Source: an uncultured Saccharospirillaceae bacterium (GTDB lineage Bacteria; Bacteroidota; Bacteroidia; Flavobacteriales_D; CAJJDF01). From it: a DNA stretch of 64,000 nt. Made by a program: the position numbers and the translations under genes. Position 1 is the stretch's first letter, and each line of letters opens with the position of its first letter. Shown piece by piece: positions 1-64,000 of the stretch. Location of the stretch: contig CATLPG010000007.1 of assembly GCA_950054195.1 (NCBI GenBank), positions 1,579 to 65,578 on the forward strand, in the 5' to 3' direction. The notes beneath the pieces were generated by a model that saw only the letters and a program-made list of their open reading frames with translations, was not told the origin of the DNA and did no database searches.

Positions 1-2
1 TA

Positions 3-236
3 GCTAATCAAAGTGAAACTGGAGCTTCTGTTTCAGTTCAAATTAGAAATATAACGCAAGGTGTAAATATTACTCCTTTAGCTACTGTTACAAATAATGC
101 ATGGACTAATACATCTTTGAACTTATCGACTCTATCAACAGCCGCTGGAGATGTTATAGTTATTATTATCACTTTGAATAGTGCTAATTTAAATTACGCT
201 AGGGTTGGAGATATAGATTTGAATTATAACCGTTAA
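3..236 (+). CDS. 3' end of a gene that starts upstream of the window; C-terminal beta-rich (jelly-roll/lectin-like) domain of a probable secreted protein
   Basis: This frame is open from the window edge to TAA at 234-236 (...NAWTNTSLNLSTLSTAAGDVIVIIITLNSANLNYARVGDIDLNYNR*). It is absent from the ORF track because it has no start in the window. The terminal strand Y-A-R-V-G-D-I-D-L resembles the last strand of the modules in the next four genes. Confidence 0.5.
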   Translation, partial: ANQSETGASVSVQIRNITQGVNITPLATVTNNAWTNTSLNLSTLSTAAGDVIVIIITLNSANLNYARVGDIDLNYNR

Positions 237-243
237 TCGTTTT

Positions 244-3200
244 ATGGTTTTTCGGTTCTTGCTCATATTAACCCTGTTTTTCTCTCCAAGAGTATACTCT
301 CAAACTACTATTTGGTTAGAAGACTTTACCTCTGAAGTGAATGGAGCTGTTACGGGTAACAATGATAATACAGCTAATCCAGCAGCAGATTGGACAACGT
401 CTTGTCCTACATGTGATAGACCAAATGAATTTAGGGTTAGTGGCAATGAGTTTAGAACAACCAATACAGATGAGTTAGCAACTTGGACATCAGAGGTTAT
501 TGATATAACTGGTTATTCTGATGTTGGGGCAAGTGTTCAAATTGATATGGATGATAATGATATGGAAGCAGTAGACTGTATTACAGTTACGTATAGATTA
601 GATGGAAGTGCGCCTATTGTTTTTCCCACAAATGGTGCTCTATGTGGAGATGGAGCAGACCCTATATTTGCTACTGTTACTGGTTTAACAGGGACAAGTA
701 TTCAAATTATTATACAAGCTATAAATACAGCAACAAACGAAAATATTTATTTTGATAATGTTAGAGTTACTGGAAATTTACCGAGTCCACCATTGGCTTT
801 TATAATTGGAAATAATCAACCAGCAGATAAGGTATACGGGCAGCCAGATTTTGTTACCAATACAGCCGGGTCCTCTCAAACTAGAACATTTGACTCTTAT
901 CATACGGCTGTAGACCCAACTACAGGTAAAGTATTTATTTGTGAAGTAGGTAATAATAGAATTATGCGTTACCCAGATATTGATGCAGTTACTAATGGTG
1001 AACCTGCAGAAGCTGTCTTAGGACAAACAAACTTTACAAATAATGGTACAGGTTTAGCTGCTAATAGATTTAATTCTCCAACAGGAATTTTTATTGGTAT
1101 AGATGGTATTTTGTGGGTGTCCGACTTTCAAAATCATCGGGTATTACGATTTAATAATGCTTCTACAAAAGCAACTGGAGCAAATGCAGATGGTGTTTTA
1201 GGACAGCCAGATTTTACTACTAATAGTACAGCTATAAGTCAAAATAGTATGTATAACCCAATTGGTGTTTATTCAGAAGATGATGGAACACTTTGGGTAG
1301 CAGGGTTAAACTCCAGACGTATTCTTCGCTTTGATAACGCAGCTGCTAAAGCGAATGGAGCTAATGCAGATGGTGTTTTGGGAAAAGGAAATTTCACAAC
1401 TAGCACAATTGATTTATCACAAAATAGAACAGGAGGTATATCAGGAATTTCAGTAAATAATAATGGAAGATTATATGCTAGTGATATCAATAATAACAGA
1501 GTACTTTGGTGGGATAATGCTAAAACGCTACCTAACGGAGCCAATGCAGATGGGGTATTAGGCCAGCCTGATTTTACGACCGGAGGAACTGGTTTGTCTC
1601 AAAGAGAAATGAGTTCGCCAAGGATGGTTTCTGTAACTAGAGATAATCAGTTTTTATCTGTAGCAGATGATGACAACAATAGGATTATGATATACCTAGA
1701 GCCAGGCACAGAAATAGGAGAGGTTAATGCTGATTTTGTTTTTGGACAACCAGATTTCAACTCTAATGCAGTTAATAATGGAGGACTTTCTGCTAGTTCT
1801 ATTAACAATCCTAGGGGTGTTTTCTTTTATCAAACTTCAGCTAGAGAAAACTACTTATTCGTATCCGATAGAAGTAATCACCGAACCAAATTATATGTTT
1901 TGTTTGATGTTTTTTATACAACAGATGCTTATACAGCTATATCTGATACATTTGCTGCAACAGAAGTTGATGGGGATGTACTAACTTTTTCGATTGTAGA
2001 CTCAACTAGCATAGGAACTATCCAAATTGATGATGTTAACTGGGGAACGTATACTTATACACCAAGAGTAAGACCTAACGATTATGCTGATACCGTAACG
2101 TATAGTGTATGTGACAAAGATGGATGTGATACTTCTATTGTTATATTCAATGTATTAAGTCCTGCCAGAATTTGGTTAAAAGCAGATGAGGGAGTAGATG
2201 GTACAACAAATGTTGTTGCTTGGAATAATCAGTCGGTAGTGGGAGATTCAGTATACTCTCCAACAGGAGGTGCTCCTGCATATATAAATAACCGATTTAA
2301 TTTTAATCCAGCAATACGGTTTAATGGATCATCTGATTATATGTTTAAAGAAGAAGGGACGATTAATATTGTAAATCCAGTTTATAGTTCTTTGTTTATA
2401 GTGGCTTCAGCTCGAACACAAAAAAATCAACATTTATTTTACGAAGAAACCAATGCAGATCGCTTTGGAGCGATAAACTTGTGGGGAGATGGTAACGCTT
2501 ATTTTGAAGTTAAGGATGTGTTAGAAAACGGTGTTGCTTGGGGAGGTTCTCTGGATAGTGTGTTCTTATGGTCCTTTGTTCAGGATAGCTTAACTGAATC
2601 AATTGCACGAAACGGACTGGAACTAATATCAAACACATCTAATACCGATTTTGGTAAAGGTGACACAGCATTTATTGGTTATGATCGTTCAAATTTTTAT
2701 GATGGTGATATAGCTGAAGTATATCAATACCAATATATAGAAGGAAGTTCTTTTCAAAATGGAGAGATTAATTCTGTGGAGTCATACATGGCACTAAAGT
2801 ATGGTATAACGCTTGATCAAACTGTAGATAGAGATGGAGATGGAAATACTGGTACAGATTACACGTTGTCTGATACTAATTCTATCGCTTGGAATGAAAC
2901 AGATAATATAGGTTATAATAACGATATCGCAGGTGTAGGGAGGGATGATAGGTTCCACTTAAACCAAAAACAAAGTAAAAGTGTCAACCATGATGCTATT
3001 ATTACCATGGGGTTAGATTCAATAACAACAGATAACTTATCTCATGGAAGTACTTTTATGAAAGACTCAATTGCATTTGTATGGGCTAACAACGATAGTA
3101 GTTTAGCTTCTTGGAGTACACAAGAAACCAGACATAGTTACAATACTATTTATCGCTTAAAGAGAGAGTGGAAAGTAGAGGAAAACTTAGGAGATGTAGG

Positions 3201-3480
3201 AACATTAGCTGTTCAAGTAAATAGTGCTGATTTACCAATAGCTCCTTTTGCAGGAAACAAACTTTTTATAGCTATTGATGAGGACTTAGATGGTGATTTT
3301 ACGACTGGTGATATTCAATTAATTCGTATGACCAATAACGCAGGAACCTGGGAAGCTGATGTTAACTTTTTGGATGGTCAGGTATTTACTTTTATGTTTA
3401 TTCATTTTGACTTCATGCGTCACGGGAAAAACTTTTACAATCAAAAAGAAAATGTTTATCGTTGGATAAATAGAAGGTAA
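244..3480 (+). CDS. Large secreted multidomain protein: N-terminal jelly-roll (MAM-like) module, six NHL-type beta-propeller repeats, cadherin/VCBS-like domain, LamG/concanavalin-like region
   Basis: Signal peptide MVFRFLLILTLFFSPRVYSQ. N-module WLEDF...W...EVIDI...YRLDG...IYFDNVRVTG. Six ~60-aa repeats carry [LFY]GQPDF and NNR[IV][LM]R[FY]. Further motifs are DGDVLTFSIVD...TYTYTP...TVTYSVCD and DIAEVYQY/ESYMALKYGITLD. No T9SS C-terminal domain is recognisable. Confidence 0.8.
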   Translation: MVFRFLLILTLFFSPRVYSQTTIWLEDFTSEVNGAVTGNNDNTANPAADWTTSCPTCDRPNEFRVSGNEFRTTNTDELATWTSEVIDITGYSDVGASVQIDMDDNDMEAVDCITVTYRLDGSAPIVFPTNGALCGDGADPIFATVTGLTGTSIQIIIQAINTATNENIYFDNVRVTGNLPSPPLAFIIGNNQPADKVYGQPDFVTNTAGSSQTRTFDSYHTAVDPTTGKVFICEVGNNRIMRYPDIDAVTNGEPAEAVLGQTNFTNNGTGLAANRFNSPTGIFIGIDGILWVSDFQNHRVLRFNNASTKATGANADGVLGQPDFTTNSTAISQNSMYNPIGVYSEDDGTLWVAGLNSRRILRFDNAAAKANGANADGVLGKGNFTTSTIDLSQNRTGGISGISVNNNGRLYASDINNNRVLWWDNAKTLPNGANADGVLGQPDFTTGGTGLSQREMSSPRMVSVTRDNQFLSVADDDNNRIMIYLEPGTEIGEVNADFVFGQPDFNSNAVNNGGLSASSINNPRGVFFYQTSARENYLFVSDRSNHRTKLYVLFDVFYTTDAYTAISDTFAATEVDGDVLTFSIVDSTSIGTIQIDDVNWGTYTYTPRVRPNDYADTVTYSVCDKDGCDTSIVIFNVLSPARIWLKADEGVDGTTNVVAWNNQSVVGDSVYSPTGGAPAYINNRFNFNPAIRFNGSSDYMFKEEGTINIVNPVYSSLFIVASARTQKNQHLFYEETNADRFGAINLWGDGNAYFEVKDVLENGVAWGGSLDSVFLWSFVQDSLTESIARNGLELISNTSNTDFGKGDTAFIGYDRSNFYDGDIAEVYQYQYIEGSSFQNGEINSVESYMALKYGITLDQTVDRDGDGNTGTDYTLSDTNSIAWNETDNIGYNNDIAGVGRDDRFHLNQKQSKSVNHDAIITMGLDSITTDNLSHGSTFMKDSIAFVWANNDSSLASWSTQETRHSYNTIYRLKREWKVEENLGDVGTLAVQVNSADLPIAPFAGNKLFIAIDEDLDGDFTTGDIQLIRMTNNAGTWEADVNFLDGQVFTFMFIHFDFMRHGKNFYNQKENVYRWINRR
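835..1910 (+). repeat. Six tandem NHL-type repeat units inside the 244..3480 CDS; the three central units keep an exact 180-nt period at DNA level
   Basis: The string aatgcagatgg recurs at 1183, 1363 and 1543, an exact 180-nt spacing. The protein motif ANGANADGVLGQPDFTT recurs every ~60 aa. Confidence 0.8.
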
Positions 3481-3660
3481 ACTTAAATCGATTTATTGTT
3501 CATTTGCTTTTTTAGCAAGCTATTTTGTAGCTTCTGCTTTACCTGAGCATTGATTTATTTTGTTTAAATAACGTAGTTTATACGATTATAAATAAAAAGC
3601 GTATCTAAGAGTCAAAAAGGCTAATACATCAATGTTTAATAGTATTATAAATATAGAAGA

Positions 3661-4803
3661 TTAATTACAAATTGCTGATATATCATCAATACCCCAATAA
3701 TCAAACCCTGATCCACTGGAAGCATAGACCACCCATCTCATTTTAAAATCATCAGTCAAAGGGCCAGGAATAGTTGTTGTGTATTGAGTATACACATTTG
3801 GAGCAAACACTCCAGCGTTGGTGGTAAATAAGGTAACCCAATTTGTGCCATCAAAATACTCAAAATCGAAGCCCTCTCCGTTATCAGGTGTTTCTCCACA
3901 TACAGCATCATCACCAGCAATGTACCAAAAAGAAACATCAATTGAGGTACAACCAGAGGCATCTAAATCATTTGTGGCAAAACCAGTTCCTGGATCACCC
4001 CCTATAAGTATAGATTCTGTACCAGAGCGTGAACATAAGCTTGTAGTAGCAAAAGTACCTGAAGAGACCCACTCCGAAGGAATACCATCTTCAAAGCCTT
4101 GAAATAAAGGAAAATCAGGATTGCAGTTTTTAGGTAACTCAGGTTGAATCATAATTTTATCTGTGGAGGGTACAAAAAATAAATATTGTAAAACAGGAGT
4201 GTTGAATGAGCAAAAGTGTTGATCCTCCCTAACAACACCACCCGAAGATGAGTCCAGTACATACCAGTATCCGACATCTAACCCATGATTAACGGATACA
4301 TACCCCGTATTTTGTATTCTAATAGTATCAGCAGAAGGAGTTGCAACTAACAAAGCTTCAGCTGCCATAGAAATATTCGTGTCAATAGCTAACTCATACC
4401 TAGAAGTGTTTTCATCGTAATAAACAGGAAGTATTTCATAAGCAGGAATTGTAAAACCATGTGTAGGCTCTTCAACATTATAAAGATTATCAATACTGGT
4501 GTCGGGTACGAAAATGTTATGGTTTAGTATACCTCCTTCATAAATTCTCAAGTTACCAAAATCATAGGTCATTGAATCAATAATTTCATTCGTTGAGTCG
4601 GTAAGATCAGGATGGTATGTAGTATGTATGCTATCAATATTAAAGAATATTAAAGAATCATTTCTACCAACTATACTATCAAAACCTGTTGTTTGCTTAA
4701 ATAAACGAATTCTTGTATTGGTTCTATTTTGAGATACCCCGGTAAGTGGTATTATTATAGATAACACAATCAATAGTATAATATGTTGTTTTAAATGTTT
4801 CAT
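3661..4803 (-). CDS. Secreted hypothetical protein, paralog 1 of 3: conserved N-module plus canonical MAM-like C-terminal domain
   Basis: Has a signal peptide. Shares RLFKQTTGFDSIV, HGFTIPAY, IQNTGY..VNHGLDVGYWYVLD, QYLFF and IQPELP with the next two ORFs. The C-terminus FEDGIPSEW...SFWY...FDFEYFDG..W...FDYWGIDDISAI fits the MAM pattern. Confidence 0.7.
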   Translation of the reverse strand: MKHLKQHIILLIVLSIIIPLTGVSQNRTNTRIRLFKQTTGFDSIVGRNDSLIFFNIDSIHTTYHPDLTDSTNEIIDSMTYDFGNLRIYEGGILNHNIFVPDTSIDNLYNVEEPTHGFTIPAYEILPVYYDENTSRYELAIDTNISMAAEALLVATPSADTIRIQNTGYVSVNHGLDVGYWYVLDSSSGGVVREDQHFCSFNTPVLQYLFFVPSTDKIMIQPELPKNCNPDFPLFQGFEDGIPSEWVSSGTFATTSLCSRSGTESILIGGDPGTGFATNDLDASGCTSIDVSFWYIAGDDAVCGETPDNGEGFDFEYFDGTNWVTLFTTNAGVFAPNVYTQYTTTIPGPLTDDFKMRWVVYASSGSGFDYWGIDDISAICN

Positions 4804-4804
4804 C

Positions 4805-5977
4805 CTATAATGTTCTAACTCTCATTTGTTCTAAATAAACATCCTCAGCACCACCGCTATCAAAAAAGACGGCCCTAAGTTGTACATTGCTCACTCCAGC
4901 AACTGAAACTGTTAACGTAGCATCACCATTGCCAAAATCATCAAATAAATCAACAATGTCTATCCATGCTCCTCCATCTAAACGGTATTGTATATTTAAA
5001 TTATCTGCTCCATCCAGATTGCTTTCCTCACGATAATCTACAAAAATTTCTACATCGCCATCGTGGCAAAAAACATCAATCTGTTCTGATAACCAAGTGG
5101 TAGTTCCTCCACTCATATAAAATTCCCAGTTAAAATCATTACGAGTCTCTCCCGTTCCTGTGGTTGTTCGAGACCAAGAGGTTGGTCCATTATCAACAGT
5201 AGAATTGTTTGGTAATCCATCAAAGCCTTCGTTCCAATCCCTACTAAAGTCATCCTGGCACCTGTTTGGACAGTCTAGCGGTTTTTCTGGCTGTAGAAGT
5301 ATTGTTTCAGGAGATGACGTGTAAAAAAGATATTGAATATGATGATCTTCATTTTCACAAGTGTCTACTGCAGGTATTACATTTCCTGGTGTTAAGGTGT
5401 CTAATATGTACCAAACACCTACAGGTAATCCATGATTTAAATTTAAATAACCGGTGTTTTGTATTTCTATAGTATTTAAGTTAGGGGCTCGTGTCATTAG
5501 TACATCTGCCGTTCGGTGCAAGGAATCAGCAAGAGCAAGTTCATATTGACTAGTAGTTGTATCAAAATACAGAGGTAGAACACCGTATGATGGTACCGTA
5601 AATCCATGAAGTAGCTGAGTTACTCTAAAAAAGTTATCTCTACCTGTAATTATTTCTGCTTTAAACACTCTGTCATCAGCATCAATAACATATAGGGTAT
5701 CATTTAAAAAATAAGCACTATCACTTATTTCATTTAATGTATCTAAGTCAGACAATTCAACTGTCAAAACAGTATCTCTTGTGTAGAAATACATTGAATC
5801 AGCTGTAGTCAATAAAAAGCTACTTCTTTTAGTAACAATGCTGTCAAATCCTGTGGTTTGTTGGAAAAGCCTCAGTTTGGTGTTTTGAGAAAAACTATTA
5901 GTCTTAAACCCAATAGTGAAAGCAAAAACTAAGAAGCCTAATGTTATTAAACGATATTTTAAAAAAGTATTAGTCAT
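4805..5977 (-). CDS. Secreted hypothetical protein, paralog 2 of 3: conserved N-module plus YRLDGGAW-type jelly-roll C-terminal domain
   Basis: Starts 1 nt from the downstream paralog. Has a signal peptide. Motifs are RLFQQTTGFDSIV, HGFTVPSYGVLPLYFD, IQNTGYLNLNHGLPVGVWYILD and QYLFY. C-terminus reads W.EGF...W...EQIDV...IQYRLDGGAWIDI...VYLEQMRV. Confidence 0.7.
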   Translation of the reverse strand: MTNTFLKYRLITLGFLVFAFTIGFKTNSFSQNTKLRLFQQTTGFDSIVTKRSSFLLTTADSMYFYTRDTVLTVELSDLDTLNEISDSAYFLNDTLYVIDADDRVFKAEIITGRDNFFRVTQLLHGFTVPSYGVLPLYFDTTTSQYELALADSLHRTADVLMTRAPNLNTIEIQNTGYLNLNHGLPVGVWYILDTLTPGNVIPAVDTCENEDHHIQYLFYTSSPETILLQPEKPLDCPNRCQDDFSRDWNEGFDGLPNNSTVDNGPTSWSRTTTGTGETRNDFNWEFYMSGGTTTWLSEQIDVFCHDGDVEIFVDYREESNLDGADNLNIQYRLDGGAWIDIVDLFDDFGNGDATLTVSVAGVSNVQLRAVFFDSGGAEDVYLEQMRVRTL

Positions 5978-5980
5978 GCT

Positions 5981-7105
5981 TTAATCTTGTAGTCTAACTC
6001 TATTTATGTAGTGATCTTCTCCACCGCCATTGTCAGTTAAAACTCTAATTTCTAGAGTAGATGAAGTTCCGCTGGCAAATGTAACAGTATGTGTTGTGGT
6101 GCCAAAGTCATTATTATTATACCCAAAAGAAATCCAAGCACCTCCGTCTAATCTGTATTGTGATTCAACATCATCATCTCCTTCCATATTACCTTCTTCG
6201 GATATATCAATAATTATTGTAATATTTCCAGGTACACACTCAATATCGATCGGTGATGTTTGCCAGGTAGAATTATCCATCTCAACAGCTTGTCTACCCG
6301 CATCAACACCATTATCATCAACGGTCCAAGCTGTAGAATCTGTATCAACAGTTGTACCATTTGCTTGTGTCGAAAAATCCTCATCCCAATAGTCTAGGTC
6401 AAAACCTCCGCAGGCAGCGAAAGGATTTAATGTTGTAAGTAAATTAGAAGAATCACACTCTATTGGTTGCTCGGGTTGTATTAATATTTGGTTGGCGTCT
6501 GCTGTGAAAAATAAATATTGAATGGGTTCACCTACTACTAAACACGTATCAAAAGCTGGGATAACACCACCTGGGTTAGCTGTATCTAAAATATACCAAA
6601 TACCTACTTGTAAGCCATGAGTTATATCTAAATACCCAGTGTTTTGTACGAGTATTTGATCTTGATCGATGGAATCTACCATTAAAATATCAGCCGCTTT
6701 ATGAATAGAGTCTGCTTGTGCATATTCATAGGTTCCCGTTGAGTGATTAAAGTACAAAGGTCTTATTCCCCAGCTGGGCAAACGAAAGCCATGGCTAGGT
6801 ATGCTTAACTCGTAATCGTTATCCTTCCCAGCAATGATTTCTACTTTTCTTGTGGTTACAGTATTTTCATAAATTGATAGCGTATCATCTTGGAAACTTA
6901 TTGAATCAAATAGTTCATTTAAAGAATCCAAGTCAAGAGGTCCACCTTTAATTAACGTATCCGATGAATACAAATAAAGGGAGTCGTAGGATGTTACTAT
7001 ACTATCAAAATCATTCGTTTGCTCAAACAATCTAATTTTGGTGTTTTGACCAAAACCAATGGCTGAGCAAATTAAAAAAAAAATAATGTAATAGTATTTT
7101 AACAT
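5981..7105 (-). CDS. Secreted hypothetical protein, paralog 3 of 3: conserved N-module plus YRLDGGAW-type jelly-roll C-terminal domain
   Basis: Lies 3 nt from paralog 2. Has a signal peptide. Motifs are RLFEQTNDFDSIV, HGFRLPSWGIRPLYF, VQNTGYLDITHGLQVGIWYILD and QYLFF. C-terminus reads YWDEDF...W...SPIDI...SQYRLDGGAWISF...HYINRVRL. Confidence 0.7.
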   Translation of the reverse strand: MLKYYYIIFFLICSAIGFGQNTKIRLFEQTNDFDSIVTSYDSLYLYSSDTLIKGGPLDLDSLNELFDSISFQDDTLSIYENTVTTRKVEIIAGKDNDYELSIPSHGFRLPSWGIRPLYFNHSTGTYEYAQADSIHKAADILMVDSIDQDQILVQNTGYLDITHGLQVGIWYILDTANPGGVIPAFDTCLVVGEPIQYLFFTADANQILIQPEQPIECDSSNLLTTLNPFAACGGFDLDYWDEDFSTQANGTTVDTDSTAWTVDDNGVDAGRQAVEMDNSTWQTSPIDIECVPGNITIIIDISEEGNMEGDDDVESQYRLDGGAWISFGYNNNDFGTTTHTVTFASGTSSTLEIRVLTDNGGGEDHYINRVRLQD

Positions 7106-7326
7106 TTCGAATCTATAAGGATTGAATATTTTAAGAAATATATCTTTTATTTTAAATAATACATTAAATTATTTTACGAAAAAATATAGTTCTAGGTTAC
7201 ATGTAAAAATAGGAAAAAACATTTTTTAAACCTATTTTGATGGGGTGAAAGAAATAAGCAAAAAACTAAAGAATAGCTTAAAGTCTAATGTTGCAATAAT
7301 TAATTATTTTTAAAGAAAAAGAACGA

Positions 7327-9687
7327 GTGGCAAAAAAACTTATTTTCTTATTATTACTGTTAGTGTTATTGATTATTGGAGCTTATTACACATATTCAAA
7401 GTTAGAGCGTGTTGAAAATGATCAAAAATCTCTTTTAAGTTTTATTCCTAGAGAACAGATAGAGCTTATTTTTTTCTCCCCATATCTAACAGAAACATTC
7501 AATCAATTTAAATCTCAGTCTGTTTTAGCCAAACAACTTGAAAATAATAAGTCTTTCAAGGTTTTAACTCAAAGAATGGCTATTATAGATTCTGTTTTAC
7601 AACAAGAACAGATAGTTACAAAAAATGAATATCTAGCGAATTATAATAATTTCCAATCATTTTTATACGTAGCTAAACATGAAGGAGATGAGATTGTTGA
7701 TACAATCACTCAAACGATTAACGGGCAAGAGGTTTTTGTAAGTCTTGGAGAAAATAAATTATTCATTTCTAACACTGAAGAATTACTTAAGCCCCAAAAA
7801 GAGATGGTTTTAAGCAATGATACGCTTCTAGCTAAAGTTTTTAATACTACTAGCGAATTAGCATTTGGCATAAACTTTTCTCAAGCATATAGCCAAAATA
7901 ACTTTGACTTTTTTAAATCTGATGGTAATAAATGGGGGTGGTATGATATTAACTTTTCTGAACAAGATTTTAGAGTTAATGGTATTGAATTAGTAAACAC
8001 TTCTAAAACAGGTGAAACCGAAATAAATCACTCCTATTCATTTATACCACAAAATATTTCTACATTATCAATAGTAGAAACAAGAGACTTACTTGTGCCT
8101 GCAATTTTTGACTCTTTGTGTAATTGTAACTTTGTGAAAGAAAAAATGGATTGGGTAGGGAGTCATATGATGACTTTTTCAGGACAATTTTTAGATGAAA
8201 ACTATTTAGCGATACATTTAAGTAATCCAGATTTAATAGATGAGCAATTGGGATCAATAAACATTAACAAAGACTCCAATAATATCTATGCTATAACCGA
8301 AAATGATTTAGATTTTAAAGAAATTTTTAATTTGGATTTTTATCCCAATTACTTAATCGTTTTGGATGATTATGCCATATTAGGAATAAATCAAGACGCC
8401 TTAAATAAATTGCTGTATAACTACAATAATGAAAACACCATTGTTAAACAAATTGATATTTATGAGTACTTAGTTAATCGATTTGATGATAAAGATGTCA
8501 AACATAAAAAAGTAGAAAAAGGCTTTTTACCATCATCAGAAATATCAAAAGGGATAAGTACACTTACTAGAAAGGTAGCAAATGAACACATGGAAATTAT
8601 ATCTTTTGATTATACACAAAAAATAAACTTGATATCAACTAGTGAACAAGCAGCATGGAATCAGCAGTTGGATGCTAACATAACATTTGTAGACTTAATT
8701 TTCAACCATCAAGTAAATGATAAACAACTTGTAGTCCAAGATGAATCAGATATGCTTTATTTAATTACACCCGCTGGTGCCATTTCCTGGAAAAAGCAAC
8801 TTCAAGGTCAAGTAAAAGGTAATATTGAGCAAGTAGATATCTACAAAAATGGAAAAAAACAACTCTTATTTAACACAACATCGCACATTTACTTACTAGA
8901 TGTGTTAGGTAGAGATGTTAATAGTTTTCCAGTAACTATTGATTCTGCAACAAATTATATCAATGCATTTGATTATGATAACAATGGAGATTATCGTTTT
9001 GTTTTAGCCACTAAAAGTGGGATAGTTAACTACGATAAAGAAGGTAAACCAATTCTAGGATGGAACAAATTTCAACCCAAAGCAACTATACAGCAACAAA
9101 TACGATACTTTAGTATTTCAGGAAAAGATTATTTATTAGCAAATGATATAGAAAGCAATGTTTACTTACTCTCAAGGAGAGGTGATATTCGAGTACCATT
9201 ATCATCAACTTACAGTTCAACTTATTTACCTGTAGATTTTGGAAATGATTTAAATACTACTCGAACAGTTTATTACAGTTCAAGTGATAAATCAGTTAAG
9301 AAACACTTCTTTAATAACAGTGCCCCAATTAAAGTACTATATTTTACTGATAGTGTAGAACACTTTAGTTACCATAGTGTTACACAAAGTAAAGACAAAC
9401 AATATTTGATTTTTTTCAAAAATAGAGTAGAAGTATTTGATAAAGCAGGTAAAAAAGTAGAGCAGTATAAGCTACCAATTGAAAAACAGCATATTAAGCT
9501 ATATAATAACAATATAGGAGTCATTCATCCCATTGTAAATGAACTACATCTCATCGATACCAAACTCAAGGATAAATCCATATTTTCTAATATGACAAAC
9601 TATATTATAGATGAAAAAAACACTTACGATCGTATCTATGGTGTGTCGGGTGATAATATTCGTATGATTATTAAAAAGAGAGAGTAA
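7327..9687 (+). CDS. Membrane-anchored hypothetical protein with C-terminal beta-propeller-like (BamB/PQQ- or FG-GAP-like) repeats
   Basis: GTG start. N-terminal TM helix LIFLLLLLVLLIIGAYY. The C-terminal third has repeated strand-turn motifs (LYLITPAGAISWKKQL, HIYLLDVLGRDVNSFP, DYDNNGDYRFVLATKSGIVNYDKEGKPILGW). No catalytic motif is recognised. Confidence 0.6.
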   Translation: MAKKLIFLLLLLVLLIIGAYYTYSKLERVENDQKSLLSFIPREQIELIFFSPYLTETFNQFKSQSVLAKQLENNKSFKVLTQRMAIIDSVLQQEQIVTKNEYLANYNNFQSFLYVAKHEGDEIVDTITQTINGQEVFVSLGENKLFISNTEELLKPQKEMVLSNDTLLAKVFNTTSELAFGINFSQAYSQNNFDFFKSDGNKWGWYDINFSEQDFRVNGIELVNTSKTGETEINHSYSFIPQNISTLSIVETRDLLVPAIFDSLCNCNFVKEKMDWVGSHMMTFSGQFLDENYLAIHLSNPDLIDEQLGSININKDSNNIYAITENDLDFKEIFNLDFYPNYLIVLDDYAILGINQDALNKLLYNYNNENTIVKQIDIYEYLVNRFDDKDVKHKKVEKGFLPSSEISKGISTLTRKVANEHMEIISFDYTQKINLISTSEQAAWNQQLDANITFVDLIFNHQVNDKQLVVQDESDMLYLITPAGAISWKKQLQGQVKGNIEQVDIYKNGKKQLLFNTTSHIYLLDVLGRDVNSFPVTIDSATNYINAFDYDNNGDYRFVLATKSGIVNYDKEGKPILGWNKFQPKATIQQQIRYFSISGKDYLLANDIESNVYLLSRRGDIRVPLSSTYSSTYLPVDFGNDLNTTRTVYYSSSDKSVKKHFFNNSAPIKVLYFTDSVEHFSYHSVTQSKDKQYLIFFKNRVEVFDKAGKKVEQYKLPIEKQHIKLYNNNIGVIHPIVNELHLIDTKLKDKSIFSNMTNYIIDEKNTYDRIYGVSGDNIRMIIKKRE

Positions 9688-9708
9688 TAAATTCTTCTTT
9701 AGACTTAA

Positions 9709-12700
9709 ATGAGCAAAAATTTTAAAATATATAAATCTTCAGCAGGTTCTGGTAAAACGTACACGCTAGTTAAAGAGTATCTAGGAATTGTACTTTCACA
9801 AGAAAAAACCAATCGTTACCGTAATATTTTGGCTATTACCTTTACCAATAAGGCAGCTGCCGAAATGAAAGAACGGATTTTAGAGCACTTAAAGAGCTTA
9901 TCTGCACCTGTTGATTCGCCCCATTTTGATAAAGGATTATTGGAAGACTATTCTCAATCGTTAAATCTTTCCTCTTCGGTTATTCAAGAAAGAGCACAAG
10001 AAACCTTTCAATCGTTATTGCATAATTATTCTGATTTAAAGGTTTCAACTATCGATAAGTTTACGCATAAAATTATTCGAGCTTTTGCAAGAGATTTAGA
10101 TCTTCAACAAGATTTTGATGTTGAAATGGATGTTGACTTTATCTTACAATCTGCCATTCATCAAGTAATAGAGCAAGTAGGAGAGGATCAAGAAATTTCA
10201 GAAACACTCAAAAAGGTTACCAAAGAGCAAATCAACAACGAAAAAACATGGAATATTGAACAAAACCTGTTTGATTTTACTAAAACCTTCATCAATGAAG
10301 ATAATTTTGAATTTTTAGAACAGCTACAGCAAATTGAATTGTCAGAGATAAAAAAAGGTGTAAAGCAAATTCTAAATACTAAAAAAGAGCTTGAGTTAAA
10401 AGTAAAAACAATAGCAAAGGATGTTGTAAATGTAATTGATCAATCAGGTGTAGAGAAAGGAGATTTTCCTTATGGCACTTTTTATCAATTTTTTGTTGAT
10501 TTAAGTAATGGTTCGTTCGAAAAATATCATGAAATACCTGCTCGTGTTTTATCAGCTTTTGAGTCGGATGCTGTTGATTGGTTATCAAAAAAAGCAGCAA
10601 AAATAAAAGCATCCAATATCTTAAGTGTAGAAACTAGTATAAGAGATTGTTGTCATCAATTACTAGCTATCAGAGATAGTTTTTTTACCTATCAATTATT
10701 GGCTATTCATGCGATTCATTTAGAATTAATTCAACACATTTATAACCAACTGGATAAATTAAAAGAAGAAAATACTATTCTTCTCATATCAGATTTTAAC
10801 AAAATCATATCTGAACAAATTAAAGACCAACCAGCACCATTTATTTATGAAAAAATAGGAGAGAGGTATAAAAACATTATGATCGATGAGTTTCAAGATA
10901 CCTCCATTCTTCAATGGCAAAATATCTTACCTCTAATTGATAATTCGTTGGCTCAAGGGGATGAGAGCCTAGTGGTTGGTGATGCAAAACAAGCTATTTA
11001 CCGATTTAGAGGAGGTAAAGTAGAACAATTTGTACAATTACCTCATATCTACGAGCACAAAAATGATCCTTTACTGTTGGAGCGTGAACAGGCACTAATT
11101 TATAATCACGAACCTAAAGTATTAGATACCAATTACCGATCTCAAAAAGAAGTAGTAAGCTTTAATAATTGGTTTTTTGAGGAGTTGAAAAATAATCTAA
11201 CCCAAGATTATCAACAAATTTATGAAGCCAGCTCTCAAAATGTTAGAAAAGGTTTTGATAAAGGATATGTTGAGGTAAGTTTCATCCCTCATAAAGAAGT
11301 CGAAGACTTAGACGAAGCCTATGTTGAACAAACAAAAAATAAAATAGAAGATTCTGTTAAGCATGGGTATCAATACAAAGACATTGCAGTTCTTGTTAGA
11401 GACAACAAAAAGAGTACCCTAGTAGCTGATTACTTATTGTCAAAAAGTATTCCAGTTATCACATCAGAAAGTTTACTCATTCATACGAATAAAGAAGTTC
11501 ACTTTTTAGTCAATTTTTTGAAGTTAATCCATCAGCCATTAGATAATCAAGCAAAATTAAGTTTGGTGAAACTTCTAGTAAGTCAAGATAAACTCAGTGA
11601 GATACTTCTCAACAACTTAATTCCTAAACGAAGGAAAAATAATATCAATTTTGATCACATACTTAAAAGCTTTGATAAACGATTGGATGATATTTCTAAA
11701 TTGGATGTTTCCGTTTACGATTTAGCCGAACACATTATTAGAGAATTTGGGTTGCATAAGTCTGGAGCAAATCCATTTTTGATATGCTTGCTTGATCGTA
11801 TTTATGAAACAACAAAAAAGCGTAACGATCTATCATATTTTATCAAATACTGGGAGGATTATGGAGAAAAAATATCAATTAGTACTCCCGAAGATGCTGA
11901 TGCCGTAACAATTGTAACAATACATAAATCTAAAGGATTGCAGTATCCAGTTGTAATTTTACCGTTTGCAAACTGGGAATTTACCAAGCGAGGATATACG
12001 CCCTTGAGATGGGTTGCTACACCAGAGGAACTTCAACCAACATTACCAATAGCAGTACTGCCTTTAAAAAAAGAAGTAAAAGTAACTGCTTATGGGGTTT
12101 TAGCAGAAGAAGAACAGCAGATTAATAAATTAGATAATTTTAATTTGTTATATGTAGCACTTACTCGCCCTGAGCAAGCACTTTTTATTATTTCTGATAC
12201 CAACGTAAAAAACAAAGAAGGCTGGAAAGAAAATGCAATGAATAGCTATTTATATAAAGTTTGTTCTACGCATTCAAACTTCTCTAATGAAGAGCTTATC
12301 TTGGGAACTATTGAAGTCATCAAAACAAATAAATCGGAAGAAAAAGAGCAAGATGAATGGGAATTGACAAATGTTCAAAGTTCCGATTGGAGAGAAAAAG
12401 TTAAAATAAGCGAAGTTTATAAAAAGCATTGGGTAGAAGGAACTTACTTAGAATCGATCGAGTATGGAAATGCAGTTCATGCTACGCTAGGTTTAATGGA
12501 TATTCCCGAAGATTTAGATAAAGCATTAGAGAAACTATTGAAATCAGGGCAAATTAAACTGTCATGGGAATCCAAAATTAAAGAAGAGGTTCAAAACCTC
12601 ATGAAAAATGAAATTGTTAGTAAATGGTTTAATGGTAGTGGAGTATTAAAAAAGGAAGAAACAATTATAACGAAAGAAGGAGGTTTCTTAATCCCTGATC

Positions 12701-12879
12701 GAGTAATTCTGTATAACCATAAAGCTATTGTAGTTGATTATAAAACAGGGAATAAAGAAAAAAAACACATCGATCAAATTAATCAATACGAAGAAGTATT
12801 AAATGAAATGGGCTATGATGAAGTAGAAAAATACTTATTGTATACCAAAGATGTAGAAATTTTGAAAATAGATGAATAA
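9709..12879 (+). CDS. UvrD/AddA-like superfamily-1 helicase fused to a C-terminal PD-(D/E)xK (RecB-type) nuclease
   Basis: Walker A is SSAGSGKTYTL. Helicase motifs are ITFTNKAAAEMKERI, IDEFQDTS, VGDAKQAIYRFRGG, TNYRS, TIHKSKGLQYPVVILP and LLYVALTRPEQALF. Nuclease motifs are GNAVH...IPDRV...VVDYKTG...QINQY. Confidence 0.9.
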   Translation: MSKNFKIYKSSAGSGKTYTLVKEYLGIVLSQEKTNRYRNILAITFTNKAAAEMKERILEHLKSLSAPVDSPHFDKGLLEDYSQSLNLSSSVIQERAQETFQSLLHNYSDLKVSTIDKFTHKIIRAFARDLDLQQDFDVEMDVDFILQSAIHQVIEQVGEDQEISETLKKVTKEQINNEKTWNIEQNLFDFTKTFINEDNFEFLEQLQQIELSEIKKGVKQILNTKKELELKVKTIAKDVVNVIDQSGVEKGDFPYGTFYQFFVDLSNGSFEKYHEIPARVLSAFESDAVDWLSKKAAKIKASNILSVETSIRDCCHQLLAIRDSFFTYQLLAIHAIHLELIQHIYNQLDKLKEENTILLISDFNKIISEQIKDQPAPFIYEKIGERYKNIMIDEFQDTSILQWQNILPLIDNSLAQGDESLVVGDAKQAIYRFRGGKVEQFVQLPHIYEHKNDPLLLEREQALIYNHEPKVLDTNYRSQKEVVSFNNWFFEELKNNLTQDYQQIYEASSQNVRKGFDKGYVEVSFIPHKEVEDLDEAYVEQTKNKIEDSVKHGYQYKDIAVLVRDNKKSTLVADYLLSKSIPVITSESLLIHTNKEVHFLVNFLKLIHQPLDNQAKLSLVKLLVSQDKLSEILLNNLIPKRRKNNINFDHILKSFDKRLDDISKLDVSVYDLAEHIIREFGLHKSGANPFLICLLDRIYETTKKRNDLSYFIKYWEDYGEKISISTPEDADAVTIVTIHKSKGLQYPVVILPFANWEFTKRGYTPLRWVATPEELQPTLPIAVLPLKKEVKVTAYGVLAEEEQQINKLDNFNLLYVALTRPEQALFIISDTNVKNKEGWKENAMNSYLYKVCSTHSNFSNEELILGTIEVIKTNKSEEKEQDEWELTNVQSSDWREKVKISEVYKKHWVEGTYLESIEYGNAVHATLGLMDIPEDLDKALEKLLKSGQIKLSWESKIKEEVQNLMKNEIVSKWFNGSGVLKKEETIITKEGGFLIPDRVILYNHKAIVVDYKTGNKEKKHIDQINQYEEVLNEMGYDEVEKYLLYTKDVEILKIDE

Positions 12880-13756
12880 TAAATTAATTGTTGACGAACG
12901 TCAAAGAGATATAGGGCAATTTTTAGTAGGTAGGTTATTACCTTTTAAAGATAAACGACAAGTAGGGCCTTTTACCTATATCGATCATATGGGGCCTGTA
13001 GAGCTTGAAGAAGGGAAATTCTTCGACATCGATCAACACCCACACATAGGGTTATCTACACTAACCTATTTATTAAAAGGGGAGATAGAACATATGGATA
13101 GTATTGGCTCCAAACAGGTTGTTAAACCTGGAGATATCGCATTTATGACTTCTGGAAAGGCAGTAACTCATACTGAAAGAACTCCAAAAACATTAAGAGA
13201 AAGTGGAGAAAAAATAATCATGCACGGGTATCAAATATGGGTAGTCCTTCCAAAGCAATTAGAAGACATGGAACCAAACTTTCAATTCTTCTCTTCAAAT
13301 GAAATCCCTTCAAAAGTTACGGATGATTATAGTCTGAAATTATTAGCAGGAGAGGGCTTTGGGTTACGTGCACCTTTGCAAGGGTACTCTCCCTTATTTA
13401 TGGTAGATATCACAGCAAAAAAAACAACTGATTTAGCGTTAGCAGATCAATTAAGTGGTGAATTAGCAATTGTAGTAGTAGAGGGAGAATTAGAGGCAGA
13501 TGGAGAAACTATAAAACAAGGACAAATGCTCATAAGTAAAACAGATGAGCAGTGTAAAGTACATTTAAAAAAGGATACTCAAATACTTATTTTTGGAGGA
13601 AAACCGCTGGAAGATGATGTATTTCTTTTATGGAATTTTGTTTCTTCTGATAAAGATAAATTAGAGCAAGCAAAACAAGATTGGAAAGCAAAAAAGTTTC
13701 CCAAAATAGAAGAGGATGACACCTATGTTCCTTTTCCAGAAATGAAGCTTAAATAA
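12872..13756 (+). CDS. Pirin family protein (bicupin)
   Basis: The stretch HPHIGLSTLTYLLKGEIEHMDSIG...GDIAFMTSGKAVTHTE matches the pirin N-terminal cupin metal site. Its start overlaps the helicase stop by 8 nt. Confidence 0.8.
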   Translation: MNNKLIVDERQRDIGQFLVGRLLPFKDKRQVGPFTYIDHMGPVELEEGKFFDIDQHPHIGLSTLTYLLKGEIEHMDSIGSKQVVKPGDIAFMTSGKAVTHTERTPKTLRESGEKIIMHGYQIWVVLPKQLEDMEPNFQFFSSNEIPSKVTDDYSLKLLAGEGFGLRAPLQGYSPLFMVDITAKKTTDLALADQLSGELAIVVVEGELEADGETIKQGQMLISKTDEQCKVHLKKDTQILIFGGKPLEDDVFLLWNFVSSDKDKLEQAKQDWKAKKFPKIEEDDTYVPFPEMKLK

Positions 13757-13769
13757 CGGTAATAGTTAG

Positions 13770-15209
13770 TTAGGCTTTGTCTTCTGGTTTGCTATCACCA
13801 TCCTCATTTGGTTTTATGTTTTCATCTGAAGAAGATTCCTCGCTATCAATTCTACCTTCGTAAAGATCATCCATTTCATCGAAATATTCTTTTTCTTCTT
13901 CAAAACGTTGTTTTTCAACTTGATCTTCTAAGTAGTTAAGGTTTAGATTTTCAATAAACACATCCCTAACTTTTTGTCCTCTTGCAGCAATCAAAGCAAT
14001 CGTCATAACTACACTCGTAATTAAGATCGTGTACAATAAAATACCAGGATCAAAATTGTCAATAGTTAAGTCTAATTTAGCATCGTAGTTACCTTCCTCA
14101 TCAAGACCAGTCGGAATTGTGTAGAATAACAATACAGTAATTAAACCTCTTGGAGCAATCCATAATTCTGGAACAATACTTTTTCCCCATAGCAATACCC
14201 GAAGCATAATGAAACGAACCAAGTACAATACACCTACAATCACTAAGCTATAAGATGCTACATGCCAATCAAATAGGCTAGATAATGTAATGCTGACACC
14301 AAACATCACAAAGAAGAATGTTCGTAGTACAAAAGCCGATTCTAATGTAATAATATGGAACTCATGAAAAACAGGTTTAATTTGTTCTTCATTCACGGCA
14401 TTTTTAAGTGGTCCTCTAAAAAACAACCCAGCATTATTTAAAATTAATCCGAAGAATAAGATGATAATTAATGATGATATACCTAGCACAGAGCCAACAG
14501 CATATACCAGCATTAAAACAGCAATAATTAAGAATAGTTTTACATGACTAGTAATTCGCTGGAATAACCAAACCAATACGTAGCTCAAAATAATTGCAAC
14601 AGCAATTGTTATTCCCAAATCAATAGAAACATTTAATATTACATCCCCAGTACTCTCGTATGATTCTGAAGAAGTCAAAAATTGAAAAAAGATAATCCCA
14701 AAAATATCAGAAAAAGTACTCTCATAAATCATGAACTCCTTCTTACTCTGTTCTAAACTTCCAACACTAGGAATAATGATTGCACTACTCATAATAGATA
14801 GTGGAACAGCATAAGCCATAGCTTGCATAAAACTGGTGGTTAAAAAATACTGAATGGCTAAAGCAATAATTAATGAGCTAATGATCAAACAAAACAGTGC
14901 AGAAACCAATGACTTTACGATTAGTCCGAGTTTTTCTTTTTTTAGCTTTAGATCCAATGCAGCTTCTAAAACAATGAGGATCAGTCCAACTTTACCAACT
15001 ATAATTAGTAGCTGGGATACCAAGGGACTCTCTCTAATTTCATCACCAACAATGTATTGTATTCCAACACCTAGCATAAGTAGTAATAATACACTAGGAA
15101 TATTGGTCTTTTTAGAAATGATATTAAAAATAAAGCTGATGATAATAATTATGGAAGCCCCCATAATTGCTATGTATTCTGGCTTTAGGTGTAGTGAGCT
15201 TAGTAGCAT
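13770..15209 (-). CDS. Cation:proton antiporter (Na+/H+ exchanger family) with acidic cytoplasmic tail
   Basis: About 11-12 predicted TM helices with a typical CPA layout. The C-terminal region is rich in acidic residues. Confidence 0.7.
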   Translation of the reverse strand: MLLSSLHLKPEYIAIMGASIIIIISFIFNIISKKTNIPSVLLLLMLGVGIQYIVGDEIRESPLVSQLLIIVGKVGLILIVLEAALDLKLKKEKLGLIVKSLVSALFCLIISSLIIALAIQYFLTTSFMQAMAYAVPLSIMSSAIIIPSVGSLEQSKKEFMIYESTFSDIFGIIFFQFLTSSESYESTGDVILNVSIDLGITIAVAIILSYVLVWLFQRITSHVKLFLIIAVLMLVYAVGSVLGISSLIIILFFGLILNNAGLFFRGPLKNAVNEEQIKPVFHEFHIITLESAFVLRTFFFVMFGVSITLSSLFDWHVASYSLVIVGVLYLVRFIMLRVLLWGKSIVPELWIAPRGLITVLLFYTIPTGLDEEGNYDAKLDLTIDNFDPGILLYTILITSVVMTIALIAARGQKVRDVFIENLNLNYLEDQVEKQRFEEEKEYFDEMDDLYEGRIDSEESSSDENIKPNEDGDSKPEDKA

Positions 15210-15238
15210 ATGTAATCAATATTTGTTGAAATTACCAA

Positions 15239-16633
15239 TTAAGAGGCAGATTGCATAAGTACGGCACATAAAATTGCACCATACGTACCTAAAGCATATC
15301 CAAGCACGGCTAATAACACACCAACTGGTGCTAAACTAGGGTGAAACGCACCTGCTACTACAGGTGCAGAGGCTGCTCCTCCTATGTTTGCTTTACTACC
15401 AACAGCTAAAAAGAAGAATGGTGCTTTAATGATCCATGCCATTAAAAATAACAACGCTACATGAATGAGCATCCAAACGCCTCCAATAGCAAATAATCCA
15501 AGATTATCTACAATAGCACTAATATCCATTTTCATACCGATTGTAGCAACTAAAATGTAAATGAAAACACTTCCAATTTTCGATGCTCCAGCACCTTCGT
15601 AATTTCTAGCTTTAGTAAAGCTCAAAATAATACCTACTGTAGTAGAAATAACAATCAACCAGAAAAATGAACTTCCTAATCCAAATGGTTTTAGCTTAGG
15701 GAAATTTTCTCCAATCACAGGACCTAAATAATCTGCTACTAAATGAGCGAACCCAGTAACACCTAAGCCAATCATTAAAATCATGATAATGTCATTAAAT
15801 GAAGCAACACGCGCTGTTCGCTGACTAAATTCATGCATTTTATTCTTTAAGTTTTCTACAGCAGAGCTATCAGCTTTAAAGAACTTATCGATCTTTTTAG
15901 CATTAGCAACACCAATTAATAAAAATGCCATCCAAACCTCTGCAACTAATACATCTACGGTAATCATTACAGAAAAAAGCTCATCGTTTACCTCGTATAG
16001 CTCTTTCATCGCAGTTTGATTAGCTCCCCCACCAATCCAGCTACCCGCTACCGTAGATAGCCCCCTCCAGATTTCACTGCCATTTACATCAGCCAATAAC
16101 TCAGGATTTACTATACTAAAAAACCAAATAGCAAGGGGACCACCAATAACAACTCCAACAGTAGCGGTTAAAAACATGATAAGTGCCTTAGGACCTAAAC
16201 GAAATACTTCTCTTAAACTAATACTGATAGTTAGCAAAACCAAACTAGCAGGAAGTAAATAACGAGAAGCAACAAAGTATAGTTGGGATTTTCCAATAAA
16301 TGGCTCATAAACATCCTTAGCAATGTTATTTTCCTTAACAAAAACCTTAAGTTGTTCTAAAGAGGCTCCAGCATCAATAGAATATCCCAGTGATTGTAAT
16401 TCATTTATGGTGGCCGAAACATCAATCCATTTAGCAGCTATAATACCTGCCGTAGAGAAAAGAGAAGGTAAAAAATAACACAATAGAAGAGCAGGAATAA
16501 TTTTATAAAACCCTTTAAACCTATTTAGTGAAGATGTATGAAAAATTAACCCTAAGAGCCCCAGTAATATGGCAAGAACTACAGCGTCATTTGTTATTAA
16601 TGGAACATTTTGTGTAATTTCTGATAAATTCAT
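15239..16633 (-). CDS. Polytopic membrane protein, DUF819-like
   Basis: Multi-TM protein. The segment GSWIGGGANQTAMKE and the overall architecture match my recollection of DUF819. The family assignment is untested. Confidence 0.55.
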   Translation of the reverse strand: MNLSEITQNVPLITNDAVVLAILLGLLGLIFHTSSLNRFKGFYKIIPALLLCYFLPSLFSTAGIIAAKWIDVSATINELQSLGYSIDAGASLEQLKVFVKENNIAKDVYEPFIGKSQLYFVASRYLLPASLVLLTISISLREVFRLGPKALIMFLTATVGVVIGGPLAIWFFSIVNPELLADVNGSEIWRGLSTVAGSWIGGGANQTAMKELYEVNDELFSVMITVDVLVAEVWMAFLLIGVANAKKIDKFFKADSSAVENLKNKMHEFSQRTARVASFNDIIMILMIGLGVTGFAHLVADYLGPVIGENFPKLKPFGLGSSFFWLIVISTTVGIILSFTKARNYEGAGASKIGSVFIYILVATIGMKMDISAIVDNLGLFAIGGVWMLIHVALLFLMAWIIKAPFFFLAVGSKANIGGAASAPVVAGAFHPSLAPVGVLLAVLGYALGTYGAILCAVLMQSAS

Positions 16634-16677
16634 TTAAATTTAGATCTAATTAAGAATGTTCAAGATAAAAAAAACTT

Positions 16678-17493
16678 ATGAAATTATTAACTCAGGCTAC
16701 CATAGTAGTTGTTATTCTTACATTAAACTTGTCTGCTAAAGCTCAGCTAGTAGACTCAACTGATAAAAAGTCTTCTTTTTTTTCAGATGCTTCGTATTCA
16801 TTTGGTTTTGATATTGGAGGACATAGTTATGGAGGTTTTAATAAAGCCCTTAATTTTAGAATTCATAAAAAATTTGGACGATTAAAATTTGCTCTAGAAA
16901 AAAATGGGGCATCATTGGGATTAATTGCAGGCAAATCTATAGTTCCTTACCCTTTTTTAATTACTCCACCTGATTCAAATAATGTTTTTGTAGGAAGAAA
17001 GGAGTTTAATTATCCAGTTAAATTATCATCCATCACTATAGGTTATGAAAAGGTTTTTGAAAAAAAGAAAATTAATTGGTTAGTCGGCAGTGATTTATCG
17101 ATAACTAGAGCCATTATTAAGAACACAGAAGAAATTGGGAATTATCAAATTACTGTTAGTGATTCTGGATTTTCTCAAAATCAACCATGGGGAAATTATT
17201 TATATGAAACAAATGAGCTCAACCAACTTGACACCCTTAACTACAGAAATTATTACCGAAAGTTAAATTTTATAGGAATAAGTATAAATGGAGGAATAGG
17301 AGTAAAGTTAACAAGCAAACTATACTTAACAATTACAGGAGAATTTCATTGGTTCTTTAAAATTTCAGACAAAAAAGAGGATGATTACTCAACTAGCTTA
17401 CAAAAAGAAAACTTTTCAAATTTTGACTATCAAGCTCAATTGGATTTGCCTCTTAAATTATCTTCAAACTTTGGGTTGTATTATAAGTTTTAG
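16678..17493 (+). CDS. Hypothetical outer-membrane beta-barrel protein
   Basis: Signal peptide ending AKAQ. Alternating-hydrophobic strands and a terminal aromatic residue (..GLYYKF) are typical of OM beta-barrels. Confidence 0.5.
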   Translation: MKLLTQATIVVVILTLNLSAKAQLVDSTDKKSSFFSDASYSFGFDIGGHSYGGFNKALNFRIHKKFGRLKFALEKNGASLGLIAGKSIVPYPFLITPPDSNNVFVGRKEFNYPVKLSSITIGYEKVFEKKKINWLVGSDLSITRAIIKNTEEIGNYQITVSDSGFSQNQPWGNYLYETNELNQLDTLNYRNYYRKLNFIGISINGGIGVKLTSKLYLTITGEFHWFFKISDKKEDDYSTSLQKENFSNFDYQAQLDLPLKLSSNFGLYYKF

Positions 17494-18254
17494 CTAAATC
17501 GTTCGCTCTCTAGTTTTGGCCACTCCATATTCATTTCATCGAAAGCCTTTAAAATAGCTTTGCTAATTAAATGTTCTTTGTACCAGTTTTTGTCGGAAGG
17601 TATAATTTGCCAAGGAACATGATTACACTTTTTAAAGATAGTCTCATAAACACTCATGTAATCATTCCAATGTTCACGTGTATCCCAATCACCATCATTA
17701 TGTTTGTAATGCTTTTCAGGATTGGTTACCCGTTCCATTAGCCTTTCTTTTTGCGTATCTTTTGATACATGGAGGTAAAACTTTAAAATTCTGGTACCGT
17801 TTGTTTCTAGTAACTGCTCAAAGTTATTTATAATGTTATAGCGATCATTAATTACATTTTCTTCAATATACCCCATAACACTAGGGACCAAAATATCCTC
17901 GTAGTGTGAGCGATCAAAAATTTGAATCATACCCTTCCTCGGAACGTGTTTGTGAATTCTCCATAAAAAATCATGAGCAAACTCTTCTTCAGTAGGTTTT
18001 TTAAAGCTTTTTACTTTAATTCCAGCTGGATTAACACCTGCTAGCACTCGAGCAGCACCACTTTTACCAGCGGCATCCATTCCTTGTAGAATAATAAGTA
18101 AACTGTTTTTACCTTCGGCTTGCATGAGTTTTTGCTGATCAATAATTTGGTCGAGCATTTCTTTGTTCTCTTTTTTGATAGATTTTTTATCAAATTCATC
18201 AGAAGGTTTAGTGTCTATGGATGAGAGCATTTTACTATTTTTAATGGAAAACAA
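17490..18254 (-). CDS. ppk2: Polyphosphate kinase 2 family protein (polyphosphate:nucleotide phosphotransferase)
   Basis: Walker A-like LQGMDAAGKSG, followed by FKKPTEEEFAHDFLWRIHKHVPRKGMIQIFDRSHYEDILV. Size is that of a single-domain PPK2. Confidence 0.85.
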   Translation of the reverse strand: MFSIKNSKMLSSIDTKPSDEFDKKSIKKENKEMLDQIIDQQKLMQAEGKNSLLIILQGMDAAGKSGAARVLAGVNPAGIKVKSFKKPTEEEFAHDFLWRIHKHVPRKGMIQIFDRSHYEDILVPSVMGYIEENVINDRYNIINNFEQLLETNGTRILKFYLHVSKDTQKERLMERVTNPEKHYKHNDGDWDTREHWNDYMSVYETIFKKCNHVPWQIIPSDKNWYKEHLISKAILKAFDEMNMEWPKLESERFS

Positions 18255-18385
18255 AACTAATTAAAAGTATTGACTAGTTGAATTTTTTGTATTTCAACCT
18301 AAAATATGTGCACTTCACCTAATTTATTTTGGATAATTCTCAACTTCGAATGATAGCTTTTTAAAACCTACAAAGTGATAATTGT

Positions 18386-18393
18386 TATATTTG
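18386..18393 (+). promoter_or_regulatory. Candidate Bacteroidota -7 promoter box (TAnnTTTG)
   Basis: TATATTTG lies 51 nt upstream of the 18444 ATG. No well-spaced -33 TTG is present. Chance occurrence in AT-rich DNA is not negligible. Confidence 0.3.
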
Positions 18394-18443
18394 GGATAAA
18401 TGTAATAGTTACGTTTATATTGATGTTATCTACAATTTGACAA

Positions 18444-19223
18444 ATGAAAAATGCTGTTTACATAATTATTCTTTTTTACCTTTTGGGATGTTCCCAAACA
18501 CAGGTCGCTAAAGATGAAAAACTAAACGAAAAGATGGTAAATGATCTTGTAGGTAAGTCAACTCAAGTATACGGTGATACAAAGGTTGGAAACTTCTTTC
18601 GTGCTATTTTTTCTAAATACGAAAATGACTATTACGTTTTAGGTTCAGGAATAACTTTTAGCGAAGAAATTACGAGAGATGAGCCAAGTAGTTATCATTT
18701 TAAATCTTCCTTTTTAATTGTGGATAGCTTTAAAAAAGGAAATGAGAAATATTTAATTGATATAACTCCTAAAATCATTCAAGAAAACTCGGATATAACA
18801 ATTTTTAAAGGAAAACATGGCTGTCATTGGGAGTTAAGCATTGATGGCTGTGAATGGATGGGATTTACAGATGGAAAGATTTCTGATTTTATTTGGAATA
18901 AAAATGGAGATGGATATAATGAGGACTTCATTAAATCTCTTAATAAGGTAAATTTTCAAACCAGAAAAGAAAAAGAGAAGTTTTGCTCTTCCATACTTGA
19001 TGCAATTTCAATCCATTTTGCACCAGATTTCACAAAATGCGAACGGACAAACGTTGATTTTAGTTGGGCTGAAAACAAGCTGATAATTACTAACGAATAT
19101 TCTGAAAACTGCACAGAATTTAGAGATGGCAGACCAAAAGAAGAGATTCAATTCTTGCATGCGTTGGCATTTGAATTCGAGGAGAACAGAATTAAAAATT
19201 TGAAAAGAATAATAAAAAAGTAG
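18444..19223 (+). CDS. Hypothetical lipoprotein
   Basis: Lipobox LLGC-S after a hydrophobic leader. No recognisable domain. Confidence 0.55.
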   Translation: MKNAVYIIILFYLLGCSQTQVAKDEKLNEKMVNDLVGKSTQVYGDTKVGNFFRAIFSKYENDYYVLGSGITFSEEITRDEPSSYHFKSSFLIVDSFKKGNEKYLIDITPKIIQENSDITIFKGKHGCHWELSIDGCEWMGFTDGKISDFIWNKNGDGYNEDFIKSLNKVNFQTRKEKEKFCSSILDAISIHFAPDFTKCERTNVDFSWAENKLIITNEYSENCTEFRDGRPKEEIQFLHALAFEFEENRIKNLKRIIKK

Positions 19224-19306
19224 ATAACATGGTGTATAGTACCTACGAGATCCAAGACACTATACGTTTTACCTACAAACTAAACAGTTAACCGACCACC
19301 CCCCTC

Positions 19307-20446
19307 TCAATTCGTATAATAAACCCCGGGTTTATCCCTTAGATTATAAGCAGAAATCATTACTTCTCCATAGGCACCAGCACTGTGGATTTTTATGAGG
19401 TCGCCTCTTCGGGTAATGGGTAAGCTTATTTTTTTTCCAAAACAATCCGAAGATTCACAAATTGGTCCAACTACATCGTAATACTCTGTATACGTATCAG
19501 TATTTGATACGTTTTCTATTTTATGAACTGCTTGATAAAGCGCTGGTCTAATGAGTTCTGTCATTCCAGCATCAATGATGGCAAAATTGGTTTTTATTCC
19601 TTTTTTCACATAAAGCACTTTGCTATATAAAGAACCACAATTCCCAACTAGCGAACGTCCAAGTTCAAAATGAATTTCTTGCCCTTTAAATGGTTTTAAA
19701 AATTGATTGAATAAACCAAAGTAATCTTTAAAGTTAGGGATTGGATTATCTTGAGGGTTCACGTAATCTATACCTAAACCACCACCTAGGTTTAAATGCT
19801 TTAAGCGAATGTTACGTTCATCAAACCATGTGTTTAATTCGTTTACACGCGTACACAGGTTTTTAAAAGGAGTTAAATCAGTAATTTGTGAACCAATATG
19901 AAAATGAATACCAATTAAATCGATATTAGTTAATTCTTGTAATCTTTCAACAATAAAATCTAGCTCCCACATATTAATGCCAAACTTGTTTTCTTCCAAG
20001 CCTGTAGTGATGTATTTATGTGTGTTTGCATTAACATTAGGGTTTATTCTAAGTGCAATACGAGCGGTTGTATTTTTAGCTTTAGCTAATTGGTCAATTA
20101 CTTCAATTTCTTGGATTGATTCACAATTGAAGCAAAAAATATCGTGATCGAGCGCTAAATTAATTTCTTCATCAGATTTTCCAACACCAGCAAAAACTAT
20201 TTGATCTTTTGAGAAATTACTCTCAATGGCCTTTAAAACTTCGTTTCCACTCACACAGTCTGCTCCAAAACCACTAGCATTCATTTTACCTAAAACTTTT
20301 TCATTCACATTTGCTTTTAAGGCATAATGAATGTGGTAACCATATTGCTCGCTTTCTTCTTTTGCTAAAGCTAGTGTTTGATCTAATAAGTGTAGATCAT
20401 AATGATAAAAGGGAGTTTTCTTCTCTTTAAGTTGCTCAATATTCAT
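19307..20446 (-). CDS. lysA: Diaminopimelate decarboxylase
   Basis: PLP-lysine motif YALKAN, plus GGGLGIDY and the EPGRS-like ELGRSLVG. Sits directly downstream of aspartate kinase. Confidence 0.9.
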   Translation of the reverse strand: MNIEQLKEKKTPFYHYDLHLLDQTLALAKEESEQYGYHIHYALKANVNEKVLGKMNASGFGADCVSGNEVLKAIESNFSKDQIVFAGVGKSDEEINLALDHDIFCFNCESIQEIEVIDQLAKAKNTTARIALRINPNVNANTHKYITTGLEENKFGINMWELDFIVERLQELTNIDLIGIHFHIGSQITDLTPFKNLCTRVNELNTWFDERNIRLKHLNLGGGLGIDYVNPQDNPIPNFKDYFGLFNQFLKPFKGQEIHFELGRSLVGNCGSLYSKVLYVKKGIKTNFAIIDAGMTELIRPALYQAVHKIENVSNTDTYTEYYDVVGPICESSDCFGKKISLPITRRGDLIKIHSAGAYGEVMISAYNLRDKPGVYYTN

Positions 20447-20455
20447 CCTAATGAT

Positions 20456-21772
20456 TTATAAGTCAAATAAACCTTTGTTTAAGTCTTTTAAAGCCTCTGT
20501 TTTGTATTTAGACTCAATAATAAATGTAATGTTGTGTTCACTACCTCCGTAGGACATCATACGGATTGGAATATTTTTCATTGCTTCTAAAAGAACTTGA
20601 CCATCACCTCTTTCATTTCTTGGGAAATTACCAACTACACATACGATTGAGAGTTCTTTTTCGATACGAACTTCGCCTAGTAAGCGTAATTCCTCATAAA
20701 TTTCATTGATATGGGTACGATCATCAATTGTTACTGATACAGCAACTTCAGAAGTTGTAATTACATCAATTGGTGTTTGATAACGCTCAAAAATTTCAAA
20801 TACTTTTCTTAAAAAACCGTAGGCCAACAGCATTCGCCCAGATTTAATATTGATAACAGTAATGTCATCTTTAGCAGCAACAGCTGTAAACTTAAACTCT
20901 CTATTATCTCCATCAATAGTTGTTCCTTCTTTTTGAGGATCAAGTGTGTTTTTTAACTTGATTGGAATCTTCTTTTGCTGCGCAGGGTAAACACTTGCTG
21001 GGTGAAGTATTTTTGCTCCAAAGTAAGCTAATTCAGCTGCCTCATTGTAAGAAAGTCTTTCTATTGAATATGTTTTGTCAACTACCCTAGGATCGTTGTT
21101 ATGCATACCATCAATATCAGTCCAAATTTCGATAACATCAGCCTCGATAGCTGCACCTACTAAAGTAGCAGTATAATCACTTCCTCCACGTTTAAGGTTA
21201 TCGATTTCTCCAAACGCATTTCTACAAATATATCCTTGTGTGATAATTACTTGCTTTTCTTTCAGTGGAGTCAATTCCCTCTCAAGGTTATGTTGAATAT
21301 AAAATAAATCTGGTTCTAGATCTTTATCAATACGCATAAAGTCAAGAGCAGAAATTAACTCAGAGTTTTGTCCACGTTCTTCTAAATAGAATTGAAATAA
21401 GGCAGTAGACATTAACTCGCCTTGTGCAAGAATGGCCTTTTCTTCATGAGAAGTAAAAAGATCTTTGGTAAAGCTCATAATAAACTCCATGTGAGAGTCA
21501 ATTAATTTGTGAGCTTCCTCTTTTTTAGCTTTTGTTTCATAGAGGTTTTCTACATATTTCACATAATGATTATGCAATTTTTTGATAGAGTCAATTGCTC
21601 TGTCTTTATCATCATTATGTAGAGCGGTTGCAATTTCAACCAAACTATTTGTTGTTCCTGAAACAGCAGATAGCACAACGAGTACACGTTCTTCTTGAAG
21701 AACAATATCTACAATGCTTTTCAAACGATCAGGAGAACCTAACGAGGTACCTCCAAACTTTAATACTTTCAT
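20456..21772 (-). CDS. lysC: Aspartate kinase (monofunctional)
   Basis: MKVLKFGGTSLG start, RGGSDYTA, ILHP and C-terminal ACT-like repeats. Confidence 0.9.
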   Translation of the reverse strand: MKVLKFGGTSLGSPDRLKSIVDIVLQEERVLVVLSAVSGTTNSLVEIATALHNDDKDRAIDSIKKLHNHYVKYVENLYETKAKKEEAHKLIDSHMEFIMSFTKDLFTSHEEKAILAQGELMSTALFQFYLEERGQNSELISALDFMRIDKDLEPDLFYIQHNLERELTPLKEKQVIITQGYICRNAFGEIDNLKRGGSDYTATLVGAAIEADVIEIWTDIDGMHNNDPRVVDKTYSIERLSYNEAAELAYFGAKILHPASVYPAQQKKIPIKLKNTLDPQKEGTTIDGDNREFKFTAVAAKDDITVINIKSGRMLLAYGFLRKVFEIFERYQTPIDVITTSEVAVSVTIDDRTHINEIYEELRLLGEVRIEKELSIVCVVGNFPRNERGDGQVLLEAMKNIPIRMMSYGGSEHNITFIIESKYKTEALKDLNKGLFDL

Positions 21773-21795
21773 TTAAATTTCAATGTTAAGGGCGA

Positions 21796-21803
21796 CAAAT
21801 ATA
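21796..21803 (-). promoter_or_regulatory. Candidate -7 promoter box (TAnnTTTG) for lysC-lysA
   Basis: The minus strand reads TATATTTG, 24 nt upstream of the lysC ATG. Confidence 0.3.
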
Positions 21804-21879
21804 TTCTTTTTAACTTTATGTTTAAAATAAAACAAAAGAATTTTTTACGTCATTTATTCTTTTATATAAAATACAGTTT

Positions 21880-21976
21880 GTCTGTTCGAGTGCCTCACAA
21901 ATGTGAGGTGTATCGAGAACTGATTTTATCCACTTCTCGATACAAATTTTATTCAAAAATTCACTCGAAGTGACAG
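21880..21976. repeat. Nested palindromic (REP/MITE-like) intergenic element between carB stop and lysC promoter
   Basis: Outer arms are gttcgagtg (21884-21892) and cactcgaag. Inner arms are tatcgagaa (21911-21919) and ttctcgata (21934-21942). There is also a local hairpin cctcaca-aat-gtgagg (21893-21908). Confidence 0.6.
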
Positions 21977-21990
21977 TGTTTTTAAATTGA

Positions 21991-24804
21991 CTATCTACTT
22001 AAGAACATGTTCCTTTCGGAATAGATTTTTCTAAAGAACTTATCCTTTAAACTATCAATAAAGTAAATAGCTTCTCCGGTAGACTTCATTTCTGGACCTA
22101 ATTCTTTATTCACGTTAGGAAACTTGTCAAACGAGAACACAGGAATTTTGATAGCATAACCATCTTTAGTAGGATTAGAAGGAATGTCTTTTAGTTTTTT
22201 TCCAAGCATTACTTTAGTTGCATGATTGATATAAGGCTCTTGGTACGATTTTGCAATAAAAGGAACTGTTCTTGAGGCTCTTGGGTTTGCTTCAATGATG
22301 TATACATTGTCATCTTTTATAGCAAATTGAATATTAATTAACCCAACAGTTTTAAGTGCTAACGCAATTTTTTTGGTGTATTCCTCCATTTGCTCAACAA
22401 TTAAATCACCAAGGTTGTATGGGGGTAAAACAGCATAACTGTCACCAGAGTGTATTCCTGCAGGCTCAATATGTTGCATAATCCCCAGGATACGTACTTC
22501 ATCACCATCACAAATAGCATCAACTTCAGCTTCAATTGCTCCTCCTAAAAAGTGATCTAATAGGATTTGATTATCGGGCATGTCACGAAGAATATTTACT
22601 ACGTGAGTTTCTAATTCTTGCTCGTTGATAACGATTTTCATTTTTTGACCACCAAGAACATATGACGGACGAACTAATAAAGGAAAACCAAGTTTTTTGC
22701 TGAGCTCAATTGCCTGTTCTGCACTTTCAACAACTCCAAACTCAGGATAAGGAATACCTAAATCTTTTAATTTATTAGAGAATCTACCTCTATCTTCAGC
22801 CAAGTCAAGCGAATCAAACCCCGATCCAATTATTTTAATTCCATATTTTTCAAGCTTTTCAGCAAGCTTTAAGGCTGTTTGTCCACCTAATTGTACAATA
22901 ACACCTTCTGGTTTTTCATGAAGAATGATGTCGTAAATATGTTCCCAGAAAACAGGCTCAAAATAGAGTTTGTCAGCAGTGTCAAAATCAGTAGAAACAG
23001 TTTCTGGATTACAGTTAATCATGATGGACTCGTAGCCCATTTCTTTTGCTGCGTATAATCCATGAACACAGCAGTAATCAAATTCTATTCCTTGTCCAAT
23101 TCGGTTTGGTCCTGATCCTAAAACGATTATTTTCTTTTTATCGCTTGAAACAGATTCATTCTCTTCTTCAAAAGTAGAGTAGTAGTAAGGAGTTTGTGCT
23201 TCAAATTCTGCGGCACATGTATCAACTAGTTTATACACTCGATTAATACCCAACTCCTGTCTCTTATTAAACACTTCACTTTCCCAACATCTAAGTAGAT
23301 GAGCAATCTGTCTATCAGCATATCCTTTTTGCTTAGCTTCTAGTAAAAGCTCTTTTGGAATATTTTCAAGATTATATTTTTCTATTTGACGCTCTGTTTT
23401 TATTAAGTCTTCTATTTGTCTTAAGAACCAATCGTCAATCTTTGTTTTCTCTTTAATTGTTTTAAAAGGAATTCCAAGTTTAATAGCATCATAAATATTA
23501 AATAAACGATTCCAGCTAGGGTGTTCTAAGTTGTATAGAATTTCTTCTTGATTTCTACTCTCTTTTCCATCAGCTCCTAATCCGTTACGATTAATTTCAA
23601 GTGATTGACATGCTTTTTGTATAGCTTCTTGGAACGATCGTCCAATACCCATAACTTCTCCAACGGATTTCATTTGTAACCCAAGTTGTCTATCAGATCC
23701 TTTGAATTTATCAAAGTTCCAACGTGGAATTTTTACGATAACGTAATCTAATGTTGGCTCAAAATAGGCAGAAGTTGTTTTAGTAATTTGGTTATCTAGT
23801 TCATCTAGCGTATAACCAATAGCTAGTTTAGCGGCTATTTTAGCGATTGGGTAACCAGTTGCCTTAGAGGCTAGAGCAGATGATCGCGAAACACGAGGGT
23901 TAATCTCAATGGCAATGATATCTTCATTTTCGTCTGGGCTTACTGCAAATTGAACATTACATCCACCAGCAAAAGTTCCGATGGAGCGCATCATTTTGAT
24001 GGCCATATCTCTCATTTTTTGATAGGTTGTATCAGAGAGTGTCATAGCAGGAGCAACTGTTATAGAATCCCCTGTATGGATTCCCATTGGATCAAAATTC
24101 TCAATAGAACAGATAATGATGATATTATCATTTTTATCACGCAAAAGCTCTAATTCATACTCTTTCCAACCAAGAACAGCTTTATCAATCATTACTTCAT
24201 GAATAGGAGAAGCATGTAGTCCACGATTTAAGAGTTCATCAAAATTTTCTGGTTCGTGTACAAAAGATGCACCAGAACCACCTAAAGTATAAGAGGGACG
24301 AATTACTAGAGGAAAACCAAGTTTTTGAGCAATTTCTTTACCTTCTAAAAATGAACGAGCTGTATCAGAAGGAGCAGAGCCAATTCCGATTTCATCCATT
24401 AGAGCTCTAAAAGCTTCACGGTTTTCTGTGATTTCAATAGCATCAATATCTACACCGATGATTCTAACACCATATTCTTCCCAAATTCCAAGTTCTTGAC
24501 ATTTAATACAAAGATTTAGTGCTGTTTGCCCTCCCATAGTAGGTAAAACGGCATCGATGTTATGTTTTTCAAGAATTTCTTCAATCGATTCTGGCTCAAG
24601 GGGACGTAAATAAACATTATCAGCAACCACAGGATCAGTCATGATAGTAGCTGGATTGGAGTTAATCAGCGTTACTTCTATGCCTTCTTCACGAAGTGAA
24701 CGAGATGCTTGCGAGCCTGAATAATCAAACTCACAGGCTTGACCAATTACTATAGGTCCACTACCAATAATTAAAATCGAACGGATGCTTTTATCTCTAG
24801 CCAT
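21991..24804 (-). CDS. carB: Carbamoyl-phosphate synthase large subunit, short form lacking the C-terminal allosteric (MGS-like) domain
   Basis: Two ATP-grasp halves, with IGSGPIVIGQACEFDYSG at the N-terminus and LGSGPNRIGQGIEFDYC at mid-protein. The protein is 937 aa and ends shortly after GPEMKSTGEA. Confidence 0.95.
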   Translation of the reverse strand: MARDKSIRSILIIGSGPIVIGQACEFDYSGSQASRSLREEGIEVTLINSNPATIMTDPVVADNVYLRPLEPESIEEILEKHNIDAVLPTMGGQTALNLCIKCQELGIWEEYGVRIIGVDIDAIEITENREAFRALMDEIGIGSAPSDTARSFLEGKEIAQKLGFPLVIRPSYTLGGSGASFVHEPENFDELLNRGLHASPIHEVMIDKAVLGWKEYELELLRDKNDNIIIICSIENFDPMGIHTGDSITVAPAMTLSDTTYQKMRDMAIKMMRSIGTFAGGCNVQFAVSPDENEDIIAIEINPRVSRSSALASKATGYPIAKIAAKLAIGYTLDELDNQITKTTSAYFEPTLDYVIVKIPRWNFDKFKGSDRQLGLQMKSVGEVMGIGRSFQEAIQKACQSLEINRNGLGADGKESRNQEEILYNLEHPSWNRLFNIYDAIKLGIPFKTIKEKTKIDDWFLRQIEDLIKTERQIEKYNLENIPKELLLEAKQKGYADRQIAHLLRCWESEVFNKRQELGINRVYKLVDTCAAEFEAQTPYYYSTFEEENESVSSDKKKIIVLGSGPNRIGQGIEFDYCCVHGLYAAKEMGYESIMINCNPETVSTDFDTADKLYFEPVFWEHIYDIILHEKPEGVIVQLGGQTALKLAEKLEKYGIKIIGSGFDSLDLAEDRGRFSNKLKDLGIPYPEFGVVESAEQAIELSKKLGFPLLVRPSYVLGGQKMKIVINEQELETHVVNILRDMPDNQILLDHFLGGAIEAEVDAICDGDEVRILGIMQHIEPAGIHSGDSYAVLPPYNLGDLIVEQMEEYTKKIALALKTVGLINIQFAIKDDNVYIIEANPRASRTVPFIAKSYQEPYINHATKVMLGKKLKDIPSNPTKDGYAIKIPVFSFDKFPNVNKELGPEMKSTGEAIYFIDSLKDKFFRKIYSERNMFLSR

Positions 24805-24844
24805 GAAATGTTATAAAAATTGAATGAAAATAAAAAATTGGGTT

Positions 24845-24876
24845 AAAAAAAAGGACAACCAATTGGTTGTCCTTTT
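24845..24876 (-). terminator. Rho-independent terminator after rpmH
   Basis: Perfect stem AAGGACAACC-AATT-GGTTGTCCTT (24851-24874). A run of 8 T follows on the minus strand. Confidence 0.8.
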
Positions 24877-24892
24877 AAAAAGTTATTAACGA

Positions 24893-25051
24893 TTATCTCT
24901 TGTGTTTAGTTTCACACGAAACAGTTAGTTTTTTTCTTCCTTTCTTTCTTCTTCTTGCAAGAACTTTTCTTCCGTTCTTACTTGCCATTCTTTCTCTGAA
25001 ACCGTGTTTGTTTCTTCTTTTTCTATTAGATGGTTGAAATGTTCTTTTCAT
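24893..25051 (-). CDS. rpmH: 50S ribosomal protein L34
   Basis: My own translation of the minus strand gives [52 protein letters not shown]. The L34 signature MKRT.QPS...R...HGFR.RM is present. The ORF is too short for the supplied track. Confidence 0.95.
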
Positions 25052-25106
25052 CGTGTAAAATTTTTATCTATCTATCTTCTAAAATCAACATGTCGATGTT
25101 GGGATG

Positions 25107-25114
25107 CAAAGATA
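25107..25114 (-). promoter_or_regulatory. Candidate -7 promoter box (TAnnTTTG) for rpmH
   Basis: The minus strand reads TATCTTTG, 56 nt upstream of the rpmH ATG. Confidence 0.3.
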
Positions 25115-25142
25115 TGTAAACAATTGGAATAAAAAAATATTT

Positions 25143-27116
25143 TTAAGGCCTTAATTGGATGTTATAAATGGTTACTCCATCAATCTTTTCATTGGCTACT
25201 TTGTCAATGTACTCGAAAATTATGGAATTTCTACCAACTTTTAATTTATCTTTTGGTATACTAATACTAAATACCTGTCTTAGTGCTGGGTTTTTAGTTT
25301 GCTGATACAAACTACCTGTTACTGCATTAGGAACAGCATAGTATTGTTTGTTAACCATTATTTTTAGTTCATTAGTGAAATTTAATCCTTCTGCCTCAAC
25401 TATTAATTGAGGATTGGAACCAATTTGATTTACATTCATGAAGTATTCTAGTGATCTTCTTTTACCAGTATGAACAATTTCAACTAAAGAATTATATGTT
25501 TTCTTTGGTTTATTTTTATCGTATAGGAATACACGTATATCATTATTGCTATACTCAGGTTTATACTCCATCATTTTAATTAGGTAAGCTTTAGCTGCTG
25601 GATCAGAGAATACATTATCAAAATAATAATCAACAACTAGCCATACTCGATCATTATCAGCTAATATTCTTTGAATTCCTTGAAGTGAGTTAGCGTGATA
25701 AACTGTTGTGCTATCAACAGTAAGTGGCACATACTTGTGTTGTTTTGTATCATAAACTCTTTGTCTGTAATGATAGCAATCAACGATGTTTGTATAGTAT
25801 TTTAAACTGTTGACCCCAGTTGTAATTATTTTATCAGTTGGTTTGGAGGTTTCACTTATTTTTACTGCAGCTTCTTTCCAATTAGTAAAATACCAGTGCG
25901 ACATAGTTTTAGATATTACTCTACCATGCTTTTCTGTGCTAACCATGTTCCAAGCTTCTTTAACAGGGGATAAAAGGACTAAACAAACTATACCTGCCAA
26001 CTTAATGACTTTATTATTGACTAATTTTTGTGAGATATACCTGCCAATTATTTTATCTACTACAAAATAAATAGTAACGGCTATGCTAACTAAAAAGAAA
26101 GGGTATATGTATAATAAATATCTTGGCAAAGCAGGTTCTCGGTATATGTACGACATTAGCAGAAAAGGGACTACAAACATTCCCATGATAAAAGCTCCAC
26201 TTTTTTTGTTTAAAAAGTATGATAAAATCAAACCAGGAAACCCAAGAAAGAATAGTTTAGAATAATCACTTTTTATTATGCTTAGGTACATATTAAATGT
26301 TTCGTTTTTCTTCGTTTCAAAAAGTGTTTCCAAGCGATCCCATTTTGGCACTACCCATTCTGCAGATCTTTCAGGAAGGAAATTGGTTAAAAAAGATTTC
26401 ATTGCAGCAGCAAGTGAGGGAGAAAAAATAAAGAATAAACCAATTGTGAATATATAGGCTATAACTGCGTACTTATTCAAGAATGAGCGCTCTTTTTTTT
26501 TGAATAAATTTAGTGTAAATACGATTAAACAATACGCACCAGCTCCAAAAGCAATAAAGAAGGTAAGTGGATGAGTTAGAAAGGATATACCTACAGCTAA
26601 TAAGAAGAATAAAAAATATTTTCCAGAGATATCAATTTTTTTAAAAAAGCCTTTGAGCTGTTCACGGTGTTCAAAGAACTTTAAAAATAAGTATACTGCA
26701 ACAAGAAAAGTAAATAAAAAGATAGAGTAGTTTCTGGCAATTCTAGACCAAAAAATGTGGTATTGAGAAAAAGTTAAAAGCACTATGCTTATGTAAGCTA
26801 TTTTAACATTGAATAGGCGTTTTGTAACTAAAAAAAGCATGAAAATACTGCCAACAGCATATAATACACTAGGAAATCTTGCCCAAAAATCAGAAGTGCC
26901 AAAAATTTTAAAAAAAGGATATATACTATAAGTTAATAAGATTCCATTGTTTTCAAAGCCAATAGAAGGAGCACCTGTAACCATATTTTTTGCGCGTAAA
27001 GCATGGATGTATTCATCTACCCAAATGGAAAGATGTCCTAATTGATAAACTCTAAGGAAAAAAGCTGCGGCAAGTATTACAACTAAAAGCCAATTTTTTT
27101 TTATTAATTGCATCAT
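25143..27116 (-). CDS. GT-C fold glycosyltransferase (ArnT/PMT_2-like, polyprenyl-phosphate-sugar dependent) with ~270-aa C-terminal periplasmic domain
   Basis: About 12 TM helices. The first-loop acidic motif WVDEYIH is typical of ArnT/PMT-type enzymes. The track's longest ORF starts at 27170, only 3 nt from the divergent gene. I prefer the MMQLIKKNW start at 27116/27113, which directly precedes the first TM helix. Confidence 0.75.
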   Translation of the reverse strand: MMQLIKKNWLLVVILAAAFFLRVYQLGHLSIWVDEYIHALRAKNMVTGAPSIGFENNGILLTYSIYPFFKIFGTSDFWARFPSVLYAVGSIFMLFLVTKRLFNVKIAYISIVLLTFSQYHIFWSRIARNYSIFLFTFLVAVYLFLKFFEHREQLKGFFKKIDISGKYFLFFLLAVGISFLTHPLTFFIAFGAGAYCLIVFTLNLFKKKERSFLNKYAVIAYIFTIGLFFIFSPSLAAAMKSFLTNFLPERSAEWVVPKWDRLETLFETKKNETFNMYLSIIKSDYSKLFFLGFPGLILSYFLNKKSGAFIMGMFVVPFLLMSYIYREPALPRYLLYIYPFFLVSIAVTIYFVVDKIIGRYISQKLVNNKVIKLAGIVCLVLLSPVKEAWNMVSTEKHGRVISKTMSHWYFTNWKEAAVKISETSKPTDKIITTGVNSLKYYTNIVDCYHYRQRVYDTKQHKYVPLTVDSTTVYHANSLQGIQRILADNDRVWLVVDYYFDNVFSDPAAKAYLIKMMEYKPEYSNNDIRVFLYDKNKPKKTYNSLVEIVHTGKRRSLEYFMNVNQIGSNPQLIVEAEGLNFTNELKIMVNKQYYAVPNAVTGSLYQQTKNPALRQVFSISIPKDKLKVGRNSIIFEYIDKVANEKIDGVTIYNIQLRP

Positions 27117-27173
27117 GTATCTTCGGGCTTCAAATATTTGAACAATAGGTACAATATTAATAAAAATCATTGA

Positions 27174-28139
27174 ATGAAAATATTAATTACTGGGGTTGCA
27201 GGTTTCGTTGGTTCTAATTTAGCTGAGCGACTGCTTGAACTTGGTCATAAAATTGTAGGGATTGACAACCTTAGCTATGGGGAGAGAAGAAACATTGAAA
27301 AATTTAAAACTGTAGAAAATTTTGAATTTATTAATGGAGATGTTTGTAACCCAATGTTGTTAAAAGACATTAAAGTTGATTTGATTGTACATTTGGCTTC
27401 TCAAAAAATACCTAGGTATTCTAATTCATTAAGAACATTAGAAGAAAATAATATCATGTTGAAAAATGTGATTCAAAAATGTAAGCAGGATAAAATAAGA
27501 GTATTGTTTTCGTCTACTTCTGATGTATATGGTAAAAACCCACAAGTTCCCTTTCACGAGGAGTCTAATTTAGTTCTAGGACCTACAGATGTAAAAAGGT
27601 GGGCATATGCCACTTCAAAGATATATTCGGAGCATTTAATTATTGCAAACCATGAAGAATATGATTTACCCTACACCATTGTTCGATTTTTTGGCTCGTA
27701 TGGTGAAAATCAAAATTTAACTTGGTGGGGAGGTCCACAGTCAGGTTTTATTACTAAAGCATATAATAATGAAGCTATTTCTATCCATGGTGATGGAAAA
27801 CAAACACGTACATTTACTTATGTTCAAGATACAGTACAAGCTCTGGTATTGTGTATAGAAAAAGAACGGGCAGTAAATCAAGTTTATAATATAGCCTCAG
27901 AGCCTGATGAAGAGGTTACAATATTGGATTTAGCTAAGAAAATTTGGTTCTTAGTAAGAAACGAAGAAGAACCTAAGCTAGAATTTATTCCTTACGAGAC
28001 TTTTGGTAAATATGAGGATGTGATTCGAAGAGTTCCTGATATCAGTAAGATTAAAAGAGAATTAGGATATAAGCCACAATATAATCTCACAGATGGTTTA
28101 AAACGAACTATTGATTGGCAACTTAAATTAATAGGTTAG
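27174..28139 (+). CDS. Extended-SDR NAD-dependent nucleotide-sugar epimerase/dehydratase/decarboxylase (UXS / ArnA C-terminal-domain-like)
   Basis: Rossmann motif ILITGVAGFVGSNL, catalytic YATSKIYSE (YxxxK), and STSDVYG. Confidence 0.85.
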   Translation: MKILITGVAGFVGSNLAERLLELGHKIVGIDNLSYGERRNIEKFKTVENFEFINGDVCNPMLLKDIKVDLIVHLASQKIPRYSNSLRTLEENNIMLKNVIQKCKQDKIRVLFSSTSDVYGKNPQVPFHEESNLVLGPTDVKRWAYATSKIYSEHLIIANHEEYDLPYTIVRFFGSYGENQNLTWWGGPQSGFITKAYNNEAISIHGDGKQTRTFTYVQDTVQALVLCIEKERAVNQVYNIASEPDEEVTILDLAKKIWFLVRNEEEPKLEFIPYETFGKYEDVIRRVPDISKIKRELGYKPQYNLTDGLKRTIDWQLKLIG

Positions 28140-28145
28140 TTATAA

Positions 28146-28868
28146 ATGATTTACTTTTTAATTCCAACATATAATGAGGAAGCAAATATTCCTGAATTAG
28201 CTAAAAATCTCTTAGCTGTTTCGTTGGATGAAGAGAAGTTTTTTGTTTTTGTTGATGATAACTCATCTGATAATACGATTGGCACTATCAAAAAACATTT
28301 TCAAGAGCAACACTTAGAAGTTATTTCCAAACTTGAAAACAAAGGTCCGGGAGATTCATTTAACAAAGGTTTTGAATGGATTTTAAATCATTCGAAATCA
28401 GATAAAGATAAGGTGGTTACCCTTGAGGCAGATAACACATCTGATTTAAACATTTTACCTACAATGGTGATGCTTGGTGAAAGAGGGTTTGACTTTGTTT
28501 TAGCATCTGTTTATGCGCAAGGTGGTGGTTTTGGTAAAACTTCTTTCTTTAGAAAATTTCTCTCTTTTGGAGCCAACTTTATGTTCAGATTTATGTACGA
28601 TGTTAAGGTGTTAACACTAAGTTCGTTTTATCGTGCCTATTCTATTCGTTCAATTAAAAAAATTAAAACCCAATATTCTACGATTATCAATGAAGCTGGC
28701 TTTGTATGTATGTTAGAAATTCTATTGAAGGGAATAAAAACAGATGCTACAGTTATTGAGGTTCCAATGATGCTAAAATCAGAGAATAGAAAAGGTAAAT
28801 CAAAAATGAAAGTATATAGGACCATGAAAGCATATATAAGGTTCTTATTTTTTACTCGCTTAAAATAA
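28146..28868 (+). CDS. GT2 polyprenyl-phosphate glycosyltransferase (ArnC / Dpm1-like)
   Basis: Motifs LIPTYNEEANI, VFVDDNSSDNT and a LEADNTSD acidic motif. The ~240-aa size is that of the Dpm1/ArnC class. Confidence 0.75.
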   Translation: MIYFLIPTYNEEANIPELAKNLLAVSLDEEKFFVFVDDNSSDNTIGTIKKHFQEQHLEVISKLENKGPGDSFNKGFEWILNHSKSDKDKVVTLEADNTSDLNILPTMVMLGERGFDFVLASVYAQGGGFGKTSFFRKFLSFGANFMFRFMYDVKVLTLSSFYRAYSIRSIKKIKTQYSTIINEAGFVCMLEILLKGIKTDATVIEVPMMLKSENRKGKSKMKVYRTMKAYIRFLFFTRLK

Positions 28869-28913
28869 CCTCTAACTGTTGGTTAAAGCACTTTCAATGC
28901 TTATTTTTACCCT

Positions 28914-30665
28914 GTGATTCCAAAAAATTTTCTATCGTTCATAAAGCCATACCGTTTAACTTTTATGGTGGGGTTTGTATTTCTAGTACTAGGTGCTGGA
29001 ATAGCTATGATTTTCCCCTATTTAATGGGAAAGCTTCTAGGTAAAGAAGAAACTAATAATATTATATCAGATAGTACCTTCGGAGACCTTTTTAGTGATA
29101 AGTTTAACATTGTAATTGCATTAATCGCTGTATTTATTGTACAAGCTATATTTTCCTTTTTTAGGGTTTATTTATTTGGTGTTGTTACGGAAAACACCCT
29201 AAACGACCTTCGAAAAGCAGCTTTTAGGCATTTAGTAGTTTCTCCAATGAATTTTTATAATAAAAGTAAAGTAGGGGAATTGTCCAGTAGAATAGCTACA
29301 GATATCAACTTGTTGCAAGACACAATGAACTCTACTATTGCGGAATTTGTAAGACAAACCATTGTAGTTCTAGTTAGTACAATAGCTTTATTTCTATTTA
29401 CTCCAAAACTGAGTTTAATTATGCTGGCAGTTGTTCCATTAGTTACTTTTGGAGCTATTTTTTTTGGAGGTTTTATTAAGCGATTGTCTAAAAAATCTCA
29501 AGATGCAGCAGCTGAATCAAATTCTATTTTAACTGAAGCCTTAAGCGGTATCGTTAATGTTAAATCATTTACCAATGAGTTGTACGAAATTGCTCGTTAT
29601 GGAAGGTCTGCAGAAAAAATTAAAAACCTTACGTTAAAAGCAGTAGTTTGGAGAGCAGCATTTATCTCATTTATTATTGTTTCCATGTTTTCAACCATTG
29701 TTTTTATTATTTGGCAAGGTATGTTGTTCGTGGACAATGGAACGTTAAGTAAAGAAGAGTTTTATCAATTTATATTTTTTACCATATTCATAGGGTCTTC
29801 GTTAGGTAGTTTGCCTAATGCCTATGCTTCAATTAAAAAGGCTTTGGGGGCAACTGAGAGATTAATGGAGATTTTAGGAGGAGAGATTGAACAAATTCAA
29901 TTGGAGAAAAAACTCGAAGTATTGGATTTAAATGGGAATGTATCATTTGAAAATGTATCATTTGCTTATGAATCTAGACCAGAAATAACTGTACTTAAAA
30001 ATTTATCTTTTGAAGTTCAAGCAGGACAAAAAGTAGCCTTAGTAGGTGCCTCTGGTGCTGGTAAAACAACTATTTCATCATTATTACTTCGTTTTTATGA
30101 GCCACTAAGTGGTAACATTCTTTTTGATAATAAAAAAGCAAGTGATTACTCCTTAACTGCTATCAGAAATGAAATGACTATCGTACCACAAGATGTCATA
30201 TTATTTAACGGTACAATTAAAGAAAATATACTCTATGGAGACGTTGATGCAGATGAATCAGCTATCATAGAAGCTGCAGAAAAAGCAAATGCACATAATT
30301 TTATCATGTCCTTTCCTGATGGTTATGATACAATTGTAGGTGATAGAGGTATAAAATTATCAGGCGGACAAAGACAGCGTATAGCTATTGCTAGAGCTAT
30401 TCTTAAAAACCCAACTATTTTAGTTTTAGATGAAGCTACAAGCTCATTAGATTCTGAATCAGAACGATTAGTCCAAGATGCACTTGATAAATTAATGGAA
30501 AACAGAACATCTTTTGTAATTGCTCACCGCCTATCTACAATAAAAAACTGTGATAAAATATTTGTTTTTGAAAAAGGTGAATTGGTTGAACAAGGCACCC
30601 ATGAAGAACTTATGGTAGTTCCTGATGGAACCTACAAGCACCTAGCTAAGATACAATTCAGCTAA
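28914..30665 (+). CDS. ABC exporter, fused permease/ATPase (MsbA-like type I exporter)
   Basis: GTG start and six N-terminal TM helices. Walker A is GASGAGKTT, the signature is LSGGQRQRIAIARA and Walker B is ILVLDEATS. Confidence 0.9.
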   Translation: MIPKNFLSFIKPYRLTFMVGFVFLVLGAGIAMIFPYLMGKLLGKEETNNIISDSTFGDLFSDKFNIVIALIAVFIVQAIFSFFRVYLFGVVTENTLNDLRKAAFRHLVVSPMNFYNKSKVGELSSRIATDINLLQDTMNSTIAEFVRQTIVVLVSTIALFLFTPKLSLIMLAVVPLVTFGAIFFGGFIKRLSKKSQDAAAESNSILTEALSGIVNVKSFTNELYEIARYGRSAEKIKNLTLKAVVWRAAFISFIIVSMFSTIVFIIWQGMLFVDNGTLSKEEFYQFIFFTIFIGSSLGSLPNAYASIKKALGATERLMEILGGEIEQIQLEKKLEVLDLNGNVSFENVSFAYESRPEITVLKNLSFEVQAGQKVALVGASGAGKTTISSLLLRFYEPLSGNILFDNKKASDYSLTAIRNEMTIVPQDVILFNGTIKENILYGDVDADESAIIEAAEKANAHNFIMSFPDGYDTIVGDRGIKLSGGQRQRIAIARAILKNPTILVLDEATSSLDSESERLVQDALDKLMENRTSFVIAHRLSTIKNCDKIFVFEKGELVEQGTHEELMVVPDGTYKHLAKIQFS

Positions 30666-30666
30666 C

Positions 30667-32175
30667 TTATTTTATAAGTTGAGGATTATTTCCTTTTGGA
30701 GTTGTGTACTCTTTTACTTTATTTAAATGTCTTTCTCCTTTTTTGACATTAAATGTTGGTCCGTCAAAGGCTTCGTAACTAGGTTTTTTAACGGTATTCA
30801 CATATTTAAATTGATTTACCATCTCATCTTCTTTAATAGTTAAATGGATATAACCCCTAATATTTAAGTCTAAGTATTTGATATGTTTATTAAAAAGCCT
30901 CACACCACCTGAAAAGATGTATTTCGGTATTGCTCGATCAGAAGTTACGCTAGGTGTAACAAATTCTACTCCTAAACTATTTTTTCCAGATCGTTTGCGG
31001 TAACCTTTCATAGGGATATCATTTGCCCATGAAGAATGAGCATCACCGGTTAGAACAACTAGATTTCTAATATCATTTTGAGAGATATAATCACAAATTC
31101 TATTTCTTTCATACAAATACCCGTCCCACTGATCTGGGTTAGCGGTTACCCACATAAACTTTAATGGAGAAAATATAACTTGCTGTGCTAAAATATTCCA
31201 TGTGTTTGTATCGGTTGATAATTGCTTTGTTAGCCATGAAAACTGTTTGTCACCAATCATTCTTCTGCTAGTATCACTTACAAACTTCTTTTTTCTACTG
31301 GAAGGTTCATCTCTTTCCTCTAGTCTTGTATCAAGAAATATTAAATTGATGTCTTTACCATAGTTGATTTTCCGGTAAATAGAGCAGTCTTCATTACTCA
31401 TAACAGGAAGCCACTCAAAAAAAGCTTTTTTTGCTGCGTTAATTCTATCAATATAGTCTCCTTCAACATCTGGATCATGATTTAAGGCACTGTTTGTGCA
31501 AGAATTATTAGCAACTTCATGATCATCCCAAATGTGTAGCGTAGGAAAATTTTGATGTAACTTTCTAAGGTTTGAGTCTTTTCTGTAGTGAGCATATCTT
31601 GTACGGTAATCTGTTAAAGAAATTACTTCTTTTTCTGGTCTTGTATATCTGCCTTCAGCAAACTCACCGTCATAGCTGGACGAATACTCATAGATATAGT
31701 CTCCTAAATGTAAAACAGCTTCTACGCTATTATTATCAACGATTTCTTTATAAACATTATAATAGCCGTGTTCAAATCTAGAACATGAGACTACAGCAAA
31801 GTGTACGGGCTTGCTATTATCCAGTGGAGCGGTTTTAGTTCTACCAACATCTGATAACTCGTTGAATGACTCAAATTGGTAGTATAGCCATGTGTCTGCT
31901 GGAAGATTTTTGGCTAATGTAGATAATGTAAAGTCATCACTTTTATACGAAGTGTCAATTCCTTCAGCAATAATATTTGACATTTTCCTGTCTGTGCTAA
32001 CTTTCCACTTTACAGTTGTTTTTTCAACCTTTTTTTTAGGACTAACCTTTGTCCATAGAACAACACTATTTTGTTGAGGATCACCTGAGGCTACACCATA
32101 TTCAAAAATTTTTCCTTGAGCGGATAGGGTTACTGAAAGAACTGTAACGAAGAATAGAAAGAATAAATGCTTCAC
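30667..32175 (-). CDS. phoD: Alkaline phosphatase D (PhoD) family metallophosphatase, secreted
   Basis: Sec-type signal peptide. Motifs are GVASGDP, LGDYIYEY, WDDHEVANN and GDAHSSWAND. Confidence 0.85.
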   Translation of the reverse strand: MKHLFFLFFVTVLSVTLSAQGKIFEYGVASGDPQQNSVVLWTKVSPKKKVEKTTVKWKVSTDRKMSNIIAEGIDTSYKSDDFTLSTLAKNLPADTWLYYQFESFNELSDVGRTKTAPLDNSKPVHFAVVSCSRFEHGYYNVYKEIVDNNSVEAVLHLGDYIYEYSSSYDGEFAEGRYTRPEKEVISLTDYRTRYAHYRKDSNLRKLHQNFPTLHIWDDHEVANNSCTNSALNHDPDVEGDYIDRINAAKKAFFEWLPVMSNEDCSIYRKINYGKDINLIFLDTRLEERDEPSSRKKKFVSDTSRRMIGDKQFSWLTKQLSTDTNTWNILAQQVIFSPLKFMWVTANPDQWDGYLYERNRICDYISQNDIRNLVVLTGDAHSSWANDIPMKGYRKRSGKNSLGVEFVTPSVTSDRAIPKYIFSGGVRLFNKHIKYLDLNIRGYIHLTIKEDEMVNQFKYVNTVKKPSYEAFDGPTFNVKKGERHLNKVKEYTTPKGNNPQLIK

Positions 32176-32301
32176 TGCTACATGTTATTTTAATTGGCTT
32201 TTCAATTACGAAAGTAGATGTTTTTATCCTACATTTTCTATTTGACACTATAATTTTAAGTATGCAAAAATGATTTCACATGAAATTATACTCTGATTAG
32301 T

Positions 32302-32309
32302 TATATTTG
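32302..32309 (+). promoter_or_regulatory. Candidate -7 promoter box (TAnnTTTG)
   Basis: TATATTTG lies 23 nt upstream of the TTG start at 32332. Confidence 0.3.
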
Positions 32310-32331
32310 AACCTTAACACCCAATACTTAG

Positions 32332-33363
32332 TTGAAGAAATTAGCTGTTGTCATATTAAATTGGAATGGAGAAGAGCATTTAGCTCATTACCTACCTTCA
32401 GTAAAAAAATATTCTGGACAATATGATATTATTGTAATTGATAACGACTCAACAGATAATTCTGTTTCATTCCTAAATGAGCATTACCCTAATGTTCGTG
32501 TAATAGTAAACAATCAAAATGGTGGTTTTGCTAAAGGTTATAATGATGGGTTAAAGCACATTGAAAATCAATACCAATATTATGTGCTTTTAAATTCGGA
32601 TGTTGAAGTAACGGATAACTGGATAACTCCAATAGTAGATTTATTAGATAGTAATGAAAAAATAGCAGGGGCACAACCTAAAATTTTAGCAGACAAAAAG
32701 AGAGACCACTTCGAGCATGCAGGAGCAAGCGGAGGTTTTATAGATCATAATGGATATCCTTTTTGTAGGGGACGTATTTTTTCTGAGGTTGAAGAAGATC
32801 AGGGGCAGTATGATAGTAGAGAAGAAATATTTTGGGCAACTGGAGCATGTATGTTTATTCGCAGTGATGTTTTTCATCAATTAGGAGGCTTTGATGAATC
32901 ATATTTTGCTCATATGGAAGAAATTGATTTATGCTGGCGAGCAAAATTAAAAGGCTATTCGTTTTATTGTGAACCTTCTTCTGTAGTATATCACCTAGGA
33001 GGTGGAACTTTGAGCTACATGAGTCCAAGAAAAGTTTATTTAAACTTTAGAAATAGCTTATTTACGGTCTATAAGAACTACACAGGTTCATTTCTCTTTT
33101 TCAAGATATTTTATCGATTTATCTTGGATTACATTGCTTTAGCAATGTTTGTTTTAAAATTAGATTTCAAATCTGGTAGAGAAGTAATAAGAGCCCAAGT
33201 TCATTTTTTTAAAGCAAAACCAGAACTAAAAGAGAAGAGAAGAGAGATACAAAAAGATGCTCAAAAAAATATTTCATGTGTATATAAGAAAAGCATAGTC
33301 TGGCAAGCTTTTCTATTTGGTAATAAAAAGTTCAGTTCCTTAAAAATGCCTGCAAACCGATAA
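32332..33363 (+). CDS. Glycosyltransferase family 2 (rhamnosyltransferase-like)
   Basis: TTG start. Motifs are VVILNWNG, VIDNDSTDNS, LLNSDVEV and HMEEIDLCWR, typical of the GT2 'WcaA/RfbQ' type. Confidence 0.85.
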   Translation: MKKLAVVILNWNGEEHLAHYLPSVKKYSGQYDIIVIDNDSTDNSVSFLNEHYPNVRVIVNNQNGGFAKGYNDGLKHIENQYQYYVLLNSDVEVTDNWITPIVDLLDSNEKIAGAQPKILADKKRDHFEHAGASGGFIDHNGYPFCRGRIFSEVEEDQGQYDSREEIFWATGACMFIRSDVFHQLGGFDESYFAHMEEIDLCWRAKLKGYSFYCEPSSVVYHLGGGTLSYMSPRKVYLNFRNSLFTVYKNYTGSFLFFKIFYRFILDYIALAMFVLKLDFKSGREVIRAQVHFFKAKPELKEKRREIQKDAQKNISCVYKKSIVWQAFLFGNKKFSSLKMPANR

Positions 33364-33668
33364 TCTTTGATTTACATCCTTTAGTGAATTCAAGTTGACC
33401 ATTCCGTAATTGTCTATTGTAGTATGTTATAGTTATAATAGATTAGACCTAGTGAGCAAATTTGTGAAGATGAACAAGTAAAAAAATCCTATTGTTATTT
33501 TAGATTTTATAACTTGATTATTAAAGAGTTTGCTTATGATTTTTCAATGGTTAAGACTTGGATAATTTGTTGAGGGAGGCTTTTGCCACCTTTTTTTGTT
33601 AAACCTTTTACTTTATTGGTTATTATACTTACCTTTCGCCCAAATTATTAACCTAAAAAGTAAAAAAA

Positions 33669-34229
33669 ATGAAAATTAAACAATTATTCGTTGGATTATC
33701 AGCGGTAGCATTAGTGTCTTGTGGTGGTGAAAAAACACAAACACCAGAAGAAGTAGCTATGAAGTTTGCTGAGGCAACAAAAAAAATGGTAGAAGAAAAT
33801 GATGCTTCTGATTTTAAAGATGTAGCATCTGCAGAAATGTACGACCTAATGTCATTTATGCAAGAAATGACTAAGGATGAAGAGGCAATGAAAAAGCCAG
33901 TTGAATTATTTACAGAAGTATCTTGTGAAACAAAAGAAAATACAGCTAAATGTAACTGTAAAACTGCTGAAGGAGGAGAAGGAGCTGAAGAATTATATTT
34001 AGAAAAAGAAGAAGGTAAGTGGGTTGTAGCAGGAATGAAAGGAAAGAAGATTACAGCTGAAGAAGTAAAGCAAACAAAAGATATGTTTAAAGCTATGAAA
34101 GAAATGGCTGACCAAATGAAAAATGGTGGTAACGAAATGCTTGATAGCTTAGATGCTGGTGCTGGAGATGATCTTGAAAGCGAAGTTAAAGAAGGGATGG
34201 AAGTAATGGAAGAAGAAACTATGGAATAA
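33669..34229 (+). CDS. Acidic hypothetical lipoprotein
   Basis: Lipobox LVSC-GG. The mature part is rich in E, K and M residues. No recognisable domain. Confidence 0.55.
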   Translation: MKIKQLFVGLSAVALVSCGGEKTQTPEEVAMKFAEATKKMVEENDASDFKDVASAEMYDLMSFMQEMTKDEEAMKKPVELFTEVSCETKENTAKCNCKTAEGGEGAEELYLEKEEGKWVVAGMKGKKITAEEVKQTKDMFKAMKEMADQMKNGGNEMLDSLDAGAGDDLESEVKEGMEVMEEETME

Positions 34230-34253
34230 TATCTCCAAATATTTATTCTTGAA

Positions 34254-34281
34254 AGCTCAGATTTTTATCTGGGCTTTTTTT
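34254..34281 (+). terminator. Rho-independent terminator
   Basis: Stem AGCTCAGA/TCTGGGCT (one G-U pair) with a 6-nt loop and a T7 run, 25 nt after the stop at 34229. Confidence 0.7.
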
Positions 34282-34311
34282 ATGGAAACTATTTGAGGTT
34301 AAAAAGGTAAA

Positions 34312-35442
34312 CTATACCTCGTACAATCTAAACTTACAGTCTAAATCGCCATTCTTAATGTCAAACTCGTTGATTTGGTCAATGGTAAATTCTTCTAAAG
34401 CGGTTAAATTTGAGCTTAAAACTCCTACTTTACACCCTTTAAAATTATCTTGAAGATTCTTATTAATATTTTTATAAAGCTTTATCGTGTCTTCTTGATC
34501 AAGTAAGCGCTCTCCATAGGGAGGGTTAATAATAACAACACTTACACCCATTGGTTTTTTTAATATTGTCGCATCATCAACACTAAACCGTAGAAGTTTT
34601 TTTAATGAAGCTGCTTGATCGGCATTTTTACGGGCTAATCGGATGAATCGAGCATCAATATCAGTACCATAAATTTTATTGGCTGATAATAAAATCTTGC
34701 TATCAGCTTCTTTTTTTACTTCTTCCCAAAGTGCTTTATCAAAGCCCTTGGTTGTCATAAAGCCAAAATGCTTACGGCAGTATCCACTAGGAATATTGCT
34801 TTGTTGAAAACCAGCTTCAATAGGAATAGTTCCTGAGCCACAGGTAATATCCATTATTCCATCATTGCTAGATGGAGCAGTCATTTTAACTAAACTAGCG
34901 GCTAAAATTTCATTTAAAGGAGCTTCGTTCGTATATTCTCGATAGCCGCGTTTAAAAAGTGGATCACCAGAAGTATCAATGGATATATAGCATCTGTTGT
35001 TATTAATTCTCAAGTTAAATTTAACAGATGGAGATTTGGTGTCAATGCTAGGTCTCTTGCCTCTTTCTTCTTGAAAGCGATCTACAATAGCATCCTTCAT
35101 TTTTAAAGTTATATAATGGGAATGCGTAAAAGTGGATGATTGCACAGATTTAGTAATTGCAAACGTATCAGAAACTTTCATTATTCGAAACCATGGAAAC
35201 GATTTTACTTTTTTGTAAAATTCATCTTCAGAAAAAGCCTCAAACGAATGGATAGGTTCTAAAATATTAATAGCACACCTTAATAGATAGTTTGCTTGGT
35301 ATAGTTGTTTTTTTGTAGCGTGAAATTCAACGGCTCTTCTTAAAACTTTTGTTTTTGTTACTCCTAAGCTTTTTAGTTCATCTTCAACTAAACGCTCTAA
35401 ACCAAACATGGTTTTAGCTACGTACGTTTTATTTTGGTGCAT
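34312..35442 (-). CDS. THUMP-domain class I SAM-dependent RNA methyltransferase (RlmL-N/YpsC-like)
   Basis: An N-terminal THUMP-like region precedes DITCGSGTIPIEA (SAM motif I) and NPPYGERL (motif IV). Confidence 0.85.
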   Translation of the reverse strand: MHQNKTYVAKTMFGLERLVEDELKSLGVTKTKVLRRAVEFHATKKQLYQANYLLRCAINILEPIHSFEAFSEDEFYKKVKSFPWFRIMKVSDTFAITKSVQSSTFTHSHYITLKMKDAIVDRFQEERGKRPSIDTKSPSVKFNLRINNNRCYISIDTSGDPLFKRGYREYTNEAPLNEILAASLVKMTAPSSNDGIMDITCGSGTIPIEAGFQQSNIPSGYCRKHFGFMTTKGFDKALWEEVKKEADSKILLSANKIYGTDIDARFIRLARKNADQAASLKKLLRFSVDDATILKKPMGVSVVIINPPYGERLLDQEDTIKLYKNINKNLQDNFKGCKVGVLSSNLTALEEFTIDQINEFDIKNGDLDCKFRLYEV

Positions 35443-36143
35443 TATTGATTATCAATGTATTTATGTGTATCATCAACTACTTCTTCGTAGTCAACAAAAT
35501 CATCATCATCTTTTTTAAATCCTCTACTGAGCTGTTGTATAATCAACTGAAGAGCTACAAAACCTTTCAAGAAGATGCTGAAAATAAAGAATATTCCTAT
35601 AAATCCAATAATCCAACCAATAATAGGTGTTTCGTAAATGTTTTGAATCGTTTTATAGAACCAATTATTCATCACATTTTCTATTGTAGGTGGATAAAAT
35701 AGGCTGGAAACATAAAATATAACAGTTAACCAAGCTATCAGCAAATCATACTTTAAGCTACTTTTACTAAACTGAATATTATCCTTATTAAACTGAACGC
35801 GAAATTGAATCATTTTTTTGCGCTGTTCAATTTTACTTAGCAAGTATAAAAATAAGGTTACAACACCAGTTCCGATTAAAAAAGCATCACTAGCATCATG
35901 GGTTTTCCCATAATTCATTGTCGCTAAAGCGGTCATTGAAGCTAAAAAATAAGCTTGAGTTATACGAAGAATATATTTTTCAGTTGTTCCTGTTTCACCT
36001 GTAAACAAACGTAATAAACCAGTGAATATGCTCCACAATAAATTAAACGTGATAAAGATGACCCCCAGAAAAAAGGCGAATTTCAACATTAGTTTCTTTT
36101 TACTTGAGTAACTAAAGGTAGAAGAATATACAGCAATTGTCAA
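35442..36143 (-). CDS. Hypothetical membrane protein
   Basis: Five to six TM helices and an acidic C-terminus. Its stop overlaps the downstream ATG (TAATG). The true start may be the internal MLKFAFF. Confidence 0.5.
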   Translation of the reverse strand: MTIAVYSSTFSYSSKKKLMLKFAFFLGVIFITFNLLWSIFTGLLRLFTGETGTTEKYILRITQAYFLASMTALATMNYGKTHDASDAFLIGTGVVTLFLYLLSKIEQRKKMIQFRVQFNKDNIQFSKSSLKYDLLIAWLTVIFYVSSLFYPPTIENVMNNWFYKTIQNIYETPIIGWIIGFIGIFFIFSIFLKGFVALQLIIQQLSRGFKKDDDDFVDYEEVVDDTHKYIDNQ

Positions 36144-36204
36144 TTTTTTGCTTATTTATCCACTTTAATTTGGTAGTGCTTATAACTGATTCAGCAGGAT
36201 ATGA

Positions 36205-36212
36205 TATATTTG
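36205..36212 (+). promoter_or_regulatory. Candidate -7 promoter box (TAnnTTTG)
   Basis: TATATTTG lies 26 nt upstream of the 36238 ATG. Confidence 0.3.
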
Positions 36213-36237
36213 TGTTAGACTAATATTTCATCAACAT

Positions 36238-38637
36238 ATGAACAAACTGAATCACGTTTTATTAATTTTTTGCTGTTTCATCTTTTCATTCCTTCAAGCT
36301 GATGAAGGCATGTGGCTTCCAAATCTTATTAAAGCCTACAATTATGCTGATATGCAATCTAAAGGGTTAATGATTTCAGCAGAAGATCTTTACAGTGCCA
36401 ATAACTCTAGTTTAAACGATGCTATTGTTCATTTTAACGGAGGCTGTACAGGAGAAGTTGTTTCATCTAAGGGGTTAATGTTTACTAATCACCATTGTGG
36501 TTACGGACAAATAGCGAAGTACAGCACGGAAGATAAAGACTATTTAAAAGATGGCTTTTGGGCGATGAACCATGATGAAGAAATAGCCTGTGAAGGGTTG
36601 TATGTTGATTTTGTTAGAAAAATTGAAGACGTTACCGAGCAAGTCTTGGAAGGAGTGACTACCAATGCACAATTACAAGCTAAAATAAGTGAGGTTGAAG
36701 CAAAATTAAAAGGCGATGCAAATGTAATTGTAACAATTAAACCTTTTAATTATGGAAGAAAATACTTTGCTTTTGTAGCAGAGAGATTCACAGATATTCG
36801 ATTAGTAGGAGCTCCACCATCTGCTATTGGTAAATTTGGATTTGATACTGATAATTGGGTTTGGCCAAGACATACAGGTGATTTCTCAGTTTTTCGTATC
36901 TATGCAGATGAACAAAATAAGCCAGCAGATTATGCAGCTACGAATAAGCCATATAAGCCGGTACATCATTTTCCAATTTCTATTGAAGGTGTTAAGGAAG
37001 GGGATTTTTCAATGGTTTATGGGTTTCCAGGAAGCACAGAGCAACACTTAACCTCATATGCTGTTCAACAAAAGATTTACGTAACCAATCCAGGTAGAAT
37101 AAAAATTAGAGAAAAAGCACTAGATGTTATCAATGCAACTATGCTAGAAAGTGCTGCCAAAAAGATAAGATTGGCTGCATTTCAAGCGAGAGTAAGTAAC
37201 TACTGGAAGAAGTTTCTAGGAGAAAATTTTGGGCTGATTCGTGAAAATGCTATTGAAAAAAAGAAAACGTTTGAAAAGGAGCTTCAAGCAAAGTTAGAGT
37301 CTAACAAAGACTTAAAAGAAAAGTATGGATCTTTACTTAGTCAATTTAAAGTTCTTTATGAGAAAAATGAAAAAACAGAAGAAGCCTTTAGTTATTACAT
37401 TGAATTGTTTTATTCGGGACCTACCTATATTTCAAAAGTAGAACCTCTAATGGAGCAAGTTGAAAATTATAAAGATTCGGGGAAATGGGACAGACAAAAA
37501 GTAGAAGAAGCTATCAAAGGATTAGCTGTGATTAGTGAAATGGAATCAGGTACTTATTTTGAGTATTATAAAAACATATTCATTAACACATTTGATGCGG
37601 TAGTTCAAGATTTAGATGCCGCCTTCCATCCAGATTGGCTAAAGTCAAAAGAAAATTATAAAAAAGAGTTTAGAGAGCTTGCAAACAAATGGTTTGATGA
37701 ATCTTATATTGTTCATGTTTCTAAGCATGATAAGCTTTTAAAGCGTTCAGATAAAAAATTATTAAAATGTATCGAGAAAGATCCCATTTACAACCTTTTT
37801 AAAGGAATAAATCAGATGTGTTATGATGAAATCATTCCAGAATTAAGAAATTATAGAGGAGAAGAAAGTTATCTAATGAATCAGTACGTTGGAGCTATTT
37901 ATGAAGCTTTTCCAAATGAAAAACAATGGTACGATGCTAATAGTACCCTAAGAGTTGCTTATGGGCAAGTAAAAGGTTCATCCCCAAGAGATGGAATGCA
38001 TTACGAAGCATTTACAACAGCTAATGGAATCATGGAAAAGTATATCCCTGATGATAGAGAGTTTGATGTGCCTGAAAAGCTACGAACGCTTATAAAAAAC
38101 AAAGATTATGGGCAATATGGAGAAGGAAATGATTTGATCGTTTGTTTCACAGGATCCAATCATACAACTGGAGGTAACTCTGGAAGTCCTGTTATCAATG
38201 GAAAAGGAGAATTAATAGGAATTAATTTTGATCGAAGTTGGGAAAGTACTATGAGTGATGTTATGTTTAGTGATCGCCTATGTCGAAACATTACTGTGGA
38301 TATTCGCTACGTGCTCTTTGTGATAGATAAATACGCAGGAGCTAGTCACTTGATCGAAGAAATGGATCTTGTAAAAAAAAAAGACCCGTTAGCCGTTAGA
38401 TTTGAGTCTATCCGTAAAGAAATTCAAATTTTATCTAAAGTTATTGATTTAACACCTGCTCAAGCTGATACTTATGCTAAAAGAGGAGAGGCATACTACG
38501 ATATAGGAGATTTAAAAAATGCTTTGGCTGATTATGAAGAGGCTGTTAAGCTTGATGGAGCCAAAAAATATACCAAAAGAAGGGATCAATTAAAGAAGTA
38601 TTTAGACGATATTAATAGTATTAAAGCAGATGAGTAA
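36238..38637 (+). CDS. S46 family serine peptidase (DPP7/DPP11-like dipeptidyl-peptidase) with C-terminal TPR-like extension
   Basis: ADEGMWLP at the mature N-terminus is the family hallmark. The catalytic His is in TNHHCG and the catalytic Ser in GGNSGSPV. The last ~85 aa (AQADTYAKRGEAYYDIGDLKNALADYEEAVKLDG) look like TPR. Confidence 0.9.
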   Translation: MNKLNHVLLIFCCFIFSFLQADEGMWLPNLIKAYNYADMQSKGLMISAEDLYSANNSSLNDAIVHFNGGCTGEVVSSKGLMFTNHHCGYGQIAKYSTEDKDYLKDGFWAMNHDEEIACEGLYVDFVRKIEDVTEQVLEGVTTNAQLQAKISEVEAKLKGDANVIVTIKPFNYGRKYFAFVAERFTDIRLVGAPPSAIGKFGFDTDNWVWPRHTGDFSVFRIYADEQNKPADYAATNKPYKPVHHFPISIEGVKEGDFSMVYGFPGSTEQHLTSYAVQQKIYVTNPGRIKIREKALDVINATMLESAAKKIRLAAFQARVSNYWKKFLGENFGLIRENAIEKKKTFEKELQAKLESNKDLKEKYGSLLSQFKVLYEKNEKTEEAFSYYIELFYSGPTYISKVEPLMEQVENYKDSGKWDRQKVEEAIKGLAVISEMESGTYFEYYKNIFINTFDAVVQDLDAAFHPDWLKSKENYKKEFRELANKWFDESYIVHVSKHDKLLKRSDKKLLKCIEKDPIYNLFKGINQMCYDEIIPELRNYRGEESYLMNQYVGAIYEAFPNEKQWYDANSTLRVAYGQVKGSSPRDGMHYEAFTTANGIMEKYIPDDREFDVPEKLRTLIKNKDYGQYGEGNDLIVCFTGSNHTTGGNSGSPVINGKGELIGINFDRSWESTMSDVMFSDRLCRNITVDIRYVLFVIDKYAGASHLIEEMDLVKKKDPLAVRFESIRKEIQILSKVIDLTPAQADTYAKRGEAYYDIGDLKNALADYEEAVKLDGAKKYTKRRDQLKKYLDDINSIKADE

Positions 38638-39037
38638 CACGTCAGAAATAGTAGATCAAATGTTCATCAATGATCCTTTTAGTCGTTGGTTAGGGATCGA
38701 ACGAATGGAAGAAAAGCAAGGAAAAGTTAACTTATCTCTCACCATTAGAGAGGAAATGTTGAATGGCTTTGGTATTGCACATGGTGGTATTGCTTATGCT
38801 TTGGCAGATAGTGCTTTGGCTTTTTCTTCTAACAGCCATGGGAAACAATCCTTGTCGTTAGAAACATCTATTTCTCATACTAAGCCATTGAAAAAAGGAG
38901 ATACCGTTACCACACAAGTAGAAGAAATAAGTTTAACAAGTAAAACTGGTATTTATCAAATTAAACTATTTAACCAAAACTGGGAATTGGTAGCCTTTTT
39001 TAAAGGTACTGTTTACCGTACAAGTAAGGACTGGTAG
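38630..39037 (+). CDS. Hotdog-fold thioesterase, PaaI family
   Basis: GIAHGGIAYALADSA motif and a 135-aa size. Its start overlaps the peptidase stop by 8 nt. Confidence 0.85.
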   Translation: MSNTSEIVDQMFINDPFSRWLGIERMEEKQGKVNLSLTIREEMLNGFGIAHGGIAYALADSALAFSSNSHGKQSLSLETSISHTKPLKKGDTVTTQVEEISLTSKTGIYQIKLFNQNWELVAFFKGTVYRTSKDW

Positions 39038-39046
39038 TTATTTCTA

Positions 39047-39496
39047 CTATATAGTCTTGTTTTTAAAAGCTCTTGATAGTATTACAGGTGTCATAGCCCC
39101 TAGAAAAAGAAAAATAGTGTAGTATCCTCGAAAAGGAAGTCCTATAATATATTCAGGTATCCACGGAGAATCATGAACATCTATTAGTGTAAGCAGGTAT
39201 AGTGATATTATTAAAAAAATAAAAATAAAGGCAACTATAACCAGAATATCGCTGATTAAATAAGAAAGTCTTTTATTCTTCCTTCCATTATAATAAATAA
39301 GTCCAAATACAGGAATTAGAGAAATAAATATTTTATCTAAAATATTGTAAGATATTGGAAAAAAATATTGAAAGTTGGATAGTAAAGTTTGTTGGATTAA
39401 TTCTAGAAAACTAAACCCAAAAGCATACTGAAAAAGTATAAAAGTAAAGACTCCAGTAATAACGATAGCTACCTCAATTCTTGAACTTCTCATCAT
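39047..39496 (-). CDS. Hypothetical membrane protein (4 TM)
   Basis: Hydrophobic helices only. Overlaps the upstream gene by 4 nt. Confidence 0.45.
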   Translation of the reverse strand: MMRSSRIEVAIVITGVFTFILFQYAFGFSFLELIQQTLLSNFQYFFPISYNILDKIFISLIPVFGLIYYNGRKNKRLSYLISDILVIVAFIFIFLIISLYLLTLIDVHDSPWIPEYIIGLPFRGYYTIFLFLGAMTPVILSRAFKNKTI

Positions 39497-40356
39497 TTAG
39501 GCTGCTGAATCGCTTTTTCTGAAAGAAAATTAAACACTCTTCGTACTGTTTTTCTACGGATTTTACTTTGTAATTCGCGATCAAATTTTTTCAAGATATA
39601 TTGAAACTTTATGTCGATATAGTCCTTTTTAAGTTCTACAATCTTTAGGTTAAAAGATTCTCGCTCTAAATATTCGTCAAAATCACTAAGAGCGGATATC
39701 AAGTCATTTTCAAGCGCTTCAATACTTTGTACAGATTGTATATCAATCTGAAAGTCTATACTTAATGAGCGGATATCCTTTTTTGTGTAGTTAATAATAT
39801 CATTCCCATAAATTTTTGAATTAGGAATAATCACTAAATCATCATCATCATTCAAAAGTTTAATTTTGAGCATAGATATTTCATGTACTTTTCCTTTTTG
39901 AGTGCCAAATTGTACATAATCATTGATTTCAAACTCTTTTGAGAAGCTGAAATACAAACCAATCATGAAATCAGTAATATAATCTTTTGTTATGATGGCT
40001 ATAGCAGCAGCAACAATACTTAACGAAGTGAGTAACGATTTTAAATCAATGCCAAATAATCCAAAGATAGTAGCAATCAATCCTAAAAAAATGATAAACC
40101 TACTTATGTTATTTATTCCGTAATTAAAGTTGTCATTTTTGTAGTATGGAATAGATCTACGTGTTTTATAAATGTAATTGATTACTCGTCTAATTAAATC
40201 AATAGAAATAACATAAAAAACAAATGATAAAAGAGCTTTAACGGCATGGTGCTTAATAACTTTTTGTGTATCAAAATAATAAATAGAAAATACACTTCCA
40301 GATACTAACAATGCCTCAATGATAATAATTAAAATTTTTATTTGTCCTTTACTCAT
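39493..40356 (-). CDS. Small mechanosensitive ion channel family protein (MscS-like)
   Basis: Three N-terminal TM helices. FGTQKGKVHEISMLKIKLLNDDDDLVIIPNSKIYGNDIINYTK matches the MscS beta-domain signature (G.V..I......L...D....IPN). Confidence 0.8.
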   Translation of the reverse strand: MSKGQIKILIIIIEALLVSGSVFSIYYFDTQKVIKHHAVKALLSFVFYVISIDLIRRVINYIYKTRRSIPYYKNDNFNYGINNISRFIIFLGLIATIFGLFGIDLKSLLTSLSIVAAAIAIITKDYITDFMIGLYFSFSKEFEINDYVQFGTQKGKVHEISMLKIKLLNDDDDLVIIPNSKIYGNDIINYTKKDIRSLSIDFQIDIQSVQSIEALENDLISALSDFDEYLERESFNLKIVELKKDYIDIKFQYILKKFDRELQSKIRRKTVRRVFNFLSEKAIQQPK

Positions 40357-40358
40357 AG

Positions 40359-40949
40359 TTATACCCAGTCGTTTTTGTCGAGAATAAAAAAGATACTTCT
40401 AAATAGATAAAGAGCTAATACGATAAAAAAACGCTTGATGCCCAATTTCAATTCTTTTCCATCTCTAGTTCCTTTAAATACAATTAAACAAAGAATAAAA
40501 GCTATAATTAGTTTTATAAAATCGATAATATCAATGGTATCCACAGAAAAATTAACGCCATTAAAGATCATTTGCATTAATACTAACAAACCAAAAAACA
40601 AGAAAACACCTCTATAATCAGTGTTTTTCTTTCTAAACACGCGAATTATAAGAAAGATAGCAAAGGCTAAAACAGTAAAATTTCTTACCAACCGAAATTC
40701 ACCAGGTATTGTATCAGCATAACCTTCATAACCAAAGAGTAAATAAATTAAACTGCCACCAAATGCAGCTAATAACGGGCTGTATTGCGACACAGGAGTA
40801 GTAAATAAAAAGAAAATAGAAAGTACTCCTATGCCTAAATCAACATAGTTTAAGGGAAAAGCAAATTTACCATGTGTGAGTATAAAGCTACCGCCAAACC
40901 CAAGCACAGTTAAGATGAAAATGATGAATACTTTAATGTCCCATTTCAT
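40359..40949 (-). CDS. Hypothetical membrane protein (6 TM)
   Basis: Hydrophobic helices only. Lies 2 nt upstream of the MscS-like gene. Confidence 0.45.
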   Translation of the reverse strand: MKWDIKVFIIFILTVLGFGGSFILTHGKFAFPLNYVDLGIGVLSIFFLFTTPVSQYSPLLAAFGGSLIYLLFGYEGYADTIPGEFRLVRNFTVLAFAIFLIIRVFRKKNTDYRGVFLFFGLLVLMQMIFNGVNFSVDTIDIIDFIKLIIAFILCLIVFKGTRDGKELKLGIKRFFIVLALYLFRSIFFILDKNDWV

Positions 40950-41021
40950 TATAAGCTACTTTTATATCACTTTATACATGCATTCATGCAAATGTGAAAT
41001 GCTTTGTAAAAGTAAAAACTT

Positions 41022-42005
41022 TTATTGGATAAGATACTTTTTAAAGCCTCCGTGGTAATAAATTTGGTAAGAGTCGTTTTCTTCAACAATAAACATGACA
41101 GAAGCATTTTTTAACAGGGGAGAGTGTGTTAAAAAATCAATCGACTGCTCGTAGCCCATTACTAAAAGTGTAGTAGCTAAAGCGTCAGCATCTATGCAAG
41201 TTTCATCAAGAATGGTAACGCTTAATAATTGGTGGGTTACGCCTTTTCCTGTTCTAGGATTGATAGCATGGGAATATTTTTTGCCTTCTTTTTCAATAAA
41301 CTTTCGGTAACTACCAGAAGTAGCCATGCTTTTATTTGATAACTCAACAATATGTTGAAAGTCTCTGTTCTCAATGGTTGACTCAGGGCTCTCGATACCA
41401 ATTCGCCAAGGTTGATTTTTACTGTTTTTTCCTTTTACTCTTAGTTCACCACCAATTTCGACAAAATAGTTTTGGATGTTCTTTCGGTCTAAAAACTCAC
41501 AAAGAATATCAACGGAGTAACCTTGAGCAATCGCATTCATATTAATTTTAATAGAAGAATCACTTTTGATAACTTGTTTTTTCTCTTGGATCACTCGGTA
41601 AGTTCGCTCTTTGTTTAATAAAGAATCAAGAGATACCCCAGAAGTGGAATCATGCTCAGTAAGCATTGTAGCTGTAGGGTCAAAAAGTCCTTTCGAAAGG
41701 GATTTCCAATACAACGCACGAGTTAAACAAGGTTCTACATATTGTGTTTGAGAAAAATTGGTATAATTTTTTTTATTAAATAACGAAATCCATGAATCTG
41801 GTTTGTAGGTTGATAATTCGTTGTCGAAATTTTGCAGTATCGTTAAGATTGAATCCGAAAAATCTCTCTTTAATGAATCATCATACGTTATTTTAAACGT
41901 GCTTCCTTGAGCTTCTCCAGATATTGTTAAATACTTTTTTTGTGGCTTACTACAGGATACTAGTATGAGGCAAACAATATAGAGGAAACTTAAGAATTTA
42001 GTCAT
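41022..42005 (-). CDS. apbE: FAD:protein FMN transferase (ApbE family lipoprotein)
   Basis: Lipobox LVSC-S, with AIAQGYSVD, ATSGSYRKF and HAINPRTG motifs. Confidence 0.85.
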   Translation of the reverse strand: MTKFLSFLYIVCLILVSCSKPQKKYLTISGEAQGSTFKITYDDSLKRDFSDSILTILQNFDNELSTYKPDSWISLFNKKNYTNFSQTQYVEPCLTRALYWKSLSKGLFDPTATMLTEHDSTSGVSLDSLLNKERTYRVIQEKKQVIKSDSSIKINMNAIAQGYSVDILCEFLDRKNIQNYFVEIGGELRVKGKNSKNQPWRIGIESPESTIENRDFQHIVELSNKSMATSGSYRKFIEKEGKKYSHAINPRTGKGVTHQLLSVTILDETCIDADALATTLLVMGYEQSIDFLTHSPLLKNASVMFIVEENDSYQIYYHGGFKKYLIQ

Positions 42006-42011
42006 AAAAAA

Positions 42012-42272
42012 TTAGAGCTGTTTTATTATGTAATTTACTAGCATGGTGCCAACACTAAGACTAAAAAGCCATACAATGATTTTTGCTCCATGCTTAAAGT
42101 TAAAGGTAAGATGGAGAATAGTAAAAATAATTACAGCTAATAGTGGAAAGAGGGCAGGAAACATAAAAAAGCTATCAGAAACTTTTCCCTCTGTTAAAAG
42201 CAAAAATGCCCGTTGTGCTCCGCACCCCGGGCATTCTCTGCCTAATAATTGTTTAAAATGACAATCTAACAA
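42012..42272 (-). CDS. DUF2752 domain-containing membrane protein
   Basis: CPGCGAQRA motif followed by two TM helices. Confidence 0.75.
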   Translation of the reverse strand: MLDCHFKQLLGRECPGCGAQRAFLLLTEGKVSDSFFMFPALFPLLAVIIFTILHLTFNFKHGAKIIVWLFSLSVGTMLVNYIIKQL

Positions 42273-42278
42273 GGATTG

Positions 42279-42650
42279 TTATTGATTTTGCATTGCTTCT
42301 CTCATTGCATCTTGGAATTCAGCTCCACCTGCACTAACAGCAGCAGTTACCATCAATACAAATATTATATAATAAATTAAATAAAGTGCACTGAATGATA
42401 AACCTATAATACCACAAATAAAACCAGCCTTAGCGTTTTTAAAAGATGCCTCAACATATTTTGATGGTGCAGCATCATATAGTTTTTTATCTTTTCTATA
42501 TAAAACAATAGCAATAATTCCACAAATTATTCCAGGGATACCAGCCGCCCAGCATAATGCGATAGAAATAATACCTAATACTAAAGTTGCAGTTGCATTT
42601 GGTAATTTTTGATTTCCATTAAAATCGTCTAAAGAGTTAGTTTCTTCCAT
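42279..42650 (-). CDS. CCC-motif membrane protein (DUF4190-like)
   Basis: Three TM helices, each carrying a conserved Cys (ALCW, IICG, FICG). It shows the usual pairing with DUF2752. Confidence 0.65.
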   Translation of the reverse strand: MEETNSLDDFNGNQKLPNATATLVLGIISIALCWAAGIPGIICGIIAIVLYRKDKKLYDAAPSKYVEASFKNAKAGFICGIIGLSFSALYLIYYIIFVLMVTAAVSAGGAEFQDAMREAMQNQ

Positions 42651-42662
42651 AGTTAAGTTGTT

Positions 42663-43379
42663 TTAGTTTTTGTTAGGCGACAAATATAGAAGTTTTTTGT
42701 TCACTTCAGTATGTATTTTATCCATTAATTCACTCATACTTAGTTCAGAATTGTCAATTTCAATGGCATCATCAGCTTTTCTTAACGGATTTTCCTCTCT
42801 ATGGGTGTCTTGATAATCCCTATCCATTAAATTCTTCTTAACATCTCGTTCAGTTATTTTATATCCTTTAGCAGTTAACTCTTCGTATCTACGCTGTGTG
42901 CGAATATCTATATCTGATGTCAAAAAAAGCTTAAGTTCAGCATTAGGTAAAATAGCTGTTCCTATATCTCTACCGTCCATTACAATCCCTTTCTCAGCCC
43001 CCATATCTTTTTGAAGCGCTGATAATTTATCCCTCACTTCTTTAATAGAGCTCACACCACTAACTACTTTAGAAACTTTAGGGTCTCTTATTTTTCGTTC
43101 TACGTTTTCTCCGTTGAGGTAAGTTTCAGAAGATTTTAGCTTTTCATTAAACTTAAAGGTAATCGTTATTTTATCTAAGCTATCAGCAATTAAACCTGCG
43201 GGAATTTTACCATCCTTAATCAAGCCTCTTTCAAGAAAATAAAGAGCTACAGCTCGATACATGGCTCCTGTATCCACATAAGAATATTGTAGTTCTTTCG
43301 CTAGTAATTTGGCAACTGTACTTTTGCCACAGGATGAGTATCCATCAATAGCAACATTTATTTTTCTTGATTCTTCCAT
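42663..43379 (-). CDS. cmk: (d)CMP kinase
   Basis: P-loop VAIDGYSSCGKSTVAKLLA, with DTGAMYR and DGRDIGT motifs. Confidence 0.9.
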   Translation of the reverse strand: MEESRKINVAIDGYSSCGKSTVAKLLAKELQYSYVDTGAMYRAVALYFLERGLIKDGKIPAGLIADSLDKITITFKFNEKLKSSETYLNGENVERKIRDPKVSKVVSGVSSIKEVRDKLSALQKDMGAEKGIVMDGRDIGTAILPNAELKLFLTSDIDIRTQRRYEELTAKGYKITERDVKKNLMDRDYQDTHREENPLRKADDAIEIDNSELSMSELMDKIHTEVNKKLLYLSPNKN

Positions 43380-43599
43380 ACGCTAAAAACAAATCTACTA
43401 TATTCTACACATTCGTGAAACAATGTAGCTAAAGAGGTAATAAACATTTTCGCATAATTATTAACGATTTTTAGCTACTCCTATTCAGTAACAGATATTC
43501 CTCAGCAATGAAATTAAAAAACCGCATAATAATTTAGAGTGAAAAATAGCTTTTTGGCTCAATTTTTGTTGTTGTTTAGGGTGAATTGTAATACAACCT

Positions 43600-46005
43600 A
43601 TGACCGTAAAAATTATCTCTATTGTAACTTTTATATGCTTGTCTTTTTCTCTTGTTAGTCAAACTGTTACTGTTAAGGATAAAGAAACTGACCTTACAAT
43701 TCCTTCAGTAACACTTAAAGATCGGGAGTCAAATACGTATGAAATTTCTGATATTAACGGGAGAGTCGATGTTTCTTCGTTTAAAAAATCAGAAGCCATT
43801 GAAATACGAGCAGTAGGTTATAAACCAACAGTTGCCACTTTTGAAGATATCACCGCATCAGAGACTTACTATTTAGCTCCTTCTATTACTAGTTTAAATG
43901 ATATGGTTGTTTATGGTACACGCGTGAAGCAGCTACTTAGTGAAATGCCAAACAGAGTGATTAGTATTTCCCCAAAAGAAGTAGCCTTGCAAAACCCACA
44001 AACTGCAGCTGATTTATTAGGGAGTTCTGGTAAAGTGTTTATTCAAAAAAGTCAGCAAGGAGGAGGTAGTCCTATGATTAGAGGTTTTGCTACTAATCGT
44101 TTATTATACACAATTGATGGTGTACGTATGAATACAGCCATCTTTAGAGGAGGAAATTTACAAAATGTAATCTCATTAGACCCATTTGCTATTGAAGGAA
44201 CCGAGGTTATTTTTGGACCGGGATCTGTTTTATATGGTAGTGATGCTATTGGTGGTGTGATGAGCTTCCAAACGTTAACACCACAATTTACTTTAGAAGA
44301 TAATCCAACTTTTTTCGGACATGCATCAACACGTTTTGCAAGCGCCAACAATGAAAAGACTGGTCATTTCGATTTTAATATTGGATGGAAAAAGTGGGCA
44401 ATGGTAACTAGTGTAAGCTATAATGATTATGGAGATTTAATGATGGGATCTCATGGTCCAGATGATTATTTGCGTCCGTTTTATGTTGAACGCATTGATA
44501 CAGCAGATGTCGTAATAGCCAATGAAAACGATAAAATACAAAACCCTACAGGTTACAAGCAAATTAACTTAATGCAGAAAATACGTTTTCAACCAAATAA
44601 TCATTGGGATTTTCAATATGGGTTTCATTACTCCGAAACATCTGATTATAGCAGGTATGATCGCCATATACGTTTAAGGAATGGTGCTCCTCGCTACGGA
44701 GAGTGGAAATATGGACCTCAGAAATGGATGATGAATAACCTTACAATCACTAATAATTACTCCAATATAATGTATGACCAAATGGTTGTTCGATTAGCTC
44801 ATCAGTTTTTTGAAGAAAGTAGAATTTCTAGAGATTTTAATTCTCCTGAAAGAGAAACAAGAATAGAAGAAGTTCAAGCTTACTCTGCAAATGCTGATTT
44901 TGTAAAACGCTTACATAAAAACAATAAGCTTTTTTATGGTGTGGAGTGGGTGTATAACGATGTTACATCACAAGGAATTAATGAAAATATTATAGCACAA
45001 ACACAAAGTGTTGGTCCGGCTAGGTATCCGCAGGCATTCTGGCAATCCGCAGGCATTTATATTTCTGATCAACAAAACGTAAATGATAAGTTACTATTGA
45101 AATCATCATTGAGGTATAGCTTTTTCCAAATTGATGCTCAATTTGATACTACTTTTTATCCATTTACGTTTACCAATGCATCAATTGTGAATAGTGCTGT
45201 TACGGGTAGTTTAGGAGCAACTTATCAACCAGCCAAAGATTGGATGATTAGTACTAACTTGGCAACAGCTTTCCGTTCTCCAAATGTGGATGATGTGGGT
45301 AAAGTTTTTGACTCAGAACCTGGGGCAGTTACTGTTCCGAATCCCAGCTTAACAGCAGAATATGCTTACAATGCCGATATTAATATTGCAAAAACCATTA
45401 AAGAATGGTGTAAAATCGAAATTTCAGGATATTACACGTTACTAGAAAATGCTTTGGTTAGGCGGGATTATGAGTTGGCAGGTCAAGATAGTATAATGTA
45501 CGATGGTGTCTTGAGTAAGGTGCAAGCCATTCAAAATGCTGCTCAAGCAAATGTATATGGTGTTCAGGGGAGCTTAACCTTTAAATTCAATAAACAATTT
45601 AGTTTCTCTAATGACATCAATTATCAAATTGGTTCAGAAGAACTGGATGATGGAAGTGTTAGTCCGTCAAGACATGCAGCACCAGTATTTGGTGTATCGC
45701 GTTTAAGTTTTCAAATGAAAGGCTTGCGAGTAGATCTTTATGCTAATTACAGCGGAGAAAAATCATTCGATGAGTTACCAGAAAGTGAGAAAGGAAAAGA
45801 CTACCTCTATGCGAAAGACGATGAAGGAAATCCATACTCTCCAAGTTGGGCAACGCTCAACCTAAAAGCATTGTTTAAAGTGAATGATTACTTGTCATTA
45901 AGTGGAGGAGTAGAAAATATCACCGATCAACGTTACAGACCATATAGTTCTGGATTAACAGCACCAAGTAGAAACTTTATATTATCGGCTAGGTGTAGTT
46001 TCTAG
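43600..46005 (+). CDS. TonB-dependent receptor with N-terminal carboxypeptidase-regulatory-like domain
   Basis: Has a signal peptide. Plug motifs are GGGSPMIRGF and IDGVRMN. The beta-barrel ends in a terminal F. Confidence 0.9.
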   Translation: MTVKIISIVTFICLSFSLVSQTVTVKDKETDLTIPSVTLKDRESNTYEISDINGRVDVSSFKKSEAIEIRAVGYKPTVATFEDITASETYYLAPSITSLNDMVVYGTRVKQLLSEMPNRVISISPKEVALQNPQTAADLLGSSGKVFIQKSQQGGGSPMIRGFATNRLLYTIDGVRMNTAIFRGGNLQNVISLDPFAIEGTEVIFGPGSVLYGSDAIGGVMSFQTLTPQFTLEDNPTFFGHASTRFASANNEKTGHFDFNIGWKKWAMVTSVSYNDYGDLMMGSHGPDDYLRPFYVERIDTADVVIANENDKIQNPTGYKQINLMQKIRFQPNNHWDFQYGFHYSETSDYSRYDRHIRLRNGAPRYGEWKYGPQKWMMNNLTITNNYSNIMYDQMVVRLAHQFFEESRISRDFNSPERETRIEEVQAYSANADFVKRLHKNNKLFYGVEWVYNDVTSQGINENIIAQTQSVGPARYPQAFWQSAGIYISDQQNVNDKLLLKSSLRYSFFQIDAQFDTTFYPFTFTNASIVNSAVTGSLGATYQPAKDWMISTNLATAFRSPNVDDVGKVFDSEPGAVTVPNPSLTAEYAYNADINIAKTIKEWCKIEISGYYTLLENALVRRDYELAGQDSIMYDGVLSKVQAIQNAAQANVYGVQGSLTFKFNKQFSFSNDINYQIGSEELDDGSVSPSRHAAPVFGVSRLSFQMKGLRVDLYANYSGEKSFDELPESEKGKDYLYAKDDEGNPYSPSWATLNLKALFKVNDYLSLSGGVENITDQRYRPYSSGLTAPSRNFILSARCSF

Positions 46006-46086
46006 TTATTAAATAAAGAATCAATAATAGTATTTAGCAACTTTTTTCATCCTTTTTCGTTACTATAAATAGTATATAAAGAGACA

Positions 46087-46353
46087 ATGAAATATACCTT
46101 GGATTTAGATATTAAAAATGAAAAAGCGAAAGCTTTGCTTCGTTATATATCCACTTTGGACTTTGTTAAGGTTTCGGAATTTGATGGAGTTGAAGAAGTA
46201 GGAGAGAATGAATACGTTGGCTATAGCTACTCAGAAAATAAACCATTGACCAAGCAAGATGTTGTCAATAGGTCAGAAAACGCTGTTCAACAATATAAAA
46301 AAGGCAAGTACACCACTCATGAGGATTTTTTAAAGGAATCTGAAAATTGGTAG
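46087..46353 (+). CDS. Putative antitoxin of a type II toxin-antitoxin pair
   Basis: An 88-aa ORF ending 1 nt before the ParE/RelE-like gene. The assignment is by position only. Confidence 0.5.
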   Translation: MKYTLDLDIKNEKAKALLRYISTLDFVKVSEFDGVEEVGENEYVGYSYSENKPLTKQDVVNRSENAVQQYKKGKYTTHEDFLKESENW

Positions 46354-46354
46354 A

Positions 46355-46666
46355 ATGAGAAAGATTTTATGGTCTGATCAAGCTAAACTTGAGATTAAAA
46401 GCATTGTTTCTTATTACAGAAAAGTAGCTCCCAATCACATTGCGGATAAGATAAAGAAAGGTATTCTAGAAGCTCCCAAGCATGCAATTGTCTTTAAAAA
46501 GATAGGAGCGGTTGATGAAGACTTAACTTTTCTAGGAAAAGAATATCGGTATTGTAGATACTCTCATTACAGAATCATTTACATAATAGTTAAAGATGGT
46601 ATACTAATCACTGATGTTTTTGATTCAAGACAAAACCCTACAGAAAAGGTGATTAAAAATAAATAA
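46355..46666 (+). CDS. Type II toxin-antitoxin system RelE/ParE family toxin
   Basis: The 103-aa size, ILWSDQAKLEIKSIVSYY at the N-terminus and YRIIYIIVKDGILITDVFDSRQNP at the C-terminus fit the ParE/RelE fold pattern. Confidence 0.75.
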   Translation: MRKILWSDQAKLEIKSIVSYYRKVAPNHIADKIKKGILEAPKHAIVFKKIGAVDEDLTFLGKEYRYCRYSHYRIIYIIVKDGILITDVFDSRQNPTEKVIKNK

Positions 46667-46769
46667 TGATCTTTTATATCAGACTACTCGTTGATATTCC
46701 AACCATTTTAGCGGCTTATCGAGATGAAGATTGCCAAACTCCAGGAGGATTATAATTCATGCAATTTTC

Positions 46770-47198
46770 TTAACTTTTCATATTTATTTCTATAAAAAAA
46801 GTGGAGTGGATGTATTGTTCTTTCATTTTTCCATCTTTAAATATTGATACTGTGTTATCAATAAGACTAATGGAGTCGCCTACATCAACATATGAGCAAT
46901 ATACTATCATTTCGGCTAAAGGATACTTAATTACACACAAATAGCCAATATTATCGGAGTCATCACGAGGATCATGATCTTTAATGTTTGTTTGGGAGAG
47001 GTTTAGCTTTACTAAGCATGATCCATTTACTAAATGTTTTTTATTAATCACTAATCCAGAAAAGTTAAAGTTTTTATACCTCTCTCTATTTTGTTTAATC
47101 TCCTTATTGGATCTATTTGTATCATAGTAAACAAATATTAAAAGTCCTATTACAATTAAGATAAAAGCATATATGTTATATTTTCTGCTTTTCTTCAT
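46770..47198 (-). CDS. Hypothetical membrane-anchored protein
   Basis: Single N-terminal TM helix. No recognisable domain. Confidence 0.45.
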   Translation of the reverse strand: MKKSRKYNIYAFILIVIGLLIFVYYDTNRSNKEIKQNRERYKNFNFSGLVINKKHLVNGSCLVKLNLSQTNIKDHDPRDDSDNIGYLCVIKYPLAEMIVYCSYVDVGDSISLIDNTVSIFKDGKMKEQYIHSTFFIEINMKS

Positions 47199-47207
47199 AA
47201 AAGTGCA

Positions 47208-48617
47208 TTAAGAATTAAAAACCTTCCCCGGATTTAAAATACCTTTAGGATCAAAGAGGGTTTTTATGCCTTTCATCAGGTTAAGTGAGGTGTCGGTAAA
47301 CGCAATATCCATGTATTCTTTTTGGACATAGCCAATGCCGTGTTCTCCTGAGAGTGTGCCTCCAAGTGAAACGGTAAGTTCAAAAATTTCTCTAATGGCT
47401 TTTGGTAATTCGTTTTTCCATGCGTTATCATCTAAACTCCCTTTAATTATGTTGACGTGTAAGTTCCCATCACCAGCATGTCCGTAACATACCGATTGAA
47501 ACCCATAGCGACTACCGATTTCTTTAACACCTTTCAATAGAGTAGGGAGTTCATACCTTGGAACAACCGTATCTTCTTCTTTGTATATCGAGTTAGACTT
47601 AACAGCTTCACCAATTCTTCTTCGCATGCGCCACAAATTATCTTTTTGTGCTTCAGTATCGGCAAATAAAATCTCACTACAATCAAATTGTTCTAAAACT
47701 TCCGCTACTTTTTCACATTGCTTGTAAATGACATCTAAATCATCTCCATCAATTTCAATTAAAAGATGGGCTTGGATGTTATCTGGAATATCTAATGTTA
47801 CTTCAGTGTCAGATTTCAACATCCAATCAATGGCATCTCGCTCCATAAACTCTAATGCAGAAGGAGTAATGCCAGCTCTAAAAATAGCAGAAACAGCTTC
47901 GCAGGCTTTTGCAGCTTCATAAAACGGAGCTAACATGACTACATTTTTTGGAGGGTAGGGAATAAGCTTCAATACAATTTTTGTAACGATTCCTAATGTC
48001 CCCTCACTACCAACCATGAGTTGCGTGAGGTTATAGCCTGTAGAGTTCTTTAGTGTATTAGCACCAGTCCATACAATTTCTCCATTAGGTAAAACGACTT
48101 CTAAATTTAAAACCCAATCTTTGGTAACACCATATTTTACAGCTCTTGGTCCGCCAGCATTTTCAGCAATATTTCCTCCAATAAAACAACTTCCTCGACT
48201 GGATGGATCACAGGCATAATAGAGTCCTTTTTCAATGACTGCCTCTTGAAGTACTTGGGTAATTACACCAGGTTCAGTTATTACTTGTTGGTTTTTCTCA
48301 TCGATGGAGATAATCTGGTTCATGCGCTTTAACCCTAAAGCCACTCCACCATGAATGGATAAAGCACCTCCACTTAAACCAGTTTGAGCACCAACAGGTG
48401 TTACAGGAATAAGTTTTTCGTTACAATAAGCGACTATTTTGGCTATTTCCTCTGTCTGTCTAGGTAAAATAACTACCTCAGGAGGAAATGAAAAGTCCTC
48501 TGTTTGATCGTGTCCAAAAGCATCTGTTGAGGCTGCATCTGTTAATACATATTCCTCTCCAACAATTGATTGGAAAAAAGAAACATCTGATTGGTCTATT
48601 TTTTTATAATCTACCAT
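47208..48617 (-). CDS. FAD-binding oxidoreductase (GlcD / D-lactate dehydrogenase family)
   Basis: FAD_binding_4-type motifs (PVGAQTGLSGGA, GTLGIVT) and C-terminal GEHGIG...DP.GILNPGK. Confidence 0.85.
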   Translation of the reverse strand: MVDYKKIDQSDVSFFQSIVGEEYVLTDAASTDAFGHDQTEDFSFPPEVVILPRQTEEIAKIVAYCNEKLIPVTPVGAQTGLSGGALSIHGGVALGLKRMNQIISIDEKNQQVITEPGVITQVLQEAVIEKGLYYACDPSSRGSCFIGGNIAENAGGPRAVKYGVTKDWVLNLEVVLPNGEIVWTGANTLKNSTGYNLTQLMVGSEGTLGIVTKIVLKLIPYPPKNVVMLAPFYEAAKACEAVSAIFRAGITPSALEFMERDAIDWMLKSDTEVTLDIPDNIQAHLLIEIDGDDLDVIYKQCEKVAEVLEQFDCSEILFADTEAQKDNLWRMRRRIGEAVKSNSIYKEEDTVVPRYELPTLLKGVKEIGSRYGFQSVCYGHAGDGNLHVNIIKGSLDDNAWKNELPKAIREIFELTVSLGGTLSGEHGIGYVQKEYMDIAFTDTSLNLMKGIKTLFDPKGILNPGKVFNS

Positions 48618-49678
48618 CTAATTAATGCAGATCCCCAAGTAAAGCCACTTCCAAAGGCTGCTAAACAAACCAAGTCGCCTTCTTTTATTTTACCAGCTTC
48701 CCATGCTTCGCATAAAGCGATTGGAATGGATGCAGCTGTGGTGTTACCATATTTTTGGATATTATTAAACACTTGATCGTCTGATAAGCCTAATGTTTTT
48801 TGAACAAACTGACTAATACGAATATTGGCTTGGTGAGGAATAAGCATATCAATGTTTTCTTTTGCCAACCCTTGATCTTCTAATGCCTCAATAATTACTT
48901 CTGGAAATTTTTTTACGGCCATTTTAAATACGTTTTGACCGTGCATATATGGGTAGCATAATCCATCTTTCACCATTTTTTCAGTAACATAAGGAACTCC
49001 CCATTCTTGACTTGCTTCTTCGTATCCGTATTTCTCTATGTTTTCTTCATCCCAATGTCCGCCATGGAAACCTGGGTTAATGATTGCTAATTCTTCAGCA
49101 TCTGATCCATCAGAATGTAACTTAGTGGTTAAGATTTTTCTGTTTTTACCGTCAGCAGGTTGAACCACTACTGCACCAGCACCATCACCAAATATAACAG
49201 ATACTCCTCTTCCTCTGGTTGTAAAATCTAAACCTCCAGAGTGCACTTCAGATCCAACAACTAGAATGTTTTTATACATGCCAGATTTAATGAATTGATC
49301 AGCAATAGATAAAGAGTAAATAAAGCCAGAACATTGGTTTCTTATGTCTAATGCTCCTATTTCTGTTTTTGAAATACCAAGCTCTCTTTGTAAAAGTACA
49401 CCACATCCAGGGAAGTAATAGTCAGGACTCAAAGTAGCGTAGATGATAAAGTCAATATCTTCTTTGTTTATTCCTGCTCGTTCAATAGCAACTCTTGAAG
49501 CTTTTGCAGCTAATATAGTATTGTTTTCTTCGTGTTTAGTAACGTATCTTCTTTCTTTGATACCTGTTCTTTCTTGGATCCACTCATCAGAAGTTTCCAT
49601 GTAACGAGCTAGGTCTTCATTTTTCACTACATTTTTAGGAACATAGTACCCAATTCCAGCTATTTTACTGTTTTTCAT
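48611..49678 (-). CDS. fabH: Beta-ketoacyl-ACP synthase III family protein
   Basis: Active-site Cys in NQCSGF, with HQAN and GNTTAASIP motifs. It is slightly longer than canonical FabH. Overlaps the downstream gene by 7 nt. Confidence 0.8.
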   Translation of the reverse strand: MKNSKIAGIGYYVPKNVVKNEDLARYMETSDEWIQERTGIKERRYVTKHEENNTILAAKASRVAIERAGINKEDIDFIIYATLSPDYYFPGCGVLLQRELGISKTEIGALDIRNQCSGFIYSLSIADQFIKSGMYKNILVVGSEVHSGGLDFTTRGRGVSVIFGDGAGAVVVQPADGKNRKILTTKLHSDGSDAEELAIINPGFHGGHWDEENIEKYGYEEASQEWGVPYVTEKMVKDGLCYPYMHGQNVFKMAVKKFPEVIIEALEDQGLAKENIDMLIPHQANIRISQFVQKTLGLSDDQVFNNIQKYGNTTAASIPIALCEAWEAGKIKEGDLVCLAAFGSGFTWGSALIRW

Positions 49679-49756
49679 TTGATTTAATAATAAAATTCGG
49701 TATTAAACAGCCTAAATATAATACTAATTATTCTTATAACATTTGTATATTTATTC

Positions 49757-52700
49757 TTGTCTATGGAGATCAAAAGATTAGTCTATATCGCTTTATTATT
49801 CTTGATTATTAGTGTAAATGCTCATGCTCAGGGATACACGTTCATTGAAAATAAAGGTCAATGGGCTGATCAAGTATTTGCTAAAGCAGAAATTGAAGGA
49901 GGCTATATTTACTTCGAAAAAGATGAAATAACTTATGATTTTTATGATCATGAAGAATTTGAAAGGTATGTAGATGCTCATCACCACAAAGAGTCGAAGA
50001 AACCCTTTGATCGCTTAAAGTGTCATAGCTATAAAGTACAATTATTAGGAGGTAATCTTCAAAATTTCAAGAAGGACGATCAAACAGAAGTTTACTATAA
50101 CTACTTCCTAGGAGATGAGCCTTCGAATTGGGGGAGTAAAGCTTATGGATATAAAAAGGCAACCTATTCAAATGTTTATAAAGGTATCAATCTAGTTTAT
50201 TATACCTCGAACGATGGAAAATTAAAATATGATTTTATCATTTCTCCAACTGGTAATCCCAAAAATATCAAACTTTTATATAAAGGTATTGACGATATAA
50301 AGCTTCGAAAAGGGAAGTTAATAATTAATACATCTGTTAATCAGGTTGTGGAACAAAAGCCTTTTGCTTACCAGCTAATAAACGGTGAAAAAAGAGAGGT
50401 TACTTGTAATTATGTGTTAGAAGGGAATAACTTATCATTTGAATTGCCTAATGGCTATGATAAAACGAAAGAATTAATTATTGATCCAACATTAGAATTT
50501 TCAACTTATTCGGGGTCTTTTTCTAATAATTTTGGATATACAGCAACGTTTGATCGCTATGGTTTCTTGTATTCTGGAAGTACTGCTTTTGGTAGTTCTT
50601 ACCCAACAACAACAGGTGCTTATGATATAAGTTTTAATGGAGGGATCGTAGATGTCGCTATATCCAAATATGATACTACTGGAACGTTCATGATATACTC
50701 AACCTATGTTGGAGGAGATAATGATGAGTTGCCTCACAGTATGATTGTTAATTCCAACAATGAAATTTTCGTTTACGGAACCACAAGTTCTATGAATTGG
50801 CCAACGACAGCAGGAGCTTATGATAATACATTTAATGGCGGTACACCAACTAATCTTCAAAATGGTTTAGGAGTTAATTTTACAAATGGGGCTGATATGT
50901 TTGTGTTTCGATTGAGCCAAGCAGGAGATGCCTTACAGGCCAGTACTTTAATAGGAGGAACACAAAACGATGGACTCAATTTCACCCCAACAGTTGATAT
51001 CAGGTACAATTATGCAGATGAAGTTAGAGGAGAGATAGAAATCGATAGCGATAATAATATTTATATAGTCAGTTGTACCCGTTCGGATGATTTTCCTGTC
51101 ACGGCTGGGGCGTTTCAACAAGCATATGGTGGTGGAGAACTTGACGGATGTGTTTTTAAGATGGATAATCAGTTAACTACGTTAATATGGAGCTCATTCA
51201 TTGGAGGAAGTGCTAATGATGCAGCATATTCGTTAGCCTTAAGTTCAACAGATGACCCTTACATTACGGGCGGTACGGTTTCAACAGATTTTTTTACTAC
51301 TCCAGGTGTTTTGCAGCCTACTTATCAAGGTGGTAGGAGTGATGCATTTGTTTCGTTGATTGATAAATCTGGAAGTTCAATTATCTACTCTTCTTATTAT
51401 GGTTCTAGTGATTACGATCAAAGCTATTTTATTGAATTAGATAGGAATAACAACGTTCATTTATTTGGTCAAACAGAACATACGGGAGGTCAATTTATAG
51501 TTAATGCTGCTTATTCAACACCTAGCAGTGGTCAATTTGTAACCAACTTAACTCCTGAGCTAGATGCAATCACATGGTCAACTGTTTTTGGGTCGGGTGG
51601 AGGAGCTCCTAATATTTCTCCTACGGCATTTCTTGTAGATGTGTGTAATAAAATTTATTTGTCTGGTTGGGGTGGAGCAACGAATCAATTTGCTACCCAG
51701 AACAATGCAATTACCACCAACGGTATGGATATTACTGCTGATGCGTATCAATCTACTACTGATGGGAGTGATTTTTACTTAATGGTATTGGAGGCTGATG
51801 CAAGTAATATTGTTTATGGGTCTTATTTTGGGGGTAACATCAGTGATGAGCACGTGGATGGGGGAACGAGTCGATTTGATAGAAACGGTAAAATGTATCA
51901 ATCTGTTTGTGCTGGTTGTGGCGGAAACGATGATTTCCCTATTGAACCAAACCCTGGGGCGGTTTCAGCTGTGAATAATAACAGTTGTAATAATGGTGTT
52001 TTTAAATTTGACTTTCTTTTACCTATAACGATTGCAGATTTTGATGCTACGCCTGTAGTTTGTTTTCCTGATACTACGTATTTTACCAACCTTAGTTTAA
52101 GAGGAACATCCTTTGAATGGGATTTTGGAGATGGAGCTACTTCTACTTTGCGCGATCCTAAACATCAGTATACTGCTCAAGGAGTGTATGATGTTACATT
52201 AGTCGTTTCGGATACAACTTCGTGTAATTTGGCTGATACGATTCAAAAACAAGTTACTGTTTTGGCTTCATCGAGTTTTAGTTTAGGAGCTGATAGTATT
52301 TGTGCAGAGCAAAATGTTCAAATAGGTACTGCTCCAACTGGTGTGCCTGGAATTACCTATAATTGGACACCAGGAAATACATTGAGTGATAGTACGGTTT
52401 CTAACCCCATTGCTTTTCCTAGTCAAACAACAGATTATGTATTACTTATTTCTAATGGAACGTGTACAGATACAGTTTATCAAACGGTTCAGGTAACTAA
52501 TGTTGAGCTAACAGGAGCTAATGATTTATTCTTTTGCGAAGCAAGTGATACAACGTTATTGGTAAGTTCAAATGGAACTACCCAAACGTATGAATGGTCA
52601 ACTGACCCAAATTTTGGAACTGTTTTAAATCCACCAGCAGATTCTAGTTTATTTGTTTCAGTAAATAGTGATACAACGTTTTATGTGAGGGCTTTGACTA

Positions 52701-53509
52701 ATGGTTGTGAAGCACGAGATACTATTGATATTACTGTTGGAGGTGGAGGTCTTCAAATTGCAGGCCCAGTAGGGCTATGTATTGGAGATACTGTAACCAT
52801 AGAAACAATAACAACTTTGCCAGGTCCCTTAACTTATGATTGGTCACCAGACTTAGAAATTATATCAGGAGAAGGTACTAACGAGATTATTACAGCTCCA
52901 AATGCTTCAACTTGGTATGGAGTTGAGGTAACGGGAGCAAATGGATGTGTATTAAGAGATTCAATTTATATCTATGTTTCTCCATTACCAATTTTAGGAG
53001 TTGAAGCTACCTCTGATTTGGATACAATTGTAAAGGGAGGAGCTGTGGCTATTCATGCTTCACCTGATGGCTATCAGTATAGTTGGTCTCCATCAAACAC
53101 ACTTTCTAGTGGTACAAGTAAAGATCCTGTGGCATCTCCTGATGAAACGACTACTTATACAGTAACTATAACTGATACAGGATGTGTTCGAACAGCAAGC
53201 GTAACAATATACTTAAGAGATGTGATTTGTGGTCCGCCAGATTTATACTTACCGAATGCGTTTACTCCAGATGGAGATGGGAGTAATGATGAATTATTAG
53301 TGAGAGGTAACAACATAGCAGAACTTAAATTTTCTGTATTCCACCGATGGGGCGAGAAAGTTTTTGAAACTACTGATCAAACAAAAGGATGGGACGGTAC
53401 ATTTAAAGGACGTCCTGCTGATCCAGCCGTTTTTGTATACCACTTAGAAGTCACTTGTGTTGGACAGGAAACTTATTTTGAAAAAGGAAACGTAACACTG
53501 ATTAGGTAA
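49757..53509 (+). CDS. Large T9SS type-B cargo protein: beta-propeller-like N-terminal region, PKD domain, four Ig-like modules, gliding-motility-associated C-terminal domain
   Basis: Signal peptide, with a possible true start at ATG 49763. PKD motif WDFGDGATS...H.Y...G.Y.V.L. Four modules of pattern Y.W.P...L......P....T.Y.V. The C-terminus LPNAFTPDGDGSNDELLVRG...GWDGTFKGRPADPAVFVYHLEV is the type-B sorting domain. Confidence 0.85.
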   Translation: MSMEIKRLVYIALLFLIISVNAHAQGYTFIENKGQWADQVFAKAEIEGGYIYFEKDEITYDFYDHEEFERYVDAHHHKESKKPFDRLKCHSYKVQLLGGNLQNFKKDDQTEVYYNYFLGDEPSNWGSKAYGYKKATYSNVYKGINLVYYTSNDGKLKYDFIISPTGNPKNIKLLYKGIDDIKLRKGKLIINTSVNQVVEQKPFAYQLINGEKREVTCNYVLEGNNLSFELPNGYDKTKELIIDPTLEFSTYSGSFSNNFGYTATFDRYGFLYSGSTAFGSSYPTTTGAYDISFNGGIVDVAISKYDTTGTFMIYSTYVGGDNDELPHSMIVNSNNEIFVYGTTSSMNWPTTAGAYDNTFNGGTPTNLQNGLGVNFTNGADMFVFRLSQAGDALQASTLIGGTQNDGLNFTPTVDIRYNYADEVRGEIEIDSDNNIYIVSCTRSDDFPVTAGAFQQAYGGGELDGCVFKMDNQLTTLIWSSFIGGSANDAAYSLALSSTDDPYITGGTVSTDFFTTPGVLQPTYQGGRSDAFVSLIDKSGSSIIYSSYYGSSDYDQSYFIELDRNNNVHLFGQTEHTGGQFIVNAAYSTPSSGQFVTNLTPELDAITWSTVFGSGGGAPNISPTAFLVDVCNKIYLSGWGGATNQFATQNNAITTNGMDITADAYQSTTDGSDFYLMVLEADASNIVYGSYFGGNISDEHVDGGTSRFDRNGKMYQSVCAGCGGNDDFPIEPNPGAVSAVNNNSCNNGVFKFDFLLPITIADFDATPVVCFPDTTYFTNLSLRGTSFEWDFGDGATSTLRDPKHQYTAQGVYDVTLVVSDTTSCNLADTIQKQVTVLASSSFSLGADSICAEQNVQIGTAPTGVPGITYNWTPGNTLSDSTVSNPIAFPSQTTDYVLLISNGTCTDTVYQTVQVTNVELTGANDLFFCEASDTTLLVSSNGTTQTYEWSTDPNFGTVLNPPADSSLFVSVNSDTTFYVRALTNGCEARDTIDITVGGGGLQIAGPVGLCIGDTVTIETITTLPGPLTYDWSPDLEIISGEGTNEIITAPNASTWYGVEVTGANGCVLRDSIYIYVSPLPILGVEATSDLDTIVKGGAVAIHASPDGYQYSWSPSNTLSSGTSKDPVASPDETTTYTVTITDTGCVRTASVTIYLRDVICGPPDLYLPNAFTPDGDGSNDELLVRGNNIAELKFSVFHRWGEKVFETTDQTKGWDGTFKGRPADPAVFVYHLEVTCVGQETYFEKGNVTLIR

Positions 53510-54226
53510 TTATCTGTAGGCTTCATATAAAATAACCAAGCCATCAGCAAAACTATCAACATTTATAGTAAAGCCATTACTGTTGAAAGAAGTTAAAATA
53601 GCAGAAGTTCTTCCTAGGTTATCACCGTTTTGATTAGCATAACGAATACCAATGCAGTGTGAACTTGAAGCATACCTAGAAATATCATTAATAGAATTTC
53701 CATTACCTCCTCCACAAATGACTTGCTGTGATATGATTGGATTATCATTTCTAGCAAATCCTTTCATATAGCCAAAACTATTAGCTATAGTGTTATTATT
53801 GTTTCCTACACCATTATCAGAATTTAAATTATAACTTTCAACATTTGCATAACCAACGAAAGTTACTTGAGATGGTCTAAACGGTAACCCTGTAATAGTT
53901 TGAGATCCAAGACCAGTTATTAGAAACTTACCAACATAAACTCTAGGGCCAGCAACAGTAGTTTTTTTTAAGTCTACAGAATCTCCATCTTCGAGATAGA
54001 TAATCTCGTTTATAGTATCTAAAAAAAGCTTTTGATTGTCAGTGATTTTACCTAACCTTCCGTTTGTGATACCAATTCTATAATCCTCTCTTATGGTATC
54101 CAGGTACATATTTCCTTCATTGGCGGTCCTGGTGTTATTTATATTTTCCAATTGTGTAGAGTCAAAATATTGCCCCATATTAATAGTGGAAATAAACAAA
54201 AAAACTATGAAGAAGATTGATTTCAT
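53510..54226 (-). CDS. Secreted hypothetical protein, tandem paralog B (tail-fibre-like N-terminal motifs, unknown C-terminal domain)
   Basis: Has a signal peptide. About three quarters of residues are identical to the upstream ORF. Motifs are EGNMYLDT..DYRIG, DNQKLFLDTINEIIYLEDGDSVDL, PFRPSQVTFVGYANVES and CGGGNG.SINDISRYASSSHC. Confidence 0.65.
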   Translation of the reverse strand: MKSIFFIVFLFISTINMGQYFDSTQLENINNTRTANEGNMYLDTIREDYRIGITNGRLGKITDNQKLFLDTINEIIYLEDGDSVDLKKTTVAGPRVYVGKFLITGLGSQTITGLPFRPSQVTFVGYANVESYNLNSDNGVGNNNNTIANSFGYMKGFARNDNPIISQQVICGGGNGNSINDISRYASSSHCIGIRYANQNGDNLGRTSAILTSFNSNGFTINVDSFADGLVILYEAYR

Positions 54227-54952
54227 CTATCTATGTGCTTCATATAATATTACTAAACCATCAACAAAGCTATCCACGTTTATTGTAAAGCCATTTGAGT
54301 TAAAAGAAGTCAATGTTGCAGATGTAATACCCAAGTTATCACCATTGTTATTTGCATACCTTATTGCTATGCAATGACTACTAGAAGCGTATCGAGATAT
54401 GTCATTGATAGAACTTCCGTTACCTCCTCCACAAATAACTTGCTCGCTGATTGATCCCCCATCGTTTCTTGCATACCCTTTCATGTAACCAAAACTATTA
54501 GCAATGGTATTGTTATTGTTTCCTACACCATTATCTGAGCTCAAATTGTAGCTTTCAACATTTGCAAAACCAACAAAAGTAATTGAGCTTGGGCGGAAAG
54601 GAAGGCTGCTTATAGTAATATTTCCAGATGAAGTTATTTGAAATTTCCCTGCATAAAATATAGGGCCTGCTACAGAAGATTTCTTAAGGTCTACGGAGTC
54701 TCCATCTTCTAAATAAATAATATCATTAATCGTATCTAGCGAAAGCTTTTGATCATCCGTAACCTTCCCTAATTTGCGGTTCGTTAAGCCAATTCGGTAA
54801 TCTAACTTATTTGTATCAAGATAAAGATCTCCCTCGTTGGCTTGTCTGTTTGTGTTGATAGTTTCAATTTGGGTACTATCAAAATATTGGGTATGAACAC
54901 CAGTGTAAGAGAAAATAAAAACTAAAAATAAATGGAGTACTAATGATTTCAT
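54227..54952 (-). CDS. Secreted hypothetical protein, tandem paralog A
   Basis: Has a signal peptide. Its stop TAG directly abuts the ATG of the next paralog. The motif set matches 53510..54226. Confidence 0.65.
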   Translation of the reverse strand: MKSLVLHLFLVFIFSYTGVHTQYFDSTQIETINTNRQANEGDLYLDTNKLDYRIGLTNRKLGKVTDDQKLSLDTINDIIYLEDGDSVDLKKSSVAGPIFYAGKFQITSSGNITISSLPFRPSSITFVGFANVESYNLSSDNGVGNNNNTIANSFGYMKGYARNDGGSISEQVICGGGNGSSINDISRYASSSHCIAIRYANNNGDNLGITSATLTSFNSNGFTINVDSFVDGLVILYEAHR

Positions 54953-54955
54953 TTT

Positions 54956-56215
54956 TTAAGTTTTTCTCTTTTTCTTTTTAGCAGCAGGGAATAAAATATT
55001 ATTTAATATTAAACGATAGCCAGGAGAGTTTGGGTGTAAGTTTAAATCTGTGGGAGGATCTCCAACAAAATGTTGGTAATCTTCTGGATCATGACCACCA
55101 TAAAATGTCCACTGTCCTTTTCCAAGTGTACCGTGAATATATCGAACAGTACCTAAAGCTTTACTTTCTCCCATCACAGTAACATCCGATTTTATGAGGT
55201 TTTTCTTAAAATCAGTTGTTTGCCCCATAAAACCTTTGATTACATTTACATGGTTTTGACAAAGCATCGTAGGGACGATATCCCACTTAGCTGAAAATTC
55301 AAACAAGCTAAATACATCTTGGTTTTCAGGTAAACGATGCAATGTAGTTCCATCAATGTCTGAAAACTCATACTCCATAGGGTTTGTTCTTAAAGTGAAA
55401 TTTTTAAAGGCAAACGTATTGTTGTAGTTTAACTTTTCCTGAGCCTTTCGATCCATAGGGTCTCCATCAAACATGGATTCACAGATATCTACATTTTGAG
55501 CAGATAAAGCAATGTCATAAGAATCAGTCCCAGAACACATCGTGAATAAAAAACCTCCACCTGCTACAAACTCCTTGATTTTTAATGCTACACCTAACTT
55601 AAGTTCAGAAACTTTTTCAAACCCTAAGCTTTTTGCACTTGCTTCACTTTCTCTTTGTTGCCTTTGATACCAAGGAGCATTACGGTAACTTCTATAAAAT
55701 TTTCCATATTGACCAGTAAAATCTTCATGATGAAGATGCAACCAGTCATATTTTGGTAAAGCCATGTTAATAACTGCTGAATCATAAATAATGTCGTAAG
55801 GGATTTCTGCATAGGTTAAAACCATCGTTACGGCATCATCCCAAGGCATTTTACCATCAGGAGAGTAAACGGCTATCTTGGGTGATTTTTCTAATTTAAC
55901 AACATCTTGATTTACTTCTGGATCTGCAATTTTTTGCTTGATATTGGCAGCTTGAACATCTGCTATGATCTCATAAGACACACCTCTAATGGTAAGTTCT
56001 TTCTCAATATCTTTATAATATTGTATCAAAAAGCTACCACCTCGATAATTAAGTAACCACTCAATTTCAATATCATTTTGAAGTACCCAATACGCAATTC
56101 CATATGCTTTAAGGTGATTCTTCTGATTTTCCTCATCCATGGGGATCAAAATATGCGATCCTTGGACACAAACCGAAGTAAATAAGAATAAGTATATTAG
56201 TAGTTGTCTGTACAT
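54956..56215 (-). CDS. Secreted conserved hypothetical protein, possibly class-I glutamine-amidotransferase-like (ThuA/DJ-1-like) fold; I recall relatives often being annotated 'asparagine synthetase B'
   Basis: Has a signal peptide. PKIAVYSP...PWDDAV...YDWLHLHHEDFTGQ and the candidate nucleophile elbow GGGFLFTMCSGT are present. The C-terminus is a basic tail, AAKKKKRKT. The fold call is an inference. Confidence 0.5.
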   Translation of the reverse strand: MYRQLLIYLFLFTSVCVQGSHILIPMDEENQKNHLKAYGIAYWVLQNDIEIEWLLNYRGGSFLIQYYKDIEKELTIRGVSYEIIADVQAANIKQKIADPEVNQDVVKLEKSPKIAVYSPDGKMPWDDAVTMVLTYAEIPYDIIYDSAVINMALPKYDWLHLHHEDFTGQYGKFYRSYRNAPWYQRQQRESEASAKSLGFEKVSELKLGVALKIKEFVAGGGFLFTMCSGTDSYDIALSAQNVDICESMFDGDPMDRKAQEKLNYNNTFAFKNFTLRTNPMEYEFSDIDGTTLHRLPENQDVFSLFEFSAKWDIVPTMLCQNHVNVIKGFMGQTTDFKKNLIKSDVTVMGESKALGTVRYIHGTLGKGQWTFYGGHDPEDYQHFVGDPPTDLNLHPNSPGYRLILNNILFPAAKKKKRKT

Positions 56216-56307
56216 AATTAAAAATAGTAATTTCTTATATAGGAAACGAAAAATTAGTAAACGGATTGTCTCTTTCTATGTTAAGAATATTTAAAAAAAG
56301 ACGTAAG

Positions 56308-56793
56308 ATGAAAAAGTGTTTTTTAATAATGATTTATCTCCTGTTAGTAAATTCTTTGGTTGGGCAAGAAGACAGTGGTAAGGTTGTGCAAATAGATAAT
56401 CCTAATTATGACCATCAATTAGCTGATAGTTTAGGGGCTGATGATTATGGGATGAAAAGCTATTTTTTAGTGATACTTATAACAGGAAAATCTACAATCA
56501 GCGACAAAGAGAAAGTGAACGAAAGTTTTAGATCTCATATGGATAATATCAATAAATTAGTTGAGCAGAATAAATTGATTGTAGCTGGACCACTAGAAAA
56601 AAATGATAATGGATATAGGGGGATTTTCATTTTCACAGATGTCGAATCTAAAGAAGAGGTCGATGTTTTATTGAAAAATGATGGTGCTATTCAAAATGGC
56701 TTACTGGATTATGAAACTATCAAGTGGTATGGCTCAGCAGCTTTGCCAACTTATTTACCTAATTCGGATAAGATTTGGAAGGTGGAGCCTTAA
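56308..56793 (+). CDS. YciI-like (dimeric alpha-beta barrel) family protein with N-terminal signal peptide
   Basis: YFLVILITGKS...HMDNINKLVEQNKLIVAGPL...GIFIF...SKEEVDVLLKNDGAIQNGLLDYETIKWYG fits the YciI pattern. The track ORF begins at a TTG at 56266. I prefer ATG 56308 (MKKCFLIMIYLLL). Confidence 0.65.
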   Translation: MKKCFLIMIYLLLVNSLVGQEDSGKVVQIDNPNYDHQLADSLGADDYGMKSYFLVILITGKSTISDKEKVNESFRSHMDNINKLVEQNKLIVAGPLEKNDNGYRGIFIFTDVESKEEVDVLLKNDGAIQNGLLDYETIKWYGSAALPTYLPNSDKIWKVEP

Positions 56794-57819
56794 TTAAAGA
56801 GTCTTTTTTGTGTGCTTGTAGTCTTCAAATAATCCAATGAACAACCAATCTGCAAGTGCTTGTCTGTTTTTGTGATCGAGTATTCGTTTTTGGTCTTTTG
56901 GGTTTTTGATATTCCCTAACTCTATATAAACCATTGCAGGATGGGTGTTTTTTACCATATACAAATTAGTTCTTGAACTAACTGTTCCATCATACTCCCT
57001 GTTGGGTTGGTGTTTTTTATATTGTTTTTTAAAAGTTTTAAGTAGGGTGTTAGCTAACTGTTTTCCATTTTTACTTTTTTTATGATGATAAAAAAAGACG
57101 TCAATATTTTTCTTTTTACTCCTGCTATCAATATGAATTGTTACCAAACGTTGATGCCGAGGCTTGTGTGTTTTGTAGAGTTTATTGATTGTTTTTGTAC
57201 GTTGTTTTAGTCTTGCTAGTTGTCCAAGAGGTATTTTTTCGTTTGGATGATTGTACTCGTCATGATCTATTTCTAATAGTTTTTCATCTCTAATTCCATC
57301 TGTGGAGTCTTTGATAATTAAATATACTTTTGCTCCATAGGAGAGTAAGTTTTTTGCGAGTCGTAAAGTCACATCATAAGCATATTCGTCTTCACTAATT
57401 AGCTGTTTGGAATACGTAGTTATTGCGCCAGGGTCAGGTCCACCATGACCAGAAACCAAATAAAAAACTGTTCCACTTAAAGAGTCACTAATTATTTCAA
57501 CGTCTTGATACTCTTTTCCAAAAATCGGATATGAAGTAACCGTTGGAGTAGATGGTTTTTCAACTATAGGTAATAAATAAGTTTCACCTATAATTAACCC
57601 GTTATCATTTATTAATTGATCTTTATTTAAATCAATAAATGTTTGATAATAATCAGTTATAGAAAGATTGTGTTTTTCCAGCACACTATAAATACCATCA
57701 CCACTTTTAGCAATATATTTTTTGTGCGTTTTTTGACTGTAGCCTAGAGAGCATCCAGCAAAAACTAAAGTGAATAAAGTGAATAAAATAAGCTTTGTTA
57801 ATTTAGAAAGGAGCATCAT
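56794..57819 (-). CDS. N-acetylmuramoyl-L-alanine amidase (Amidase_3) lipoprotein with LysM-like domain
   Basis: Lipobox VFAGC-S after MMLLSKLTKLILF. A LysM-like stretch is YIAKSGDGIYSVLEKHNLS. The amidase core is SGHGGPDPGA...VTIHIDS...ELGN. The longest ORF (to 57873) would overlap dnaB by 70 nt, so the start at 57819/57816 is preferred. Confidence 0.8.
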   Translation of the reverse strand: MMLLSKLTKLILFTLFTLVFAGCSLGYSQKTHKKYIAKSGDGIYSVLEKHNLSITDYYQTFIDLNKDQLINDNGLIIGETYLLPIVEKPSTPTVTSYPIFGKEYQDVEIISDSLSGTVFYLVSGHGGPDPGAITTYSKQLISEDEYAYDVTLRLAKNLLSYGAKVYLIIKDSTDGIRDEKLLEIDHDEYNHPNEKIPLGQLARLKQRTKTINKLYKTHKPRHQRLVTIHIDSRSKKKNIDVFFYHHKKSKNGKQLANTLLKTFKKQYKKHQPNREYDGTVSSRTNLYMVKNTHPAMVYIELGNIKNPKDQKRILDHKNRQALADWLFIGLFEDYKHTKKTL

Positions 57820-59377
57820 CCCCTTGTTCAAAAAAGTCATTGCCTCCACCAAAGTCGTCATCATCAAAATCATTCATTTTAGAAGGCATGGTCATTGTTC
57901 CTGAATTATCAAAATCATTACTTGGACTTAGCGGATTGAAATCATCTCCGCCAAACTCATCTAAATTTTCAAATTTGGCGTACTGACCAATAAACTTAAG
58001 TTTAACATTTTCTAATGAACCGTTTCTGTGCTTAGCAATGATAATTTCACCAGTACCTAATGTGGAATTTCCATCTTCGTCTTCTGTGATTCCATAATAT
58101 TCTGGACGATAGATAAAGGAAACAATATCTGCATCTTGCTCAATCGCACCAGATTCCCTTAAATCAGATAACATTGGTCGTTTATCACCCCCTCTGGTCT
58201 CAACCGAACGGCTTAACTGTGATAATGCGATAATTGGGACATTTAACTCCTTTGCAACAGTTTTAATAGACCGCGAAATCATCGAAATTTCTTGCTCACG
58301 ATTTCCTTTTGATTCTCCACCTCCAGTCATTAATTGCAAATAATCTATAATGATTAAATCAATATCGTGTTGTGCTTTTAGTCTTCTCGCTTTTGCTCTA
58401 AATTCAAAAATAGAAAGGGCGGGAGTATCATCAATAAATATTGGTGCTTCTGATAACCTACCAATTCTAGCGTGTAATTGTTGAAACTCGTGTGGAGCTA
58501 GGTTTCCTTTTCTAAGTTTTTCAGCAGGAATTTCTGTTTCTCCAGAAATCAAACGATTTACCAGCTGTACGGAACTCATCTCTAGAGAAAAAACTGCTAC
58601 AGGTTTATTAAATTGAACAGCTGTGTTTCTTGCCATGGAAAGGACAAAAGCTGTTTTACCCATACCAGGACGAGCAGCTAAAACAACCATGTCTGATCGT
58701 TGCCAACCAGAGGTAACTCTATCTAATGCAGTAAAACCAGTAGGTATACCGCTAATCCCTCCTTCGTTATTTTGAGCATTCTCTATCTCTTCAATAGCTT
58801 GTTGCATGATTTTACTCATGCTGTCGTAGTTTTTACGGATATTTCCTTCCGCAACTTTAAATAAGTTCGTCTCAGCTTTGTCTAATAGGTCAAATACATC
58901 CGTAGTTTCATCGTAAGCAGCTTTAATAGTGTCTGATGAAATTCTTATCAATTCTCTTTGGATAAACTTTTGGGCGATAATACGTGCGTGGTGTTCAACA
59001 TTTGCAGCAGATGCAACTCGATTTGTTAACTGACTAATATAATAAGCACCACCAACAAACTCTAACTCGCCTCGTTGCCTTAATTCTTGAGTTACAGTTA
59101 ATAAGTCGATAGCTTCACCTTTACCAAATAAGTCTTTGATAACGCTGTAAATTTTTTGGTGAGCCTCTTTATAAAAACTTTCAGGCTGTAATACATCAAT
59201 CGCATCATTAACCGCATTTTTTTCTAGCATCAATGCTCCTAAAACAGCTTCTTCAAAGTCAACTGCTTGAGGTGGAACTCTTCCTGATTCATTATAAAAA
59301 TTAGCATTGCTTTTTTTTCTAATGCTTCTTTTATTAGAAGGAGTTGTAGGGCGTATGTCATTTGATGATTCATCCAT
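57803..59377 (-). CDS. dnaB: Replicative DNA helicase DnaB with N-terminal extension and acidic C-terminal tail
   Basis: PPQAVDFEEAVLGALML, Walker A ARPGMGKTAF, Walker B IIDYLQLM, and SQLSR...RP.LSDLRESG.IEQDAD. Confidence 0.95.
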   Translation of the reverse strand: MDESSNDIRPTTPSNKRSIRKKSNANFYNESGRVPPQAVDFEEAVLGALMLEKNAVNDAIDVLQPESFYKEAHQKIYSVIKDLFGKGEAIDLLTVTQELRQRGELEFVGGAYYISQLTNRVASAANVEHHARIIAQKFIQRELIRISSDTIKAAYDETTDVFDLLDKAETNLFKVAEGNIRKNYDSMSKIMQQAIEEIENAQNNEGGISGIPTGFTALDRVTSGWQRSDMVVLAARPGMGKTAFVLSMARNTAVQFNKPVAVFSLEMSSVQLVNRLISGETEIPAEKLRKGNLAPHEFQQLHARIGRLSEAPIFIDDTPALSIFEFRAKARRLKAQHDIDLIIIDYLQLMTGGGESKGNREQEISMISRSIKTVAKELNVPIIALSQLSRSVETRGGDKRPMLSDLRESGAIEQDADIVSFIYRPEYYGITEDEDGNSTLGTGEIIIAKHRNGSLENVKLKFIGQYAKFENLDEFGGDDFNPLSPSNDFDNSGTMTMPSKMNDFDDDDFGGGNDFFEQGDDAPF

Positions 59378-59548
59378 AGCTCAAAGGTAAAACCTTTATT
59401 TGTATTGAACATGAAAAGTTTTGAAAGAAGCTTATTAACAAATGTTGAAAACTGTGCCTTTAAATACTTAACAAGGGGAATTTATAAGCATAATTCGTAA
59501 GAAAATTGTATTTTGAACGACTGATAATTATTAATAAAGTCAATTGAT

Positions 59549-60799
59549 ATGAATAAAATACTATTATCTAGCTTATTAGCTGGGTTAAGCTTTTTCTCTC
59601 ACAGTCAAAACCTAGAAGACCATCGTTTATCTGATGGAAGAATAAATGATTATACGATTGTTGAGGATGCTTTGAATACAAGATTTCCAGGTTATATGGA
59701 TCAAGCAAATCAATTATATGATCAAGTAACGAATGCTATAAATAACCAAGCTACTAGGTCTTCCAACCAAAAATTAACTATTAATGTTGTTGTTCATGTA
59801 GTCTGGAAGCAGTCTGCAGAAAATATATCAGATTTCTTTATTGATGAACAAATCAGAATTTTAAATGAAGCTTTTCAAAGGCAAAATGCTGACACTACGA
59901 ATATGCGATCAGTTTTTCAACCTATAGCAGGGAACCCAAACATCGAATTTGTTTTAGCAGGAACTGAAAGAGTGCAAACTACAACAGATTTCAATGCAGA
60001 CTTCTTTGGGGGAACATTGTATGATGACATTAAATCTTATTCTTCCGGAGGTAGCAGTCCATGGGATCCTTCTTCTTTTTTAAATATTTGGGTTGGTAGA
60101 CTTCAAGGTGATTTTTTACTGGGGTATGCCTATCCGCCAAATGGAGCGCCAGGATGGCAAGGTAATCCACCAGTTACAGCTGATGTAGACGGTGTAGTAA
60201 TTGATTATCGAGCGTTTGGTCCTTTTGGTAACTTCCAAGGAAATCCTATTCAAGGAATGACCACTGTGCATGAAGTTGGACATTACCTAGGTTTAAGACA
60301 CATTTGGGGAGATGGTGACTGTACTGCTGATGACAATGTTAATGATACACCGATTGCAGCTGAAGAGAGTGCGTTTGACTGCGACAAAAACAAGAATTCA
60401 TGTAATCAGGGTGCAGGTGACTTACCAGATATGGTAGAAAACTACATGGATTACTCTCAAGAAAGTTGTCAAAATTCGTTTACTCAAGGTCAAGCAGATT
60501 TAATGAGATTAATAATAAATGATTTCAGACCAGGACTATTAACTCCATCTACTGCAGGTATAGAGAAAAATGAGCTTGAAGGCGTAAAAATATTCCCTAA
60601 CCCAGCAACTGATATAGTAACAATAAGCTTAACAAACCAATCAGATTTTCAATACTTAGAAGTATTAGATTTAACAGGAAAAAAAGTATATGATACGCAA
60701 TCATTAACGGTTAATTTATCATCTTTTCAAAAAGGTACCTACCTACTTAATATCTTCACTAAAGAAGGTGTTGCAACAGAAAAATTAATTATCAATTAG
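59549..60799 (+). CDS. M43 (pappalysin/cytophagalysin-like) zinc metalloprotease with T9SS type-A C-terminal sorting domain
   Basis: Has a signal peptide. The zinc site is HEVGHYLGLRHIWGD. The C-terminus KIFPNPATDIVTISL...GTYLLNIFTKEGVATEKLIIN is a Por secretion tail. Confidence 0.85.
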   Translation: MNKILLSSLLAGLSFFSHSQNLEDHRLSDGRINDYTIVEDALNTRFPGYMDQANQLYDQVTNAINNQATRSSNQKLTINVVVHVVWKQSAENISDFFIDEQIRILNEAFQRQNADTTNMRSVFQPIAGNPNIEFVLAGTERVQTTTDFNADFFGGTLYDDIKSYSSGGSSPWDPSSFLNIWVGRLQGDFLLGYAYPPNGAPGWQGNPPVTADVDGVVIDYRAFGPFGNFQGNPIQGMTTVHEVGHYLGLRHIWGDGDCTADDNVNDTPIAAEESAFDCDKNKNSCNQGAGDLPDMVENYMDYSQESCQNSFTQGQADLMRLIINDFRPGLLTPSTAGIEKNELEGVKIFPNPATDIVTISLTNQSDFQYLEVLDLTGKKVYDTQSLTVNLSSFQKGTYLLNIFTKEGVATEKLIIN

Positions 60800-60833
60800 T
60801 AAAAGAGTATTAAAAAAACTAAATTCTTATTTT

Positions 60834-60866
60834 AAAGCTGCCAGTATAATGGTAGCTTTTTCTTTA
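60834..60866 (+). terminator. Rho-independent terminator
   Basis: Stem AAGCTGCCA/TGGTAGCTT (one G-U pair) with a 6-nt loop and a T-rich tail, 35 nt after the stop at 60799. Confidence 0.6.
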
Positions 60867-61039
60867 TAAAAATGAACCAAGTCAACCTATAAGTGTATTA
60901 CTTAATAAGTTATTAACAATTGAGATTTCCTTAATGTTTTGGGCGTTTTCAGCTGTATTATCAACAATAAAAGCTATTTTTTTGTTAATAACTACAATTA
61001 TAACTAGTTTTAGAGGTTATATTCACTAGGTTAAGTATA

Positions 61040-64000
61040 GTGTATTTGAGCATTTTTAGGAAACATATCGTTTTGTTTGTCTTCTTGGTAAGCAGTGTAT
61101 CTTTGATTTCGCAGGATGCTGCGGAAAAAGAACGTATCAAAGCTGGGAACAAGGCTTTTGATAAAATGGAGTATATGGAAGCATTGCCTCATTTTCAATA
61201 CCTCCTTTCTTTAAATGAAACCAATCCAGACTATAATTTTAAATATGGAGCCTGCTTAGTCTATAAAAAAGATTTTGAAAATGCTTCCAAGAGATTGAAT
61301 TATGCCGTTGATAATGGTGTTCAAGATCCACGAGTTTACTACTTTTTAGGGAAATTAAATCAGCTTAATTATTCGTTTTCAGCTGCCGCAAGTTACTATG
61401 AACGCTTTGGTATGAAAGCCGATGAAAAGATGCAGAAGGTTTATCAGGTAGATAATGAGATGCAAAAATGTTATGATGCAACTGATCTACTAAAAAATTT
61501 TTCAGAACTAAAAGTATATTCTAAAAAGGAAGCCGATAAAAGTGATTTTTACCGTTATTATGAACCTAAAAGAATAGGAGGGAAGATAATAATAACAGAA
61601 GAATTTAGAACTAAAACGGATAAAAGGAACGATCATCAACCAGTTATATTTTTAGGTTCTGGACAAACGTATGTGCTTTATGCTAGTTACGGGGATAACG
61701 AGGATAATGGCAAAGATATCTACATGAGAGTTCGTCAAGACGATGGGAAATTTGGAGATCCTATTCGTTTGCCAGATAACATTAACACTCCTTACGATGA
61801 AGATTTTCCATACTTGGCCAAAGATGGTAAAACATTATATTTTTCATCAAAAGGACATACTGGTTTAGGGGGGTATGATATTTTTAAAACTACTTTTAAT
61901 CCAGATGCAAACACGGCTTCAAACCCTGTAAATATGGATTTTAAGGTGAATTCGCCTGATGATGATTTGTTTTTTATAGGAGAACCAGATGGAGATAAGG
62001 CTTATTTTGCTTCTTCTCGAGCTGTTCCAGATTCTAAAGTAGAAGTTTTTGATATTGGTATTAAATCGTTCCCACTTCAAGATGTGCTTATAGCGGGTGA
62101 GGTTACAGGTAATTTTACCTCTAGTGATACCAAGCTAAAAATAGAAGCTATAGATGAAGCAAGTAATCAAGAAGTAGAAAAAGTTTACATCAGTCCGGAA
62201 AACCCTAATTTCCTAGTAACGTTGCCTAGAGGAGGAAAATATACATTCAAAGTATCTTCAAAAGTTTCAAAGCAAGTGGTAGAGGCATCTATTGATGTTC
62301 CTTTTACAACTGGATTAAAACCTCTAGGACTTAATATCGACTATCAAATGGATGGTGATAAAGAAACCATTGGTTTAATCAAACGATTTGATCAATCAGT
62401 TGAAAATGAAGGAGAAATCATCGCTTCTTATTACAGGAAGATTTCACAACCAGAAGTTAACCCAGATTTTGACCCAGAGAAGAACGAAGAGAATTATGAT
62501 AAGTCTTTTGTATCTAAAAAAGTACAAGGCTTTATAGATCAAAAGGATCGTGAGCAGCTGAAACTTAATGGTCAGCTTAATTTTGCGAAAGAAAATGCTC
62601 AAAAAGCGATTGATGAAGCGATTGATAATCAAAAACAAGCAGAAGAGGCTATTGCAAATCAAGACTATGACAATGCTCAAAAGTTTCAAACTAAGGCAAA
62701 TAATCAATATTTAAATGCACAGTCATTTACAAATAATATTAAAAAACTTCAAGAAGTAATTAAAAAGAATGACGAGTTGCTTGCTACAGCTGAACAATAT
62801 GAAGGACAGGTAGAAACAGCCTCAGGGGATCAATTAAAGGATATTTCAACGTTTATAAATGATAACCAAGAAGAAGTTATCCTAGCAAATGTTTTTCAAT
62901 CAAACTACAAGGAAAATTTAAAAGAATTAGAAACAGCAGAGCGAAAAAGCTTAATTGTAACTCAATCCATCAGAGAGAATAATAAAAGAGTTGCTCAACT
63001 TGAAACGGATCTTGAAGAAGCTAGAAAAAGAAAGAAACCAGACATTCAAGCTCAAATAGATGTAATTAAAGATGAAAACAAAGCGTTAGCATCAAAGCAA
63101 GAAGAAGCTGAAAACAAGGTTAAACAATTAAGAGAGGAAACAAATCAACTGGCTAATGATGTACTAATCGCAGGACAGGTTAGTGCAAACCAAGTTTCTA
63201 ATGAAAGTGAAGTGTCTGTTGATGAAGTAGTTGCTCAACTCAATGAATACAAACAAGCCTCATCTATTATTGATAATGTAATTGAAGAAAATGGAGGAGA
63301 TGTTACCGATAATACATCTCAAACAGGAACAGATACAGTCGCTAATACTACAAATGAATCTACAGATTCAACTACTGCTCAAAACGATGGTACAAATACC
63401 AATGAAACTAACCCTACAGATACAACTGGAGGGGATGTCGCTCAAAATAGGTTATCTGATACTACAAATAATACTCAGCCAGTAGATACCATTCCTCAAA
63501 AAACACCAGAGGAGATAAAGCAAGAAGAATTAGCAGAGCTCCAAACGAAAGTGGAGGAAGTTCAAGAGAAGAAATTGAAAGAGCTTGAAAGAACACAAAA
63601 ACAAGCTGATTTCACTTATTCAGTAGCAAATCAGTCGTTAGATAGTTTAAAAATTATTAATCGCTTGTTAGCAAATGCTTCTGAGGAAGATAAACCAAAA
63701 TTAGAAGCTGATAAAAAGCGTTTAGCACTGAAGACTTTGGGGTATGCAAAGTTGATGGAAGAGTATGACCAAGCTATGGCTGTACAAAATGATCAATTAG
63801 CAGAGGGGGATAAAATTAAAAAGGCAGGTGTTAACCTAACAACTGAAGATGCAGCCAAAGAGTTTTTAGCAGTAGAAGGAGATGTTTTTTCTGCTAGTGA
63901 TGTTGTTGAACAAAAGCTTGTTGAAAAGGAAAAAGACTTAAAAAGCATAAAAGCGAATCTTGGAGAAGCGAATGCTAAAATTGTTAGAGCAAACAACGAA
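61040..64000 (+). CDS. Partial (3'-truncated by window end) envelope protein: signal peptide, TPR, PD40/TolB-like repeats, carboxypeptidase-regulatory-like domain, then >500 aa of coiled coil with a T/N-rich spacer
   Basis: My own translation is open from the stop at 61001-61003 to the window end, 987 codons from GTG 61040 (MYLSIFRKHIVLFVFLVSSVSLISQD...). Motifs are DEDFPYLAKDGKTLYFSSKGHTGLGGYDIFKT (PD40) and VLIAGEVTG...GGKYTFKVSS. Heptad-rich E/K/Q/L sequence runs from ~62470. It is not in the ORF track because it has no stop and a non-ATG start. Confidence 0.8.
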   Translation, partial: MYLSIFRKHIVLFVFLVSSVSLISQDAAEKERIKAGNKAFDKMEYMEALPHFQYLLSLNETNPDYNFKYGACLVYKKDFENASKRLNYAVDNGVQDPRVYYFLGKLNQLNYSFSAAASYYERFGMKADEKMQKVYQVDNEMQKCYDATDLLKNFSELKVYSKKEADKSDFYRYYEPKRIGGKIIITEEFRTKTDKRNDHQPVIFLGSGQTYVLYASYGDNEDNGKDIYMRVRQDDGKFGDPIRLPDNINTPYDEDFPYLAKDGKTLYFSSKGHTGLGGYDIFKTTFNPDANTASNPVNMDFKVNSPDDDLFFIGEPDGDKAYFASSRAVPDSKVEVFDIGIKSFPLQDVLIAGEVTGNFTSSDTKLKIEAIDEASNQEVEKVYISPENPNFLVTLPRGGKYTFKVSSKVSKQVVEASIDVPFTTGLKPLGLNIDYQMDGDKETIGLIKRFDQSVENEGEIIASYYRKISQPEVNPDFDPEKNEENYDKSFVSKKVQGFIDQKDREQLKLNGQLNFAKENAQKAIDEAIDNQKQAEEAIANQDYDNAQKFQTKANNQYLNAQSFTNNIKKLQEVIKKNDELLATAEQYEGQVETASGDQLKDISTFINDNQEEVILANVFQSNYKENLKELETAERKSLIVTQSIRENNKRVAQLETDLEEARKRKKPDIQAQIDVIKDENKALASKQEEAENKVKQLREETNQLANDVLIAGQVSANQVSNESEVSVDEVVAQLNEYKQASSIIDNVIEENGGDVTDNTSQTGTDTVANTTNESTDSTTAQNDGTNTNETNPTDTTGGDVAQNRLSDTTNNTQPVDTIPQKTPEEIKQEELAELQTKVEEVQEKKLKELERTQKQADFTYSVANQSLDSLKIINRLLANASEEDKPKLEADKKRLALKTLGYAKLMEEYDQAMAVQNDQLAEGDKIKKAGVNLTTEDAAKEFLAVEGDVFSASDVVEQKLVEKEKDLKSIKANLGEANAKIVRANNE

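Follow-up and report, generated by a model that had tools for sequence, protein, structure and literature searches.

Three adjacent genes, ORF-A, ORF-B and ORF-C, lie in a 64,000-nucleotide stretch of DNA (the window) from an uncultured Flavobacteriales bacterium. They encode paralogous proteins that are, on balance and with slightly better than even confidence, exported, non-enzymatic, ligand-binding fibre-like proteins based on an adapted phage fibre domain. Each protein is built, in order, from a signal peptide, a conserved leader with a hairpin-repeat region (N1), a 115-aa beta domain (N2) and a terminal module of about 150 aa (Table 1). N2 carries the link to phages, the terminal modules differ among the paralogs, and the genes are chromosomal and under purifying selection.

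Table 1. Positions of the three genes, their modules and neighbouring features in the window
Feature	Position	Strand	Description
ORF-A	5981..7105	-	374 aa: signal peptide, N1, N2, AB-type C-module
ORF-A signal peptide	7049..7105	-	aa 1-19; predicted cleavage between GFG and Q; read from sequence
ORF-A N1	6824..7048	-	aa 20-94; leader motif NTKIRLFxQTxxFDSIV, then hairpin-repeat region
ORF-A N2	6455..6823	-	aa 95-217; phage-fibre-type beta domain, QPE.P..C at end
ORF-A AB-type C-module	5984..6454	-	aa 218-374
ORF-B	4805..5977	-	390 aa: signal peptide, N1, N2, AB-type C-module; protein used for AF2 model
ORF-B signal peptide	5888..5977	-	aa 1-30; predicted cleavage between SFS and Q; read from sequence
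ORF-B N1	5651..5887	-	aa 31-109; beta hairpins in AF2 model, pLDDT about 65
ORF-B N2	5273..5650	-	aa 110-235; AF2 pLDDT 92, pTM 0.85
ORF-B AB-type C-module	4808..5272	-	aa 236-390; CBM/MAM-like jelly roll by Foldseek
ORF-C	3661..4803	-	380 aa: signal peptide, N1, N2, ORF-C-type C-module
ORF-C signal peptide	4732..4803	-	aa 1-24; predicted cleavage between GVS and Q; read from sequence
ORF-C N1	4498..4731	-	aa 25-102; profile-based
ORF-C N2	4123..4497	-	aa 103-227; profile-based
ORF-C-type C-module	3664..4122	-	aa 228-380; distinct sequence family, four conserved Cys
NHL-repeat protein, convergent neighbour	244..3480	+	1078 aa: signal peptide, AB-type module, NHL repeats, Big_9, DUF8202 region (Pfam)
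AB-type module of NHL-repeat protein	301..789	+	aa 20-182, N-terminal; BLASTP, HMM
Divergent intergenic region	7106..7326		221 bp, AT-rich; presumed promoter region of the three-gene unit

Gene organization and export signals

The coordinates and junctions agree with the first-pass annotation, which had described three same-strand genes almost touching one another: 3 nt separate ORF-A from ORF-B and 1 nt separates ORF-B from ORF-C. The three genes probably form one operon. They are tightly packed and contain no internal terminator-like sites above chance, so the divergent intergenic region upstream of ORF-A may serve as their promoter region; the Bacteroidota -7 motif TAnnTTTG was not found in it.

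A Sec signal peptide, already proposed for each protein, is recognizable by inspection: the N-termini show a basic residue, a hydrophobic stretch and a small-x-small site followed by Gln, and residues 2-23 of ORF-B form a helix in the AF2 model. Cleavage of the signal-peptidase-I type would leave Gln at +1. Also as first described, the three proteins have no lipobox, and neither Pfam nor NCBIfam finds a T9SS C-terminal domain (Por_Secre_tail, CHU_C) in them. The same Pfam library finds CHU_C in a 1250-aa protein of the window (49757-53509), which serves as a positive control, and a scan of 115 N2-bearing proteins gave no T9SS domain in any of them. The signal regions of ORF-B and ORF-C lack Cys; the sole signal-region Cys, in ORF-A (FLIC followed by S), is not read as a lipobox because Ile stands at -1 and the Cys is missing in the variant P0004. 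Export beyond the inner membrane appears likely, and since T9SS domain and lipobox are both absent, the proteins could remain periplasmic.

Shared N-terminal part

About 200 aa are common to the three proteins, with 40-54% identity in the alignment and a paralogy far beyond chance (HMM E near 1e-100). Four strings are invariant, as had been claimed (RLF.QT..FDSIV, HGF..P....P.Y, QNTGY....HGL.VG.WY.LD and QYLF); the last conserved string, QPE.P..C, is preceded by I or L and not by I throughout. The shared region itself is real, but what had been taken for a single module consists of two separable ones. N1 (profile positions 1-78) is a short hairpin-repeat region behind the conserved leader and constitutes a unit of its own, repeated within giant Bacteroidota-type proteins. 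The leader that follows the signal peptide also occurs on otherwise unrelated small exported proteins.

No enzyme family was matched by the three proteins in Pfam, NCBIfam or PDB sequence searches, and no PHROG family at E<0.2. An enzyme or housekeeping match of the N-terminal part, which the first-pass annotation had named as evidence against its own reading, did not appear.

N2 is a phage-fibre-type domain

N2 is a compact beta domain in the ORF-B model, and its sequence family has no match in Pfam, NCBIfam, PHROG or PDB. An exhaustive search with the profile of the shared part retrieved 142 representatives (E<=1e-3), and for most of them the match is confined to profile positions ~79-193. 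A crude hydropathy test finds no signal peptide in 106 of 126 N2-bearing proteins, and members of this kind match with HMM E down to 1e-30. In 30 of the 106, no further domain follows N2, and in 54 it is followed by 100-300 aa. Whole N2-bearing proteins match PHROG tail-fibre, tail and minor-tail families, with the matches falling in the N-terminal ~100 aa, upstream of N2. One N2-bearing protein (P0017) is encoded in a 49-kb phage contig (L008) with genes on one strand, Phage_tail_APC and a faint SU10_adaptor match. In Vibrio phage D479, a 1420-aa protein (CAL9956717.1) has N2 at its C-terminus and is encoded two genes upstream of an annotated tail-fibre gene; only one GenBank phage has a detectable N2. 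Against BFVD, Foldseek with the N2 model gives 38 proteins at E<1e-3 (TMq up to 0.80), many of them long and with collagen repeats, an intramolecular-chaperone domain, Mtd_N or a tail collar.

N2 is homologous to a distal domain of tail fibres or tail proteins of uncultured Caudovirales; the tail-fibre resemblance suggested in the first-pass annotation for HGF...HGL.VG.WY is supported by both the HMM search and Foldseek. As no PHROG profile covers N2, the phage link is drawn from domains found together in one protein, from the surrounding genes and from predicted folds; the phage homologues are known from sequence and predicted fold, none being experimentally characterised.

The Caudovirales fibres (A0A8S5PVA3, A0A6J5T831 and A0A0F7L3R5 ‘Phage tail fiber-like protein’ in BFVD; CAL9956717.1 of D479; P0017) have the N2 sequence in common with the window proteins, and those of uncultured Caudovirales also share the predicted fold of ORF-B N2 (TMq 0.6-0.8). 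In both groups N2 stands last or next to last, with a variable tip of 100-300 aa behind it. The differences lie around it: the window proteins start with a Sec signal peptide in place of the virion-attachment N-terminus of phage proteins, and unlike Caudovirales fibres they are only ~380 aa long and encoded among housekeeping genes. They also carry a Cys pair around QPE.P..C that most phage N2 members lack. This pair occurs in 10 exported members, with both Cys missing in one, and fits an oxidising compartment.

Among solved structures, the closest fold to N2 is the mycobacteriophage capsid decoration protein Adjutor 8saj_1 (TM 0.62, E 0.014, 11% identity), followed by weak matches to Borrelia phage BB1 8pkh and the N base of phi29 gp8.5, 6qyy (TM about 0.4). 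These decoration and head-fibre-base matches (E 0.014 to 1, identity about 10%) all come from phage structural proteins and are small beta domains, but decoration proteins have another role, that of capsid cement. Among solved structures it is thus capsid decoration proteins, and not fibre tips, that N2 alone resembles, too weakly to establish membership; this counts against the fibre reading. For full-length ORF-B, the best PDB match by Foldseek is the C-terminal part of gpJ, the central tail fibre of phage lambda (8xcj, 8xck; also A8 gpJ 9wcb; E 3.7e-6, probability 0.98-1.0). Both are all-beta, and gpJ is a receptor-binding fibre end; however, the two superpose badly overall (TM 0.16-0.31, rmsd 16-25 A), no sequence similarity was detected, and gpJ is not among the best 50 listed matches for N2 alone.

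C-terminal modules

The C-termini diverge, as reported, to 22-33% identity, against 40-49% for the N-modules. ORF-A and ORF-B do share the module first noticed in them (W.E.F...W...ID...QYRLDGGAW; AB-type), which has diverged to 33%. In ORF-B this module is a CBM/MAM-like jelly roll (pLDDT 80-90 in AF2). Foldseek matches it with probability 1.0 to CBM16 2zey, CBM22 4xup, a chondroitinase CBM, Fbs1 1umi and LAST-MAM 8a28; superpositions give an rmsd of 3-7 A over 112-142 columns, with a TMt of 0.54 for 2zey, 3.2 A over 112 columns for 8a28, and a further CBM22 match to 8jiy. A CBM16/CBM22-like fold was found for the ORF-B C-module only. The module has the fold of CBM/MAM-type jelly rolls in common (2zey, 4xup, 8a28, 1umi), and the window modules reach no curated threshold of the CBM, MAM or choice-of-anchor J families and show no assignable ligand-binding residues.

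The ORF-C module had been called a classical MAM pattern. Its motif FEDG...FDYWGIDDI is present, but Pfam MAM (PF00629) gives no match even at E<=10, and the sole Pfam match is Reelin_subrepeat-B (E 0.13). The C-terminal third of choice_anch_J (NF038128, profile positions 90-162) matches the module weakly, at 15.5 bits (E 0.015), and also its relative in P0011, at 18.3 bits (E 0.002); with a curated cut-off of 30 bits, the ORF-C module falls below choice-of-anchor J membership. Compared with the AB type, it gives a BLASTP E of 5 and an hhalign E of 0.006-0.012 (P 0.006 over 53 columns). Judged by these comparisons, the two types appear to be distinct sequence families whose homology to each other is not demonstrable.

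The Foldseek list for the ORF-B module includes B. thetaiotaomicron SGBP-B and CBMs of GH43 enzymes. Flavobacteriales are an order known for polysaccharide degradation. The CBM-like fold and the host would thus suit periplasmic or secreted accessory proteins that capture glycans for polysaccharide use, like surface glycan-binding proteins (SGBPs), with the phage-derived part as a scaffold. This reading is improbable: no SusC/SusD pair or glycoside hydrolase adjoins the three genes, the TonB-dependent receptor of the window lies 36 kb away, and ORF-A, ORF-B and ORF-C lack the lipobox that SGBPs possess.

The wider family

The N1-N2 family is real, rare and without annotation. Its core carries at least four C-terminal beta-sandwich modules: the AB type, the ORF-C type, Laminin_G_3 (P0006) and the module of P0007/P0008. 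One core with different C-modules means that cassettes have been shuffled across the family, and the modules also occur in other architectures, in line with the modularity first proposed. The ORF-C type is found on P0011, behind a different head. The AB type is found on three NHL-repeat proteins, namely the 1078-aa protein of the window, whose module matches that of ORF-B (BLASTP E 3e-8; HMM E 2.6e-58), and two in the ~87%-identical relative L007. No close phage counterpart of the C-terminal tips was found.

The convergent NHL protein and the two in L007 all have the AB-type module as their N-terminus, the locus is syntenic in relatives, and one of the unrelated small exported proteins with the leader (213 aa) is encoded between the NHL genes of L007. 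These observations would agree with the three proteins being subunits of a larger envelope assembly with the NHL-repeat protein, in which the AB-type module mediates protein-protein association or targeting to a common ligand and is not an independent adhesin. Such an assembly is unlikely. N2 relatives are also solitary, beside IspD, RsgA or HipAB, and their presence in these unrelated contexts makes the core independent of the NHL protein.

Genomic context and selection

The three-gene unit is flanked by a UvrD-type helicase, pirin, a Na/H exchanger and the NHL protein; elsewhere the window contains genes such as those for CarB, DnaB and an S46 peptidase. No phage, mobile-element or defence-island genes were found in the neighbourhood, and the same synteny in L007 likewise places the genes outside any phage or prophage structural module. 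L007 has the same three genes with the same order and cassettes, and 18 contigs carry identical copies of them. Between strains, C-modules and N-modules are conserved to the same degree, with dN/dS of 0.02-0.07 throughout. Diversification by cassette exchange, as the first-pass annotation suggested, therefore holds for the wider family, where cassettes differ, but not for L007 and the 18 contigs, where they are fixed. The left side of the locus varies between strains. In L002, a BclA_C-type gene is present in the same locus.

The three genes are chromosomal, non-prophage and under purifying selection. Remnant fibre genes of a prophage or tailocin, lacking a current cellular role, would account for the homology of N2 to phage fibre domains and for the BclA_C-type gene nearby, yet they are very improbable. 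Signal peptides with Gln at +1 stand in place of an N-terminal virion- or baseplate-attachment region, and the absent PHROG matches, the housekeeping flanks, the synteny with L007 and the low dN/dS all speak against decay. Quite unlikely, too, is an anti-phage function resembling superinfection exclusion, by which exported receptor-binding copies would occupy or mask the cell’s own receptors or neutralise virions. N2 is indeed common to fibres of uncultured phages, three different tips could cover several receptors, and strain variability to the left of the locus would be in keeping with it; but PADLOC gives no match for six locus proteins at E<=0.1, no defence island or mobile element is near, the tips have no close phage counterpart, and strong purifying selection with no strain-to-strain diversification is the reverse of the pattern expected for a gene in an arms race.

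Proposed role of the exported fibre-like proteins

For exported fibre-like proteins with a ligand-binding end, the favoured reading, the following division of labour is conceivable. If phage fibres are a guide, the N1-N2 core would act as a stalk or knob, possibly an oligomerisation unit; the leader would attach the protein to a partner in the envelope; and the terminal jelly roll would bind a ligand, in all likelihood a glycan. With the AB type present twice and the ORF-C type once, the three paralogs could then provide three binding specificities.

Exported fibre-like proteins exist elsewhere in Bacteroidota (‘tail fiber domain-containing protein’, or with BclA_C or C1q-like ends). They too are chromosomally encoded and have, besides a signal peptide and repeats, an end domain like those of phage fibres. 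They differ in ending in a Peptidase_S74 chaperone or BclA_C, whereas the window proteins end in N2 plus a jelly roll.

A bolder and improbable extension is that a Flavobacteriales lineage rebuilt the distal ‘knob plus tip’ of phage tail fibres as a Sec-exported cellular system. In one version of it, the exported fibre mimics may be receptor-masking anti-phage decoys. In the other, the leader (TKIRLFxQTTxFDSIV), which invariably comes next after the signal-peptidase site, would be a novel signal for docking or sorting, by which exchangeable lectin tips are mounted on the cell envelope without T9SS or lipidation.

Domain organization and export signals of the three proteins

Three adjacent minus-strand genes, ORF-A, ORF-B and ORF-C, are separated by only 3 nt (ORF-A/ORF-B) and 1 nt (ORF-B/ORF-C). 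Their products have the same domain anatomy: a signal peptide, a leader with hairpin repeats (N1), a compact β domain (N2) and a C-terminal module. Each N-terminus, as read from the sequence, runs from a basic residue through a hydrophobic stretch to a small-x-small site and then Gln, the usual pattern of signal-peptidase-I substrates of Bacteroidota. Cleavage is predicted before this Gln, after GFG (ORF-A), SFS (ORF-B) and GVS (ORF-C), and residues 2–23 of ORF-B form a helix in the AF2 model. Spacing and signals agree with the first-pass annotation, made from the sequence without database searches; the invariant strings it listed also hold in the alignment, except the last, which reads [IL]QPE.P..C. 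Pairwise identity among the paralogs is 40–49% in the N-modules (N1 plus N2) and 22–33% in the C-modules. The three genes are probably co-transcribed; scans for sigma-70 promoters and terminators returned chance-level signals only, and the TAnnTTTG motif was not found at the locus.

Positions of the three genes, their shared elements and the convergent NHL-repeat gene in the window
Feature	Position	Strand	Length or remark
ORF-A	7105..5981	minus	374 aa
ORF-A leader	7000-7048	minus	
ORF-A N2	6455-6823	minus	
ORF-B	5977..4805	minus	390 aa
ORF-B leader	5839-5887	minus	
ORF-B N2	5273-5650	minus	
ORF-C	4803..3661	minus	380 aa
ORF-C leader	4674-4731	minus	
ORF-C N2	4123-4497	minus	
NHL-repeat / Big_9 / DUF8202 protein	244-3480	+	1078 aa, converges on ORF-C
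AB-type module of the 1078-aa NHL protein	301-789	+	right after its own signal peptide

The first-pass annotation had also reported neither a T9SS C-terminal domain nor a lipobox, and rightly so. Neither Pfam nor NCBIfam detects a T9SS sorting domain in the three ORFs, while Pfam does detect CHU_C in another window protein, and a conserved lipobox Cys is absent. With the required signals missing, the proteins are neither lipoproteins nor T9SS cargo. A 1250-aa protein (49757-53509, +) with DUF7948, PKD, Ig_7 and the CHU_C type IX secretion domain indicates that the genome does use T9SS, whose signal the three paralogs lack. Since the three ORFs and all other N2 proteins scanned lack a surface-sorting signal of known kind, an export puzzle arises: Bacteroidota proteins that are seemingly surface-directed carry none of the known signals for it.

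Family databases assign nothing to these proteins. Pfam, NCBIfam and PHROG give no significant match to the three ORFs, Rfam none over the whole window, and PDB sequence searches with whole-protein, N2 and both C-module-type profiles return nothing significant. An enzymatic role is rejected for lack of a match to a catalytic family. Literature searches on the family gave nothing relevant.

Two separable N-terminal units

The first-pass annotation treated the shared N-terminal region as a single module, which the exhaustive profile search (shared 194 positions, E<=1e-3) does not uphold. Only about 8 of the 142 representative proteins retrieved cover the full profile; most match positions ~79-193 alone. 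A few match only positions ~10-75, sometimes repeatedly, with 25 such stretches in one 4224-aa protein. The region therefore consists of two units, N1 and N2.

N1 spans about 75 aa and opens with the leader TKIRLFxQTTxFDSIV, followed by hairpin repeats modelled at modest AF2 confidence (pLDDT about 65). Wherever it occurs, the leader directly follows the predicted signal-peptide cleavage site, independently of what comes after, including in proteins lacking N2. It recurs in the proteins P0005, P0006, P0009, P0024, P0052 and P0107, and at 16791-17432 of L007, a contig from a ~87%-identical relative. Such a position-locked leader is new, and it may serve as a docking or sorting element.

N2 and phage fibres

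N2 spans about 115 aa and contains HGF..P, QNTGY and HGL.VG.WY. Conservation across 54 diverse members is almost complete at two His, several Gly and one Ala. The His pair (in HGF and in HGL.VG) is common to phage and bacterial members, and may serve as a metal or axis site. Modelled alone, N2 reaches pLDDT 92 and pTM 0.85. Clustered at 50% identity, the proteins containing it form well over a hundred groups, most of them uncultured-phage fibres, and a crude hydropathy test finds no signal peptide in 106 of 126 N2 proteins.

N2 is homologous to phage fibre proteins. Against BFVD, its model gives 38 matches at E<1e-3 (TMq up to 0.80), mostly long uncultured-Caudovirales proteins, which also bear collagen repeats, intramolecular-chaperone domains, Mtd_N or tail-collar domains. 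Among solved structures it resembles, only weakly, capsid decoration proteins and the head-fibre base of phi29, at a best TM of 0.62 (E 0.014). Many whole N2 proteins match PHROG tail-fibre, tail or minor-tail families, with these matches confined to the N-terminal ~100 aa and N2 far downstream. N2 segments alone match no PHROG family, so the phage link does not amount to membership of a PHROG family. N2 is the final domain in 30 phage proteins and is followed by a further 100–300 aa in 54, an "N2 then tip" layout that the three ORFs share.

Individual phages point the same way. The N2 protein P0017 lies among tightly packed one-strand genes of a 49-kb contig (L008), in which Phage_tail_APC and a faint match to SU10_adaptor also occur. 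This contig (ERZ27256796 k141_874934), from an uncultured phage, is apparently a complete or near-complete genome; P0017 sits mid tail module, and almost none of the structural genes has a Pfam match. Across 50,697 GenBank phages, tblastn detects N2 only in Vibrio phage D479, with the second of the phage-type N2 queries tried; ORF-B N2 and another phage-type N2 retrieved nothing. In D479, N2 occupies the extreme C-terminus of a protein of 1420 aa, and an annotated tail-fibre gene lies two genes downstream. These phage associations, the fold matches and the shared layout support the first-pass comparison with a tail-fibre end domain. N2 itself is a so-far undescribed family and not a known tip domain: no Pfam domain covers it in any of 115 N2-bearing proteins, and its profile retrieves no PDB chain.

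C-terminal modules and their exchange

The full-length ORF-B model has a mean pLDDT of 76, with N2 above 90 and the C-module at 80–90. In the PDB it best matches the lambda central fibre gpJ, in its C-terminal part (E 3.7e-6), but the two superpose poorly, and the best 50 matches listed for N2 searched alone do not include gpJ. The model also matches CBM16, CBM22, a chondroitinase CBM, the Fbs1 sugar-binding domain and LAST-MAM over 112–142 columns (rmsd 3–7 Å), so that the ORF-B tip is predicted to have a CBM/MAM-like fold.

The module shared by ORF-A and ORF-B (AB-type) has a homolog in the first 160 aa of the convergent NHL-repeat protein (BLASTP E 3e-8, HMM about 1e-58), and L007 encodes two NHL proteins with it (1475 and 1078 aa). 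Joint assembly with the NHL protein through this common module is plausible, but not required, because relatives occur without an NHL neighbour.

The ORF-C module had been read as a classical MAM domain, a reading that fails against Pfam, where MAM gives no match; choice-of-anchor J and Reelin subrepeat B appear only below threshold. Judged by sequence comparison, it is a different family from the AB-type: BLASTP between the two gives E 5, hhalign places only 50–53 columns in register (P 0.006–0.012), and the ORF-C module has a conserved Cys pattern of its own. Its relative P0011 (38% identity) stands behind a different N-terminal head. The two modules likely share a superfold.

Across the family, the N1–N2 core, or N2 behind an alternative head ('QYYT..EGD.Y.DT..YIG'), bears AB-type, ORF-C-type, Laminin_G_3 (P0006, a Flavobacteriales MAG protein that NCBI names LamG-like) or a fourth module (P0007 and P0008). 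A second family cluster lies at 412-3555 of contig JBDMYI010000272.1 from another Flavobacteriales MAG (GCA_039770415.1). It encodes a 231-aa protein with the head 'QYFT..EGDMY.DT..YIG', and P0006 (N1–N2–LamG) tail to tail with a 356-aa N1–N2–AB-type protein. The Cys pair around QPE.P..C, present in ten exported members with both Cys missing in one (both are absent from the 356-aa protein), fits an oxidising compartment. Further relatives occur singly, in unrelated bacterial settings. The proposed exchange of C-terminal cassettes thus holds across the family, with at least four module types, but not between close strains, where orthologues are fixed.

Genomic context and conservation

The three genes occupy a chromosomal, non-prophage setting. 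The window is ordinary Bacteroidota chromosome (30–37% GC) encoding a UvrD-type helicase, pirin, a Na/H exchanger, CarB, an S46 peptidase, a TonB-dependent receptor, a CHU_C cargo protein and DnaB. The S46 peptidase is 54–58% identical to its best GTDB species-representative matches, all uncultured Flavobacteriales MAGs. Divergent from ORF-A lies a 786-aa protein (7327-9687, +) with an N-terminal hydrophobic helix and a faint β-propeller match but otherwise no family match; its synteny is kept in every related contig. Left of window position 1 the assemblies differ: one contig (L001, 15742-19079) has a 777-aa repeat protein, another (L002, 15742-17528) a 260-aa BclA_C (C1q-like) protein, and L007 (12353-21176) an extra NHL protein and a 213-aa protein. 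Because two large contigs end there, a variable or repetitive surface-protein island is suggested.

The N-module has no relative in GTDB representative genomes or IMG/VR viral contigs, and only 5 loci in JGI metagenomes, mostly from one and the same organism. A word-index protein search returned the query and one relative, missed the paralogs and gave nothing with N2 and ORF-C-type profiles; its recall was judged poor for this family, and it is not counted toward rarity. In 18 metagenome contigs the three-gene unit is found in identical form, and L007 keeps the same genes in unchanged order. Between close strains, orthologous C-modules are 83–95% identical and N-modules 88–91%, and dN/dS is 0.02–0.07 in every module (approximate, as dS is saturated). 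The genes are under purifying selection. Active cassette switching between strains is rejected on these grounds: module shuffling is ancient and the present-day genes are conserved.

Proposed function and implications

Most likely, the three ORFs encode exported binding proteins without enzymatic activity, whose architecture resembles the distal end of a phage fibre. N1–N2 may form a stalk and knob, the leader may dock the protein, and the terminal jelly roll would be a ligand-binding tip, probably for glycans. The proteins might oligomerise, and three paralogs would offer three specificities. As a rival reading, the tips might capture polysaccharides, against which stands the lack of adjacent SusC/SusD or glycoside hydrolase genes. 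Another would make the proteins anti-phage decoys; PADLOC gives no match to the three ORFs, and strong conservation runs counter to such a role. The signal peptides, the gene neighbourhood and the pattern of selection all contradict an origin as a prophage remnant.

Exported bacterial proteins assembled from phage-fibre parts and lectin modules are a familiar theme. New here are N2 as an unannotated domain family and the compact signal-peptide/N1/N2/jelly-roll architecture. A definition of N2 would better annotate receptor-binding proteins in viromes. The bacterial members indicate that cells build small exported proteins around N2 and fit them with interchangeable lectin-like ends, and the three-ORF architecture is a compact natural scaffold for studying fibre-tip swapping.

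Follow-up and report, generated by a model that had tools for sequence, protein, structure and literature searches.

A predicted exported Cys/His protein with a putative GATase1-like fold, next to a duplicated fibre-head-like gene in a Bacteroidota genome

In triad GATases, the oxyanion loop sits after the third core strand. Asparagine synthetase B (AsnB) is a cytoplasmic protein of ~550 residues with an N-terminal Cys nucleophile, and its name has been given to some database records of a protein family that is described below. Among small secreted proteins of Flavobacteriia, those with a PTL_trimer domain (PF26696) carry interchangeable heads. Members of two protein families, one resembling the class I GATase-like superfamily in predicted fold and the other sharing its head with the PTL_trimer proteins, lie side by side in a stretch of 64,000 nucleotides from an uncultured Bacteroidota bacterium, the whole of which is called the window here. 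A literature search on the 419-residue family, on PTL_trimer and on secreted GATase-like T9SS cargo brought up no relevant work, and no tie could be established between this family and the MliR-regulated ‘asparagine synthase B’ gene of Bizionia.

The cluster was predicted to consist of three close-packed minus-strand ORFs coding for 419, 241 and 238 residues, which is borne out by the ORF coordinates and by reading of the junctions. The junction between the first two genes reads TAA-AAA-ATG and leaves a 3-nt gap, while at the second junction TAG abuts ATG with 0 nt between. Because the spacing is tight and no convincing terminator was found inside the cluster, the three genes are probably co-transcribed in the window organism. 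The features of the cluster are as follows.

54956..56215, minus strand: gene for the 419-residue predicted exported protein (ORF, homologs, fold matches, conservation)
55709..55732, minus strand: HHEDFTGQ codons (residues 162–169), loop after the third core strand (conservation)
55535..55537, minus strand: codon of Cys227, candidate nucleophile in the strand-to-helix elbow FLFTMCSGT (conservation and model)
55082..55096, minus strand: GHDPE codons (residues 374–378), candidate His/acid motif (conservation)
54959..54985, minus strand: codons of the C-terminal polybasic tail AAKKKKRKT (conservation)
54227..54952, minus strand: gene for the 241-residue paralog (ORF), with predicted signal peptide, N-module (nt 54668–54889) and head (nt 54230–54667)
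53510..54226, minus strand: gene for the 238-residue paralog (ORF), with N-module (nt 53951–54175) and head (nt 53513–53950)

All three N-termini are basic and then hydrophobic and form a helix over residues 2–16 in the models, consistent with the Sec signal peptides that the original prediction had assigned to them. None of the proteins has a lipobox, again as predicted; Cys16 of the 419-residue protein is set within TSVC, and homologs do not keep it. A C-terminal sorting-domain search gave no Por_Secre_tail or CHU_C match, in keeping with the claimed absence of a T9SS domain from all three. Sequence searches of the three proteins against Pfam, NCBIfam, PHROGs, PADLOC and the PDB returned nothing usable.

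Predicted fold and invariant site of the 419-residue protein

The 419-residue protein shows a predicted signal peptide (residues 1–19), a small α/β N-domain (residues 20–105) and a GATase1-like core interrupted by a long insertion (residues 106–400), followed by the polybasic tail. The motifs first picked out by eye were all located: PKIAVYSP at residues 112–119, YDWLHLHHEDFTGQ at 156–169, FLFTMCSGT at 222–230 and AAKKKKRKT at the C-terminus. In the loop after the third core strand, residues H160, H162, H163, E164, D165, F166 and G168 are 100% conserved (n=81 sequences). Cys227 is kept in 81/81 species-level homologs and in 20/21 diverse sequences, and is flanked in the model by a strand (residues 222–226) and a helix (residues 229–238). 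An insertion of ~110 residues separates it from His375; H375, D376 and P377 occur in 81/81 sequences and E378 in 79/81, this Glu not being strictly kept in divergent members of the family. His322 also belongs to the conserved His-rich set formed with HLHHED, Cys227 and His375, and one divergent relative (P0262) has lost the HLHHEDF loop, Cys227 and His375 all together. At the C-terminus, a polybasic stretch closing in KT is found in 81/81 species-level homologs. A T9SS type A sorting domain stands after, or in place of, this tail in 7/21 divergent relatives, the family alternating between polybasic tail and T9SS sorting signal, and a further sequence (P0264) has a Tat-type signal.

The structure of the protein was predicted with AlphaFold2 from a shallow alignment (75–94% identity to the target), giving a model with a pLDDT of 56 in which the C-terminal half is unmodelled and residues 373–419 fall below pLDDT 50. 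Results of a Foldseek search with this pLDDT-56 model show class-I-GATase-like matches (E ~1e-4, prob 1.0, TM only 0.23–0.33), among them the GH42 trimerisation domain, STM3548, STM1381 and GH112. Searches of Pfam and NCBIfam at E up to 1 yielded no GATase, Peptidase_C26 or DJ-1_PfpI match. A profile of 21 diverse homologs aligned to E. coli PabA with hhalign gave a probability of 0.1%, that is, no relation, and the same profile gave chance matches only against PDB sequences; across Pfam, NCBIfam, the PDB and the PabA comparison, the protein has no sequence-level tie to any enzyme family. No recurrent synthase neighbour of its homologs emerged from a survey of gene neighbourhoods. The claim of a GATase1-like protein thus stands in part: the fold matches, weak BPL_N matches spanning the Cys-elbow region of the family and the invariant Cys227 and His375 speak for it, but the model is poor and a sequence link to triad GATases is lacking.

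Conservation and model together suggest that the protein is probably a membrane-associated cysteine hydrolase of the envelope. It would be Sec-exported, with a class-I-GATase-like α/β fold predicted at low confidence, and its predicted site would consist of Cys227 at the strand–helix elbow, His375 in GGHDPE and the HLHHEDF loop. Such a protein may act in the cell envelope as a cysteine-dependent hydrolase of the amidase or peptidase type, and would be neither an amidotransferase nor an asparagine synthetase. The invariant amphipathic-plus-polybasic …KT C-terminus may tether it to the membrane surface, and in some lineages the T9SS sorting domain would route the protein to the cell surface instead. 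The terminal KT could also be a recognition signal rather than an anchor.

We consider it rather unlikely that the protein is non-enzymatic, that is, a GATase1-like scaffold or binding domain whose Cys/His cluster is metal-binding or structural. The best-matching structures, of the GH42 trimerisation domain type, are GATase1-like domains not known to be catalytic, yet the model places Cys227 after a β-strand and before a helix, as in nucleophile elbows. The His-rich site (HLHHED, Cys227, His322 and His375) would suit metal binding as well, Glu378 varies in divergent members and no catalytic family is matched by sequence; however, the order of strand-loop, Cys elbow and hairpin with GGHDPE mirrors that of triad GATases, and a degree of conservation matching that of DnaB is what an active site would more typically show.

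Spread of the family and gene neighbourhoods

Close homologs of the 419-residue protein number >8000, and none carries a Pfam domain. The family forms 1633 clusters at 50% identity, is present in at least 596 species genomes of the Flavobacteriales, Sphingobacteriales, Cytophagales and Chitinophagales, and matched no Pfam or NCBIfam model. Pedobacter, Mucilaginibacter and Spirosoma are among the genera that have the gene. In 39 of the 80 loci with a homolog, dnaB lies immediately upstream on the same strand; identity to the window sequence at the same loci is 63–71% for the homologs versus 57–72% for DnaB. Apart from dnaB, the genes that recur beside it are housekeeping ones or a convergently oriented gene encoding a large uncharacterised protein, and the neighbourhood of one form with a T9SS C-terminal domain offered no functional hint. 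Judged from these genomes, the gene is a core Bacteroidota gene, normally alone and directly after dnaB in about half of the sampled loci.

Records of the family often bear the label ‘asparagine synthetase B’. This identity was rejected, Pfam and NCBIfam giving no Asn_synthase or class II (Ntn) GATase match, and by sequence the label is a misannotation. A large, uncharacterised, mislabelled and predicted exported family, with an invariant Cys/His site and DnaB-like conservation across several Bacteroidota orders, has the profile of a good candidate for a missing step of Bacteroidota envelope biogenesis. We tentatively raise the possibility, itself doubtful, that it represents a phylum-wide and possibly essential envelope enzyme: a membrane-tethered, GATase1-like Cys-His hydrolase or transferase carrying out a Bacteroidota-specific surface-protein, lipid or cell-wall processing step that has no assigned enzyme. 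If the protein is an envelope enzyme, the family has been hidden by its label and by the absence of a family model. Correcting the annotation would by itself touch hundreds of genomes.

The original prediction had treated the three genes as a functional unit of one enzyme and two partners, with co-occurrence in other genomes set beforehand as the test. That test fails in both directions and the unit is not borne out: a paralog occurs within 4 kb of a homolog of the 419-residue protein at 0/80 species-level loci, and such a homolog occurs at 2/84 loci with paralog relatives, which are only those of the window organism and a close sister. We therefore lean, with some assurance, towards a lineage-specific juxtaposition of two unrelated families, an exported predicted hydrolase and a duplicated fibre-head protein, rather than a dedicated three-part system; the three-gene ‘operon’ would then be a local accident of gene order. 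It seems improbable that the fibre-like proteins are substrates that the exported enzyme processes or modifies, that it assembles them, or that they serve as its targeting subunits. The same strand, the 3-nt and 0-nt spacing and the predicted export of all three proteins would agree with such a role, as would the sister lineage, which keeps the order of 419-residue gene then paralog with a 10-nt gap. Besides the co-occurrence counts, full-length paralog-type genes of 60–62% identity stand elsewhere, after ribonucleotide reductase or alone, and the 419-residue family is vastly more widespread than that of the paralogs, both of which argue against it. Given the tight spacing and the gene order of the sister lineage, a local link in function may nevertheless exist.

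The duplicated paralogs and their modules

The two paralogs had been described as about three quarters identical, with clearly diverged DNA and an old duplication, and the measured values agree with this description (76% protein identity over 241 residues, 71% DNA identity). Their pS of 0.70 is near saturation and their dN/dS is about 0.1; it follows that the copies arose long ago and that each has been maintained. The pair is a tandem duplicate specific to this lineage, evolving under purifying selection on these sequence measures, and the duplication would postdate the divergence from the closest relative sampled. Both of the Cys residues claimed to be conserved occur in each paralog. Within the 12-member subfamily, however, Cys174 alone is invariant, and the wider head family keeps neither of them without exception.

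Each paralog consists of a rare, β-rich N-module of ~75 residues and a conserved β-sandwich head of ~145 residues with many invariant Asn, Asp and Arg positions. The head is common to 366 proteins, mostly with PTL_trimer N-termini, and the N-module is also present on proteins of 617 and 628 residues. From these distributions, N-module and head are seen to be shuffled independently in related genomes, and the paralogs provide an example of modules being exchanged between small, secreted fibre-head proteins of marine Flavobacteriia. The window paralog P0121 has no precomputed match to PTL_trimer. The N-module was also considered as a diverged PTL_trimer and rejected, hhalign of N-module profiles finding nothing.

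The head is modelled with a pLDDT of ~95 over most of its length, the N-rich loop being of low confidence. The description of the paralogs as fibre- or lectin-like is reasonable because their best fold matches are phage tail-fibre and tailspike-type proteins (E=5e-7 to 1e-3; weaker in the PDB). The head is probably a binding head as modelled, and may be a ligand-binding domain, probably glycan-binding, like those at the tips of phage fibres. A role of the paralogs at the cell surface is conjecture because nothing recognisable in them indicates how they would cross the outer membrane.

The similarity in the short string LDT[LI]N[ED]I, which had hinted at a distant kinship with the 4805 gene at the other end of the window, is not significant (E=0.27). 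Nothing supports a connection between the paralogs and the 4805 family other than a marginal match, picked post hoc, of a 34-residue motif by way of an intermediate (P0142; E=4e-4). The genes for proteins of ~380 residues at 3661–7105 were considered as CHU_C proteins and rejected (no Pfam match), and were likewise rejected as relatives of the paralogs, no significant similarity being found beyond the P0142-mediated match.

That the paralogs are left over from the tail-fibre locus of a prophage or tailocin is highly improbable: although the fold matches are mostly to phage tail-fibre, tailspike and Mtd-type proteins and the source name of one relative is ‘Tail fiber protein’, no relative occurs on 2.9 million viral contigs, there is no PHROG match, every neighbourhood examined consists of housekeeping genes or T9SS cargo, dN/dS indicates maintained cellular genes, and both copies have predicted Sec signal peptides, which phage fibres are not known to carry.

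Comparison with known systems

The 419-residue protein resembles the class I GATase-like superfamily (including BPL_N, peptidase C26 and DJ-1/PfpI) in its predicted α/β fold, in a Cys at a strand–helix elbow and in a conserved His on the C-terminal side within an H-(D)-P-E motif, GHDPE resembling the HPE of triad GATases. It differs in being predicted to be exported rather than cytoplasmic and in having no synthase partner, as well as in its extra N-domain, the long Cys–His insertion and the …KT tail or T9SS domain. With asparagine synthetase B it has the database label alone in common, the window protein being shorter and equipped with a predicted signal peptide. The C-terminal amphipathic anchors of E. 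coli PBP5 and PBP6 offer another parallel, in that an exported enzyme closes with a short segment, amphipathic or basic, that could keep it at a membrane surface, but they bear no sequence relationship to the tail of the 419-residue protein.

The PTL_trimer secreted proteins of Flavobacteriia have the same C-terminal head as the window paralogs, at 45–70% identity, and are alike in size, in their signal peptides and in a tendency to form tandem arrays; the window paralogs, however, carry a rare and separate N-module in place of PTL_trimer. The tips of phage tail fibres and tailspikes share with the paralogs a β-sandwich head fold and a build from shuffled modules, whereas the paralogs are cellular genes with Sec signals. 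In the paralog family, moreover, the head is conserved and the N-termini are exchanged, whereas typical phage fibres show the opposite arrangement.

Organization of the three-gene cluster

The cluster consists of three minus-strand open reading frames, listed here as read in the window together with the C-terminal segment compared among homologues.

54956–56215, minus strand: ORF of the 419-aa protein
54959–54985: polybasic C terminus of the 419-aa protein, compared across loci L014–L093
54227–54952, minus strand: ORF of the 241-aa protein
53510–54226, minus strand: ORF of the 238-aa protein

As the original prediction held, the genes are tightly packed: 3 nt separate the stop of the 419-aa gene from the start of the 241-aa gene (TAA-AAA-ATG), and the ATG of the 238-aa gene immediately follows the TAG of the 241-aa gene. 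The motifs quoted there were all found in the ORF translations. No convincing terminator was found between the three genes which, judging from their spacing, are probably co-transcribed in the window organism. Downstream lies a convergent, plus-strand 1250-aa DUF7948/PKD/CHU_C gene (T9SS type B cargo) whose stop abuts that of the 238-aa gene (53507–53512), leaving no intergenic room for terminators between the two. On the other side, an Amidase_3 gene (minus strand; its ORF start overlaps the dnaB end by ~70 nt) and a YCII-domain gene in the opposite orientation (56266–57873) separate dnaB from the 419-aa gene in this lineage. All three proteins begin with a short basic and then hydrophobic stretch, modelled as a helix at residues 2–16, and none carries a lipobox or a T9SS domain, again as predicted. 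This N-terminal pattern suggests that all three are exported, a reading further backed by relatives bearing Tat-type signals and T9SS domains.

The trio had also been read as a functional unit, an exported GATase1-like enzyme with two fibre/lectin-like partners, and this is refuted by comparative genomics. Scanning one genome per species, a 419-aa homologue was present in at least 596 species-level genomes, and at none of the best 80 of these did a relative of the 241- and 238-aa paralogues lie within 4 kb of it. Conversely, only 2 of 84 loci with a paralogue relative also had a 419-aa homologue: a contig identical to that of the window organism, and one from a close sister lineage, where DnaB is followed by a 420-aa gene and then by just one 237-aa gene. 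The co-occurrence proposed as a test of the unit is thus lacking. The gene dnaB lies directly upstream of the 419-aa homologue on the same strand at 39 of the 80 loci (median gap ~40 nt); the other neighbours of the homologue are housekeeping genes that give no functional hint. Other full-length paralogue-type genes (60–62% identity) follow ribonucleotide reductase or stand alone, often near large T9SS cargo genes. Four MAG records labelled Desulfobacterales, Competibacteraceae, Syntrophothermus or Burkholderiales (L021, L035, L068, L091) contain homologues 65–67% identical to the 419-aa protein, in most cases adjoining a Bacteroidota-like dnaB; these contigs are probably mis-binned or mislabelled.

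A duplicated pair built from shuffled modules

The 241- and 238-aa proteins share 76% identity (DNA 71%), with synonymous sites near saturation (pS = 0.70) and dN/dS of ~0.1, which indicates an old duplication, as had been proposed, and purifying selection on both copies. They are each other's nearest relatives in a distance tree, which makes the tandem duplication lineage-specific. A homologue search returned 366 proteins, about a dozen of them full-length; the remainder have in common only the C-terminal ~145 residues, here called the head (45–70% identity), and most of these head-only relatives have N termini annotated as PTL_trimer (PF26696; name and assignment from a precomputed annotation table). 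The N-terminal part of the window paralogues, or N-module (QYFDSTQ…NEGDLYLDT…RIGLT.GKLGK…QKLSLDT.N.IIYLEDGDSVDL), did not resemble PTL_trimer-type N termini in a profile comparison. It is rare, being found otherwise on a few short proteins of 64–125 aa and on two sister-lineage proteins, of 617 aa (E = 7e-15) and 628 aa (E = 2e-9). The latter two (L008, 3960–7696, minus strand) continue into large, unrelated C-terminal bodies that match nothing in Pfam. PTL_trimer N termini are joined to other heads too: a Leptobacterium locus has seven PTL_trimer genes whose heads are of the paralogue type, PA14 or a weak BclA_C match. Both halves of the paralogues are therefore shuffled modules. Arrays of small PTL_trimer proteins with swapped C-terminal heads of these kinds were seen in Leptobacterium flavescens (L094, JAABOO010000001.1) and Flagellimonas maritima (L007, CP030104.1), the latter with a PTL_trimer gene and, starting within ~2 nt of its end, a CHU_C gene of ~390 aa, a pair present twice.

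The AlphaFold2 model of the head is a ten-strand β-sandwich, with pLDDT of ~95 over most of its length and ~50 at an N-rich loop near residues 140–150. Its best named matches in a viral structure library are mostly phage tail-fibre, tailspike, Mtd and Peptidase_S74-type proteins (best E = 5e-7), and PDB matches, among them a phage tailspike, jelly-roll lectins and GH16 enzymes, are weak. The fold-level guesses of the original description, for these proteins as for the 419-aa protein, are partly supported. Invariant head residues are mostly polar (N131, D140, N141, N146, N152, N183, D184, S186, R187, R198 and N203) and would fit a conserved ligand pocket. A phage origin was rejected, as no relatives lie on viral contigs, PHROG gave no match and the neighbouring genes are cellular. 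The paralogues, in which no outer-membrane export signal was found, are probably small secreted proteins with a fibre-tip-like, putative binding head. As a lineage-specific duplication they are unremarkable; their module shuffling lends them modest interest.

A distant relationship had been hinted at between the paralogues and the gene at 4805, which belongs to the following group.

3661–7105, minus strand: tandem array of three paralogous genes (380, 390 and 374 aa) with signal-peptide-like N termini

These genes have no Pfam match and appear to form a further uncharacterized secreted family. The hint was not borne out: in BLASTP the 241-aa protein had no significant similarity to the 4805 product (E = 0.27), and comparison through the 617-aa protein of L008 gave nothing. 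P0142, a divergent member of the 241-aa family, aligned marginally with the 5981 product over a local stretch of 34 residues (E = 4e-4, one post-hoc comparison). The resemblance is at most a shared short β-hairpin motif.

The 419-aa family and its candidate active site

The more notable outcome is the 419-aa family, which is phylum-wide, apparently exported, conserved at the level of DnaB, endowed with an invariant Cys/His site, mislabelled and without a family model. The window protein matched nothing in Pfam, NCBIfam, PHROG, PADLOC or PDB sequences, yet it has >8000 close homologues. At 50% identity the family forms 1633 clusters, and its members occur in Flavobacteriales, Sphingobacteriales (Pedobacter, Mucilaginibacter), Cytophagales (Spirosoma, Fulvivirga, Marivirga) and Chitinophagales. 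Databases name them 'hypothetical' or 'asparagine synthetase B', and long forms 'T9SS type A sorting domain-containing protein'; the asparagine synthetase B label is wrong, neither AsnB domain being detected with Pfam or NCBIfam. Identity to the window protein is 63–71% over 80 species-level homologues, compared with 57–72% for DnaB at the same loci, an unusually high degree of conservation for an exported protein.

All 81 species-level sequences compared have a polybasic C terminus ending in KT (consensus AAKKKKQKT), and strict retention of the final two points to a recognition signal, not just to charge. The amphipathic-plus-basic tail possibly holds the protein on a membrane, in analogy to PBP5-type anchors. 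Among 21 divergent members, seven carry a T9SS sorting domain of the Por_Secre_tail family (best E = 7e-15), such type A domains being added after the polybasic tail or in its place, and one has a Tat-type signal. These features indicate an extracytoplasmic role for the 419-aa protein, which in some lineages acts on the cell surface or beyond it.

Because only a shallow alignment went into it, the AlphaFold2 model of the protein should be read with care: mean pLDDT is a poor 56, the N-terminal half being moderately confident (mostly 55–90) and the C-terminal half unmodelled. Its top Foldseek matches in the PDB (GH42 trimerisation domains, STM3548, STM1381 and GH112 phosphorylase; E ~1e-4, probability ~1.0, low TM) nearly all come from proteins with a class-I-glutamine-amidotransferase-like domain. 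Weak matches below threshold to BPL_N, likewise a GATase1-like domain, were obtained for four divergent members and cover the helix-strand-Cys segment. The family profile found nothing among PDB sequences and no similarity to genuine E. coli PabA, so that the predicted GATase1 link holds at the level of fold and motif and not as family membership. Within the GATase1-like fold class, the family is best regarded as a novel variant.

Residues M26, Q31, H34, Y38, H160, H162, H163, E164, D165, F166, G168, C227, S228, D231, H322, H375, D376, P377 and D379 are identical in all 81 sequences, and E378 in 79. In the diverse 21-sequence alignment, Cys227 is absent from one member only, P0262, which also lacks His375, His160, His162 and His163. 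This joint loss argues for a single functional site formed by these residues, and P0262 looks like a pseudoenzyme derivative. The 419-aa protein is most likely an envelope cysteine hydrolase of amidase or peptidase type and, lacking both a synthase partner and access to ATP, not an amidotransferase. The main rival explanation makes it a non-catalytic GATase1-like domain whose His/Cys cluster would bind metal. Cys227 sits between a strand (222–226) and a helix (229–238) in the model, and along the chain a strand with the HHEDFTGQ loop precedes this Cys elbow, which is followed by a β-hairpin with GGHDPE. Triad GATases present their oxyanion loop, Cys elbow and HPE motif in that order, and the 419-aa chain mirrors it.
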